Of a stretch of DNA of 64,000 nt, positions 1 to 64,000 are shown in pieces; positions within the stretch are counted from its first letter, which is position 1; every line of letters starts with the position of its first letter. Below the pieces are notes generated by a model, which made no database searches, had not been told where the DNA came from, and saw only the letters and a program-made list of their open reading frames with translations. The translations under genes and the position numbers were made by a program. The DNA comes from Octopus vulgaris (lineage: Eukaryota): positions 127,162,001 to 127,226,000 of the forward strand of contig OX597818.1 in the NCBI GenBank assembly GCA_951406725.2, given 5' to 3'.

Positions 1-102
1 TCCATACATTACTGGATAAAAATGTTGTATGTCTTTTGTATTTATCGCTGAACGAGGGCAACGCTTTCAAACAGCGCTATATGCAGCATTATATGAACAT
101 TG

Positions 103-397
103 TGGAGGTGCAATGGCCCAGTGGTTAGGGTAGCGGACTCGCGGTCGTAGGATCGCGGTTTCGATTCCCAGACCGGGCTTTGTGAGTGTTTATTGAGCGA
201 AAACACCTAATGCTCCATGATGCTCCGGCAGGGGGTGGTGATCCCTGCTGTACTCTTTCACTACTCTTTCTCCCACTCTTTCTTCTGTTGGCCTGCTCGC
301 TTAGCCAGCGGGGTGGCATCATTTGAAGGCTAAAACAATGCGAACGCATTGTGACCAGCGATGTGTAACAACATCTGATGGTCTGGTCGGTCACGTG
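103..397 (+). mobile_element. tRNA-derived SINE, family S1
   Basis: Head TGGCCCAGTGG (box A) ... GGTTTCGATTCC (box B); related copies at 2432, 7880, 19520, 34754, 53119, 61043. Confidence 0.85.
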
Positions 398-751
398 AAC
401 ACGTGATATGAACATTATGCATAAAAGTAACACGCCCCAATAAACTGATACTGGGTTCCCCTATTACACAGATACCTGTGCAATACGCACATTCATGACA
501 TCTCATGATTCACACAATAAAACACATACAAACACAAACTTATAAATTTTCATCCCAAGCACCAAAGTTGGCGTGAAAATGTATGAAACTCCGCAATTAT
601 GTGCACATACTCATACACGAAAAAACGCATAAGGGCATAACGCAGGTGTATATATGGAGGAGATGCGTGAGTGTGTGTGCCTGTGTACGTGTGTATGCGT
701 GGCGTGCGAATTTTGTATGGACGTGCATCTACACATCCATGTGTATTTATA

Positions 752-1148
752 TCTTTATATATAAAAGTGAAGTTGTGTGTCTGTCTCCTACGATTTAGAT
801 TCCTAACTACTCCCACATTTTGCGATGCAGTGTGACCAAAAGCGGGTATCTTATAGTCGTGATTCATATCGAGCCCTTCTGGGTATTAGCGCGCGTCTAC
901 GATGAGTCTACGATTTAAAAAAAAAATTACCATCATTTTTTCCCATTTTTTATGCATTTTTTTGCTATTATATAAGGGAAGTAACTCTCTAAAAATGTAT
1001 TATTAAATCTCAGAACGTAAAAAGCTACAGTAACACACCCCCCTTTGTGGTTAGCCATATTGAGATAGCTATTATACTTTACATCTCTAAAAATGCTTAT
1101 ATAGTTATTTCCCTTACAAACCCGAGCAACGCCGGGCGATACTGCTAG
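752..1148 (+). mobile_element. non-autonomous Helitron
   Basis: Starts TC after A, ends CTAG before T; subterminal hairpin CCCGAGCAACGCCGGG just before CTAG; no TSD. Confidence 0.8.
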
Positions 1149-1599
1149 TTTATAAATATGAACATACACGAGCAGTCTCAAATAAACAGATTTAGAAGTT
1201 AATCAGTTTATGGCGAGCACATCAAGGCTAATGCAAGGAAGACAACAATTATGATCATACAATAAGTGAGCTCCCATTATTTGTATATCTATTTATCCCA
1301 AAATCCTGTACAGTGTCGTGTAGCTCCATGTATTCTCATCCGAGATGGAGACGAGTGCCAACGTTCCCATGTGGCAGGACTGGGATTTCTCACTACATGA
1401 AATCATTACCCACAAATAAAGTGAGTGAGTGTGTGTGGGAAATTGCTAAATGTTATTTATGACAAAAATTTAGAGTAAAATCTCTTAGTAGAGTCTGCCT
1501 GCGTTTTGCATCTTTTTTACTATCTCTCACTCCCATTCCATTTGTTGTCTTGTTTCCCTCTGCCAGCGTAACCAAGAGGACACTCATTGCGTTTATTAT

Positions 1600-2100
1600 A
1601 TGTAAAATAGATTAGTTGTGTCAGTCTTCAGAGACGAAATCAGGGGAACCAATGCACCAGCAAAAATAGGCAAAAAAGCGTTCAAAGTTATTGAACACTG
1701 ACAGATACTATGGATATATTCTGTTTTACCCTCCCGAAGACCTAGATCCATAATGCTTAACATTTTCATTGTACAAATTAATTGTTGCTCCTGCGGAATT
1801 CTATATGCTCTATTATCGGGTTCTTTGCTTTTATGTGATGAAACAGTGCACAGTTTGTTTGTTTGTTTTTTCGATTTATCACTATTAATGCATATTTGAC
1901 TCACCGAAATGTATTCCAATGTCTGGGCATTGCTGAGTCATATATTCAATTCCTTGTTGATATGGCTTATTTATATTTCCCACGAGCACGAAAAATAAAA
2001 GATGATTCTACACTTGGGATATCCATTTAATGAGACAATATTTTGTGAGTAAGCAAGTATGACAATGCATTTAACGAAAGACCAAAAGATCTGATAAGTT
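1600..2100 (-). mobile_element. highly decayed Penelope-like (RT thumb / GIY-YIG) remnant
   Basis: Minus-strand fragments NGYPK, PYQQGIE and AYRIP in the order expected for Penelope-like elements; many stops and frameshifts. Confidence 0.3.
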
Positions 2101-2431
2101 ATCAAGTCACAAGAAGAATTTTTAGATACTGTATAATATATTTATTGGGAGAGAGGGGTTCTCCCAGTCACCGATATAAGGTGTTATAAGCACCTCACTT
2201 AGATATTCAATAACAGTTACTATCTGTTCCTAAATTTTGGCTAATTGTAAAACTGAGATTCTACTTACGCGACAAGTTATCAACAGATTTCTGCTCGACT
2301 AACCACATGCTGTCAAGTCCTTGTGATTCAATATTAAGTTATTCTGGATAATTTAGTTAATATGTAGTTGTCTCCACAATATTATTCTTCCTTCATTCTT
2401 ACAGATTGGTCAGGTATTATTGAAATATAGT

Positions 2432-2818
2432 AGGAGCACTCCGTCGGTTGCGACGATGAGGGTCCCAGCTGATACGATCAACGGAACAGCTTGCTCGTGA
2501 TATTAACGTGCAAGTGGCTGAGCACTCCACAGACACGTGTACCCTTAACGTAGTTCTCGAGGAGATTCAGCGTGACACACAGAATGTGACAAGGCTGGCT
2601 CTTTGAAATACAGGTACAACAGAAACAGGAAGTAAGAGTGAGAGAAAGTTGTGGTGAAAGAGTACAGCAGGGTTCACCACCACGCCCTACTGGAGCCTCG
2701 TGGAGCTTTTTAGGTGTTTTCGCTCAATAAACACTCACAACGCCCGGTCTGGGAATCGAAACCGCAATCCTATGACCGCGAGTCCGCTGCCCTAACCACT
2801 GGGCCATTGCGCCTTCAC
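2432..2818 (-). mobile_element. tRNA-derived SINE, family S1
   Basis: Reverse-complement copy of the S1 head and body. Confidence 0.85.
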
Positions 2819-3352
2819 TGAAATAATAATTGGTAGTATAGTAAAAAGAGACCTTGGTTCTCGGTGTTTAACTTATACTTGATATTCTGGCAAGCTTTTG
2901 AAAGAAATATTTAATCTGTGTAGGTTAGTTATATTGAGAAATGATACGAAAGAAGCTATCTACAGTTACTCTATGTAGATTTAATAAGTCTTTTATCTCA
3001 GTATGTTAATATTTTGCGATAATGACTGAGATTCAGATAGCAATATCCTTTTCAGAAAATACACTGTTTAAGTTGAAGCTACCATAGACTAATTTAGAGT
3101 CTTTGACAAAATCTATTGTGAACCTTATCTTTTATAGTACGTACTTTAATACTTCACCGGTGACTACAAGTTCATGTTTAATCGCATACAGACCTCAATT
3201 TAAGGTTTCATCATTCGCGTTCCCAAATTACTTTTCGTTATAGAATTCGGCAGATTCTTTTCAAGTTACAAAGAGAACGTCTTACTACACTGAATAGAAT
3301 TAATTTAATTAAATATGGTTATTTGTGCAACACTTTTCAATCTTCAGAAATA

Positions 3353-3580
3353 TACCTATTTCTTTATTACCCACAAGGGGCTAAACATAGAGGGGACAAA
3401 CAAGGCCAGACTTACGTATTAATTCGATTACATCGACCCCAGTGCGTAACTGGTACTTATTTAATCGACCTCGAAAGGATGAAAGGCAAAGTCGACCTCG
3501 GCGGAATTTGAACTCAGAACGTAGCGGCAGACGAAATACGGCTAAGCATTTCGTCCGGCGTGCTAACGATTCTGCCAGAA
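3353..3580 (-). mobile_element. SINE, family S3 (CCTTTCATCCTTTCGGGGTCGAT core)
   Basis: Matches copies at 30805, 35513, 49935, 57767, 62490, 63780. Confidence 0.8.
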
Positions 3581-3670
3581 ATATACCGCAAATGAAAACT
3601 GCTGCGATGGCATCCAACCTCAACTCCACCATTACCACCAAACCATGAGCCACAGAGGGAGTCCCTACAC

Positions 3671-3836
3671 CAGTGGTTTTCAACCAGGGTTCCGCCAGTA
3701 CAGTCCAGGGGTTCCGCAAGAAGTTACAAAACTGCTAAAATCGGCAGTAATTTTTAATTCTCCTGTGCAGGGGTTCCCCGAGCCAGTCGAATGTTTCCTT
3801 GGGGTTCCACTCCAGCAAAAAGTGTGAAAAGCACTG
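3671..3836. mobile_element. hAT-type MITE
   Basis: TIR CAGTGGTTTTCA / TGAAAAGCACTG; perfect 8-bp TSD CCCTACAC (3663-3670, 3837-3844). Confidence 0.9.
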
Positions 3837-4249
3837 CCCTACACGATCGCTCAGTCTCCTAGAAAGAGCTGTCAAATCTCTGTCAAGTCACATCCTGTCA
3901 TCTTAAAAGATACAAGGTGATACTGGATAGTGTAGTCGTAACTGTCTTTAAAGTAGGTATGATACGATTGGAATACATCGATTACTTGATTAAAGAGCTG
4001 TTCAATTAAGACTGACCAAGAGCTGAATAACAAAAACAGCAACAACAATAACAACATCGACAAAATAACAGCCAACCGTGACGGTCCGCCTTGCTGTCAG
4101 ACTTTAACAAGTATGGTGGAAATCTAGCTTTTTGAATATTGAAAACATATTTTCTCATTCAACAAATACACGTATAAATACGCACGTGCGCGCGGGTATT
4201 TGTGTGTGTTTGTGTGTCTGTTGAATGAGGAAAATAGATAGACACACAT

Positions 4250-4434
4250 AGGCGCAGGAGTGGCTGTGTGGTAAGTAGCTTGCTAACCAACCACATGGTT
4301 CCGGGTTCAGTCCCACTGCGTGGCATCTTGGGCAAGTGTCTTCTTCTATAGCCCCGGGCCGACCAATGCTTTGTGAGTGGATTTGGTAGACGGAAACTGA
4401 AAGAAGCCTGTCGTATATATGTATATATATATAC

Positions 4435-4466
<32 letters not shown>

Positions 4467-4690
4467 GTGTATGTGTGTGTTTGTGTGTCTGTGTTTGTCC
4501 CCCTAGCATTGCTTGACAACCGATGCTGGTGTGTTTACGTCCCCGTCACTTAGCGGTTCGGCAAAAGGGACCTATAGAATAAGCACTGGGCTTGCAAAGA
4601 ATAAGTCCCGGGGTCGATTTGCTCGACTAAAGGCGGAGCTCCAGCATGGCCACAGTCAAATGACTGAAACAAGTAAAAGAGAAAAGAGAA
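4250..4690 (+). mobile_element. tRNA-derived SINE, family S2 (CORE-like, internal microsatellite)
   Basis: AGGCGCAGGAGTGGCTGTGTGG head, CTTGGGCAAGT CORE-like motif, GAAACAAGTAAAAGA tail; many copies in the window. Confidence 0.85.
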
Positions 4691-4985
4691 AACATACACG
4701 CGTATACATACATATAACTACAGCACACTTGTGTAGATCCGTGCGTATGTGTATGCGTGTGTATGTATGTGTATGTGCATGTGTGTGTGTGTGTGTGTGT
4801 GCGTGCATGCGTGCGTGTGTATGTGTTGGTATGTGTGGGTTAATTGTGTACCTGTTAATTGAGGAAAATAGACAGACACACATACACGTATACATACATA
4901 TGACTACCTGGAAACGTGTGGGTCTGTGCGTGTACGTTTGCGTATGCGTGTGTATATATGTATGCATGTATTATGTATGCGTGTG

Positions 4986-5044
<59 letters not shown>

Positions 5045-5119
5045 TATTGTACTCAAACATAATGCTGTTTCGATCATGCTGTGTCGATCATATTATTTTA
5101 TATAATATATATATATATA

Positions 5120-5320
5120 TTCTTCCAAGGAATCTAATGCGCTTGGCTTAGATTTTCCTTTGGAGCTGGCCAGATCGGAGCAATCTCAAGATTAATCAGC
5201 CGAAATTGCGAGGATGATCCGGTTCTTGACTGAAGATTGAAGGCTTCGAATGTCCCGTCCGTGTTTTTTGTATCGTCTTCTAAATGTTTCACGTTCTTGT
5301 CCCAGTTTGCATTTTTTTAC
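5120..5320 (+). mobile_element. (TA)n-embedded short element, family J1 copy A
   Basis: (TA)n on both sides; homologous to 7486-7677 and 22280-22516. Confidence 0.75.
5163..5246 (+). ncRNA. candidate non-circularly permuted hammerhead ribozyme (J1-A)
   Basis: GCAA-TC-TCAAGA ... CAGCC-GAAA-TTGC ... TCTTGA-CTGAAGA; stems I and III are flush with the core segments. Confidence 0.55.
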
Positions 5321-5699
5321 ATATATATATATATATATACACACAACGGGCTTCTTCTAAATTTCCGTTTACATGGGTAAGTTTGTCTCCGCAACCATTT
5401 GGTTAAGGGCCTTCTATCACGGTACCGTGCTGAGCACCTTGTGCGTGAATCTGTGAGACGGAAACTGTGGAAACTTAATGTATACATATATAGATATATG
5501 TGTATTTATGTGGGGCTTTTTGTGTGTATTTCTGCGTCTATTTGTTTTCGTCTCTCACCGCTAGGTGTCTACTGTTAGCTTCTTAACGACCTGTAAGAAG
5601 CTTTTCAAAGAAAAAGAAATCGACAGAAAATATACTGGCGTAAAATAAAGTACCGTCTGTACCGGAGAGCTTTTGGTTGGCTTAGCAATTCAAGACGGG

Positions 5700-5850
5700 T
5701 GAGTTCAAATTCCGCCGAGGTCGACTTTGCCTTTTATCCTTTCGGGGTCGATAAATTAAGTACCAGTTACACACTGGGGTCGATGTAACCGACATAATAG
5801 CTATGTCTGTCCTTGTTTGTCCCCTCTTTGTGGGTAATGAAGAAATAGGT
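5700..5850 (+). mobile_element. SINE S3, 5'-truncated
   Basis: S3 core and tail. Confidence 0.75.
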
Positions 5851-5989
5851 ACTCTAGGTACAAGAGTGTGCGTATGTGTGCGTGTGTGTGCGTGTGTGTA
5901 TGTGTGTGTGTGTGTGTGTGTGCGTGTGTGTGCATAGATATACATGTGTAAACAAATATATGTGTGTGTGTGTGTGTGTTTGTTTGTGT

Positions 5990-6199
5990 ATTCTTTTGTT
6001 CTGATAATTGTTTCAGTCATTTGACTACGGCCATGCTGAGCACCGCCCTTAGTCGGACAAATCGACCCCAGGAGTTATTTTCTGTAAGCCTAGTGCGCTT
6101 ATTCTATCGGTCTCTTTGCTGAACCGCTAAGTTACAAGTATGTAAACACTTCAACATCGGTTGTCAAGCAATGGTGCGCAGACAAACACAGACACACTA

Positions 6200-6200
<1 letters not shown>
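5990..6200 (-). mobile_element. SINE S2, 3' half
   Basis: Reverse-complement S2 tail. Confidence 0.75.
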
Positions 6201-6247
<47 letters not shown>

Positions 6248-6265
6248 GCACACACACACACACAT

Positions 6266-6625
6266 ACGTTTTTACCTGTCTCCTGTCAAAGTTCGTTTCT
6301 CCAGCTTTCACCACTTCATTTCGTTATGGTTTAACTGTTTTTTCTTACTGTCCTGTTTTTCTTTAGACCTCCGCAAATTCCAAATTTTCTTTAATTTGCT
6401 TTGCGAGAACGACTGTTTTAACGAAGACGTGTCTTGTCCCCACTTTCGAAATGCGGAGAAGATAAACATGGGACAACTGATGAAGGGATTGTTCTTTATG
6501 TTACCTGTCTTGTTTCCCTATATGTTTCTTTCGTTGTTCGAAAAGAAAGTTCGTTTTTCTTGTTTTTGTTTTTCCTGTTCTCGTTTTTCATGTTGTTCAC
6601 TTTTTTGATGCCCTGTACCCATATA
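6266..6625 (+). mobile_element. microsatellite-embedded short element, family J2
   Basis: Pyrimidine-rich element between (CA)n and (TA)n-like tracts; 3' half homologous to the reverse complement of 23580-23727. Confidence 0.7.
6428..6488 (+). ncRNA. candidate non-circularly permuted hammerhead ribozyme (J2), intact core
   Basis: CGTG-TC-TTGTCCC-cac-TTTC-GAAA-TGCG ... GGGACAA-CTGATGA-A-GGGA: GUC triplet, 7-bp stem I, wobble-rich stems II and III. Confidence 0.65.
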
Positions 6626-6677
6626 TGTATGTGTATATACATATATATGTAGGTATGTACATATATGAATGTATATA

Positions 6678-6728
<51 letters not shown>

Positions 6729-6730
<2 letters not shown>

Positions 6731-7078
6731 GACGGGGTTCTTCCAGTTTTCCGTCTACCAAATCCAGTCACAAGGCTTTGGTCGGACTAAGGCTATAGTA
6801 AAAGACACTTGCCCAAGGTACCACGCAGTGGGACTGAACCCAGAACCATGTGCTTCGGAAGCAAGCTTCTTACGACACAGTCACTCTTGAATATATATAA
6901 TATATAGGCGCAGGAGTGGGTGTGTGGCAAGTAGCTTGTTTACTAACCACATGGTTCCGGCTTCAGTCCCACTGCGTGGCACCGTGGGCAAGTGTCTTCT
7001 ACTATAACTTCGGGTCGACCAAAGCCTTGTGAATGGATATAGTAGACGGAGTCTGAACGAAGCCAGTCGTATATAGAC

Positions 7079-7080
<2 letters not shown>
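6729..7080. mobile_element. two head-to-head SINE S2 5' halves
   Basis: 6729-6885 (-) and 6906-7080 (+). Confidence 0.75.
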
Positions 7081-7125
<45 letters not shown>

Positions 7126-7128
<3 letters not shown>

Positions 7129-7677
7129 CAAAAAAACAAGGACGGGTCATTCGGAGTTTTCTTTCCTCAGTCGAGTTCCAGATTATCTTTTGCAATTTCG
7201 GCAAGTTGTACTCGAAATTGCACCAATCTGGCCAGTCCCAAGGAAAAATTAAGCTAAGTGCACTGATCTTTCTTTCTTGCTTCGACTACAATCCGTGCAA
7301 CATCTATATTCCTCCCTGAATCTGTCAAACCTTATGTCCCTGCCGTAAGGCTTTACTTCCACACACGCTAGCTTAATTTAATTCGTCCTTAGTCGAAAGA
7401 CACCCGTAGTATTTGTCCTGTTATTTGTATTTTACACCATTTCTCCGTTTTTTTTTCGTCCTTATTTTCGTATACATTCGCTGCTTTCTTCCAAGGAATC
7501 TAGTGCTCTTAGCTTAGTTTTTCCTTGGGGCTAGCCAGATTGGAGCAATCTCGAGTATAACCAGCCGAAATTGCAAAGATAATCTGGAACTCGACTGAGG
7601 AAAGAATACTCCGAATGACCCGTCCTTCTTTCGTCTGTCTGGATGTTTTGAGTTCTTGTCCCATTTTTGTATTTTTT
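7126..7677 (+). mobile_element. (TA)n-embedded element with inverted arms, family J1 copy B
   Basis: 7137-7268 is a diverged reverse complement of 7497-7627; (TA)n flanks. Confidence 0.8.
7528..7601 (+). ncRNA. candidate non-circularly permuted hammerhead ribozyme (J1-B)
   Basis: GCAA-TC-TCGAGT ... CAGCC-GAAA-TTGC ... ACTCGA-CTGAGGA; a second, diverged copy lies on the minus strand in the left arm. Confidence 0.55.
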
Positions 7678-7731
7678 ATATATAAAAATGTAGCGGCGTA
7701 CGTTCACTTTGGTCTCCTACACATACATACA

Positions 7732-7762
<31 letters not shown>

Positions 7763-7763
7763 G

Positions 7764-7861
<98 letters not shown>

Positions 7862-7879
7862 CATACATACATATAGTCT

Positions 7880-8142
7880 TTTTTCGACCAGGCTATCAGA
7901 TGTTGCTACACATCAATGGTCATTAGACTACAAATGACGCCACTCCGCTGGCTAAGCGAGCAGGCCAACAGAAGAAAGTTGTGGTGATAGAGTACAGCAG
8001 GGCTCGCCACCACCCCCTGCCGGAGCCTCGTGGAGCTTTAGGTGTTTTCACTCAATAAACACTTACAACGCCCGGTCTGGGAATTGAAACCGCGATCCTA
8101 CGACCGCGAGTCCGCTGCCCTAACCACTGGGTCATTGCGCCA
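7880..8142 (-). mobile_element. SINE S1
   Basis: Reverse-complement S1 copy with internal deletion. Confidence 0.75.
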
Positions 8143-8218
8143 CCACACACACACACACAGACACACATACATACACACACATATATATATATACATATAT
8201 TTACATATATATATGTAC

Positions 8219-8264
<46 letters not shown>

Positions 8265-8309
8265 ATGTATGTATGTATGTATGTATGTATGTATGTATGT
8301 ATGTATGTA

Positions 8310-8903
8310 TATGTTCGTGCGTCTGTGTTTGTCCCCCCAACATCGCTTGACAACTTATGCTGGTGTGTTTATGTCCCCGTAACTTAGTAGTTCGGCTAAA
8401 GAGAATAGAATAAGTACTGGGCTTACAAAAGAATAAGTCCTGGGGTCGATTTTGTTCGACTAAAGTCGGTGCTCCAGCATAGTCGCAGTTAAATCACTGA
8501 AACGAATAAAAGAACAAAGGAATATATATATTCCTTTTTTTTCAGTCATTTCGCTGCGGCCATGCTGGAGCACCACCTTTTTAATCGAACAAATCGACCC
8601 TAGGACTTTGTAAGCCTAGTACTTATTCTATCGGTTTCTTTTGCCGAACCGCGAAGTTACAGGGACGCAAATAAACCAACGTCGGTTGTCAAGCGATAAT
8701 GGGGAGACAAACACAGACATACAAACATATACATACACACGCACGACCGTCATTTTTTTCAGTTTCCGTCAACAAAATTCACTCACAAAGCTTTGGTCGA
8801 CCCGAGGCTATAGAACAAGACAATTGTGCAAGATGCCACTTAGTGGGACCGAACCTGGAATCATGTAGTTGGTAAGCAATCTACTTTCCACACAGCCACT
8901 CCT
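8310..8903. mobile_element. tail-to-tail SINE S2 pieces
   Basis: 8310-8520 (+) and 8530-8903 (-). Confidence 0.7.
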
Positions 8904-8924
8904 ATATAACCATATATGTATGTA

Positions 8925-8941
8925 TATAATATATGTATGTC

Positions 8942-8994
<53 letters not shown>

Positions 8995-9052
8995 TATATA
9001 TATATGTACACCGGCGATTATAATTAATTTTATTGTATCGTATTTATCTGTG

Positions 9053-9139
<87 letters not shown>

Positions 9140-9926
9140 GTGTGTTTAGGTATATGTAGGTACGTAGAGTTATGATGTATGTATGTATTTGTATGTAGGT
9201 GTATATGTATGTGTGTATATATATTTATTGGTGTATATGTATAGACTAGTCTTCTAAGATTGTAGACATGAATCTGTAGGTACGCGTACGTATGTGTATA
9301 TACATGTATGTATGTATGTAGATGTATGTATGTATGAATATAACGCGTGCGTGCGTGTATGTGTATGAGTGTACGAATGAGTGAGTGTGCGTGCTAACGA
9401 GTGTGCGTGCGTGAGTGAGTGCTTGTGCTCAAGTAGAAAGATAAAAGGGACTGGTTGTCGTAGCCAAGATGTTTGTGACCAGCGGTCAAAGATAACAAAA
9501 GTAATAAATGAAGATAATAAAATTAAAATTAGGGAATGGGTTTGTATTTGTATGTGTATATGTGTGTATGTGTAGGTATGAATAGGTACACATATGTATG
9601 TGTATATATATGTGTATATATATATATATGTATGTATATATACATATATGTGTATAAGTACATATGAGTATATAGGGACTTGTGTGTTGTGTGTGCATGT
9701 GTGTATGTGGATATATATGTGTGTGTATGTGTGTATGTGTATGTGTGTGTATGCATATATATTTTTTTTTTGTGTATATGTGTATGTGTGGTCGTGTGTG
9801 TGTGTGCATATATACATGTGTGTGTGTATATGTATGTGCATGTATATGTGTATGTATATATAGATATATATATATATATATATATGTATATGTGTATGTG
9901 TGTGTAGATATATGTATGTATATGTA

Positions 9927-9959
<33 letters not shown>

Positions 9960-10030
9960 GGGTGTGTGTGTATGTATGTGAGTATGTATATGTGTGTGTG
10001 TGTGTGTGTATATGTATACATATGTGTATA
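8925..10030. repeat. compound (TA)/(TG)/(TATG) microsatellite region
   Basis: Low-complexity purine-pyrimidine repeats interrupted by short unique stretches. Confidence 0.85.
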
Positions 10031-10259
10031 GGTATAAGTGAGATTTTCCTTATTTACCTAAAACTCTATTCCTCTATATATTTTTTTATTCTCCCTTTTT
10101 TTATTCTTTTATTTATTCTTCTATCTAATTTACCACTGACTCCTTGACCACTCCCCCAAGTATGATTTTTTTGCGCTATGCCTACCCCCACAAAGTCCCC
10201 CACCACCACCCCTTTAAACCTGCCTAAATGTATAAATGCAAATACAATTCTTGTTAACT

Positions 10260-10310
10260 AGCTTCCTGAAGATTTCTCTTGAATGAAACAGTTCTAGTCC
10301 TGTAGAAGCT
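10260..10310 (+). ncRNA. type I hammerhead ribozyme in a Penelope-type pseudo-LTR
   Basis: AGCTTC-CTGAAGA-TTTCTCTTGAAT-GAAA-CAG(ttctagtc)CTG-TA-GAAGCT; TATAAA at 10231, AATAAA at 10321, (TA)n at 10397. Confidence 0.75.
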
Positions 10311-10393
10311 CCTTCTATATAATAAATTAATTTTACTCTGCTATGTATTGAGTACCTTATTTACTGTGGTTAACCCCGAATCAACCCGGGACC

Positions 10394-10424
<31 letters not shown>

Positions 10425-10426
<2 letters not shown>

Positions 10427-10636
10427 CGGGAAGCTTTATGAAAATAAACAAAAGACGAAGGCAGGTGGAGTACAAACAAACATTTGTTTTAGTATGGCGC
10501 TCAGAAATATAAATAAAACAAGCCTTTTACGTTCCGAGCCTACGCTCTTCAACAGAAAGATACACAGAAAAGAAACACGGAGAGAAACAAGGAGAGAAAA
10601 AAATGCGTGCAGAAGCTAGCGATTCAACATGGCGAT
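10425..10636 (-). mobile_element. (TA)n-embedded Penelope-like non-autonomous element with minimal hammerhead variant
   Basis: Reverse complement of 20606-20828; minus strand TCTTT-CTGTTGA-AGAGCGTAGGCTC-GGAA-CG-TA-AAAGG. Confidence 0.7.
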
Positions 10637-10771
10637 ATATACACACACATACATACATACATACATACACACATACATACATGCATACATACATACATAC
10701 ATACATACATACATACATACATACATACATACATACATACATGCATAGATATACATATATGAGCAAATATA

Positions 10772-10947
<176 letters not shown>

Positions 10948-11135
10948 TGTATTTGTCTACGTGTGTGTGTCTGTATGTCCGAAATTTTTTACTTTTTACT
11001 ATCTTATTTACTCAGTCTAGAAACGAAAAAGGTCGCTGTATTCGATGATTCAGTTTAGAAAAGTTATTTCCCTTGTGTGGTTTTTTTTTCTCTTTTCGTT
11101 GTCTACTAAGAGTTACTTACCTTGCTGAGAAAACC

Positions 11136-11750
11136 TGTTGCGAACAGTAGTTTTGATATCGATATAAAGTACATAATTCATTAAATAAATAAATAAATAA
11201 ATAAGTAAATAAATTTTCAGCTGCCCATACTCAATGTATGTGTTTTGTTTGTTCGCCGGTTCACCGCGGTAAAGCACGCGAAGGACGTCCCATTCATTGC
11301 ACTTGGTGTTAAAACACCTAAAAGCAGCAGACGGATCCCATTCAGGATTGACGGATATTTCACCATTTTTATGGTTTATCAACAACACGTACCTGAATCG
11401 AAGCAGGGACGGTCTGAATCGCCAATCTATGACTATATATATAAATAGTGTAAAAACTGTTTATATGTACTTGGGTAGTATAAACTGTTTTCTTAAAGCA
11501 GAAAAAAATTTAACAAATTAACCCAGAGTTTTATGTAACTATTCATGAAACAGTTGCGATAATAACGAAACAATCTCAACATCATTGGAGCCTTTGCAGC
11601 AAAAATTTGCAATCGAGTAAATCGAGTGAACTTCAATACGTTACTTAACGAAAACACATAGATTCATAATCATTCATTGAATCATTTATTTATTTATTTA
11701 TTTAATGATTTATGTACTCTATATCGATATCAAAACTGTTGTTCACAACA
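11136..11750. repeat. about 70-bp inverted repeat pair enclosing a CpG-rich core
   Basis: 11136-11203 versus 11683-11750. Confidence 0.7.
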
Positions 11751-11899
11751 TATCTGATTTGTTAAGTCAATTTTAAGACAAGTTTTGATGCCACAAAACT
11801 CGTCTTTAAAATAAGTAGATTTTGGGGATTGATGGTCACCTATTGGGGCCAGTCAGTATCATGTGATTAGTCCGTTACCTTTGGCTCCTTTCTTTTCTT

Positions 11900-12690
11900 C
11901 TATATGCACTGACTGTGTAGCCACTGTCCCGGAAAATATAACATTAACAGGCATCCTGCGAAAACTACAGGGGCAATGTCACCGTCACGGTGTGGGACAC
12001 CAAACACCTAGGCACTGCTCTAAGGAACTATAGGACGGTGACAGGAGTAAAAATCAATTTAGAAAAATCAGTGAGTTCGTTTGGCACAGTTCACAGCACA
12101 CTGTACAAGAGCTCCTGCCCTTCTGCTTTATGCGAAGGGGACGGGGTGGGTGTTTCACAGTTCAGGTACCGCATTTATTGTCAACACTCATTGGAGGACT
12201 GTACATACTGTGGCCAATGATATGCATACCTGTGTTGAGACTGTGACGTCTCCAACGTTTCCTTCACATGAGCAGGTGAGGACGCTGCTTGTAAAATCCG
12301 CTTTTTCAGAGATCGTCTCTTCGACTGAACTGCAGTCCTGAATCAAATGTCTACAGATGCAGGGCACCTGGAATATAATGAGTCATAGAGTGATCACAGC
12401 CTACCATCAGTCGGGCTACCCTGTCGGTGGAAGTGTCACTTTTAACATTGTGTAGATGATAAGTGGCGGGCAAGAGCAATGACCTTCTTCGAGGAGATCC
12501 TGGCTGAGCACTTTCAGACTGGATCTGATGGATAACGTCCAGAAACCTCTGGCTTGGCTGACGTAACATAGAGGATTGCCGATTTGAGATAAATTCTTCA
12601 GGAATGAAAGTACCATCAGCCGGGCCTGATCGAGATGTCCCAGCATTGCTGAATTGTGAAGCTATCTGCTATCCGATATAGGCCGGATTA
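11900..12690 (+). mobile_element. decayed L1/Tx1-like LINE fragment
   Basis: YRTVTGVKINLEKS (RT C-terminal motif) and a downstream Cys-knuckle-like remnant; many stops. Confidence 0.55.
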
Positions 12691-14610
12691 GACTATAATT
12701 GTGTGTTTGTGTGTGTGTGTGTCTTGGGTGGTGGATGTGTATCTGGTGTGTGTGTGTGTGTACGTGATTAAAGACTCCGTATTGGCCACAGAGCTCAGTG
12801 AAGAACTTAGGTATTTAAGGTGTCTGATGACTTCTAGCCAATGCAAATGACATGTAGGAGATATCTTTAATGAAATGCCCCAATAAATTGACTTGATAAA
12901 TATCGATATTCCGTGTCTCGCCGGCAGTGAATGAAATAGGTGTAACAATATCTTCTTGTTTGTTACCATTTCTTCTGCTTATGTTTCGAAGGGAGAGTCG
13001 TTAGAATTAATCCTTGACCTCATGCTTTCGTGAAATAACGCTATGCAACATTTGTGGGGTATCAGTCATTCAGACGAAATGGATTATCAAATGTAAATGA
13101 TACATATAATTCGTCTAAATCAACACAGGCCAAAAATCTTGATGTAAACAAAATCAACAGGTCGAGACTCATGCCGTGGTAACTGCTTTAATTTCAACAG
13201 TAATGTAGAGCCACTCAGTGGTGTTTCTGAACCTAGCGCCAGGCTACGAGAGATGCGTTCTCACATGGTAAATGACAATTCATCCAGAATTCAAATCTTG
13301 GTTGTTGATGAATACTGAAATATATTTAATATTCTACAAGTGGTTGTGCAAGTCATTGTTCCAAAAAAACAAGCTATTAAGAACAAATATTAGAAGGATT
13401 TTCCAAGCTAAAAATAGGTAAGGCAAATGAGGTAGCAGCGAATAGGCGAAAAGACATCTAATCAAATGTCCTAATAACAGCTTACAAGACCCTAACACTC
13501 CTGCAGCATATTTCAGCAAAAGCATTGCAAAATTCTTCGCAAAGCGCTTATGCTAGATAATTATAATCCATGCAAACATCCTGAGTAAGAGTAGGCTCCT
13601 AGAAAAGTAAAATTATATTTATACGAAGAATAATTTCAGATTCAACAAAGCCAATGCAATCATAAGACATCAGAAATATATTTGAACAGCAATTTGGAGC
13701 CACCAAGTTCAAAACTTTTATCTCTTAAATCAACTGAAACTATTATTCTATGTATTGTAACGCCAAATGTTGAATGGGTTGCTTACAAGAGATCCTAGAT
13801 ATGTCAGATGTAGCTTCAAATTCTGTAAAGAGATATTTCATACATACGTATATAAGTATAGGTACACAAATACATGTGCACATACGTATATATACGTAGG
13901 ATGTTTGTATTTAATTCTTTGACTTAAAGTTGGTTAATAAGCGACAGACGAGATAAAATATACATAGATTGCATAAGTTATTTCCAAGAAAAGAATGGGA
14001 ACAAGCGTTAAAATGGAAATCATATTCAGGTTTAAGTGCTTTTAAATGATACATGCGCATATGAAGTTACTTCATATTTAAGAGAGAAAACAGTATTATC
14101 AAAACAGAAACCAGTAGAAAATCAAATAATCTTTTCTAAAATAGGAACAAAACTGAAGCACTGCATTATATAATCGACCGCACATAAATAGAAGCAAAGT
14201 TGACCTCAACGGGATTTGAACTCATAACGTAAGAGGACTAAGTAAAAACCATAAGACAGTTTTTGTCAATTGCTATCGATTCTGCTAATCCAAGCAACGT
14301 GGTATTGCAATATCAGATGGGGAGTTGGTAAATAAATTGTCTTGCAGTACTTAATTACATGTCTATACATTCTGAGTTCAAATCCTGCTTAGATCGATAT
14401 TATTTATTTCATATCGGTTTCCATAAAACCATACATGGATCAAGTATTAATCCACTCTAACACCCCCACTTCCATAGATTATGTGGCAAAATATACAAAG
14501 CTAGGGATCAATATTACATACGAATCCATATATATATATAAATGCATACAGATATGTACATATGTTTACATATATGTATGTGTGGGGGGTACATGTATGT
14601 ATATATGTAC

Positions 14611-14665
<55 letters not shown>

Positions 14666-14669
14666 TTTT

Positions 14670-15026
14670 TAGTCTTTTAGTCTTTTACTTGTTTCAGTCA
14701 TTTGACTGCGGCCATGCTGGAGCACCACCTTTTAGTACTTATTCTATCGGTCTCTTTTTGCCGAACCGCTAAGTGACGGGGACCTAAACACACCAGCATC
14801 GGTTGTCAAGCAATGCTAGGGGGACAAACACAGACACACAAACACACGCATACATATATATATACATATATACGACAGGCTTCTTTCAGTTTCCGTCTAC
14901 CAAATCCACTCACAAGGCATTGGTCGGCCCGGGGCTATAGCAGAAGACACTTGCCCAAGATGCCACGCAGTGGGACTGAACCCGCAACCGTGTGGTTGGT
15001 TAGCAAGCTACTTACCACACAGCCAC
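14670..15026 (-). mobile_element. SINE S2
   Basis: Reverse-complement S2. Confidence 0.85.
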
Positions 15027-15402
15027 ATATATATATATATATATATACATATATATGTATATAATTCGTATCTACGTATAATATATTTACATATATGTAA
15101 TATATGTGTAACAATTATACACACGTACATATATACATAGATACGTACTTATGTATGTATGTATGTATGTATGTATGTATGTATGTATGTACGTACGTAT
15201 GTATGTACATATATACGCAGACACGTATTATATACATGTATGTATTTATTTTATATACCATTATATATATGTATGCATAAATACACACACACACAAACAC
15301 GCATATATATATATATATATTATGATATTATATAAAGAGAAAGTATGATATCCAGTATGTTATTTATATGTGCAAACATACATACATACATACATACATA
15401 CA

Positions 15403-15434
<32 letters not shown>

Positions 15435-16103
15435 AATGCGTGTGTATTTGGTGTCCGTGTGTATACATTGTAATCTGTAGCTATAAGCGTCATTATCAGC
15501 CTATCTGTCTTGAAGCACCATGCAAATCACACACTAGATCATTACCAAATTTCATATCACAGTTAGATTTTCATGCAACACAGTATGAGACAAAAAAGAG
15601 AAACTGAAAATTGTAAGAGTAATAGTGAAGTATGCTTGTCATGGAAACAACAATTTCTCATGATAAAATTAGTTTTTTTTTCTTTTTGCTCCTTCACTGT
15701 TTCTTCAAGTTCTTTCTTTCTTACTCAGACACACACACTCACACAACACACACACTCTCACGGTATACACACACGGCATACACATTCACACTTCCCCACG
15801 CATTCCTTTCATCATATATGAAGAAAATATAAAATACTCACGTCGTGCACAACCGAAGTGTATATATACATACATGCGTGTGTTTGTGTGTGTGCGTGTG
15901 TGTATTAAGCATACGTAAACTTGCAAAAGGTGATGAAGTGCAGATAGCATTGAATTGTTACCCAGAAATTCAGATTCTTGAAAGTATGTGTTCTTAACTT
16001 GCGTCATATAAGAAATTTAGTTCTCTACTTCCAACAATATCAACATCTACTTCTTTTGTTGTTGCACATGTGAGTTATGGATGCATATATATATATATAT
16101 TAT

Positions 16104-16452
16104 ATCAAATGTCAGGATAAAATTCTTTTCGAAAAAAATTTTATCAATGGTCAGCATATTACAAAATACCTTTAACGGTTAAATTTATAAGCAATTCATA
16201 AATGAGGGCAAAGGAAAAAAAAAGTATCTCATTTATTTCTTTTGCCACATGTATCACTGACGAAGAGAGGGCTCTTAGTAGCTAACTCTGAAATCGGTCC
16301 GATATGGTAATAATGGAATTTTTAGAAAATTTTCTGTCGACCTTTTTTCGAGTAGCGTGCGTATTGTGAAAAAATTATATGGTTAATGGACAATATGTCC
16401 AATTTTTCGGCATATCTGGCATTAGAATTTTTTTCCTTTGCCCTCATTTATG

Positions 16453-16457
<5 letters not shown>
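16104..16457 (+). mobile_element. (TA)n-embedded Penelope-like pseudo-LTR with inverted 3'-end copy
   Basis: 16192-16220 is the reverse complement of 16428-16457; hammerhead at 16252-16304; (TA)n flanks. Confidence 0.7.
16252..16304 (+). ncRNA. minimal type I hammerhead ribozyme (slightly decayed)
   Basis: TATCA-CTGACGA-AGAG...CTCT-GAAA-TCGG-TC-CGATA. Confidence 0.6.
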
Positions 16458-16513
<56 letters not shown>

Positions 16514-16530
16514 TGTGTATATATAAGTAT

Positions 16531-17510
16531 ACAGAGCAACCTGGGTTCTCGACCATAATTTGTTCTGAAAGTCTGTTCTAAAACCGAATTGTTCGAAAAC
16601 CGAATCATTTTTTCCCCATTACAATTAATGTAAAAGAGATTAATTCGTTTGCAAGCACTAGATGAATGCTTATTTACATGCTTACACTATATATTTTAGT
16701 ATAAAAACGTTTATTCAAACTGTGACACACAAAAGTGTGTTATGTTTTTAGAAAGGGAGTCTATAAAAACTTCTGGTAACTGTCTTCCGGGGGTTTCTTC
16801 CCTTCTCTATCTCTTTGGCTCAGGTAAATCTTTCTCTGGGGTTCCTCTTCTTTTTTTTATTTCAGTAAAAACCTGTCCAATGTTAGTTGTTTTTGTCTTC
16901 GTTGTAAAATTTTTCTTAAAGGAAAATGATATTGTCATTGAAAAGGTTCACTGCTCTATAAACGTGATATTTTTCCACAAAATTTTTCACATCACCCCAT
17001 TTAGTACAAATTTCTTTGATTAATGTACTTGGGACATCCTCCTTTCCTTCTCCTCCTCAGAAGACACTTCCTCAGCCAAAAGTCTTTTGCTGTTCATTTT
17101 GAAGGTATACGAGCTCTTCGGTGGTAAGCTCAGTACGAAGGTCCTCCCCCACCTCTTCAATATTTTCATTGTCAACATCAAAGCCCACAGTTTTTCCCAT
17201 AGAGACAATATCATCAACAATAGCAATTTCCTCGACATCAGCAGTACTTGCAGCTGTCTCAAACCCCTGAAAGTTGCGCTCTGGTACACAGTCTGGCCTA
17301 AGCTTTCTTCATGCTGATTTCATGGTCCTGGAACTCACTTGGTTCCATGCATTATCAATACGATTAACACAATTCAGGATATTGAAATGATGTTTTCAAA
17401 ATTCTCTGTGAATTAACCGAGTGTCACTGTGACTTGAAAACACTTTCGAAACAGCCTTTGTGTAAAGTTTCTTAAAGTTTGCAATTAACCTGTAGGTCAA
17501 TTGGTTGGTT
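16531..17510 (-). mobile_element. pogo/Tigger-like DNA transposon, 3' part
   Basis: TA followed by a CAGAGCAACCTGGGTTCTCGA TIR-like end; minus-strand remnants LIANFKKLYTK, IDNAWNQVS, ELTTEEL. Confidence 0.75.
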
Positions 17511-17530
17511 GTGTGTGTGTATGTGTGTGT

Positions 17531-17582
<52 letters not shown>

Positions 17583-17607
17583 GTGTGTGTGTAAATATAA
17601 TACAAAG

Positions 17608-17960
17608 TAGGCGCAGGAGTGGCTGTGTGGCAAGAAGCTTGCTCTCAGCCACATGGTTCCGGGTTCAGTTCTTTGGGGAAATGTCTACTATAGCCTCAGG
17701 CCGACCAAAACCTTGTGAGTGGATTTGGTAGACGGAAACTGTATGTATTATTTGTGTGTCTGTGTTTGTCCCCCACCATCGCTCGAAAACCGATGTTGGT
17801 GTGTTTACGTCGCCATAACTTAGTAGTTCAACAAAGGTGTCCGATAGATAGAATAAGTACTAGGCTTACAATGAATAAATCCTGGGGTTGATTTGTTCGA
17901 CTAACGGCGGTGCTCCAGCATAGCCACAGTCAAATGACTGAAACTAGTAAAAGAATAAAA
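17608..17960 (+). mobile_element. SINE S2
   Basis: S2 head and tail. Confidence 0.8.
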
Positions 17961-17974
17961 TAATAAATATATAT

Positions 17975-18821
17975 ATATAAAATAAAAGAAGGAAAATGCA
18001 CTCAGTTTACATAGTTTTAATGTATTTTAATATATTTTATAAGTGAAAGAGTATTGCATCTGTCGACCGGTTTCACTTTCGCTAATCATGACATTGAAAT
18101 TATTGTAATTTCGTATTCTCGTAGCCCTTGTTGTGTATAGGAGTTTGTGAATTAAATGAAACCAATGGTTTAGAAATGTGGACCCCCAAACTGAAGAACA
18201 TGCCCCAACCTGTTGGAAGACTCGGAATTCCTATTAAAACAAGGAGAGATGTTCACAATTATAACCAACTTCACTTGTACATCCGGGAGTCTAATTTTAT
18301 CATAGGACAGACAAGTATACCACCTAGAGGGAGACCCACACTACATAAGGAACAGATCTGTCTCCCAGTGTACAGACAGATTCCTTTGAGTGAACATAGA
18401 GAGATGTATATGTAATATCCAACCACACCTCACTGTTTCCCCCTTCTACCAGTGCAAAGAAACGATTTCTGTACAAGAACGTTTCAGATACCGAAAAATA
18501 CAGAACACGCCTAAATATGAACGCATAATCAACTTTGGTTTTCACATACCCATCACTATAAATACTTCATCTTACTACTTTAGCTTTTGAGTTTTTTATA
18601 TTTATTTATGCCCTTCCCAAAACATGAGCAATTACCTCTCCTGTCCCGAATGATAACGATCACCAATTACCTCCCCTAAAATCTTCTTAAGGGAATACGA
18701 ATTATAATATCTTTCAATGTCATAATTAGCGAAAGAGAAACCAATCGACAAACAATACTCTTTCACTTATAAAAAATATATTGAACCTCTGTAAACTGTG
18801 TGCATTTTCCTTCTTTTATTT

Positions 18822-18830
<9 letters not shown>
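17975..18830 (+). mobile_element. 5'-truncated Penelope-like element (Neptune-like) with inverted pseudo-LTRs
   Basis: About 145-bp inverted arms (17975-18120 / 18690-18830), each with a decayed hammerhead; internal KCGPPN*RTCPNL Cys motif, NFTCTS, IGQTS..R.TLHKEQI...YRQIPLSEH, PFYQCKE (GIY-YIG endonuclease); (TA)n flanks. Confidence 0.85.
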
Positions 18831-18853
<23 letters not shown>

Positions 18854-19519
18854 TTTGTATTACAACTCACCACGTGGAAATGATCGAAACTCTACTCCTC
18901 CCTTTTTCTTACTATATGTGTGTGTGTGTGTGTGTGTAATGATATATAATGATATATAGTGATATCCAAGGATCCAGGTGTAGGAAGTTAGTAAGCATCA
19001 AGCTGTCTGTAGAAGATATAAAAACAACTTTCAGGAACAATAATATATATCAAAACAAGAAATTGGAAAAAAATGCCTTGCATCATTTAATCAACACTGT
19101 ACGTGTTTCATTTGCTAATAAGAGTTACAAAATTGTACATATACGTTAAGCATTTAAAATATATCCTATTTGAAATTCTTGAGATAGAACATCAAATTAT
19201 ATTATCATATGTTTCTCTGTCTAAAGAATTTTTGATAGTAGATATCTTATATATTTCCACTACAAGTACAATTTTGCAACTCCTACTAGCAAATGAAACA
19301 CGTTTAATGGTGAATGAATGATACGAAATTTTTTGGGGAATCATCTGTTTTTATATGTAGTTATTCTGCAAAGAATAATTTCCAGTATTTTTCATATCTT
19401 GTGCATATATCACACAAATATAACAAAAATACACAACTTTGGAATATCGGGATAAGCAGATGTGATTCACGGACTCACAGCTTGGATTATAATCCTGTCT
19501 GCATTATATATAAATATAT

Positions 19520-19888
19520 GTGGAGGCGCAATGGCCCAGTGGTTAGGGCAGCGGACTCGCGGTCATAGGATCGCGGTTTCGATTCCCAGACCGGGCGTTG
19601 TGAGTGTTTATTGAGCGAAAACACCTAAAGCTCCATGAGGCTCCGGCAGGGGGTGGTGGTGATCCATGCTGTACTCTTTCACCACATCTTTCTCTCACTC
19701 TTACTTCCTGTTTCTGATGTACCTGTATTTGTCACTCTCTGTGTCACGCTGAATATCCCCGAGAACTACGTTAAGGGTATACGTGTCTATGGAGTGCTCA
19801 GCCACTTACACGTTAATTTCACGAGCAGGCTGTTCCGTTGATCGGATCAATCGGAACCCTCGTTGTCGTAACCGACGGAGTGCTTCCA
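19520..19888 (+). mobile_element. SINE S1
   Basis: S1 head and tail. Confidence 0.85.
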
Positions 19889-20255
19889 CATATAAATATA
19901 TATATAGGTGTGCGTGGCTGAGATTTGTGTGAAGTTATTATGATTTTAAGAAACAATGTATATGTATGCATGTAATAGATTTGAGTGTGTGCGTATGCAT
20001 ATTTCGTTCTTGCATTATTGTTTATGTTGCTGTGCTCCTGCGTGTTTTGCAGTACACTTCTGTATTTAGTTGTGTACGATATCGTTTGATTAGGAATGTA
20101 TCTATTGTGTGTGTGTGTGTGTGTGTGTGTGTATACGTGTGTGCCGCTTAAATGTATGTATGCGTGTGTCCCACTTAAAATGTATGTGTGTGTTGTTGGC
20201 TTTCAATCTGTGATTGTTGTGACTAGTGGGTATGTGAGTTTGTACGTGAGTGAGC

Positions 20256-20330
<75 letters not shown>

Positions 20331-20552
20331 GCGTTGCTTAGTTTCGTGTTTCTGTACGAGCATGCTCGCTGTGTTTTATGAATTTTAGGGGTGTAGTGTG
20401 AAAGTCTTACAATGTTTTCATACGGTGCATATGCATGTGTTTTTGTGTGTATGTAAGTAATGTGTGTGTGAGTGTGTTTATGCGTGTGTATTTTTCTTCT
20501 TTTGAGATTTTGTGTGTGTGTTGCTCTGTTGATGTGTATGAGACTCGAACCT

Positions 20553-20605
<53 letters not shown>

Positions 20606-20607
<2 letters not shown>

Positions 20608-20828
20608 CGGAATCAGATCGCCATATTGATTCGCTAGCTTCTGCACGCACTTTTTTTCTCTCCTTGTTTCTCTCCATGTTTCCCTTCTGTGTATCTTTCT
20701 GTTGAAGAGCGTAGGCTCGAAACGTAAAAGACTTGTTTTATTTATATTCCTGAGCGCCATACTAATAAAATTGTTTGTTTGTATTCTACCTGCCTTCGTC
20801 TTTTGTTTATTTTCATAAAGCTTCCCGT
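20606..20828 (+). mobile_element. (TA)n-embedded Penelope-like non-autonomous element with minimal hammerhead variant
   Basis: TCTTT-CTGTTGA-A-GAGC-GTAG-GCTC-GAAA-CG-TA-AAAGA at 20694-20731, then AATAAA; (TA)n flanks. Confidence 0.75.
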
Positions 20829-22084
20829 TATATATATATATAAATGTGTGAGTAGTGTGTATGATAGTATAATTATACGATTGCATGCATATGTGTAGGT
20901 GTGTCTGAATGTGATTTAAGAGTGTGCGATTGGCTCTTGCAGCTGTATGTGTATGTTGTGACGGTCTGTGTTCACGGAGGCGTTGGAGACGTTATGTGGA
21001 GAGTGTAATACGTCTATGTACGTGTGTGCTTATGTCAGATCGTTGAACAAATCCGGGGGAAGTCGATATATGTGATCAATGCTGAGAATTCGTATGAGCT
21101 GCTAATATTAAATGTATTAACTCAAATGAATTGAATATTATTCAATAGGCAATGCTATAGTTAGTAAAAGCGAAACAAATAGCTTAAATAAATTACTATA
21201 TAAGAAATGAAGTAATATAATCTGAATAAATCCAAACTAACCAAATGTAAAACATACACACCCTCGTATGTATACATACATACATACATACATAGATGCA
21301 CACACCCATATACATATATATATATATAATTTAATGCACACAGTATAAAGATATTACAATAAGAGCTACTAATAGTTTCTTGCTGTGGAGACATGCGGCT
21401 AGGTAGTTGTTTATGACGTGGTTTGTGTCCCGAAGCAATCTTTAGGTTCTGCGCACATGGCTTGTTCTGTTTGAAAATTAGAACTTTGGTACATGAGAGA
21501 GGTTGATACAATAAGTGGAAAAGAGAATACAAACTGAAAAAGAAAAGAAAAAACAAAAAAGAAAAATTAGAATAGAATTCTCTTTGACCACAGAGCGTAC
21601 AATTAAACTAGCTTTAGAATAATTCAACGGAGAGGAGCCCGCTCAATCCGGAGAGGATGACGTTATAAAAATCTGCCTCACCTCGTGTCTTCATAGCAAG
21701 AAATTATTTACGTCTCACCTAGATGGATTACTTTTTGTTGATCTTACATTAACGGAACAGTAACGATATATATTTATTTAAATAACTATTTATATATGTA
21801 AGTATGTGTGTGTGTGCGTATGTGTGTGTGTGTGCGTGCATGTGTGTGCTTGTATGTATATGTAATTATATAATTGAGCTGATACGGGGCTAAGGTAGAT
21901 ATATGTGATCAATGTTGGGAGTTCATATGTGATTACAAAAGAATTCAAATGCTATATCTATTACTTTTGATAAATTGAATATATTTCACATATAACAATG
22001 TATTTTTTCGTATTTTTGCATTAAAAAATATAACTAACGAATTAAGAAATTTAAAAAAGTGTAATGCAATGTAAATTAATGTAA

Positions 22085-22268
22085 AGCAACTCACCTCCCC
22101 ACCTCCCTCCCTCTCTCTTGTTCTCTCTTTCTCTGTGTCTCTTTCTGTAGAAGAGCGTAGGCTCGAAATGTAAAAGACTTTTTCTATTCCTGAGCGTTAT
22201 ACTAATACATCTGTTTGCTTTGTACACCACCTGTCTTCGTCTTTTGTTTTTTTCGTAAACACTCCCTA
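22085..22268 (+). mobile_element. same hammerhead-bearing family as 20606-20828
   Basis: TCTTT-CTGTAGA-AGAGCGTAGGCTC-GAAA-TG-TA-AAAGA at 22140-22177; ends at (TA)n. Confidence 0.7.
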
Positions 22269-22279
22269 TATATATATAT

Positions 22280-22512
22280 TGTTTTTAACCGTTACTGTCT
22301 TCAAAAAAGTTCTTTTCGTTTCATGTTCGTCTCTGTTGCGTTTCATTCTTTCCTTCTGTGGCTGGCCGATTCAGAGCGGATCTCAGAATTAAACAGCCGA
22401 AATCTGCGATGAGGAATCGGTTTCTGACTGAAGAACGAAGGCTTTGAATGACCCGTTTGTCTTTTATGTTCGTCCCTTCGTGTATTTCATGTTATTTATA
22501 CATGTAGAGGTT

Positions 22513-22516
<4 letters not shown>
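22280..22516 (+). mobile_element. (TA)n-embedded element, family J1 copy C
   Basis: Divergent J1 subfamily; (TA)n on both sides. Confidence 0.7.
22352..22444 (+). ncRNA. candidate non-circularly permuted hammerhead ribozyme (J1-C)
   Basis: GCGGA-TC-TCAGAA ... CAGCC-GAAA-TCTGC ... TTCTGA-CTGAAGA. Confidence 0.55.
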
Positions 22517-22568
<52 letters not shown>

Positions 22569-23003
22569 CAACAATTGAGGGTAAAATTAATTAATTAATC
22601 AATTTCACCAAGTATTCAGTATGCAAAGGGACCATTTAAGGCGAATTCAAATTATTACATTATATAAAAGGGCTTAGTAAAATAAATTACTTTGCCGCAT
22701 ACTGAACTCATTAGAAATAGCAGCTAAAAAAACTTTTTTAAAACTATTTCCAATACTTAAAGAAAATCTCTCTCATATAGTGTTTGCTCAACTCAACTCA
22801 CGAAAGTATGAGGGTAGAAACATTAAAAAATCAAATGCAAAGGTTATTTGAGAACGTACGTTCTCAAATAATCTCAGAATTAAACAGCCGAAATCTGCGA
22901 TGAGGAATCGGTTTCTGACTGAAGAACGAAGGCTTTGAATGACCCGTTTGTCTTTTATGTTCGTCCCTTCGTGTATTTCATGTTATTTATACATGTAGAG
23001 GTT

Positions 23004-23047
<44 letters not shown>

Positions 23048-23350
23048 CAACAATTGAGGGTAAAATTAATTAATTAATCAATTTCACCAAGTATTCAGTA
23101 TGCAAAGGGACCATTTAAGGCGAATTCAAATTATTACATTATATAAAAGGGCTTAGTAAAATAAATTACTTTGCCGCATACTGAACTCATTAGAAATAGC
23201 AGCTAAAAAAACTTTTTTAAAACTATTTCCAATACTTAAAGAAAATCTCTCTCATATAGTGTTTGCTCAACTCAACTCACGAAAGTATGAGGGTAGAAAC
23301 ATTAAAAAATCAAATGCAAAGGTTATTTGAGAACGTACGTTCTCAAATAA
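22380..23350. repeat. near-identical tandem duplication, about 480-490 bp unit
   Basis: 22380-22871 repeated at 22871-23350; the only difference seen is (TA)n length. Confidence 0.9.
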
Positions 23351-23523
23351 CCTTTGCATTTGATTTTTTAATGTTTCTACCCTCATACTTTCGTGAGTTG
23401 AGTTGAGCAAACACTATATGAGAGAGATTTTCTTTAAGTATTGGAAATAGTTTTAAAAAAGTTTTTTTAGCTGCTATTTCTAATGAGTTCAGTATGCGGC
23501 AAAGTAATTTATTTTACTAAGCC

Positions 23524-23533
<10 letters not shown>
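23140..23533. repeat. perfect spacer-less palindrome, 394 bp
   Basis: Centre GAGAACGT|ACGTTCTC at 23336/23337; arms match without indels. Confidence 0.9.
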
Positions 23534-23579
<46 letters not shown>

Positions 23580-23583
<4 letters not shown>

Positions 23584-23757
23584 TATATAGGTACATGACG
23601 TCACACAACGTAAGCAACATACGAAAACAACATGAAATACGAAGACAGACTTGGGTTTGCGAACAACGAGAGAAACAAATGGAAAACAAGACAAATAACC
23701 TAAAGAACGACCCTTCATCATTTGTCGTTAAATGCTCGAAATGAGTAGATAGACTCC
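23580..23757 (-). mobile_element. family J2 copy with an inversion at hammerhead stem I
   Basis: Minus: CGACAA-ATGATGA-AGGGT plus the J2 3' end; plus: TTGTCG-TTAAAT-GCTC-GAAA-TGAG. Confidence 0.65.
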
Positions 23758-24219
23758 ATAGAAAACTAATCCATACATACTGGGCCCATACTATACAAGC
23801 TAACATAGAAATACATGCACACACGTGCGCGCGCCTTAAACATATTGAAAAGAAGTAACTGACTTTATTATAATTACATCTCGAGTCATTTCTCCTACGT
23901 TTCAAACCTCTTTTCTTCTCCTTTTCTCTCGGTCAGCCAACAAATGACATGGACCAACAAGTATTTTTGTTTCTTCCCTTTCTACTTTATCTCTTTTCTT
24001 TCATAGACCACCAAGCAAATAATCACAGATTATTCTTGATTTTCCTTCTGTGTTTTTATTTTTGTCGTATTTTCTTCTCTCTCTCTGCACAACCAAGCGT
24101 CCACTTACTCCGTTTTTTTTTCTACTCTCCCCTATCTTATCCTAATCTCTTTCTCTTGGAACTACCTTACCCTATAGAATTTTCTCGGATTACCATCAGA
24201 TTACACAGAATACTGTTTT

Positions 24220-25240
24220 GGGATCTTTTCTATTGCTGTCACAGTTTTGTATTCTTTTTAATTTTGTTTCAGTTGTTTTAAAATCTGATATACTGATGTA
24301 ATTTTGTATGCTAATTATGAGAATGAAATTCATTTTTGCCACAAACTAATAAATAAAAAGTTGATAGTTTTTAAAGTTTGCACATTTTGAATAATTTCAG
24401 CCAGTCGAAAGCCAAAGACATTTTGGTGCCTATTTCCATTGTAATAAGTCGAGCTTAAAACTACCGCCACGTGTATTTTCTTTACTTGTCTATTTTCTTT
24501 GACGGGTGCCTATTTTTTAAACTTGCATGTTTGAATTTTCACTACAAGAATGTATTTATTGTTTACCTGAACTGAAGTAGTTATACTACAATATAACGTA
24601 CAGTTTGTTTGTTTCTTTTTTTCTTTCTAATTTTTTTTTTCTAATTTTTCGCAAAATCTTTCATTTGAGAATTTTTCCTTTCTAAGTTGTTTACATGTCT
24701 GTTCGAACGTTTCAACGTTGAACCCCAACTCTAAGCCCTAACTTTAACCCTATTCAAAACCTTAATTCTCGCCCTAAATCATAATCCTAAAACCTTACTC
24801 TAACCCTAATCCCTAAACCCTAATTCTAACCCTTAGCCCCAAACCTAATATACAGCTTCTTTGTTTTGTAATATTTCGCATAAGAATTCGTGTTTTTTTT
24901 TCATTTCAAAATTATTTATATGCTTGTTCGACCGTTTCACATGACTTTATTCATTAAAACTTATTAAAACCTCAAAACTTCTTTCAACTCTCTTCGTCGT
25001 AATGTCTTTTCTTTCATTTTGTGATAGACAACTTTCACGCAGAAAATGCCAGCTCCAAATCCTATTTCTGACTGGCTAAAAATTATCAGACTTTAAACTG
25101 CTGTAACAGTTTTCTAAACTTTTTCTGAAACAAGTGAATAACAATGTCAGTTTCCGCCTGTAAAATTACATCAATATACGAAATTTGAAAAGTTCATCTA
25201 ATTCTAAAATTTCAAAAGATGTGTCAGCTACAGAAAACCC
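24220..25240. mobile_element. non-autonomous TIR DNA transposon (MULE/Merlin-like, unclassified)
   Basis: Imperfect TIR GGG..TTTTCT...GCTG.CACA; 8-bp TSD ACTGTTTT (24212-24219, 25241-25248); internal degenerate (TAACCC)n at 24720-24850. Confidence 0.7.
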
Positions 25241-25473
25241 ACTGTTTTTTTATTCGTTTTTTTTTTTCGACGTACCAAATTAATATGAGCTTTTCTTTAC
25301 ATCTCTCCCGTCCCTTTTCTCTTTCCACTCCACCAATATGCCTGTTCTCAAATTCTTCCTTCATGACGTTTGTACCCTTTTAAGCAATCCTTCATTCTCT
25401 TCTTCAAGTGATATCCAGCCATACCTCCAAATTTCTTAACTACTGTTTAAAATTACCCGCTATCCCATATATA

Positions 25474-25686
25474 CGAGAGGGTACTGAAAAGTTCCTGGCT
25501 TTGGGGAAAAGAAAATACAGGAGGAACAGTTAATTATGACTTTATTCAACATATTCCCCTCTCAGATTCACACACTTATTGCAGCAGTCCTGTTTTTCTA
25601 AGCCCTGTAAAAGAACTCGGAAGGTTGGGTCTCCAATCAGGCCTTTCAAGTTATCCTTAAACTATGGACTTTTCAGCACCCCTTTG
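25474..25686. mobile_element. mariner-type MITE
   Basis: TA-CGAGAGGGTACTGAAAAGTTC ... GACTTTTCAGCACCCCTTTG-TA. Confidence 0.75.
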
Positions 25687-26586
25687 TACCAGTTTCGTTA
25701 GCCGTTGTCTTCACCACCACCTCATTCCTCATGGCTTCCATCTCTATATCCATCCCACACCCTACATCACAGAATCAAAAGATCGTAATGCATTACCTCT
25801 CTTCATGTGGGATATCATCCACTCCACCCTGTCCCAAATATGCATCCCTCTGCCATCTTCCGCATACCTGTGTCCTTTTATCCCCTACGTAACCTCACGC
25901 CCAGTTCTTCATCCGTTTCATCAATCATCTTAACCGTTTGCACATGGCCGTATGAAGAGCGCCTCTTGATGCTAGTGTCACGAGGCAAATTATGGAGCAC
26001 CATGAAGGATATTGGACAGAATATAATCAGTTCCTAACAAGTTAATATGGATACTTATTTTACAATGAGTGAACAATAAAAACAATGTGGTGCTTTGGTA
26101 TTACTGGTATTTTGAATTATAAATATGATGTACCAAACAAGATACAGAAAAATGAGCATTTCATCTCCCACATTCTCTTTCTTTCTAGCGTTCATTCTTT
26201 CTTTCCGTCTTTCTTCCGTCGTTGTTTCTGTTCTTCTTTTTTTGTGTGAGTGGTTCCACGTTTTCTCTCTCACTCTATTTTATTCTCATTCTATATACAA
26301 TCATATATGAATATATTCATATAAGTATTTCTGTGTGTACGGGGTTTATAAGAAAAATAGGGATATATTATATGTGTGAGTGTACAATGTGAATATAGAA
26401 AACTTTTGTGAGTATATGTATGTGTATGTATACGCGTATACATGTATGTGCATATATATATATATATACACATATATGTATACATATGTACATCCATACA
26501 TATATACATATATATGCACCTAATGTATCTGTACAAACTAATACCTATGTATTTACACACACACACACACACACACATACATTTAT

Positions 26587-26632
26587 AAAACTGTCCGACG
26601 AAAAGGAACGGGAAGCTCTGAGTAACAGTTTT
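26587..26632 (+). ncRNA. decayed minimal type I hammerhead
   Basis: AAAACTGT-CCGACGA-...-GAAG-CTCTGAG-TA-ACAGTTTT (8-bp stem I), then AATAAA and (TA)n. Confidence 0.5.
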
Positions 26633-26660
26633 TGTGATAATTTTGCTGCTTTTTAATAAA

Positions 26661-26720
<60 letters not shown>

Positions 26721-26933
26721 ATGCATACACGCATATACACATATATACGCACACATACACACATATATAGTTGTGCATGAATATGTGTATATGTACAAAT
26801 GTGAATACATGCATATATGCACATGTATATGGTCGGTGTATGCGGGGGCGAGAGATGGCCCGAACTTCGGTATGATTTTTGGGATATGAATTTTTGTAGT
26901 ACAATCTTTGTTTAGCTGTCCACTGTATATCTG

Positions 26934-27275
26934 TCAACAAAATCTTTGATTGATTTCGCTATTGTAGCTGTTTCGCAGGGCATCGACGTAAATCCATTCC
27001 ATGACGCGACTCGGGGGAAGAAGTGTACAGTAAAAGAATCCGCCACCGTCACCACCTTCTTCCACTTCGTTTCCTGTGCTTTCCACTTCCGTTTCATAGA
27101 GATATGCGGTCACGTGTTGTTCGTGTTCGGTGGAGTTCACAAGCAGCTTCCTCTGCCACCATTCCTTTTCATTGTTTATGTGAATATCTTCGTGAAAGAT
27201 GGCGCCCTTGTGTTTCCCGTAGTAGCGTTTCAGCACCTCAGGTGGAACTTTGGATAGGGCCGTGACGAACGCCGC
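26934..27275 (-). CDS. alpha/beta hydrolase-fold protein, last coding exon
   Basis: ttcttatttag acceptor context, phase 0; AAFVTALSKVPPEVLKRYYG...FYCTLLPPSRVMEWIYVDALR...RFC*. Confidence 0.85.
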   Translation of the reverse strand, partial: AAFVTALSKVPPEVLKRYYGKHKGAIFHEDIHINNEKEWWQRKLLVNSTEHEQHVTAYLYETEVESTGNEVEEGGDGGGFFYCTLLPPSRVMEWIYVDALRNSYNSEINQRFC

Positions 27276-27454
27276 CTAAATAAGAGAATTTAAAAGAATG
27301 AACAGAAGGAAGAGACAAAGCAATATACAAGCGAATGAATGATTAACTGGACAAACGAATGAATGAATGAATGAATGAATGAATGAATGAATGAATGAAT
27401 GAGCAGATGAATAATTGACTGAAGGGATTGAATAATGAAAGAATAATGGAATCT

Positions 27455-27668
27455 CTTTTAATCTTTTACTTGTTTCAGGCATTTGACTGCAGCCATGCTG
27501 GATCACCGCCTTTAGTCGAGCAAACCGACCCCGGGACTTATTCTTTTGTAAGCCCAGTACTTATTCTATCGGTCTCTTTTTCGAACCGCTAAGTGACGGG
27601 GACGTAAACACACCGCATCGGTTGTCAAGCAATGCTAGGGGGACAAACACAGACACACAAACACACAA

Positions 27669-27708
<40 letters not shown>

Positions 27709-27860
27709 GACAGGCTTCTTTCAGTTTCCGGCTACCAAATCCACCCACAAGGCATTGGTCGGCCCGGGGCTATAGCAGAAGACACTTGTCCAAGGTGCCA
27801 CGCAGTGGGACTGAAGCCGGAACCATGTGGTTGGTTAGCAAGCTACTTACCACACAGCCA
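27455..27860 (-). mobile_element. SINE S2
   Basis: Reverse-complement S2. Confidence 0.85.
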
Positions 27861-29378
27861 ATACAAACAAATTAAATTTGCAAGCAGCTAGTATTGGGTT
27901 CGTTCCTACTGCGCGGTACTTTGGGCAAGAGTCCCGTGCCAGCTAATGCTTTGTGAGTGGCGTTGAGATAGACGAAAGCTGTGTGGTGGACCATGGTATA
28001 TATACATATGTATATATACCTGTGTATGTTTATCTGTGTTTGTGTTTTTCCCCACCACCCCTTGACAATTGGAATCGGATTTTTCCCATGTTGCCGTAAC
28101 TTAACAGTTTGATAGAAGACACCGATAGATTATGTACCAGACTTTAAATAATACAGCGGTTGATTTCTTCAAGGTGGTACCCCAGCTTCGCTGCCGTTCA
28201 ACGATTAAAACTAGTGCAAGGTAAAAGAAAAATGCAGCTAAAAGAAGTTTAAATATTAGGGCTGACATTGTTTTGTAAATTAAGAGACGAAGTTTTTTGT
28301 TTTAGTACTTTTTTAAGACAAGCAATTGCTGATACCCACACCGAAGCAAGCAAGATTTCCTGCCCAACGAGCCACCGAAATGTCTACAGAAAATGCCGTC
28401 GCATTAGAGCCGATACAGCTCGGTACCAGAGTCGCCTGCGACGACACTGTCAGATTAGGGGCTGAAACCTCAATATATGTTATCCAACACTCAAACGCTT
28501 CCGACAATTCACCTCCCTGGAAGCATGATACCATTCAAGCATTCTGGAATCGATATAATCAACTATACTTATCCTCTCGGTGTTTGGACAAATGTAAATG
28601 TAAAAATCAATATTGAAACAAAACAATCCACCTCAAATACGGCACGAAACTATGTAACATTTACATTCCAGTATATACTTGAGTGTAAATTATAATATTA
28701 ATGGATTTCTGTCGATTTTGACGATGAGGATCCAGTCGATCAATCAACGATTCATTGAATTATCGTGGAAGTTGATGAGTATTCCACAGACACGTGTATC
28801 CTTAATGTAATTCTGAAGCAGGATCGATTCGACAGTTAGAATCCAACCAACGGGCTTCTACACAGTTTCCATTTACCCAATTTAATTCCCAAGGCATGAG
28901 TTGACCCGAATCAATGGTAAAAAATACTTTTCCAAAACACCACTTAGTGGGATTTTATCCGGCATCATATGGTTGTGATGCAGACATGTTAACCATTCAG
29001 CCATGCTTCGTTTATATATCGGACTCATCCTGTAAAATATATGAGATTTAAAATAAAAAGCAAGCATGTTTTGTGATCGATTGATTAATATCTCACTTGG
29101 TTTGACATCATTTGGCAACTCTAGTCGAGAGACGCTTCACAGTTCTCTTCAGAGTTTAATGTCTTAAATCATCGCACCAAGGTCAGGCACATTATTTTCT
29201 AAGTTCCTTGCGATGACATCCGTACAAGAAAGCTTGCTATCTTTTCCCACTAGCTACCCAAGTCGACTTTCCATTTCATCCTTTTGACATAGATAAAATA
29301 AGTACCAGTCGAGCACAGGAGAAGATGGTCGATGTAATCGATTGCGTCTTCCCAAAATTTTCAGCCCTTGTGCCTTTC

Positions 29379-29938
<560 letters not shown>

Positions 29939-30495
29939 GAGTGAGAGAGCAGTTCATGCCATCAAAGTGACACTGGGGTAAAATATACGAAGCCCAATAT
30001 ACCCATCATGACTACCCGTCTGATAAAGGTACACCAGGCACATGCATCACAACCATATGTGCGCGACATGGTGATCTCATATCAAGATAAACAGCACATG
30101 ACCTTGCAGGTGGGGCCCAGTTAGAATTTTCTTCACGCTGAGTAGCCCATCCCGCTCAAAAGGTCCCTGAATAAGGGTTGTTTAAGGATGTTGAAAGAAC
30201 CACCTATGTTTCCAGAGGTGAATTATTCAAACCCCAAAGAATCCCTCTCAACACATGGCTATGATGCTCCCCCACTACTTCTGCTCGTGATCAGAGATGC
30301 ACATACCGTCAGCCACTAACGGACATGCTCAACTGGTTAAGGTCAAACAACTGACGAGCAAATCTGTGGTATTGAGCAGAATATTTGCTGTAGCCCATCT
30401 TTTATACCAAGACAAAACAATGTACATGATAACACTTCCAATCAGTTAAGATCAGAAGCCATGAGAGCCACAGTCTGGTACTGCATCAGGTCATC
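29939..30495 (-). mobile_element. (AAT)n-targeted retroelement 3' portion
   Basis: Same sequence as 48885-49392 in opposite orientation; both copies are embedded in (AAT)n. Confidence 0.75.
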
Positions 30496-30795
<300 letters not shown>

Positions 30796-30804
30796 GCTAT
30801 TGCT

Positions 30805-31010
30805 AAGGCGGCGAGCTGGCAGAATCGTTAGCACGCCGGGTAAAATGCTTTGCAGTATTTCGTCCGTCTTCACGGTCTGAGTTCAAATTCCGCCGTGGTC
30901 GACTTTCCCTTTCATCTTTTCGGGGGTCGATAAATCAAGTACCAGTGGAACACTGGGGTTGATGTAATCGACTAATCCCCTCCCCCAAAGGCCTTGTGCG
31001 TTTAGTAAAA
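30805..31010 (+). mobile_element. SINE S3
   Basis: GGCGGCGAGCTGGCAGAA head and S3 core. Confidence 0.8.
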
Positions 31011-31066
31011 AGAAATGCTATTTCTTTTAAATTTTGTTGTTAACTTGAATTAGATGAGAAACTTAC

Positions 31067-31318
31067 GTAATTTAAATCCCGGCATGTAAAATCTCTGACA
31101 CTCGTGACGTTGTAGAAGTGGGACTGTATCCGTTTCTGACTCAGCATAAATGCCCTGATTTCGGTAGGTGAGTGAGCGAGATGACTGTATGAGTCGCTCT
31201 GATACTCGCATCGTTTTAAATAGAAAAATAGTGTTACGTAGACTATGCGTACGTTATTGTCTCGTATGTATAAACCTGGTGATATGCCGATATTTTCTTC
31301 AATTGAATAACTTTTCAC
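31067..31318 (-). CDS. alpha/beta hydrolase-fold protein, internal exon
   Basis: ccgcag|GTG ... TAC|gtaagt, 252 nt, phase 0/0; VKSYSIEE...[12 protein letters not shown]...FTCRDLNY. Confidence 0.85.
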
Positions 31319-31333
31319 CTGCGGTAATAAGAA

Positions 31334-31444
<111 letters not shown>

Positions 31445-31496
31445 TATACATATATATACATATACATACACACACACATATATATATATATATATA

Positions 31497-31930
31497 TTAG
31501 CAATAATTATAACGATAAAGAATGTATAAGAATTTTTTGCGTAATAAGATAAAAAAAACCAAGGCTGTGTAGATATTAGAGCATTTATAGATAGGTCTTA
31601 CACCTGTTTCTATTTATTAATTATATCCCTTCATCAGAGACGGTGTGAGAGGATAGTTAAGTCATAGTTAATTTAGATGTGATACAAAATAGAGAGTGAG
31701 GTGGAGGAAAGAAAATAGATGCAAGATATGTATAGGTATTGAAGTTGTAAATCCATTTTTTAGGCATAATGGTATATATGCAATATTCCAATATCCTTTG
31801 AGTAAAGTCCAAAAGTCCAACAGAGTTTAAAATGTGTCCTTCCAAATATAGAGTTTATAACCAATGTAAGATTCCCTTATGAGTGAGATCCAGCAGATTT
31901 TTAAACTTGGTCATTCCCAGTAGAGAATTA
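31497..31930 (-). mobile_element. Penelope-like 3' fragment with hammerhead
   Basis: Minus GTCT-CTGATGA-AGGGATA...-GAAA-CAGGTG-TA-AGAC at 31596-31642; RILE..I motif upstream; (TA)n flanks. Confidence 0.65.
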
Positions 31931-32018
31931 TATATATAGTGTTGCAGAGTCAAAGGTTTTTATTTAAAGAATATAAAAACTAGTACATCGTCAAAATTTA
32001 TTTACTTTTATTTTACAA

Positions 32019-32172
32019 TAGGCGCAGGAGTGGCTGTGTGGTAAGTAGTTTGCTAACCAACCACATGGTTCCGGGTTCAGTCCCTTGGGCAAGTGTCTTC
32101 TGCTATAGCCCCGGGCCGACCAATGCCTTGTGAGTGGATTTAGTAGACGGAAACTGAAAGAAGCCTGTCGTA

Positions 32173-32250
<78 letters not shown>

Positions 32251-32443
32251 TTCCCCTAGCATTGCTTGACAACCGATGCTGGTGTGTTTACGTCCCCGTC
32301 ACTTAGTGGTTCGGCAAAATAGACCGATAGAATAAGTACTGGGCTTACAAAAGAATAAGTCCCGGGGTCGATTTGCTCGACTAAAGGCGGTGCTCCAGCA
32401 TGGCCGCAGTCAAATGACTGAAACAAGTAAAAGAGTAAAAGAA
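32019..32443 (+). mobile_element. SINE S2
   Basis: Near-full S2 copy. Confidence 0.85.
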
Positions 32444-32747
32444 TGTCATACAGCATATTTTTATGGTTACGACAACTTACGCATATTTCCACTGCACAGA
32501 GTAAGTGCAGCTGCATATGCAGCCGAGCATAATTTTCTGTGCAGCTTTGTTCAGGGTCTTTCAACCAGTTTGGCCCAAAGCGAACACAGAATTACCCATC
32601 GGTGGAATATACAGCGTAAGTGACGACTCCTCGTAGTCATAGATGCTAATACTAATCGATGTGGTTAGCCGTAACCTGGAACACAACTGAAAGCAATCAC
32701 AGTACCCGCTCGGATAATATATCCCTCTAAACTCACGTTTATATATA

Positions 32748-33314
32748 TTGGGTTGTCCGGAAAGTTCGTGCCGATTTATAGTAGCTTTTCTTTCGACTTA
32801 TTTTAGAACATGGTTGAGTCCATAAAATAGGATTTGACTACACCTCCATTTAGAGCACAGTTTAAGCTATCTTTTCGTGGAAGAAGTTTTACGTTCCTAT
32901 AAACTGTGTTAATTTTGTAACTCTTTAAAATGGAAGATAAGAAAGTTCCTTTTCGGCATTTGATGCTTTGGGAACCAGACAAAAATTGCTACAGCTCGGC
33001 TGGGATGTGTTACTCTACCCTCCATATTCACCAGATATTGCTCCTTCGGATTTCAAATTATTCAGGTCTCTGTAGAATAGTCTTAATGGTAAAAATTTCA
33101 ATTCCTTGGATGACGAAAAAAGATACCTTGATGAATTCTTTGCCATGAAACAACCTCAATTCTGGGAAGAGGGTATTTTCAAGTTAAAAGGAAAGATGGA
33201 GACGCATTGTGCAACAAAATGGTTCATATTTGGTTGATTAAAAATGTAATGGCAAGTATTTATTGACCTTTTTCTTTCCTTTAAAAATCGGTACGAACTT
33301 TCTGGACAGCCCAA
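32748..33314 (+). mobile_element. internally deleted mariner element
   Basis: TA TSD, about 30-bp TIR TTGGGTTGTCCGGAAAGTTCG; MEDKKVPFRHLML N-terminus fused to a YSPDIAPSD C-terminus. Confidence 0.9.
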
Positions 33315-33417
33315 TATATATAATAGGAGAAAAAAAATTATGATAAGGCAGAATGCTAAATTGAAAGTAAATTTTAATAAAAATGGGTGTATGAAAAATT
33401 AAAAAAGAAAAAATAAT

Positions 33418-33458
33418 AAATCAAATCGATTTTCATCGCAAAGCAAATTTTCAAGATT

Positions 33459-33459
<1 letters not shown>
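33418..33459 (-). ncRNA. decayed minimal hammerhead next to (TA)n
   Basis: AAATC-TTGAAAA-TTTGCTTTGCGAT-GAAA-ATCGAT-TT-GATTT. Confidence 0.4.
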
Positions 33460-33512
<53 letters not shown>

Positions 33513-33518
33513 TGTATG

Positions 33519-33549
<31 letters not shown>

Positions 33550-33954
33550 TATTGTAGTAAGTATGCGAAAGAGCTATTGTGAGTAAAGGCCATATTCACT
33601 GCTGTTTGCTGTAAATAATTCTCGCTTTAGGGAACAGGTGTAAAAAAAAACATCAAATAAAAATTGTGTCCATGTCTGCGCATGTGTATGTGTCTCAGGA
33701 CTCCTTGAGTGCTGCTGGTAATATATATTCTACTATAATGCGTAATACTAGGTAGGATCGTCCGTGACTAAAACGGACAAATTATAATAAAACGTGTCAA
33801 GCGTGGGTGATGGATGGATGGATGGATGGATGGATGGATGGATGGATGGATGGATGGGTGGGTGGATGGATCGGTGGATGAATGGGTGGATGGATGCATT
33901 GAGTGAACGACGATTTAGCAATAGTAGGCCGGGTTATTAAAATACAGAAATAAT

Positions 33955-34168
33955 CTTTGCTACTCTAGGCACAAGGCCCGAAATTTTCGGGGAGGGGACC
34001 AGTCAATTAGGTCGACCCTACTATGCAACTGGTACTTAATTTATCGACCCCGAAAGGGTGAAAAACCAAGTCGATCTTAGTAGAATTTGAAATCAGAACG
34101 TAGCGGCAAACGAAATACAGCTAAGCATTTCGCCCGGCGTGCTAGCGTTTCTGCCAGCTCGCCGCCTT
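33955..34168 (-). mobile_element. SINE S3
   Basis: Reverse-complement S3. Confidence 0.75.
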
Positions 34169-34684
34169 ATGAAAATGCTAGAAATAATGAAAGGGCGTAT
34201 AGATTTCCGGCAGGTTCCGGCAGGTAGAAAGAAGCATCAGTTGAATTGCTTTGAATTACCCTTGTTACTAAATCTCTTTCACAATGAAGGTACTATTTGT
34301 AATGCACACATGCACACGCCCACACACACTTATGTGCTATAAATCCTGTGCAATATATTGTGATTTCAAGTTTCACGATACAGAATATGTTCCAGGCAGA
34401 ATATGTATCAGTGTTATAAAGTTGAAGAAGTATAATCGATGCGAGGTTTTGTTTAGTCACCTGATGATTACTCTGATAATATTTCGCAGCATGAAACCCT
34501 GAAGTCCTGAATTATAACCAGCAAGGGTGCACCCATAATAAATATTTAATACAATACACAAATATACATACAAACATACACACACACAGCACACACACAA
34601 CATACACACAAACACACACACATGCAAACATACACACAACCACACACATACTTATATACATACATACACACATGGCTAAGGCAC

Positions 34685-35360
34685 ACTGTCGGTTACGACG
34701 ATGAGCGTTGCAGTTGATCAGATCAAAGGAACAGCTTGCTCGTGAAATTGGGATGGAAGCACTCCGTCGGTTACGACGATGAGGGTTCCGGTTGATCCGA
34801 TCAGCGGAACACCCTGCTCGTGAAATTAACGTGTAAGTGGCTGAGCACTCCACAGACACGTGTACCCTTAACGTAGTTCTCGGGGATATTCAGTGTGACA
34901 CAGAGAGTGACAAGGCCGGCCCTTTGAAATACAGGTACAACAGAAACAGGAAGTAAGAGTGAGAGAAAGTTGTGGTGAAAGAATACAGCAGGGATCACCA
35001 CCATCCCCTGCCGGAGCCTCGTGGAGCTTTAGGTGTTTTCGCTCAATTAACACTCACAACGCCCGGTCTGGGAATCGAAACCGTGATCCTATGACCGCGA
35101 GTCCGCTGCCCTAACCACTGGGCCATTGCGCCTCCACTGCTCGTGAAATTAACGTACAAGTGGCTGAGCACTCCAGAGACCCGCGGCCTCTTATAGTTCT
35201 CATAGAGATTCAACGTGAAACAGAACGTAGCAATGACGACCCTTTGAATTACATGTACAAATCGCTTTTGTCAACTGAGTGGACTGAAACAACGTGTCCT
35301 GCTCGAGAACACAGCGCGCCGCCGGGGATTCAAACTCATTACGTCATTAAACCACACGCC
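34685..35360 (-). mobile_element. young SINE S1 (34754-35137) nested in an older related SINE
   Basis: TGCTCGTGAAATT is duplicated on either side of the inner copy. Confidence 0.75.
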
Positions 35361-35512
35361 TTCACACATACATACATACATACATACATACATACATACA
35401 TACATACATACATACATACATACATACATACATACATACATACATACATGTTGGAAGTCAACTCATGACTGAGTAAAACCGCTTACTGAACTCAATAATC
35501 CCGTGCAAAATG

Positions 35513-36110
35513 GGTGGCGAGCTGGCAGAGTCATTCGTATGCTGGGCGAAATGCTTAGCGGTATTTCGTCTGTCGTTACGTTCTGAGTTCAAATTCCGCC
35601 GAGGTCCACTTTGCCTTTCCTCCTTTCGGGGTCGATAAATTAAGTACCAGTTACGCATTGCGGTCGAAATAATTGACTTAATCCGTCTGTCTGTCCTTGT
35701 TTGTCTCTTCTGTGTTTAGCCCCTTGTGGGTAGTAAAGAAATAGGTATTTCGTCTGCCGTTACGTTCTGAGTTCAAATTCCGCCGAGGTCCACTTTGCCT
35801 TTCCTCCTTTCGGGGTCGATAAATTAAGTACCAGTTACGCACTGCGGTCGATATAATTGACTTAATCCGTCTGTCTGTCCTTGTTTGTCTCTTCTGTGTT
35901 TAGCCCCTTGTGGGTAGTAAAGGAATAGGTATTTCGTCTGCCGTTACGTTCTGAGTTCAAATTCCGCCGAGGTCGACTTTGCCATTCATCCTTTCGGGGT
36001 CGATTAAATAAGTACCAGTTACGCACTGGGATCGATTTAATTGACTTAATCCCTTTGTCTGTCCCTGTTTGTCCCCTCTATGTTTAGCCCCTTGTGGGCA
36101 ATAAAGAAAG
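35513..36110 (+). mobile_element. SINE S3 with a tandemly triplicated 3' body
   Basis: About 183-bp unit starting GGTATTTCGTCTG, three copies. Confidence 0.85.
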
Positions 36111-36923
36111 AAATAATACCATGCAAACGTTCTGAGAGTCGAAGAAGTTCCTGCACGTAAATCTATTCTGAATGGTTAAAGAGTTGCCTAGCACGGAACC
36201 CACTTTTCAGAGTAATCATCTAGGAAACCAGTAACACAACAGAGGTTGAGATGATCAGCAGCCAAACTGCACTAGAAGGTTTTTTTTTTTTATATGCGTG
36301 TATACCTTCTCCACGAAGTAAATTCTAACGAGAGCAAGTGGTCCTTCACTCACGGTGGTTCACATGCAATTAAGTTATACCTGGGACCCTAACCGGTGCT
36401 ACTAGTCTGAATCAGAATAGATCTAGGAACAACATTGGCTAAGAGGTGGTTCCGCACTCCACAAAGACCTCTAACTCCCACACCAGGACCCCACTACCTG
36501 ATGTAGTGTAACGCCATAACCAGGACATACATACTCACACACGCGCGCATACACACACATACATACATACATACATACATACATACATACATACATACAT
36601 ACATACATACATACATACATACATACATAACCTCCATCTTCTATATCCAGATTATAAATTCACATTTATATCCGCAATAATTGTGCACTTGGTTTTTTTA
36701 GTAAATGCCTAAATGACAATCTGGATAAGCTATGGTATTCATAAAAAGAAATCAACCAGCTCATTCACACATTACAAATACAATTTGTAAGTGGAACAGT
36801 AAAAAAGGAAAGACTTTTCTCAGGTTTATAATGTGAAGCTGTTTTTGCTATCAGCTTCTAGCATAAAAACCAACACCTTCCTCAGAGGCAGATTTCAAGA
36901 TATTAAAGACAAAAGTGCACATA

Positions 36924-37849
36924 CGAGATCTGATCAATAAGTATCTGGACTGTTGCCATAGTAACGAAGCTAAAGCACGCAGAGCGAAGCCACTCGGTAC
37001 AGATTGACCTTGCACCCTGTTGTACATGCGCATTAAGTTTTAATGTTCTAGCTCACTTCCGCTGTTTACAGCAGTGCTCGGAAATAACGTGTGTAGCGTG
37101 TGATCGCCGCATTGACCATGACAGAGAAAGTTGTCATGGCGATACCTGCTCTGAAGGAAGCGCAGAGTTTATGCGATACCTGCTCAGAAGCAAGCGCAGA
37201 GTGTGTGAAGAGAAGTTTATGAGCTGCACACAAGTGTATGAGTGGTTCAGACGTTTCGAAGATGGCTGAAAAAATGTCGATATTGACGAACGTTCTGGGA
37301 GACCCGCAACCAGCAGAACTGAGAAAAACATCGAAGATGTGCGTGCAGCTTTGAGGGGAAATCGTCTAATCACCATCCGTGAGTCATCAGAGGATGTGCA
37401 GATTAGTTACGGTTCAGTTCAGTCCATTATCACAGAAGATTTGGGTATGAGACACGTGCCTGCCAAGTTTGTGCCCAAACTGCTTTCAGCTGACCAAAAA
37501 GACACTCGGGTTTCAGTTGCACAAGATCTCCTTGTGTGCGTAAGCATCTGAGCAGGTATCACCAAGTTCTCTTTGTGTGTGTAGGCATCTCCACGGGTAT
37601 CACCAAGATTTGGACAAAATTTGATGCAGATTCTCTGCTCAACTTGCTCTGTCATTTTCATTGCGACGGTCACACGCTACACACCTTCCTTCTGAGCATT
37701 GATATAAACAGCAGAAGCAAAGTAGAACGTTAAAACTTAGTGCGTATGCACAGCAGAGTTTAAGGTCAATATGTGCCAAGCAGACTCATTCTGCGTGCTT
37801 TAGCTTCGTTACTGTAGCAACAATCCGGATACTTATTGATCAGACCACG
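36924..37849. mobile_element. mariner derivative built from two inverted 5' ends
   Basis: TA TSD; about 210-bp inverted arms each leading into ATGACAGAG; + strand VYEWFRRF...ERSGRP...FVPKLL; - strand MTEQVEQRICIKFC. Confidence 0.85.
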
Positions 37850-38080
37850 TACATACATATATACCCCAGCGTGTTTGTCCTTCCAGCAATCTTGGATATA
37901 TTGTCATACTGATGCAAATCCAATCTCCGTAGACTGAACAGAATGTAACCTTCAAATAGAATGTTAAGTTGAGTTCATGTACAAATGCACAGATATGTGT
38001 GGGCGAGTGTGTGTATGCTTGTTTGTTAGTGTGTATCTAAGTGCGTGTGTGCATGTGTGTATGAGTGAAGAACTACCTAC

Positions 38081-38194
38081 CCTTAAGAACTGAGTATCGT
38101 TTCCTCCGAGTCCCGACAACCACATTTGAGCAGTATTGAGCCACTGTGATTGGTAAAAGCGATTCAACTCCATCTTCTCCATTTCAAGAATCGG
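38081..38194 (-). CDS. alpha/beta hydrolase-fold protein, internal exon
   Basis: tttacag|CCG ... AGG|gtaggt, 114 nt, phase 0/0; PILEMEKMELNRFYQSQWLNTAQMWLSG. Confidence 0.85.
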
Positions 38195-38679
38195 CTGTAA
38201 ATAGACAGAAAATAATAGTCGAAAACTGGCAGACAATGCATGGTGCTTGTTGAAACAACAGTTACAGTTCACATTTTATTATTTACTGTTTAGTCAAGAA
38301 GAGAAGGGCACCACATAATCAATCTTTATTTACTTATTTATTTATTTCCTTGTTTCCAAACCTGGTGGGAAATACTGCATTTTGAGGACCTGTTTGCAAG
38401 AGTCCAACAAAATTCAACAATAACTCACGAGCTCCAAAAGGGTGACGTTCCCATGAAAACACTAATACAAATGGACTCAAAGTTTGTCACAAGGCCAGCA
38501 TGTTTTTTATTGGTGATAATAATGTTAGTGATAGTGTCGGTATTGGTAGTTGTGATAATAACTAATGTGTTAGGTCACTTTTAGTGCTATTGGTAACATG
38601 TAATTCAGTACAACCTGGTTTATGCTCGGGCCGTCGGAGATTAAATGGGCAATCTTACCAAGCACTTCCCTGGAAAGTG

Positions 38680-40975
38680 GGGTGAATTTTATGAATAGAA
38701 ACCAAGGTGGAAGAGGCTTCATTGTTGTATAGAGATGGAAAGAAAAAGCTTACTAAAATATTTACAGAAGAGCATAGAGAAATTACTAAGGGCAGTGAAT
38801 AAAGAACAGGTGATCAAGTGTGGAATAGGAAAAAAGGATGAGAATGGAATTCAAAGAGAGCATGTTAAACAGATTAGAGAGAAACCTTTGCACGGTCAGT
38901 TTTGGAAAGCCACTGAATATGTATGTGGAACAAACCCTGGCCTTGGTTGAAAAAAAAGGGGCAAATAAGTAAAGGACACAGAGAGCCTCATAACGGCAGC
39001 TGAAGGACAAGTGTTAAAAACAAACAGCTTCAGAAAATATGTGTATGCTGTTGCAAACAGAAAAATGCAGAGAATGTGGAATTTGGGATGAAACAATGGG
39101 AGATTGTTGCAAAATGTCCCAAGTCCGCTGAAGGAATATACACAGACATGCAGGAAGTAAATAGACACCTTTCATTTTCAAAATTTCTGATTTAAGCGTC
39201 TTAATGTTTTCAGCAGTGTAGAATTTACAACGTAATTATTCTTTTTCATTCCAGGTGCCATTATATTAAACATTTGCGAAGAGTAACCATCCCACGCACA
39301 AAAAATTCAGCAGAAGTATCAGATTTTCAAAGCGGTTGTATTGTTGGGGAATCTGAGGCTGGTCTTAGCCAGCGAAAAATTGCCGAAAATCTTCAAATTC
39401 CTCCTGCTACTGTTAATAGAATTATAGTGTAATTCAAAAGCGAAGGAAATGAATCAACAGATTCTTGTCCCGGCTGACCTTGGCCCTCGGAAAGGAAGCT
39501 TCACTGTTTGAAGAGAATTGTGGAAAACGAACCTCGTTCGAAGGCTTCTGACATTGCAAAACAGCTACAAGTTAGTCCAAGAACGTGTGTTACTTATCTG
39601 CATAAGCTTGGGTATTATGGACAAACAGCTAGATGAAAACCTCTCCTTCAACCAAGAAAAGAAAGAAATGGGCTAAGGAGATTTCAGAAAAATTCAGTTC
39701 ATGTTGTGATAGAGTGATTTTCTCAGATGAATCTAGATTTGCATTATTTTTAGACAGTGGACGTGTTTGGGTCTGGAGGCCTCCCAATCAAGAATTTTAT
39801 TTGAAATGACTCAAACCAACTGTGAAACATGTCGGTGTCTCTGTAATGGTATGGGGAGCTGTCACCAGCAATGGCCGTTCTGAGCTGATCGAATGTGTTG
39901 AAACCATAAACTCTGAAAAATACATCGAAATACTTAAGCAAAGACTACTTCTGATGTATTCACACGATAACATGACGAAAAATGAGTTTTTATTCATGGA
40001 AGATGAGGCTCCATGCCACACAGCGAAAAGAAATCAACAATGGCTGACTGAAAATGGGATCAAAAAGCTTCCTTGACCGAGCCAATCTTCTGACATGAAT
40101 CCAATTGAATATCTTTGGAGCATACTAGATAGAGCTATACAAAAAACTCGACAGAAACCTAAATTTAAAGATGAATTGTTTCGATTGTTGCATGAAAAGT
40201 GGGCAGAAATTCCACTAGAGACAATCACGAAGCTCATCAGTTCAATGCCAAAAAGAGTTTCTGAATTGAAAACTGCAAAGGGAATGTCAACTAAATACTA
40301 AAGTATGTAGTCCTACCGATCGATTACATTTCAGTTGTTCGCTTTGCGTATTAAACAAAAGATTTTGAAAATTAAAGGTGTCTATTTACTTCCTGCATGT
40401 CTGTGTATAAAAAAAAATAGAAGCATTACCAAGTTGTAAAAATTTTACACTGGCAGCTTTGCCAGAAATGGGGATTTGTGGCTAAAAGTGCTTGGTATGA
40501 TCATCGGGTTGATAGAGTGCTTGAATCAGAAAAATAAATGCAAGATTTTTTATGTGATTTTCCTATTCAAACAGATAAGAAGCAAGAAACTAATAAACAA
40601 TACATAATAATAAACAAGGAAAAGCTTGGTTGCTTACAAATTAATCCATCATGTGCGTTTGATTCCAATATTGTAAAGAAAAAAGATTAAAGATTAAAAG
40701 AACACAATCCTTTAAAATTTGAAATTGCGATCATAATATTGCGGCAAAAGAAATTTAGAACCTCACAAAATATAAAAATATGCTCATTGAAATTGAAAAA
40801 AATGTGGCATCTCAATGCGGTTATAATACCATTGATTGTAGGAGCACTAGGAATGATCAAAAACTCAACCGAAAATTATTTGAGAATGATCCTTGACTTC
40901 CCACCCCAACAAGAAATGAAAAAGTTGTTTTGAATGGTATGCCACACGGATTGAGGAGAGTATTGACACTGTGAG
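38680..40975 (+). mobile_element. decayed R4/Dong-like (RLE) LINE 3' part, split by a Tc1 element
   Basis: KPLHGQF, ETESL-like, CPK...ILHWQLCQKWG, DFPIQTDK and IPLIVGALG motifs. Confidence 0.75.
39141..40405 (+). mobile_element. Tc1 (DD34E) transposon with a pseudogenised transposase
   Basis: TA TSD; 44-bp TIR CACAGACATGCAGGAAGTAAATAGACACCTTT; FSDESRF, VMVWGA, EDEAPCH...SSDMNPIE with 34 residues between D and E; in-frame stops. Confidence 0.92.
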
Positions 40976-41313
40976 GACGATAACCTTTCATGTACATTAT
41001 TTTTTATTACGTAAAACTTTATTTGATTTTGTAATTGAAGAATCTGGTATGTTTATTCTAGTGGCTTATCAATGTAAACAGTGAGTTTCTACGCCTAGAT
41101 GTCGGGTAGACGCTCGGCAAGAAAGGGAAACAAAATTGAAGAAGAAGAAGAATGAATGGATAAATAAATAAATATTAGTACGTTTAAATATTTGTTGTGC
41201 AAGATTTTTTTTTATGTGAAGTCGTGTGTTGAAACAGATATTGTTATATTTCGGAATGGTCATATTGCCAGTTTAGCCAATAAATATAAATATAAATATA
41301 AATAAATATTATT

Positions 41314-41381
<68 letters not shown>

Positions 41382-41451
41382 CAACAACAACATCGGGTAG
41401 ACGCTCGGCAAGAAAGGGAAACAAAATTGAAGAAGAAGAAGAATGAATGGA

Positions 41452-41552
<101 letters not shown>

Positions 41553-41574
41553 CGCAATAATAACCTGCAGTTAC

Positions 41575-41851
41575 CTGAAGGAACATGGTAGTTTTTCGGA
41601 ACCACTTGGACATTCTCTCTCGTTGTTTCTTATTTCTAGACCCTCGAATAGTGTATGATAGAAACAAGCTGATATAGCTGGCTATTAACCTCTGCGATTT
41701 TCTGATTGGTAGCTCAGCAGTGAGATCATAACGTTTCATGTCCTCTTGTAAGATATCATTAGAAAATGATCCGTGGTTGATACCCTTCACAATGACCATT
41801 GGTGCCTTGTATTGCATTGCCCTGTTTTTCTCGACTTCTTGTGAAAGCACT
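41575..41851 (-). CDS. alpha/beta hydrolase-fold protein, exon with putative catalytic His
   Basis: ttggcag|A ... CAG|gtaact, 277 nt, phase 2/0; PMVIVKGINHGSFS. Confidence 0.88.
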
Positions 41852-41923
41852 CTGCCAAAAACATCAAAGAATGACTACTTTTATTAATTAAATAAACAAT
41901 ATTATTTAACTGGAAAACATATA

Positions 41924-42392
41924 CCGTATTTGACGGCATATTAGACGCACTGGCATATTAGACGCACCCTCATTTCAGCAGGTCAAATTCAGGAAAAAAA
42001 GTTTTAAGTGTATTTAAGGATATATTGTTGAAAGCAGATGGCATCGAGTTAGGGTTCCGATCAGCTGATATTAGTAAACGTGTGTCATGGATCGCAGCCT
42101 AACAATTTACGGTAGATTGCTTTGATTTTTACGATAATTCGTATTTTAAAGTAATAATACTGGTAATAATAATAATAATAATAATACTAGCAATAAAATA
42201 ATGATGCATGAGTACGGAAAATATCATTAAGGCGTTAGCATAGGTAGAAATACTTATCGTAAGCTAGGTTAGTGAGCGTCTGGGAGAAGATTAGCCTACG
42301 GGAGGGTCTTGACTTCGCATATTAGACGCAGGGCGATTTCTTTGAGCCAAATTTTTTGGAAAGTAGTGCGTCCTATATGCCGTCAAATACGG
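41924..42392. mobile_element. Tc1/mariner-pogo type MITE
   Basis: TA TSD; TIR CCGTATTTGACGGCATA.TAGACGCACT. Confidence 0.85.
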
Positions 42393-42924
42393 TACTTTTG
42401 TCTATACTTCACTCCACCAAAATCTAATTAGGTAAGTATAATCATAGCCGTCACTAGCGAATGAGTTAGTCTTGGTAGTAAGCACCTTGCTTTAGCTTAC
42501 TATGCTTGATACTTATGAAGTCACAAGCGAACAAAGACATTCCTATGGCTCTTTAACCCAGCATGTTAAAAACACGAAACAAATGCCAGAAGACATTTTG
42601 TCCGACGCTTTAACAACTCCGACAGCCAACGACCTTAAATTGGTTACTTTACTTTAAAGGCCTCCGTAAGACTGGACCTGATCTGCGCGAGATTTGAACT
42701 CAGAACTTACAAAGCCGTAGTTAAATAAATAATACCGCTAACTATTAGTCCAATCCTTTATTAATTACATTCCTATGAATTCATAAAATTAAAGTCTAAT
42801 TGTGTTTCTCAGCACTGATGCGCTCCCACGGGTACTTTTGCTCCTACGATTCGCCCTTACGATTAAACAATTCTGCACCCCTACCACAGAAGATCATGCT
42901 ACTTTTCTTGTTGCTGTTGCTGTT

Positions 42925-43140
42925 GTTGTTGTTAAGCAACAAGGTGGGTTAGGGTGATTAGGTGATGGTCTAGGGCTTAGGGGCGGGAGACCCCAAACCT
43001 TGGAAAAAAAAACTTTGGTCGTCTTGTTGTAGTCGAGGGTCTTCGTTGACGCCCGACACTACTGGGAGGTGGCCCTCGAAATCGCTGGAAATGGAGATCT
43101 CTAGGTCCAAATTCTTGAATGGCTACTGCTGCTGCTGCTG

Positions 43141-43221
<81 letters not shown>

Positions 43222-43747
43222 TTACTTCTGCTGCTGTTGTTGTTAAGCAACAAAACGGATAAGGGTGATTAGGTGATGGTCTAGGGCTTAGGGGCGGGAG
43301 ACCCCAAACCTTGGAAAAAAAAACTTTGGTCGTCTTGTTGTAGTTGAGGGTTCTTCGTTGACGCCCGACACCACTGGGAGGTGGCCCTCGAAGTCGCTGG
43401 AAATGGAGATCTCTAGGTCCAAATTCTTGAATGGCTACTGCTGCTGCTGCTGCTACTGCTGCTGCTGCTGCTACTGCTGCTGCTGCTGCTGCTACTACTA
43501 CTACTACTACTACTACTACTATTACTTCTGCTGCTGTTGTTGTTAAGCAACAAAACGGATAAGGGTGATTAGGTGATGGTCTAGGGCTTAGGGGCAGGAG
43601 ACCCCAAACCTTGGAAAAAAAAAACTTTGGTCGTCTTGTTGTAGTCGAGGGTTCTTCGTTGACGCCCGACACCACTGGGAGGTGGCCCTCGAAGTCGCTG
43701 GAAATGGAGATCTCCAGGTCCAAATTCTTGAATGGCTACTGCTGCTA
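42925..43747. repeat. about 300-bp tandem repeat (2.7 copies) with (CTG)n(CTA)n spacer
   Basis: Units start TTAAGCAAC at 42932, 43243 and 43543. Confidence 0.9.
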
Positions 43748-44051
43748 TTGGTTATGCTTGTATTATTGTTTACTATCTTTCGGTTAATTATCTGACATTA
43801 TTTCTATTATTTTTATGTCCTAATCAAACAAGAAAGAATGACGTTCATAATATTTTGAAGGGGACCCAAGGCTGGTGTGGGATGGACAGATGAAATCGCT
43901 ACTCAGCGTACATACCACTATAGATCTGAACCGAATGCTTACAATAATGTAAACTCAGCTAAAACGTGCAAGAAGTTCAACTAGTGTCTGCTTAGTCTCC
44001 AGCTGAAGAAACAGATCATGAATTGTAAAAGGAAATGTTTTAACACATTAC

Positions 44052-44226
44052 TTAAAAGTCTGAGCTATTTGCGTGACCCTTGTCACACCATCCAGGTCGC
44101 CAGCGACTGTCAACACATTCATTCCAAAGTATTCGAATAGCGTCCCGTTTTGAAGAAGTGAACCCAACAAAATTATTCCGGATAACTGCTGGGGGTTCCT
44201 GTTGGCTAACCTCTGAACACTGATGC
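44052..44226 (-). CDS. alpha/beta hydrolase-fold protein, exon with putative catalytic Asp
   Basis: ttttcag|GC ... AA|gtaatg, 175 nt, phase 1/2; LSGIILLGS...VLTVAGDLDGVTR. Confidence 0.9.
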
Positions 44227-44399
44227 CTGAAAATAAAAACAGTGGAAGCAATTAAGTTGACACATATGTATGTGTGTATACATGTATGTATGTATGTATG
44301 TATGTATGTATGTATGTATGTATGTATGTATGTATGTATGTATGTATGTATTAAAGAGTAGAGAATTTCACTTTATTTCGTTTTCTTCAGAACCACAGC

Positions 44400-47252
44400 C
44401 CAGATAGAGCGGAAGAAACTCGAATTCCTCCGTTCCTATGCTCTCCGTGGATAGAATATAGACACTATTGATGCCATTCTAGGAACTGATTGGAGCAAGG
44501 GTGGCAAAAAAGATGGACAAAGCGAAAGGGAACAGAAAAGCCTCCAGATCCCAGCGATCCCTGAAAAGAACAAAGCCAAATCCACAACTGAGGGGCCTGC
44601 AAACGAAGGAAACACTAAAACTGGCCCTACCCCACCATGATAGACAACCAAAGAGTTTAGAGGCCTAAAAAAGGCAGAAAACAAAAACTTATAAATGACC
44701 AAAAATAAAAAGCTCTCGGGCAAGGGGTAAAAGGAAAAGCAAAGGAAGAAAAAACAAAAAAAAAACTTTGGAGCAAGACAGAAGACACCCTAACAAAAGA
44801 AACAGGAGGTACAAAAGTAAAAGCAAAAGCAGAAACATATGCAGGTAAAATCTGCAAAAGAACTGCTGGCACGGTGATTATGGTGCAAACTACTGTTTTG
44901 CACACCGGAAGCCTTGCCGAAGTTGCATGGGCCTTAAACAAAACTCCTTTACAGGGAGGAGAAAAAGAAAGGCACCAAAGAAGTAAAATTGCGCACTGTC
45001 TACTCCCCAAAGACGATACGCAGACGTAGTACGTGCCCAACAATCAGTTAGCCTCACCCAGACGAGAAAAGAGGAGCAGCTGAACAAAATTATTTTTTGT
45101 AAATGGCACAAAATATTGTGTAGAAGCTGATCTGGCTATATCGAGCACAGACTTGGAACCATCCCCATCACCACTCAAGGCCACCACAGTCAACAGATAC
45201 AGGATGGTCACCACTAACACCAACACAGGCGTCACATAAATATTTCTTTTAAACATCAGAGGACTGTTGGATCTCAACTGCAAAACATTTTTTTTTCCTG
45301 TGAAACCTGCTGCATGCAATCAAGCTCTATGCATAGCACTTGTGGAAACGTATCTTAGACCTGATATAGGGGATGCAGAAGTACACATACCAAAGTATGT
45401 TATAATACGAGCAGACAGAAAAGAAAGGATCCGTGGTGGAGTTGCAGTGTACATACGTGAGGACCTCACGCCCCAGGTTCTGCTGTCTTAATCAAATTCA
45501 GTGTGTGACACTCAAATTGTGTGCATAAGGCAACTTGACATTGTTATATGTACCACACATCGCCAACCAGATCTTCCAAATCACACAGGGAAGTTTGAAG
45601 ACTGCTTTGTAAAGCTAGAAAAGTTTTCAACAAACTGAAACAATATATCTGTGTATTTCTTTTGGATGACTTCAACTTTCCCATATGGGATGGCTCGGGG
45701 CCTAATGCTCTCAGGAATGAGACACTGCCAACAAGCACAGGTGGATTCCCTGCTCCATCTTATTCATAGAGTAAATTGTGCTGCAACCAACCGGTGCAAA
45801 TAATATATTGGATGTCTGCTTCACAAACAATATGAATATCATCCATAATGTGAAAGTGACACCGATTCTAGTCTCGGATCACAACATAATAGAGCTGTCT
45901 ATGTGTGCGCCAAAAGCTTCTACAGACCTACAGCCTATACGAAGCACCCGAAATCTCTCCAGGCTATACTTTCATAAAGCTAACTGGAAGTCGATTGAAA
46001 AAGAGATCCTCAAACAGGATTGGCCTAAATGTCTCTCCACACTGGACATTGACATGAAATGTAAACATTTCATGTCTATAATGCAAACCATATGTGCCGA
46101 ATTTGTCCCAGATCATAATACCAACATACATAAGAGCAAGATCCCTAAAGAGAGGAAAATTCTTATGAGACGATGGACAAAATTTTCAAACCGCCCGACA
46201 AACATCTCAAAAGTACTGAAAAGTCCCGCCTGAAAAGAACACTGTTGGAGATTCAGAAAAGTCTGCATCAATCCCATGAAAAGACGAAAGCAAATAAGGA
46301 GGCTTGGGTTATGGAAAATATTAAGTCAAACCCTAACGCTTTCTTCAACTTTGCCAAAGTAACGCCTTCAGTACGCTACGAGATAGGGCCCTCTTCTAAA
46401 AGGATGGCTCCCTCATAGGAAACCCAAGGAGAATAAGTGAGACTGAACGAACAATTCTAAAGTATGTTCACTACTCCTTTGGGACACAGGCAAGTAAACA
46501 AACCAACAGATTTCTTTGCCACTTCACCTGTAACTAAAGATGCGATAATTGATTACATCGACATTAAAGATGTAATGCTGGTCATAGATGAGGTAAATGC
46601 AAACTTAGCTGCTGGCCTTCGATGGATTCTGAGCAATCCTTGCAAAACCACTGCAGCATCTTTTTCAGAGATTCCTTACAAGCGGTAAGCTCCTAGGCAA
46701 ACTGAAGGAGGGAACAGTATGCCCTATTCACCAAGGACAAAGTAGAGCACATGCTAAAAATTATAGGTCTATTTCTCTTACCCCTACGCACCAGCAAAGC
46801 CGTGGAACAAATAGTCTGCAGGAAACTAATTACATTTCTTGAAGAAAATGACTTGTTGACTGACACCCAGTACGGTTTTCGACCAGGCAGAAGCTGCCCG
46901 ACACAGCCCTTACAGCACTACGGGTGAATGTTAAAGCAGATTCTCAACATGTCAAATGGTGACATGATATATTTTGACTTTGCAAAAGCTTTTTGTAAAG
47001 TCGACCATGGTATGATATGTCACAAACAACGTGGGCTTGGCACAGTCGGAAAACTTGGAGAGTGGCTACGCGACTTTCTAAAAGATAAAAGTCAGGTAGT
47101 GGTGGCCCATGGAGCCACCTCAAAAGAAACACGAATAGAAAGTGGTGTTCCACAAGGCACTGTCTTAGAACCGTTGCTATTCATAGTGGCGCTCTCAGAC
47201 ACGCCCTCAGCTGCTCAGACATCCACCCTTGCTAGCAATGCAGATGACACAA
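44400..47252 (+). mobile_element. decayed LINE (CR1/L2/Jockey group), 3'-truncated
   Basis: ORF1-like Lys-rich region; APE motifs (ALVETYL, RADRKERIRGGVAVY, DDFNFP, NILDVCFTN, SDHNII); RT motifs (YFDFAKAFCKVDH, SGVPQGTVL, ADDT); stops and frameshifts. Confidence 0.88.
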
Positions 47253-47327
47253 ACGCAATTTCGAAAGGAATAAAATAATTTGCGAGGCGAAATAAGTAAC
47301 CGCGCCATAACAACTGTTTACAAGATA

Positions 47328-47361
<34 letters not shown>

Positions 47362-47543
47362 GTATATATATATATACGTTGTGTGTGTGTGTGTGTGTGA
47401 CGGAGTATCTGTGCCTATACACATTTTCAATCAGTCATTGAAGCCCTTTCAAAACAGTTATATTACTTTTTACTTAATATATTGTAATATGTATGTATGC
47501 ATGTATGTATGTATGCATGCATCTATGTATGTATGAATGTATT

Positions 47544-47577
<34 letters not shown>

Positions 47578-48717
47578 TGTATGTATGTATGTATGTATGT
47601 ATGTATGTATAGATGTATGTATGTATGTATGTATAGATGTATGTATGTATTTATATGTGTATGTATGTATGTATGTATGTATGTATGTATGTATGTATAA
47701 TACTGTGTGCATATTTTGATGGCTGCAATGACTTTACAGTACGGCATTCGTTTTTCTGCGAATGCACTGATGAAATCTCAGATATTAAATTACTATATAT
47801 ATGCGTGTGTTTATTTTTGTGTGTTTGTGTGTATATTCATACATGTATTTATATGTGCACGTGAGTGTGCACGTGATATGAGTTGTTTTACTGTTGTTTT
47901 TCTATGACTTAGTCAGAGGCAAAGGATAGCATCGACGGCATTTTTCAGGGTCTCCAAGATTATTGAAGCGATAAAAATATTTCATCCTCATAACGGCCTC
48001 GGTTCTTCAACAGTGTTGTGTCGTTTAAAGACATATATTGAAGAACCATGTGATAGCATTAAACCCGTCGGCGAATTAGATCTACCACCCAAAACAGGAC
48101 TTATTTTCACGAGGAGATTCCACAAGGTTTCCGTCTACCGAATTTCGCTCACAGTGCTTCAATCAACCTAAAGATATCGCAAAAGACATTTGGCCAAGAT
48201 GCAGCGGAGTAGGATTGAACTGGAAGCTATATAGTTACGAAACGAACTCCTTAACTACGCCGTATGTCAGCGCTTCTGCTTTGAAAATGAATAAACTGTT
48301 CGGATAGGAACCGGATTGTCTTGTTACATCTTCTAACATACCTCTGACTATGAAGGGGTCAGTACATGGAACGTATTTATCCTTCATTCAGCCATAAACA
48401 ACTCGTTGGAAACCACGTGATGTTCTTTATTCCATAGCACATCACAAAATATTTGTTTACAAACTGATAATAGGCGCAGGTGTGGCTGTGTGGTAAGAAA
48501 CTTGCTTCACACCCATATGCTTCCTGGTTCAGTCCCACTGCGTGGCACCTTGGGCAAGTGTCTTCTACTATAGCCTCGGGCCGACTAAAGCGTTGTGGGT
48601 TGATTTTGTAGATGAAAACTGAAATAATTCCATCCTATATATGTATATACATATCTATGTGTATGTGTCTTTGTGTCTGTGTTCATCCCTCTACCACTGC
48701 TTGACAACTGGTGCTGC

Positions 48718-48835
48718 TACATTATTTACATTATTTACATTTGATGCCCGTGGGCATATGGCGTAGTGGTTAAGAGCGCAGGCTACTAACCCCAAGATTC
48801 CGAGTTCGATTCCAAGCAGTGACCTGAACAATAAC

Positions 48836-48886
<51 letters not shown>

Positions 48887-49600
48887 GATCTTAACTGATT
48901 GGAAGTGTTATCATGTACATTGTTTTGTCTTGGTATAAAAGATGGGCTACAGCAAATATTCTGCTCAATACCACAGATTTGCTTGTCAGTTGTTTGACCT
49001 TAACCAGTTGAGCATGTCCCTTAGTGGCTGACGATATGTGCATCTCTGATCACGAGCAGAAGTAGTGGGGGAGCATCATAGCCATGTGTTGAGAAGGATT
49101 CTTTAGGTTTGAATAATTCACCTCTAGAAACATGGGTGTTTCGTTCAACGTCCTTAAACAACCTTTATTCAGGGACCTTTTGAGCGGGATGGGTTACTCG
49201 ATCTGAAGAAAATTCTAACTGGGCTCCACCTGCAAGGTCATGTGCTGTTTATCTTGATATGAGATCACCATGTCGCGCACATATGGTTGTGATGCATGTG
49301 CCTGGTGTACCCTTATCAGACGGGTAGTCCTGATGGGTATACTGGGCTTCGTATATTTTACCCCAGTGTCACTTTGATGGCATGCTCTGCTCAATAATAA
49401 TAATAATAATAAAAACATCGAAAAATACCTTAGGAATGAGAACCCAGGTTCGAAATTTCACGAAGACACATGATGAAGGCTGGAGAGTACATCAGCCGAA
49501 ACGGGTTAACAACAAACAAGATGAGGACAAATATCCGTCAAATGTAAATAATGTAAATAATGTACATAATTCCTCGTCTCTTAAATATAGAACTGAACTT
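48718..49600 (+). mobile_element. tRNA-headed SINE-like element with hammerhead remnant and Penelope-type inverted end
   Basis: 27-bp inverted copy (48718-48744) of 49538-49564; box A 48759-48769, box B 48802-48813; (AAT)n; ATGATGA-A-GGCTGG..TCAGCC-GAAA-CG at 49470-49503; about 36-nt tail. Confidence 0.7.
48885..49392 (+). mobile_element. (AAT)n-targeted retroelement 3' portion
   Basis: Homologous to 29939-30495; inserted within (AAT)n. Confidence 0.75.
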
Positions 49601-49934
49601 GTGCTGGTGTGTTTACGTCCCTGTAACTTAACGATTCGGCAAAAGAAACCGATAGGATAAGTACCAGGCTTTAAAAGAGTAGGTACTGGGGTCGATATAT
49701 TCGACTGAAAATTCTTCAAGGTGCTGCCCCAGCATGGCCGCAGTCTAACGACTGAAATGAGTAGAAGATATAAGATAAAAGATTTACTATATCCATCTGT
49801 ATCTGAAAGCCTGTGAAAGTCGGAGGTCCTGAAAACGAGTAACTACAAATGAATTTATGCTATTGTAAATATGGTATTTTCTAATTATATTCTGTGTTGA
49901 GCGTATTTTTAAATGTTTGACTCTATTTTATATT

Positions 49935-50336
49935 AAGGCGGCGAGCTGGCAGAAACGTTAAGACGCCGGGCGAAATGCTTCGCGGTATTTCGTCTGCCGC
50001 TACGTTCTGAGTTCAAATTCCGCCGTGGTTGATTTAGCCTTTCATCCTTTCGGGGTCGATAAATTAAGTACCAGTTACGCACTGGGGTCGATATAATCGA
50101 CTTAATCCGTCTGTCTGTCCTTGTTTGTCCCCTCTGTGTGTAGCCCCTTATGGCCAGTAAAAAAACTAGGTATTTCGTCTGTCTTTACGTTCTGAGTTCA
50201 AATTCCGCCGAGGTCGACTTTGCTTTTCATCCTTTCGGGGTCGATAAATTAAGTACCAGTTGCGTAATAGGGTCAATCTAATCGACTGACACCCTCCTCA
50301 AAATTTTTCGGGTCATGTGCCTTAGAGCAGAAAAGA
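49935..50336 (+). mobile_element. SINE S3 dimer
   Basis: Head plus two core copies. Confidence 0.8.
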
Positions 50337-50714
50337 TTCTATTTTATATTTTTCATGTACGCCTATGTTGTTACCCTGAATTTCTAGCGATACATTGAAT
50401 TCTCTTGTTAGAGATATAATCCTTAACTAGAAAATTGCGTTGATACACTATTAACATATCTTTTAAGTACTATATATTGTACTTGGGTGGTAGACGTAAT
50501 CCGCCTGCCAGTTTAGAACTATCACCAAACCATTGACTCCATTTAATTGAGTCAAGTATGCAGCAAGCGTTCGCACAAAATCCCCAGTCTAGGGATAACT
50601 TTATATGCTACTTCCTTTGCTGCCACAAGTCTTAGAATTCCTGCAAAGTAGGGTCACGGTTGCTGTCCCACTTCTTACTAAGCCATAAAAACTTAAAGCG
50701 AAATAAAAAAAAAA

Positions 50715-50872
50715 AGGAGTGGCTGTGTGGTAAGTAGCTTGCTAACCAACCACATGGTTCTGGGTTCAGTCCCACTGGGTGGCATCTTGGGCAAATGTCT
50801 TCTGCTATAGCCCCGGGCCGACCAATGCCTTGTGAGTGGATTTGGTAGACGGAAACTGAAAGAAGCCTGTCG

Positions 50873-50903
<31 letters not shown>

Positions 50904-51125
50904 GTGTATGTGTTTGTGTATCTGTGTTTGTCCCCCTAGTATTGCTTGACAACCGATGCTGGTGTGTTTACGTCCCCGTCACTTAGCGGTTCGGCAAAAG
51001 AGACCGATAGAATAAGTACTGGGCTTACAAAGAATAAGTCCCGGGGTCGAGTTGCTCGACTAAAAGGCGGTGCTCCAGCATGGCCGCAGTCAACTGACTG
51101 AAACAAGTAAAAGAGTAAAAGAGTA
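50715..51125 (+). mobile_element. SINE S2
   Basis: S2 copy. Confidence 0.85.
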
Positions 51126-51304
51126 ATCCACTCGAAAGTTTCTCCAAAGGCTCAAAATAACAGAATACTCACGTGACTATCCGAGAAACTTTATTAGAGA
51201 GCAGGATCAGCTGTTTCGCAATTATAATTTTTATTTGCTAAGTATTGTTCATCACTTAGATGCAGATGTTCAAAGGATAATTTTAATAAATAATAATATC
51301 TTAC

Positions 51305-51469
51305 CTGCTTCTCCATGCCCTGCGATGAAAATATTCGCTCTAATCATGCCCAACTGCTCCAGGTCGGCTGCTAAACTTATGATATTTTTCTCCAGTCTTG
51401 CGAGATCCCTATCAAAATTCACAAGTGCCAGCCATAACTTTAGCTGACTGCGTCTCTGTATGTATTGCC
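51305..51469 (-). CDS. alpha/beta hydrolase-fold protein, exon with nucleophile elbow (most 5' exon found)
   Basis: tatccag|GG ... GCA G|gtaaga, 165 nt, phase 1/1; QYIQRRSQLKLWLALV...NIFIAGHGEA(G); not in the ORF track. Confidence 0.85.
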
Positions 51470-51520
51470 CTGGATATAAATAACAAAACGAAAAACAAAA
51501 TTCAGAAAAAGAATAAAAGA

Positions 51521-51935
51521 TATGGCTGTGTGGTAAGTAGCTTGCTTACCAACCACATGGTTCCGGGTTCAGTCCCACTGCGTGGCACCTTGGGCAAGTG
51601 TCTTCTACTATAGCCTCGGGCCGACCAAAGCCTTGTGAGTGGATTTGGAGGACGGAAACTGAAAGAAGCCCGTCGTATATATGTATATATATATATATAT
51701 ATATGTATATGTATGTGTGTGTTTGTATGTCTGTGTTTGTCCCCCTAGCATTGCTTGACAACCGATGCTGGTGTGTTTATGTCCCCGTCATCTAGCTGTT
51801 CGGCAAAAGAGACCGATAGAATAAGTATTGGGCTTACAAAGAATAAGTCCCGGGGTCGAGTTGCTCGACTAAAAAGCGGTGCTCCAGCATGGCCGCAGTC
51901 AAATGACTGAAACAAGTAAAAGAGTAAAAGAGAGT
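51521..51935 (+). mobile_element. SINE S2
   Basis: S2 copy. Confidence 0.85.
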
Positions 51936-52359
51936 AATGACATCAATAGTACTTATATATGCGCTGCATATGCATGCATGTATGTATGTATACATACATG
52001 TATTTATACATCTACGTACTTATATATGTGTGTGCTTGTGTATTTGCATGCTTACCATATAGTCTAGCACTGAGTGAACTCATAACCATATCAATTAAGA
52101 ATACCGTCGCCTCACACCCAGGGGATTTAGATCGCCGTTCAAGATGCTAAGAAAGCAATCAAAATTCCGCCCTTAGATTACTTGCTTTGACACAGTATAT
52201 AATTATGTATTTGGTCTCTGGATGTGAGACGTGCAATATTTGTTGTCAGAGATCAACAACTGTTCAAAACAGAACTATAATTTGGTTCTGCAAAGAAAAC
52301 CTACTTTTTGAGAAGCAAATTTTATATTGCGTTATTTTATTCTTTTTTCATTCTTGCAT

Positions 52360-52591
52360 TTTTTACTTGTTTCAGTCGTTTGATTGCAGCCATGCTGGAG
52401 CGCCGTTTTAAGGGACTTTTTAGTCGAGGAAATCGACCTCAGGACTTAATCTTTGTGAGTCTAGTACTTATTCTGTCGGTCTCCATTCCCAAATCGCTAT
52501 GCTATGGGGACGTAAACAAACCAGCATCGGCTGCCAAGCGATGGTGGTGGATCAAACGCAGACACAAAGACACACACACACACATAAATAT

Positions 52592-52639
<48 letters not shown>

Positions 52640-52792
52640 GACGGGCTTTTCTTAGTTTCTGTATACCAAATCCGCTCACAAAGCTTTAGTCGGCCTTAGG
52701 CTATACCAGAAGACACTTATCCAAGTTGTCACGCAGTGAGACTGAATCTGGAACCATGTTGTTGGGAAGCAAGCTTCTTATCACACAGCCAT
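52360..52792 (-). mobile_element. SINE S2
   Basis: Reverse-complement S2. Confidence 0.8.
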
Positions 52793-53118
52793 ATCTAATT
52801 AATTCTGATTGAGATGACCTACGAGTGGATATTTCAGCCGTAATACTCTTAATCAAAATGCACTAAGTGACCTTTTTAAAATGCTTAGCTGTGATTTGTC
52901 CTGAGTATGACATAAAACTGCATCCAGTGGTGAGTTCCCAGCTGAGAAGTTGGGAATTTTTTGGAACTTATCACTGCTCTCAGGTTCGCTCTTGCCCGAG
53001 ATGGTAGTATCTCTCAAAAGCCCCAGTTGTGGGTCAAACAGTTGAAGTGGTTCCTGTTGCTAGATCATACAAGACTCAGGAGATGACTGATCCGTTGACA
53101 TGTACCACATAGGCCTGG

Positions 53119-53503
53119 ATGGAAGCACTCCGTCGGTTACGACGACGAGGGTTCCGGTTGATCCGATCAACGGAACAGCCTGCTCGTGAAATTAACGTGT
53201 AAGTGGCTGAGCACTCCACAGACACGTGCTCCCTTAACGTAGTTCTCGGGGATATTCAGCGTGACACAAGAGAGTGACAAGGCCGACCCTTTAAAATACA
53301 GGTACAACAGAATCAGGAAGTAAGAGTGAGAGAAAGTTGTGGTGAAAGAGTACAGCAGGGATCACCACCATCCCTGCCGGAGCCTCGTGGAGCTTTTAGG
53401 TGTTTTCGCTCAATAAACACTCACAGTGCCCGGTCTGGGAATCGAAACCGCGATCCTACGACCGCGAGTCCGCTGCCCTAACCACTGGGCCATTGCGCCT
53501 CCA
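53119..53503 (-). mobile_element. SINE S1
   Basis: Reverse-complement S1. Confidence 0.85.
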
Positions 53504-54398
53504 CTACCACATAGACCTACAGATATGTGGACATGTCCTGATGTCACGTTAATTATTCCCCCTTGTTTAAAAGCTGTAAAGTCCATGTCCTTTATGATTA
53601 AGCTTGGGACCAGTAGTGCAATTAAGCAAGATTAAACAAGGGACTAGTAGTGTAATTTTATAAATTAACCGACAAAAGACAACCGTACAGTACTGCTGTA
53701 TCTTCCCCAAGAAAGATCATAAATATTCTGGTTTTAGCATGAAGGTCCAAGATCGCCGACGCCGGAAGGAATGACACATGAAGAGATAGAAGGTGGAATT
53801 TGAGAGAATATTTAGTTCTGGTTTCACTATATATCATTTCTTTCTAAAAGAGAACAAAGGTAAATACAGGTATGGTAATTTACTTATGCATGTCATGGTG
53901 GAAGGTTTTCAGTTGTACCACTAATTAGTTAATGCCATCACGCTAACTTGACATTGACAGGCCTCTCTGTCAGTTATAATTTCAGTTTTGTCAATTAACT
54001 GGACACGAGTAACGTAAAATACAGTATCTTGTTCAAGGACAGTGCAATTCACGGACCGCGAGTGAACATATGACTTATGATCGAGATGCTAGTAGCCTTA
54101 TCACTAGGCAAAGTTCTTTTTTTTTTAAATGGCAAATATCTGGTGCTAAATATACTATGTATTCTCTTTAAAGATAATTAGGATTCCAGATTTTAATATT
54201 TTAAAGATGGTTCAGATTGGTTTTAGGTGGACTTAATTGCTATTTTTAGCAGATCACATGAGCACATGGATGCTTCCTCGTTAATGCTAGGGTGTATTTG
54301 CCATGACGGATAACAGAGATTAAATGCAGCCTATTTGAAAAACCAATGGTCAGGGTTGTTACAGAGTGAGCAAAAATGTTTTTCGATATCTTCCGACA

Positions 54399-54429
<31 letters not shown>

Positions 54430-54719
54430 TCTCTCTCTCTCCCTCTCTCTCTCCCTCTCTCTCTCTCTTTCTGTCTCTCCCCCCCCTCTCTCTCTCTCTC
54501 TCTCTCGATGTCACAAGAATTTATAAATCTTCGAGAGAACATGAAATTATTCTTCTGAAGCACACTTAAAGCAACAAATAATAGCATGTAAATATCGGGT
54601 AGAAAATACCTTTTGGATAGAAAAGGTCGAAGGCTGCTTGTGGATCTCGAACCCACATCTCTTGTGAACATGACGGATATTTGAAGGATTGATTCGCTCC
54701 AATGATATGCCTATATTTA

Positions 54720-55080
54720 TGTGTATGTGTGTGTGTACGTACGTACATATATACATACATGCATACATGCATACATGCATACCTACCTACCTACATACAT
54801 ACATACATACATACATACATACATACATACACACATACACACACACACATACATACATACATACACACATACACACACACATACACACACATACATACAT
54901 ACACACACATACATACATACATACATACATACATACATACATACACACACACACATACATACATACATGCATGCATACATACATACATACATACATACAT
55001 ACACACACACACATACATACATACATACATACATACATACATACATACATACATACATACATACATACATACATACCTAC
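54720..55080. repeat. (CATA)n/(CA)n microsatellite
   Basis: Low-complexity repeat. Confidence 0.95.
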
Positions 55081-55261
55081 GCATGTGCGTACGTATATTC
55101 ATATGTGTGGTATGAGTGAGTGTTTCAGAGAAATTGTCATACAACAAATTCGGAAAGGTGTCACTATTTCAATTTTTCAGTTGCTTGCGAGACTACGTCA
55201 AATGTATTTTCGATCGTAAATTTTGGAGGGTGAGAGATACTATACAAAACAATAACAACGA

Positions 55262-55276
55262 CTACTGCTGCTGCTT

Positions 55277-55316
<40 letters not shown>

Positions 55317-55353
55317 CACTACTACCACCACCACCTCCACCACTACCACCACA

Positions 55354-55397
<44 letters not shown>

Positions 55398-55410
55398 CAA
55401 TACCACCACC

Positions 55411-55454
<44 letters not shown>

Positions 55455-55545
55455 TACTACTACTACCACCACCACCACCACCAATACCACCACTACTACT
55501 ACTACCACCACCACCATCACCGCTACCACCACCACCACCACCACC

Positions 55546-55584
<39 letters not shown>
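55262..55584. repeat. (CTA)n/(CCA)n trinucleotide array
   Basis: Source of the poly-Y/H and poly-G/S ORFs. Confidence 0.95.
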
Positions 55585-57766
55585 GCCAAAGTACGAACTA
55601 TCCTGAATGGGCTTTTGCAACCTACTATAAGAACATTCAATAATAATATCACCGTTGCTAGCACCACCACCACCAACAACAACAACAACATCAACATCAG
55701 CACATGCCAGCAACCTCTAAACTTCCAAATACCGCAAACACCGTAAACTAAACAGTAAAAAAAAAAAAATCAATTTAAAAGATAAACAACATACAAAAGG
55801 TAGAGCAAAATGACGTCATTGTTTTCGATTGTATAAACAAGAAACAAACGTAAAATAAATACCAGAGTGCAAATACCGAAAATATAATCAAAGAAGGATA
55901 GAGTTTAACTCGGCACCATTCTGTTTATAATTTAGAAAGTTTCAAGTTTCGATAAATAAATTCAGTTTAAAGACTTTCGAAGTATAATCACGATAAGATT
56001 GTTTAAAAATAAAATGGCTGACTGTTATTTTCTATCTCACTTTCTCTGCCTCTCTCACCACATACTTTCTTTCGTACCACCTCTCTTTATTTTTACTTCT
56101 AATCTTTCTCTTCCAATTCCTTCTCTCTTTTTTATTTTCTTCTTCTCTCTTTCCCTCTATCGCTATTTTGTTCTTCCCTCTTTATCTCTCTTATCTTGCT
56201 TGCATTCTAAAATGATCCTGAAATCAACTCTAAAAGACCGAGGGCGTTAACACTTGCTTAAAATAATTCTTTCAAATTTAGGCAAAAGGCCGGCAATTTC
56301 TTAGGGAAGAGTGCTCGTTGATTTCATCAACTAAGTACTTAATTGCTACTTTATTTTATCGACCCCAGAAGCACGAAAGCAAAATTAGTTAACCTCAGCC
56401 GGATTTGGATTCAGAACGTAAAGGACCAGAACAAACACTACAAGGCATTTTTTCTGTCATTCCTCCGCCCTAAGAATGTCTATCTTCATAAAATGTTAAT
56501 TTAGCTTAATTTATTTGTCTCAAGTTATACCTTTCTGACGATTCCAACGATTTCTGACGATTGAAATAGCGTTATACATGGCTACCAACAGCTAGAGGCT
56601 TTATGATCTTTATAATATCTGATAAGAAAAGATATTGAATGATCATATTATGTACGTCTTCTTTATTGTTTAATGTAAATTCCAAACTTTCAAATCTGCC
56701 TCAACTTAACTTCATCTAGATAGCTGACCATCAGGGGTACATCACGGAAATGAATTCTTACATTACCACAAAACTAAATATTTTTGATCCTAGTTCATGA
56801 CTGGTTGATAAAATATTTTAAAAGATAGCTTGAAATCAAGTGGAGAATGGCTGTCACTAGCAGTGCTGTTTGCAATATCAATGATATTAAATTATAATTG
56901 GCTCTAGTTATTATCATGGAATAATAGAAAGTGTGCGAAATACAATGATGGGACGTGAATCTAACAAAGCATTGGTTATCATCATCATCATCGTCATCGT
57001 CGTCGTCATCCAGTCGGGAGACTTTGCCGGATCTATTTAGCCCAGTTATGGGTTGAATAGCTTGTAAATAGAAGTCTCCTGCAAATATGAGAATAAACAG
57101 CTTCGGATCAGATACATTGTGGCATCTTAGTAAGGCCTAGCACCCGGTGATCACATGAATTAGTGTTATACTGAAATCACAGAATGCAATATGGTCGATG
57201 AACATAAGTTCAATGGCGAATATCATTAGATGCTGAGCGGATGAATTCAACAAACTATCAACGGCCTGGATCAACCAGTTCATTTGGCGAACTTCTGCAA
57301 TCATCTATGGTCGTGGCGCGTACGGATGAGCTTTTTAACCATCGAAAGAAATAAAGCATTGGTAATTGAATAATATCAAAATGAATTGATAAATCAAGCA
57401 ATTGACAATCTGACACACATCAATAAGAAATAACTTGGATAAGGTATAGAATAACGTAGATTATATGTGCCTAAAATCTATGAATTTAAAAAATTGTTAT
57501 CATTCATTGTGTTATATAATTTGTATATGCCACATATATGCAGTACCTTACCACTAACATTCTACTGATATTCTTGTAAATATATCTCCACCTACGAAAA
57601 TTCGGTGGATTGGATAATTCGGTAAGCTGCAGTGATGTTCCTTTTGTTAAAATCATGTTTGATATTAAAATAAGTCTTATTTTGAGGCAATATCACTTAA
57701 TGATGTTTTATAAACTCTATAAAGGACTTACATTTAGGCATGCAAACACTTATTCATTGAGGTATA

Positions 57767-58488
57767 TACCTATTTCTTTATTACCCACAAGGGGCTAAAT
57801 ATAGAGGGGACAAACAAGGACAGACATAGGTATTAAGTCGATTACATCGACCCCAGTGCGTAACTGGTGCTTAATTTATCGACCCCGAAAGGATGAAAGG
57901 CAAAGTCAACCTCGGCGGAATTTGAACTCAGAACGTAACGGCAGACGAAATACCGCAAAGCATTTCGCCCGGCGTGCTAACGCTTCTCCCAGCTCGCCTG
58001 AGGTATATACCTACCATAAGAAAAAAGAAGTCAAACTGACCCAGGTACCTTTATCCAAACATTGCACGCAAATACGGACACAGAAAAAATACATAGACAT
58101 ACAGAAATAAATACGTGCATACATAGTTACATACACGTGCACACGCACACACACACACAAACACACACACATGTTGTAGCAATTTATTTAATGAGCCATG
58201 AGGAAGGTAATGTTAAATTAACATGTAGAAGTCGAAATACTACTGATGTCAAAGCCGTGACTATATTTTGTCTGGTGGTTAGCACGCCGGGCGAAATTCG
58301 TAGCCGTATTTCGTCTGTCGTTACGTTCCGAGTTCAAATTCCGCCGAGGTCGACTTTGCCTTTCATCCTTTCAGGGTAGATAAATTAAGTACCAGTTACG
58401 CACTGGGGTCGATGTAGTCGACTTAATCCCTTTATCTGTCCTTGTTTGTCCCCTTTGTGTTTAGCCCCTTGTGGGTAGTAAAGAAATA
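57767..58488. mobile_element. two divergently oriented SINE S3 copies
   Basis: 57767-57999 (-) and 58278-58488 (+). Confidence 0.8.
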
Positions 58489-58949
58489 TATATTTTGTCT
58501 GGTGATTAAAGTAGTGTTAAACAAAGGAATGATGAACAAAATGGTAAAGTTTTTTTTTTTTCTAAACTGGTACATTCTCTCAATTAGAGCAGAATGTGTG
58601 TTACTGGTTAGGGTGTAGTGATGGTAATTATTTCACCGAAATTCAATAGCTTTTTCTTTTTTCTTTATTCTTTTCCTACTCAACAGACCGTTAACAAAAT
58701 CTGAAAGATGATATATCAATGGTTGCCAAATCTGAAATTAGATGGAGTTCCTAAAACCTAACGGACTGCAGGTTCATAGTGAAACATTTCCAAGTATGGC
58801 TGGTCATTAGAACAAAATCTTGGTGCAAGAAATGATAAGGTAGTCCTGAATCAAAGTTTAACTTTTAATTTCTTGAGTTGTTTAGATTTTGGGATTAAAT
58901 TCTTTAAGAAGCGAATCGAAAATCACTACAAAATGTCATAAGTTTATTT

Positions 58950-59310
58950 TTGGAGCAATTTATAATGAAAGAACAGCGTGTGCGCACGCATTAGCCCGCA
59001 GCCTCACACCTCATAGCTATCCGTCGCAAGCGCTGGTACGAATATGCCTTCCGTCTCCCGCTAGATCATCCTACTAGAGCTTTATTCTCATTCGACGCAG
59101 CATCTACGAGCAAGAAGAGGTCTCGTGGAATACCGCGCACCAGATGGCAGGTCGTTATTGGAGAATATCTCCAGAGGCCTAACGGTACCTTGGCTGGCAC
59201 AGCGATAGAGAGCACTAGTGGACCTAGTCAGCTCTACACGTTGACGTGTTCGGGACCACTAACCTGGGATGACCCCAACCTCATCAAGCAAGAGCATGAA
59301 ACAAGCAGAA
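58950..59310 (+). mobile_element. RTE-like LINE 3' fragment
   Basis: IAIRRKRWYEYAFRLP..HPTR...KRSRGIPRTRW, resembling the RTE C-terminus. Confidence 0.6.
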
Positions 59311-59904
59311 GTAGCAATTTATAATCATAGAACAGTGGTCACTTGAAGCTAGGTTGAAACTACATGATGTATATTATATTCAAATCATAACCATCCACTT
59401 ATAATAATTAGCAATATCTTTTTGTTTGCAGCCACACCAAGAAAAGTGTGTGAATGTAAAAGGCTAAAATAGATAGTGTGTTACAGCAGGAAACAAAATG
59501 TAAACTTATTGCTTTCTATTCAACGGAGTTCAGCGTATTCCAGCAGACCTGAGACGTTAAACTGGATGTTAAAAACTGTTCTCGTACAACTATTCGTGCG
59601 TAAACGAAACTCTACTAGTATGAGTCTTATTGTAACAGAAATTACTGTTATCAAATATGGGAACTATTTCATAATTTACCAAACTTCGCCTACCTCCAAT
59701 TCCAATTTGGAACTCATGGGACTATGTACAGAACTAGTTTAAGTGCCAAGTTCAGAGACTGAAGCACAAACAAGAATACTGAACCAGAAGGATTTCACTG
59801 TAGAACCAGCTTGAATACTCTATTATTTAAAATATTTCAAGTGAAAAAAGTTTAAGGGTAGTCTAAATGAAATATTTTTTTATCATATTTGATAAACTCA
59901 TAGG

Positions 59905-60690
59905 TATAGACATAGCTATATGGTAAGAAAATTGCTTCTTAATCATATAGTCTTGGGTTCAGTCCCACTGTGTGGCACCATGGGCATGTGTTTTCTACTG
60001 AAGACCTGGGGTCTGACCAAAGTCTCGTCAGTGGATTTGACAAACAGAAATTGAAACACACTTCTACGTGTGTGTATGTGTGTGTGTGTGTGTGTGTGTA
60101 CGTGCGTATGTGTATAAATGTATGTGGGTGCGCGTGTGTTCTTCTTTTTGCGTGTCTCCGACCAGCACTTGCCAATCGATATCGGTTTGTTTACGTCCAC
60201 ATAACTTAGATTTTCGTGAAAAAAAAAGAGAATAAAAAATAAGTACAGGGTTCGATGTATTCGGCTAAAACTTTTAGGGCGGTGCCCCAGAATGACCGTA
60301 GTTCAAAGACTAAAACAAGTAAATGATAAGCGATTAAAAAATGTATTACTAGGTGTGAAATTAAGATTGTGATGTAAGGGTTAGTATCAGAGCCAGTGAA
60401 GGCGCGTGGCTTTGTGGTTAAGGGCTCACAATCGTAATGTCGTGTGTTCGATTCTCGGTGGCGCGATGTCCTTGAGCAAGACACTTTATTTCACATTACT
60501 CCAGTCCACGCAGCTGGCAAAAATGGGTTGTACCTGTATTTCAAAGGGCCAGCCCTGTCACACTCTGTGTCACGCTGAATCTCCCTGAAAATTACGTTAA
60601 GCGTACACGTACCTGCGGAGTACTCAGCCACTTACACGTTAATTCCACGAGCAGGTTGTTCCGTTGATGGGAACCCTTGTCGTCGTGGTT
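59905..60690 (+). mobile_element. old SINE S2 followed by a CORE-type SINE with an S1-like tail
   Basis: 59905-60330 and 60400-60690. Confidence 0.65.
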
Positions 60691-61042
60691 TAGGGATCCA
60701 GGAAGTTCAAGTTGTCTCTTTGTAAACAAATTCCTCTGGAACCAAGGGACCAATTCTTACCAAAATTGGGACATTGATTACACTACATCAAGGTCACTTA
60801 GATATTAATATTGTCCCCTGGGTTGACATCTACGCTCACCATTCCCTCATTTCATCTCTTCTAAAATAAGTATGGTATCGAAAATATTTCTGGAGAATAA
60901 ACTTAGCATCTTGCAACCGTGTCTACATATCATGTAGGTCAGGGGGTTCATTAGTATACCCACCATCTGAGCAATATTTCGAAACGCGAACATCCGCGAC
61001 TTTCTTTTACTACTATACTTCAGTATATACATATATATATGT

Positions 61043-61330
61043 GTGGTGAGGGCAGCAGACTCGCGGTCGTAGGATCGCGGTTTCGATTCCCAGGACGGCC
61101 GTTGTGAGTGTTTATTGAGCGAAAACACCTAAAAAGCTCCACGAGGCTCCGGCAGGGGGTGGCGATCCTTGCTGTACTCTTTCACCACTCTTTCTCCCAC
61201 TCTTTCTTCTGTTGTCCTGCTCGCTTAGCCAGCGGGGTGGCGTCATTCGAATGCTAAAACAATGCGAACGCATTGTGACCAACGATGTGTAACAACATAT
61301 GATGGTCTGGTCGGTCACGTGATCACGTGA
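61043..61330 (+). mobile_element. SINE S1
   Basis: Matches 103-397. Confidence 0.85.
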
Positions 61331-61820
61331 TATATATATATGTAACTTTTGAGACTAATGGGTATTTGTCAATTTTATATATATAATCGAATGTGGTCGA
61401 GTGCAATGTAATTACAATCCTCCGCATTGAATTACTGTGGTATGTAACCGGGTCCACTCGAGGGATTTTCTTTGATTCACCATAGGATTCTAAGAATCCG
61501 TATATTGCACATTAAACTTATATATATATGCATACACAGACTCACGTACACACATACACACACATACATGTGTACATCTGTGTGTGCGTGTGTATGTGCG
61601 TATATATCTATTGGTTTAAATTGGTTGTTCTTTTTGACACCAGAAGAATAATGAAATGCATGTGAGCTGTATCTAACAAGATTTTTGGTTTTCATTTATA
61701 ACATGTTTACTCCCTTAGCTAATCAAATGTTTTACTACATGTAGAAGCCTTTGAAACCGTATCATGTAATATATGCATACATGCACATATATATATACAC
61801 ACACACACACAAACACATAC

Positions 61821-61858
<38 letters not shown>

Positions 61859-61861
61859 GTA

Positions 61862-62072
61862 GGTATGTATGTATGTATGTATGTATGTATGTATGTATGT
61901 ATGTATGTATGTATGTATGTATGTATGTATGTATGTATGTTTGTATGTATGTATGTGTATGTATGTACGTATGTATGTATGTATGTATGTATGTATGTAT
62001 GTATGTATGTATGTATGTATGTATGTATGTATGTATGTATGTATGTATGTATGTATGTATGTATGTATGTAT
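61862..62072. repeat. (TATG)n microsatellite
   Basis: About 52 units. Confidence 0.95.
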
Positions 62073-62292
62073 AGCCACAATGAGGATATTTAAACCCCTT
62101 ATAGGGATATTCATCCAAGATACACCGCTTTAATATATTAGATACTGAAGCGATAATTCTTCAAACATTTTTATCGAGTTAGAAAACAGAGAGATCTAAT
62201 GGATACAAATTAATTTATTAATAAATCTTTATATTCACCAACAATTATTTCATTTCACATGTAAAATTAAAATTACAAAGCACATATAAATA

Positions 62293-62923
62293 TATAATTT
62301 TGCATTCTAAATACCTTGTAAGGAAAATTTTCAGGGTGTGCAGAGGACAATAAGGATTATATTAGAATACTTTAGAAATACACAAAATATACAGACATGT
62401 TGACTATGTGTGTATGTATACGTATGTGTGTGTACACATGCGTTAAAATTATTCCTTTTATTTCAATTCAATAACTATAATAATATATATTTCTTTATTG
62501 CCCACAAGGGGCTAAACATAGAGGGGACAAACAATGACAGACAAACGGATTAAGTCGATTATATCGACCCAGTGCGAAACTGGTACCTTATTTATCGACA
62601 CCGAGAGGATGAAAGTCAAAGTCGACCTCGGCGGAATTTGAACTCAGAACGTAACGACACAGGAAATACAGCTAAGCATTTCGCCCGGAGCGCTAACGTT
62701 TCTGCCAGCTCACCGCTATAATAATAGTAATGATTATTATTATTATTGAACTGAAATAAAAGAAATGATTTTAATGTATGCGCATACACAAACACGTATA
62801 CATACACACATAGTCAACATGTCTGTATATTCTGTGTATTTTTAAAGTATCCTAATGTGATCCATATTGTTCTCTGCACACCCTGATGATTTCCTTACAA
62901 GGTATTTAAAATGCAAAATTGTA
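62293..62923. repeat. about 180-bp inverted repeat with SINE S3 (62490-62717, -) in the loop
   Basis: 62293-62475 versus 62742-62923. Confidence 0.85.
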
Positions 62924-62929
62924 TATATA

Positions 62930-63312
62930 TTCTTTTCTACTCTAGCTAGGCACAAGGCCCGAAAATTTTTGGGGAGGAGTCCAGTCGATTAGATCGACCT
63001 CAGTACATAACTGGTACTTAATTTATCGTCCCCGAAAGGATGAAAGGCAAAGTCGACCTCGGCGGAATTTGAACTCAGACCGTAAAGACAGACGAGACAG
63101 ACGAACTACAGCTCAGCATTTCGCCCGCCGTGCTGACGTTTCTGCCAGCTCACCGCCTTATATATATATAGTATATATATTCTTTTCTACTCTAGGCACA
63201 AGGCCCGAAATTTTGAGGCAAGGGGCCTGTCGATTAGATCGACCCCAGTACGCAACTGGTACTTAATTCATCGACCCCGAAAGGATGAAAGACAAAGTCG
63301 ACCTCGGCGGAA
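62930..63312 (-). mobile_element. two SINE S3 copies
   Basis: 62930-63160 and 63180-63312. Confidence 0.8.
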
Positions 63313-63779
63313 ATATATATATTCTGCGATGGTTTTCTGTAATCAGTGACGATTTTTACAATTCTTTAAATAATAATAATATTTTATAAGCTTAAAGCTT
63401 ATAAGCGATCACCGTGTAATGACTAAAGAAAATAGTTTAAATATTGGGGCATATAAGCCCTCAACAGAAAAAAGTAGGGTTTTCGTACGGATGAATCATA
63501 ACCTCGGACCCTACCATAAGGGTACTTGGAGTTCTTCATTTATTTAAACAATATTGTTAGCCTCGTGTGCCAGCAGAGAGCTTATGAGGTATTTTGCCCG
63601 GATTGATAATCCCTCGCTGTAAGTTCCGTTATACAAAATGGAACAAGAACACAAAACATCCGGCCAACTAGGTGATACAAAAAAGGGACAACAAAACATC
63701 ATATATATATTGGACTTATAGTTTCCGTCTACCAAATTCATTCACCAGTCATTGATCGTGCTGTAGAACTGTACTCGAA

Positions 63780-64000
63780 AGGCTGCGAGCTGGCAGAAAC
63801 GTTAGCATGTCGGGCGAAATGCTTAGCGGTATTTCATCTGCCGTTCCGTTCTGAGTTCAAATTCCGCCGAGGTCGACTTTGCCTTTCATCCTTTCAGGGT
63901 CAATTAAATAAGTACCAGTTACGCACTGGGGTCGATATAATCGACTTAATCCGTTTGTCTGTCCTTGTTTGTCCCCTCTGTGTTTAGCTCCTTGTGGGTA
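63780..64000 (+). mobile_element. SINE S3
   Basis: S3 head and core, runs to the window end. Confidence 0.8.

Follow-up and report, generated by a model that had tools for sequence, protein, structure and literature searches.

Can a hammerhead core be assembled from strands whose order no circular permutation provides, and from where does such a core take the 5' strand of stem II? The window analyzed here, a 64,000-nucleotide stretch of Octopus vulgaris contig OX597818.1, raises this question through several copies of one repeat family, J1. From three divergent copies (A, B, and C), the original prediction proposed a pseudoknotted hammerhead core of noncircular strand order carried by (TA)n-targeting retroelements, and the layout, the helices, and the (TA)n flanks of J1 all support this picture. 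We consider it highly probable that the 3' part of J1 represents a complete hammerhead core in which the cleavage strand (S), the GAAA strand (G), and the CUGANGA strand (C) follow one another in that order and stem II is built with an upstream strand. Such an RNA would cut itself after AUC, and the cut end would have become the 5' end of many templates copied into (TA)n.

Copies of J1 and the order of their strands

On reinspection of the sequence, copies A, B, and C lie where they had been placed (Table 1), and their stem I, stem III, and extra 7-bp helix are paired and covary among the three as had been described. The predicted scissile bonds were also correctly positioned, with G12 at 5202, 7567, and 22399. 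Copy B is the complete copy of the window. Position 5164 (G10.1) is an A in copy A and a G in other J1 copies, and copy A is ended at 5120 by (TA)n, so that most of its P4 5' strand is gone. In copy C (22344 to 22450, plus strand), the P5 hairpin is cleanly absent, a loss unique to this copy among the loci examined, and the dinucleotide that follows CUGAAGA is paired with the one that precedes GGCTG; this could reflect a single deletion or a small subfamily. Part of copy C and its flank form a 479-bp tandem duplication (22380 to 23400), which ends in a long perfect palindrome centered near 23340. An isolated J1 3' tail fragment without a ribozyme lies at 63631 to 63700 on the minus strand. J1 does not follow the circular order of the type I, II, and III Rfam models, in which CUGANGA precedes GAAA. 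Among the 150 Rfam matches listed for the window there was no hammerhead, only miRNA models on simple repeats, and of two matches over copy B at E values up to 10, neither was a hammerhead.

Table 1. Positions of J1 copies, their ribozyme parts, and a related repeat in the window
Feature	Position	Strand	Remark
Copy A	5120-5339	+	Between two (TA)n runs
Copy A, stem II 5' strand	5164-5168	+	G10.1 replaced by A
Copy A, predicted cut	5185/5186	+	
Copy A, GAAA	5202-5205	+	
Copy A, CUGAAGA	5230-5236	+	
Copy A, P4 3' strand	5237-5252	+	
Second repeat family	6345-6670	+	Old degenerate copy sharing the ribozyme layout; GAAA near 6448
Copy D (fourth J1 copy)	7126-7264	-	Inverted arm, head to head with B; stem II damaged
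J1 element arm with copy B	7263-7684	+	5'-truncated unit, 3' tail at TA run; from BLAST of longer J1 units
Copy B, P4 5' strand	7475-7490	+	In-register pairing with 7602-7617; also in single-sequence fold of B
Copy B, P5 hairpin	7491-7528	+	Ends directly before G10.1; present in fold of B
Copy B, stem II 5' strand	7529-7533	+	G10.1 = 7529; pairs with 7562-7566; upstream of cleavage strand
Copy B, 5' strand of Ia (I-II interaction helix) and GA of kink-turn-like loop	7535-7544	+	
Copy B, block S	7545-7556	+	Stem III 5' strand, U16.1-C17, predicted cut 7550/7551, stem I 5' strand
Copy B, block G	7562-7574	+	Stem II 3' strand, GAAA (G12 = 7567), stem III 3' strand
Copy B, NNN-GA-U strand of kink-turn-like loop and Ia 3' strand	7575-7587	+	
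Copy B, stem I 3' strand and CUGANGA	7589-7601	+	A9 = 7601; stem II does not follow
Copy B, P4 3' strand	7602-7617	+	Starts right after A9
Copy C	22344-22566	+	P5 hairpin deleted; P4 abuts stem II
Copy C, stem II 5' strand	22360-22364	+	
Copy C, predicted cut	22382/22383	+	
Copy C, GAAA	22399-22402	+	
Copy C, CUGAAGA	22428-22434	+	
Copy C2 (partial)	22869-23045	+	Starts 2 to 3 nt before the cut; within the local 479-bp tandem duplication

In complete copies, the parts follow in the order P4-P5-II5'-Ia-GA-III5'-UH-cut-I5'-linker-II3'-GAAA-III3'-NNN-GA-N-Ia'-I3'-CUGANGA-P4'. The hammerhead core (C3-U4-G5-A6-N7-G8-A9, G12-A13-A14, A15.1-U16.1, and H17) is complete in B, C, and further families, an invariance that is partly circular because the core is partly built into the search pattern and most alignment rows were found via it; when copies were retrieved solely through their upstream DNA, core mutations did appear among them. 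The contact between stems I and II that belongs to the hammerhead class is present as helix Ia, which is tied to stem III by linkers of only 3 and 6 nt.

Helix support and the proposed break at A9/G10.1

Covariation was examined in a larger alignment of 53 J1 copies, made up of 52 of 56 listed loci and copy C. One near-duplicate, one copy with a duplicated hairpin, and two truncated copies were dropped, and four of the remaining rows lack the P4 5' strand or P5. All six helices show compensatory changes. Across 45 named pairs, 84.6% of cells are paired, compared to 33 to 52% when the partner is slid, a comparison in which the structure has an advantage since it was drawn from the same sequences. 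Both sides have changed in 25 of these pairs (stem I, 4/6; stem II, 3/5; stem III, 3/5; Ia, 5/7; P4, 7/16; P5, 3/6), versus 17.1 ± 2.3 in shuffled alignments, and none of 500 shuffles reached 25. The proportion of paired cells was 76% for P4, 85% for P5, and 89% for stem II. RNAalifold, which cannot draw pseudoknots, recovered only the outer part of P4 and stem I (-1.5 kcal/mol). When copy B was folded alone, P4, P5, Ia, and stem III were obtained; the copy at another locus (L026) preferred a rival fold that keeps P4, P5, and stem II and loses stems I, III, and Ia. In copy B, 7519 to 7527 could pair with 7597 to 7605, joining the 3' arm of P5 to the end of the core and the start of P4 in an inactive fold, a B-type pairing seen within an Rfam alignment.

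The pattern CCGAAA-N20..32-CTGANGA matched the 2.8-Gb host genome 16,691 times, versus 1,514 times for a reversed control, and another pattern, from which J1 is largely excluded, gave 5,160 matches versus 326. The core-split layout exists in about 15,000 genomic copies. A descriptor of the split core, which requires that stem II and Ia be supplied from upstream, was passed by 47 of 199 distinct matches (hereafter, intact copies), the other 152 being truncated, mutated, or chance matches; when the upstream 54 nt were shuffled, 462 of 9,400 sequences passed (4.9%). Among chance matches of a similar pattern in viral contigs, 0 of 80 had matching stems I and III. A pattern modeled on the Acropora tail led to a multicopy family in metagenome contigs, in which the descriptor is passed by 14 of the 45 copies that have sufficient flanking sequence. 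Other Penelope-like families in the octopus genome (loci L109, L122, and L129) have hammerheads of canonical order, and both wirings coexist there.

Two candidate 5' strands had originally been left open for stem II, namely, the upstream GGCTG and a GGCT shortly after CUGANGA. The former stood, as it covaries with the strand before GAAA, and the latter proved to belong to P4. In four unrelated families of this genome, the upstream strand reads GGCUG, GAAGG, GACAC, and GAGCA, and each complements the family's own strand before GAAA; variants within J1 change both sides. A 5-bp stem II placed 0 to 2 nt after CUGANGA, as an intact block C would have it, occurs in 1 of the 47 intact copies, in 6 of the 199 matches, and in 1 of 45 copies of the metagenome family. 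One could still read J1 as an ordinary type-SGC ribozyme with 5 nt inserted between A9 and G10.1 and with the downstream GGCU as its stem II strand, and a 4-bp match 3 to 8 nt after CUGANGA is indeed found in 25 of 47 intact copies, A and C included. However, it is absent from the other 22, among them B-type J1 and other families, it pairs inside P4, and only the upstream strand tracks the changes before GAAA, so that we regard this reading as most improbable. Because the stem II strand is the upstream one, by both covariation and the descriptor, the chain would be opened between A9 and G10.1.

A fourth helix at this step had also been proposed, with its partner next to GGCTG. The helix is real, but the partner adjoins GGCTG only in copy C; in complete copies, it precedes a separate hairpin (P5) and lies about 40 to 55 nt upstream of GGCTG. 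P4 begins 0 to 2 nt after A9, and P5 ends 0 to 2 nt before G10.1. In a loose test for a four-way arrangement, 30 of 47 intact copies passed versus 24% of shuffles, giving moderate support to a model in which P4 and P5 flank the break in the core. A kink-turn consists of a C helix, a 3-nt bulge, tandem G-A/A-G pairs, and an NC helix. Of the 47 intact copies, 30 showed the GA/NNN-GA pattern in the loop that joins stem III to Ia when scored with a strict script based on this consensus, and 17 did not; the pattern is absent from the coral-type family. In the mechanism we propose, the backbone would be opened between A9 and G10.1, and P4, P5, stem II, and the core would together make up a four-way junction in which P4 would stack on P5. 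Through the kink-turn, Ia would be folded alongside stem III in the direction of stems I and II, which would then meet within one molecule, and the chemistry would be that of the usual hammerhead (G8 and G12).

Starts of J1 insertions at the predicted cut

If J1 RNA is cut, insertions copied from the 3' product should begin just after the scissile bond. Of 116 copies identified solely through their 3' part, 35 have their first base in the 14 nt that follow the predicted bond, compared to 3 in the 14 nt that precede it (P = 7e-8); the corresponding numbers are 25 versus 2 for J1 and 10 versus 1 for the second family. Four J1 copies start exactly at +1, and none starts at -1 to -11. Genome-wide, a pattern for (TA)n-flanked starts from +13 to -17 gave 765 minus-strand matches, and a comparable pattern for +19 to +39 gave 59, a ratio that is rough because the anchors differ. 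By eye, 27 of 29 distinct loci of the first pattern, a set that overlaps the 116 copies, start at +1 to +13. The metagenome family shows the same direction (9 versus 2 of 49 copies), which is not significant alone (P = 0.065). TA microhomology does not account for the starts, given that the second family is not AT-rich at positions +1 to +14. The simplest reading of the cluster is that reverse transcriptase ran off an RNA whose 5' end was the cut, and self-cleavage of J1 RNA is likely. The majority of copies reach past the cut site, indicating that uncut RNA would also have been a template, in line with Poseidon, whose unprocessed RNA serves for insertion according to the available text of its description (PMC11167929).

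Cleavage by a lone J1 molecule, the reading preferred here, has to be weighed against two others. The same pairings could form between two molecules or tandem units or together with an element protein, and J1 would then cut as a dimer or a ribonucleoprotein rather than as a monomer. J1 units do occur in tandem, small Penelope hammerheads are reported to cleave as dimers (Lunse 2017), the Poseidon hammerhead of Anolis is described as cutting only with protein (PMC11167929, available text), and the ties between Ia and stem III are as short as noted above. However, linkers this short are compatible with a kink-turn (pattern present in 30 of 47 copies), which would bend a single molecule; stems are not palindromic in most families; and monomeric SGC ribozymes in which both helices are directly joined appear in the available text of Eckert et al. 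2023 (PMC10085705). On balance, we think it unlikely that the activity is dimeric or protein bound. A slightly more remote reading, which we hold to be quite improbable, is that the fold is a noncatalytic relic kept for protein binding or recognition by the reverse transcriptase and that the cluster of truncations reflects stalling of the enzyme at structure. It would accommodate the damage in most individual copies (152 of 199 fail the strict descriptor) and the report, in the accessible text, that the Poseidon hammerhead is dispensable for insertion in vitro (PMC11167929). Yet the UH, GAAA, and CUGANGA segments are retained across families with wholly different stems, and the starts accumulate up to +1 and end at the scissile bond. 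By our inference, a reverse transcriptase that reaches +1 to +11 would have unwound stems I, III, and Ia beforehand, and a stall at these positions is thus unexpected.

The carrier element, Naiads, and known hammerheads

J1 units measure 0.7 to 1 kb and are pyrimidine-rich, noncoding, and flanked by (TA)n; they occur in tandem (L003/L004, L039, L046, and L047) and as inverted arms. On sequence grounds, J1 is a noncoding Penelope-like repeat. Upstream walks at the J1 loci examined met only noncoding tandem units, with no autonomous partner and no ORF joined to J1, including none of the Naiad type with N-terminal GIY-YIG and C-terminal reverse transcriptase (RT). Two candidate partners were rejected: GIY-YIG matches, which led to elements with a C-terminal endonuclease (Neptune-like) without a linked split-core motif, and an endonuclease fragment beside L040, part of a different element whose core is canonical. 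No match was obtained with an exact 20-nt probe designed on the 5' end of Naiad. An apparently young, intact Penelope-like family (L101 to L104) carries an upstream ORF and a 781-amino-acid ORF with RT and C-terminal GIY-YIG in many copies; at three of four loci, no hammerhead core lies within 2.5 kb downstream.

Naiads favor (TA)n and are described in the available text of Craig et al. 2021 (PMC8557442) as lacking canonical hammerheads; eight are marked there as carrying a half core, among them Naiad_Ovul ("HHR_half_core"), with no structure given in that text. We inspected by eye the last 420 to 600 nt of 53 of the 54 Naiad consensus sequences (PMC8557442 File S5). The split-core layout, with unrelated stems, is visible in 10 of the 53 tails, which range from a ctenophore to the octopus (Bfor, Chem-3, Amil, Aacu, Anas, Movir-2, Plae, EuTe, Obim, and Ovul), and most of the 10 also show P4 and P5. 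Six nematode tails have the canonical hammerhead order, and the remaining tails show no such core within the stretch displayed. The tails of Naiad-1_Movir and Naiad-4_Chem (same file) are without a hammerhead and resemble, by eye, the core of a twister ribozyme, which suggests that Naiads may swap ribozyme classes. Oyster, clam, hemichordate, and two Clytia Naiad tails, from distantly related species, have a different conserved motif of ~70 nt in this 3' location, and a further tail motif is common to mussel Naiads; these motifs are possibly unrecognized self-cleaving RNAs.

In a sister family that has the J1 type of ribozyme and matches the Naiad_Obim/Ovul tail, 5 of 30 loci contain broken RT-like frames on the 5' side of the ribozyme. 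These frames end before a 3' untranslated region and match, as DNA and by eye, the end of the Naiad_Obim/Ovul consensus ORF, and it is on this match that their Naiad identity would rest. Six such fragments, all broken and short, had no Pfam match, no tblastn match with a Neptune-like protein, and matches only to unnamed Atlas clusters; no peptide match was found in the PMC8557442 supplement, where the protein lines are incomplete. J1 and Naiads share (TA)n targets, tandem and inverted arms, and the 3' position of the motif, but J1 has no ORF. We infer that J1 may be mobilized in trans by a Naiad-type RT/endonuclease, with cutting used to trim read-through or tandem transcripts.

Taken in its widest form, our interpretation is that this wiring, in which the catalytic strand itself is interrupted at A9/G10.1 and a four-way junction restores it (octopus families adding a kink-turn), falls outside the six hammerhead permutations thought possible. 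It would be the missing ribozyme of Naiads in at least five animal groups (ctenophore, cnidarian, acanthocephalan, crustacean, and cephalopod), would cut in vivo, and would fix the 5' starting point of a large fraction of insertions, a first genomic sign of a hammerhead role in Penelope-like transposition. We judge this whole to be reasonably likely. If true, it would break the stated rule that the CUGANGA block of a hammerhead cannot be split, would be the first noncircular hammerhead found in quantity in a cellular genome, and would account for descriptor searches that yielded only half cores in Naiads. The role of hammerheads in Penelope-like elements would become testable through the thousands of insertions that start directly after the predicted cut, and the four-way junction exposed at the core would offer a new attachment place for engineered switches.

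A viroid hammerhead carries a one-nucleotide insertion at A9/G10.1. Hammerheads with extra helices may reportedly be described by Weinberg 2015 and Hammann 2012. In the literature searched, drawn mainly from open-access papers, we found no earlier description of a core-split hammerhead, partial precedent for extra helices being possible, and no paper on cleavage by a core opened at A9/G10.1 via helices. An SGC wiring opened inside the core is apparently undescribed. Additional helices are mentioned, in the available part of a 2026 paper, with reference to Weinberg 2015. Core-insertion variants resemble J1 in that small insertions are tolerated in the core at places with an outward-facing backbone, but those in the available text of Perreault et al. 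2011 (PMC3088659) comprise 1 to 2 nt at other positions, and none is a helix pair that carries both chain ends. Type I hammerheads of the canonical kind, in Penelope/Poseidon, Neptune, and Hydra elements and in animal non-LTR retrozymes, likewise belong to nonautonomous, tandem-forming Penelope-like derivatives; unlike J1, they place CUGANGA before GAAA and have no core pseudoknots, as far as the available text states (bioRxiv 10.64898/2026.07.22.740005).

The closest known relative is type SGC. The noncircular order originally emphasized in J1 does hold, with the cleavage, GAAA, and CUGANGA strands in S-G-C order, but it is not new, having been published as type SGC. Eckert et al. 2023 (PMC10085705) validated ribozymes of this type (HRIMA-1 and variants) and counted six permutations on the assumption of an unbroken block C, in which CUGANGA stays with both adjacent strands; the examples in the available text come only from metatranscriptomes, none from the genome of a known organism. 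Compared with what that text shows, J1 and type SGC share the S, G, C order, a full core, a short linker between stems I and II, and a helix that joins the other sides of these stems with a short link to stem III. They differ in that J1 would have moved the II5' strand and the Ia arm to the front and closed the gap at A9/G10.1 with P4 and P5, and in that the layout is present in an animal genome in the abundance given above rather than in metatranscriptomes only.

Follow-up and report, generated by a model that had tools for sequence, protein, structure and literature searches.

The window analysed here, a 64,000-nt stretch of Octopus vulgaris DNA, contains a copy of a repeat family, J2, in which an earlier note recognised a complete but 'jumbled' hammerhead ribozyme at 6428..6488, and the locus raises the question of whether these letters can make a hammerhead and, if so, which strand completes its stem II. 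All segments named in that note are present in the sequence, including CGTG-TC (6428-6433), TTTC (6444-6447) and GGGA (6485-6488), and the core of the window copy is intact at every position (C3 U4 G5 A6 N7 G8 A9, G12 A13 A14, the A15.1-U16.1 pair and the NUH triplet), as had been claimed for GUC, GAAA and CUGAUGA. The non-circular block order, S-G-C, is that of the published type-SGC 'jumbled' hammerheads (Eckert et al. 2023; PMC10085705), the note being right that non-circular hammerheads have been published, and a descriptor covering all six block orders returned S-G-C at 6477 in the window; one weak reading in CGS order at this locus, with stems rich in A/U and G.U, was discarded. The expectation that Rfam would miss the motif was also borne out: there were no matches in the window at the gathering threshold, with E raised to 5 the 150 listed out of 152 weak matches (5 loci) included no hammerhead, and J2 did not fit the covariance models of hammerhead types I/II/III.

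The part of the earlier proposal that did not survive concerns stem II. All three stems were said to close around the core; stems I and III do so, whereas for stem II built from TTTC and the GGGA that follows CUGAUGA, the last pair forms in only 8 of 61 copies and G.U predominates at two pairs. Compensatory changes instead assign as partner a strand about 25 nt upstream of the cut site (6407..6411, G10.1 to G10.5), which pairs with 6443..6447 (C11.1 = 6447) in a 5-bp helix that opens with G10.1-C11.1. We aligned 64 motif copies from 70 loci and compared 46 variable columns by mutual information, and the highest value was that of 6410 and 6444 (C-G in 19 copies, G-C in 20, mixed in 2); the neighbouring pair of 6409 and 6445 is A-U in 49 copies, G-C in 6 and mixed in 4. 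In stem III, 6431 and 6452 alternate between G-C (31) and A-U (16). With the upstream strand in stem II, 85.9-91.2% of cells are paired in stems I to III, and two-sided changes occur in II and III.

The segments at 6428..6488 are correct as far as they go, but the motif extends upstream to about 6367 and has three more helices, P, Q and H, so that its full order, read from sequence and covariation in J2, is Qa-H-IIa-Pa-IIIb-UH-Ib-IIb-GAAA-IIIa-Pb-Ia-CUGANGA-Qb. On the forward strand of the window, the predicted 5' strand of Q (6367..6370; CCCT in the family, with A at 6367 in this copy) has its partner at 6484..6487, immediately 3' of A9, where the earlier note had placed an A and GGGA (228 of 255 cells paired). 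Hairpin H (6371..6406; 751 of 818 cells) lies between Q and G10.1 and adjoins both. After the upstream strand of stem II comes the 5' strand of P (6413..6420), the counterpart of the helix by which stems I and II interact in type SGC, and its 3' strand follows at 6463..6469 (8 bp; 476 of 502 cells). The 5' strand of stem III and the GUC triplet occupy 6428..6433, with cleavage predicted after C6433 from sequence, covariation and a pile-up of genomic 5' ends described below. Next are the stem I strand 3' of the predicted cut, TTGTCCC (6434..6440; 388 of 435 cells), and the short linker between stems I and II that the note had seen, which is 2 nt long in the 64-copy alignment (6441..6442). The 3' strand of stem II then leads into G12 A13 A14 A15.1 and the 3' strand of stem III (6448..6455; GAAA at 6448-6451, TGCG at 6452-6455), and 6470..6483 holds the other stem I strand, GGGACAA (6470-6476), with CUGAUGA, C3 to A9 (6477-6483). 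We also tried GAAG at 6423-6426 as a strand of stem II and discarded it, because stems II and III are coaxial and one nucleotide cannot span the distance between their far ends.

The copy itself (approximately 6270..6730, forward strand) is 5'-truncated, decayed and non-coding, and it is preceded by a (CA)n run and has a (TA)n run at its end. There are mismatches in Q, in H (a basal C.A), in II (T6444) and in P (loss of one A, and T in place of G at 6469), and stem III has two G.U pairs that resemble CpG decay, the family majority being C-G and G-C; because of these lesions the copy is probably inactive, and to judge from its letters it is probably dead as a ribozyme. Minimum free energy folding of this copy gave no significant fold. 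Directly behind it, at about 6672-7125, a self-match revealed two copies of another short repeat in a head-to-head inverted pair (L001).

Helices P and Q also vary between subfamilies. One pair of P is U-A in 106 and C-G in 15 of 131 copies, the C-G form belonging to a subfamily, and in subfamily J2d helix Q is longer by a C-G pair (CCCCT/AGGGG). A downstream strand, 6490-6499, was considered as an alternative partner of Pb and rejected: it can pair throughout the main subfamilies (480 of 501 cells) but, read directly, is broken in J2d, where the upstream partner changes in step with Pb and the downstream candidate does not. The 131-copy column counts for 6490-6499 are unreliable, since J2d rows are shifted by one base 3' of P. 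The second-highest mutual information, partly independent of the stem II split, joins 6441 and 6489 (A/T versus T/A); no helix of the model accounts for it, and it may reflect a single tertiary pair or hitchhiking.

Tested on 57 copies with 2383 cells in all, the full model has 91.4% of cells paired, compared to 34-50% in slid controls, and the number of cells with a two-sided change exceeded that in all 500 shuffles; the number of pairs with a two-sided change showed no excess (278/500). A tree built without the four stem II columns was mostly unresolved, with 4 of 61 branches well supported. The pattern is consistent with about two events, rather than dozens, behind the compensatory changes of stem II, and the compensatory changes as a whole come down to few independent events, the subfamily splits. 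RNAalifold predicted no pairs on the 57 copies, and among four J2 copies folded singly, the minimum free energy fold contained H in all four and recovered stem I and sometimes Q, along with competing hairpins. In this arrangement, Q and H would place a four-way junction between A9 and G10.1. A descriptor for the split S-G-C order gave 22 matches in 467,666 nt, a sequence chosen for these families in which three matches are the window counted twice, and none in five block shuffles of that sequence searched on both strands, where a simple SGC descriptor gave one; the motif is thus more than chance would produce.

J2 is a non-coding, Penelope-like repeat family of about 800 nt with many hundreds of copies in the genome. 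A DNA search of the 2.8-Gb genome gave 1607 first-look candidates, 40 of which were scored, and exact J2 27-28-mers occurred 308, 125 and 853 times. The retroelement setting proposed in the earlier note agrees with the hallmarks of non-autonomous Penelope-like elements (PLEs) that we found: copies are 5'-truncated and share a 3' end in (TA)n followed by a tail of about 40 nt, their targets are microsatellites, the unit wraps onto its own start in partial tandems of 700-850 nt (L017, L010, L085), and 5' ends often carry an inverted copy (L014, L017, L022, L030). No ORF was found in J2 units, which lack the reading frame that defines a Naiad, with a GIY-YIG endonuclease at the N-terminus and a reverse transcriptase at the C-terminus. 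Matches to GIY-YIG and Naiad endonucleases led to no autonomous partner, with no J2 beside the 22 loci fetched there, and we saw no sequence similarity between J2 and Naiad_Obim. The connection between J2 and Naiads is therefore one of common layout and insertion habits, and, to judge from the shared ribozyme layout and (TA)n targeting, J2 would be mobilised by a Naiad protein. The core is intact in 35 of 64 motif copies and damaged in 29, and A13 is altered in 19 of 126 ungapped copies. The earlier note had named equal conservation of core and flanks as an outcome that would refute its proposal, and this is what we found (93.2% core, 92.6% 3' flank); such equality is expected of insertions that decay neutrally, and selection is visible between subfamilies instead. 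A diverged 3' fragment of J2 (73% identity) lies at 23570-23726 of the window on the reverse strand; it starts inside stem I and has C3 changed. At one locus (L013), the sequence upstream of the J2 copy contains an open frame with helicase-like motifs, which we take to be Helitron/PIF1-like, and this frame extends as far as the J2 tail. A metagenome scan with a J2 25-mer gave no matches.

Evidence for cutting comes from genomic 5' ends. The patterns used to gather copies all lie downstream of the predicted cut and thus put no selection on how far each copy reaches upstream. In a set of 90 loci (anchor at +27; two loci share one junction), 36 of 90 copies start at 0..+24, all within 0 to +21, compared to 7 of 54 at -25..-1 (p 6e-4), and 9 of 47 start in the 75 nt beyond -25. 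A further set of 60 loci was anchored at about +170; three loci were dropped (one duplicate, one inverted partner, one rearranged), four were set by hand (internal deletions or a misplaced end), and, as to overlap, two loci are shared with the first set and one is an inverted arm at a locus of that set. Here, 15 of 44 copies start at 0..+24 compared to 0 of 29 at -25..-1, none of the 44 starts at +25..+49, and there are 0-4 starts per 25 nt from +149 to +25. The pile-up stops at the predicted phosphate (starts at 0, 0, 0, 1, 1), one of the three zero-position starts being explained equally well by stem I microhomology. The Naiad family goes in the same direction less sharply (6 of 38 at 0..+9 versus 1 of 32 at -10..-1), as does J1b (8 of 24 versus 1 of 16), in which a further 6 of 30 start at +25..+44 and the pile-up spreads to +42.

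Of the J2 copies that extend as far as the motif, about a third end no further than 24 nt from the cut, and the genomic ends suggest that J2 RNA is cleaved in vivo; cleavage would be partial, since the remaining copies stem from uncut RNA. On the simplest reading of these ends, a third or more of J2 templates ended at the predicted cut. J2-like sequence was also present in three raw RNA runs of a related species and in one contig set; the reads show no sharp ends, which, in unstranded cDNA, speaks neither for nor against cutting. In the same runs (X21-X23), reads show inverted junctions (L007:1546 and 1594), and a divergent family keeps the common 3' part, but its CUGAUGA, itself intact, is surrounded by P, I and Q strands of other sequence.

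The layout found in J2 is also present, built from other sequence, in J1a, J1b and J1c and in the Naiad_Obim-like copies that this genome contains. J1a has a Q of 5-6 bp and an H of 8 bp, J1b has Q in two parts, no H and a C-G to U-A change in P, and J1c is a further variant of the split layout. The assignment of J1 to the S-G-C order in the earlier note holds, with descriptor matches at 5230, 7595, 22428 and 7170 (minus). J1 copies of three subfamilies with split S-G-C lie in the window at about 5110-5260 (+), 7170 (-), about 7500-7620 (+), about 22340-22460 (+) and 22919 (+); in the last the core is at 22919, and this copy starts no more than about 3 nt from the predicted cut. At 94-98% identity, J1b is the youngest family. 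Genome repeats match the published octopus Naiad sequence, and the 3'-end motif of Naiad_Obim occurs 189 times in the genome with the same parse. At one locus (L168) a Naiad is decayed but of full length, its N-terminal endonuclease lying 4.4 kb upstream of the split motif, and another locus (L163) holds an internally deleted Naiad.

For 53 of the 54 published Naiad consensi (PMC8557442 S5), the final 420-600 characters were parsed by eye rather than computed. Within these stretches, the split layout was clear in 10 of 53 3' ends from five phyla, namely Obim, Ovul, Amil, Aacu, Anas, Movir-2, Chem-3, Plae, EuTe and, with a stem I of only 2 bp, Bfor; Esco probably carries it with a weak stem II. 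Type CSG was clean in six nematode Naiads (Nbra-1, -2, -3, Hcon, Hpol, Asuum), two spider families had the S-G-C order without the upstream strand, and no hammerhead could be parsed in the examined stretch of the other 34. Bivalve and hemichordate 3' ends have other conserved multi-stem motifs without a hammerhead core. One such motif, in two clams, may resemble a twister ribozyme. Canonical PLEs of the octopus genome, with a C-terminal endonuclease, have ordinary type I motifs downstream (L047, L050, L181). One such family has many intact 781-aa ORFs with C-terminal GIY-YIG (L046, L047, L056, L057 and others) and a second has 784-aa ORFs, which suggests that both were recently active. At L183:3420-3500, a J1-like upstream fragment is fused to a canonical PLE endonuclease region, the fusion point lying 2 nt before the J1 cut site with short microhomology. 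The earlier note had called J1 and J2 independent-looking families; since the whole layout is common to both and to Naiads, it is more likely that their motifs descended from one design than that they are independent inventions.

We consider it likely, from sequence comparison, that the J2 family RNA is a self-cleaving hammerhead in S-G-C order with its backbone opened between A9 and G10.1. That J2 is instead an ordinary type-SGC ribozyme, as the earlier note had it, with stem II made by GGGA after the extra A and with the upstream helices as accessories or an off-state, seems unlikely to us. Hammerheads can carry one nucleotide after A9, as a viroid example shows. Three downstream pairs (G-C, G.U, G.U) can form in 58 of 64, 62 of 63 and 56 of 62 copies, the downstream strand can pair with Pb in the main subfamilies, as counted above, and one spider Naiad is contiguous SGC by eye; PMC10085705 allows insertions of at most 1-2 nt after A9. 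The last downstream pair, however, is missing in all but those 8 of 61 copies and its position covaries with the upstream strand; furthermore, in J1a, J1b and the coral and jellyfish Naiads, no G10.1 within 2 nt after A9 pairs beyond one bp, whereas the upstream strand pairs over 4-6 bp.

The genomic ends bear on whether the motif cuts at all. A conserved non-catalytic relic, serving as a recognition or pause signal, with the pile-up made by stalled reverse transcriptase or a nearby transcription start, would fit the roughly 60% of copies that read through the predicted cut, the frequency of A13 variants and, though not decisively, the unstranded RNA reads without sharp ends. We hold it improbable nonetheless: every core letter is kept across families with unrelated stem sequences while N7 is free to vary, and the pile-up ends at the predicted phosphate; a stall would be expected at the 3' edge of the structure (+25..+49), and the absence of starts there in the second set argues against stalling. 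Cleavage could also require a dimer, or occur in trans between tandem units, in the way described for minimal Penelope hammerheads (PMC4209133), and the palindromic stem III of the main subfamily (CGCG) and the partial tandems would allow this. However, J1, the Naiad copies and the J2 subfamily with A-U at 16.2 all have a non-palindromic stem III of 4-5 bp, and tandem units are 650-850 nt apart, and we give this reading almost no weight.

If the split hammerhead is correct, Q, H, stem II and the A9/G12 core would meet in the four-way junction, with stem II still stacked on the core A9/G12 pairs, Q and H stacked on each other, and the active site left as in other hammerheads. The 2-nt linker and helix P would hold stem I alongside stem II, a task that falls to loop contacts in ordinary hammerheads, and the chemistry would be the usual G12/G8 cut after C17 (6433). 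The ribozyme may cut read-through transcripts of partial tandem units, whose RNA would then be copied from the (TA)n/tail end by the reverse transcriptase of a Penelope-like element, likely a Naiad, acting in trans. The split order could have arisen if the ends of a type-SGC form were joined and the RNA was reopened between A9 and G10.1, and partial tandem duplication, a routine occurrence in these elements, offers a plausible route from the CSG or SGC forms of other Naiads. With less assurance than for J2 itself, we favour the broader view that Naiads across at least five animal phyla carry non-circular hammerheads (CSG, SGC and a seventh layout, whose catalytic core a four-way junction opens at A9/G10.1), and that cleavage sets the 5' end of a large share of octopus copies. 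If so, these ends would make visible in the genome the task of Penelope hammerheads, which is to fix where RNAs begin at the 5' side, and the junction inside the core would be a natural site for engineering switchable ribozymes.

In the mostly non-subscription literature searched, we found no non-circular hammerhead in animal retroelements, no core opened at A9/G10.1 and no hammerhead working with a helical junction there; the supplements of PMC10085705 could hold similar variants. The crystal structure of a pseudoknotted hammerhead, as described in the accessible part of PMC11300833, has a sharp turn at G8-A9 with G10.1-C11.1 kept, and it neither shows nor excludes a junction at A9/G10.1. A November 2026 paper mentions, citing others, variants with extra helices in the text available, and the cited paper that was checked contains no such passage. 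A July 2026 preprint on Penelope-derived retrozymes, in its available text, still lists three hammerhead types (bioRxiv 10.64898/2026.07.22.740005).

Among known systems, canonical PLEs and non-LTR retrozymes (PMC4209133; bioRxiv 10.64898/2026.07.22.740005) resemble J2, according to the available texts, in having a ribozyme in a PLE terminal repeat and a non-autonomous, tandem-prone unit, but their motifs are type I in circular order and often dimeric. Naiads, as described in the available part of Craig et al. 2021 (PMC8557442), share with J2 the (TA)n targets, partial tandems, inverted 5' copies and a 30-40-nt tail, and in Naiad_Obim and Naiad_Ovul the 3' end is the split motif itself, whereas J2 has no ORF. 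That text describes Naiads as lacking a canonical hammerhead and marks 'HHR_core' and 'HHR_half_core' strings that fit no descriptor, an open point that the split layout would explain. Type CSG (PMC10085705), previously known from two metagenomic sequences only, has the same cyclic block order as J2, and moving Pb-Ia-CUGANGA from the 5' to the 3' end interconverts the layouts; it differs in its contiguous block C and in having no Q/H junction. Closest are the type-SGC ribozymes (HRIMA-1 and variants) validated in vitro in PMC10085705, which, as presented there, share with J2 the S-G-C order, two pseudoknots, a 2-3-nt linker between stems I and II, an intact core and a fourth helix that connects stem I to stem II at their distal sides (P in J2). 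Unlike them, J2 takes the 5' strand of stem II from upstream of the cut, with Q and H inserted between A9 and G10.1, so that block C is interrupted, the downstream stem II failing at its last pair as counted above. In the part of PMC10085705 available, CUGAnGA and its stem II strand are assumed inseparable and insertions there are at most 1-2 nt; the six-permutation scheme depends on this contiguity, and a natural, covarying exception would widen the fold space, current descriptors then missing a whole class. J2 also differs in sitting in a repeat family of an animal genome: the type-SGC examples of that source come from metatranscriptomes only and from no genome of a known organism, and jumbled hammerheads, so far confined to metatranscriptomes and metagenomes, would here number thousands of copies in animal genomes.
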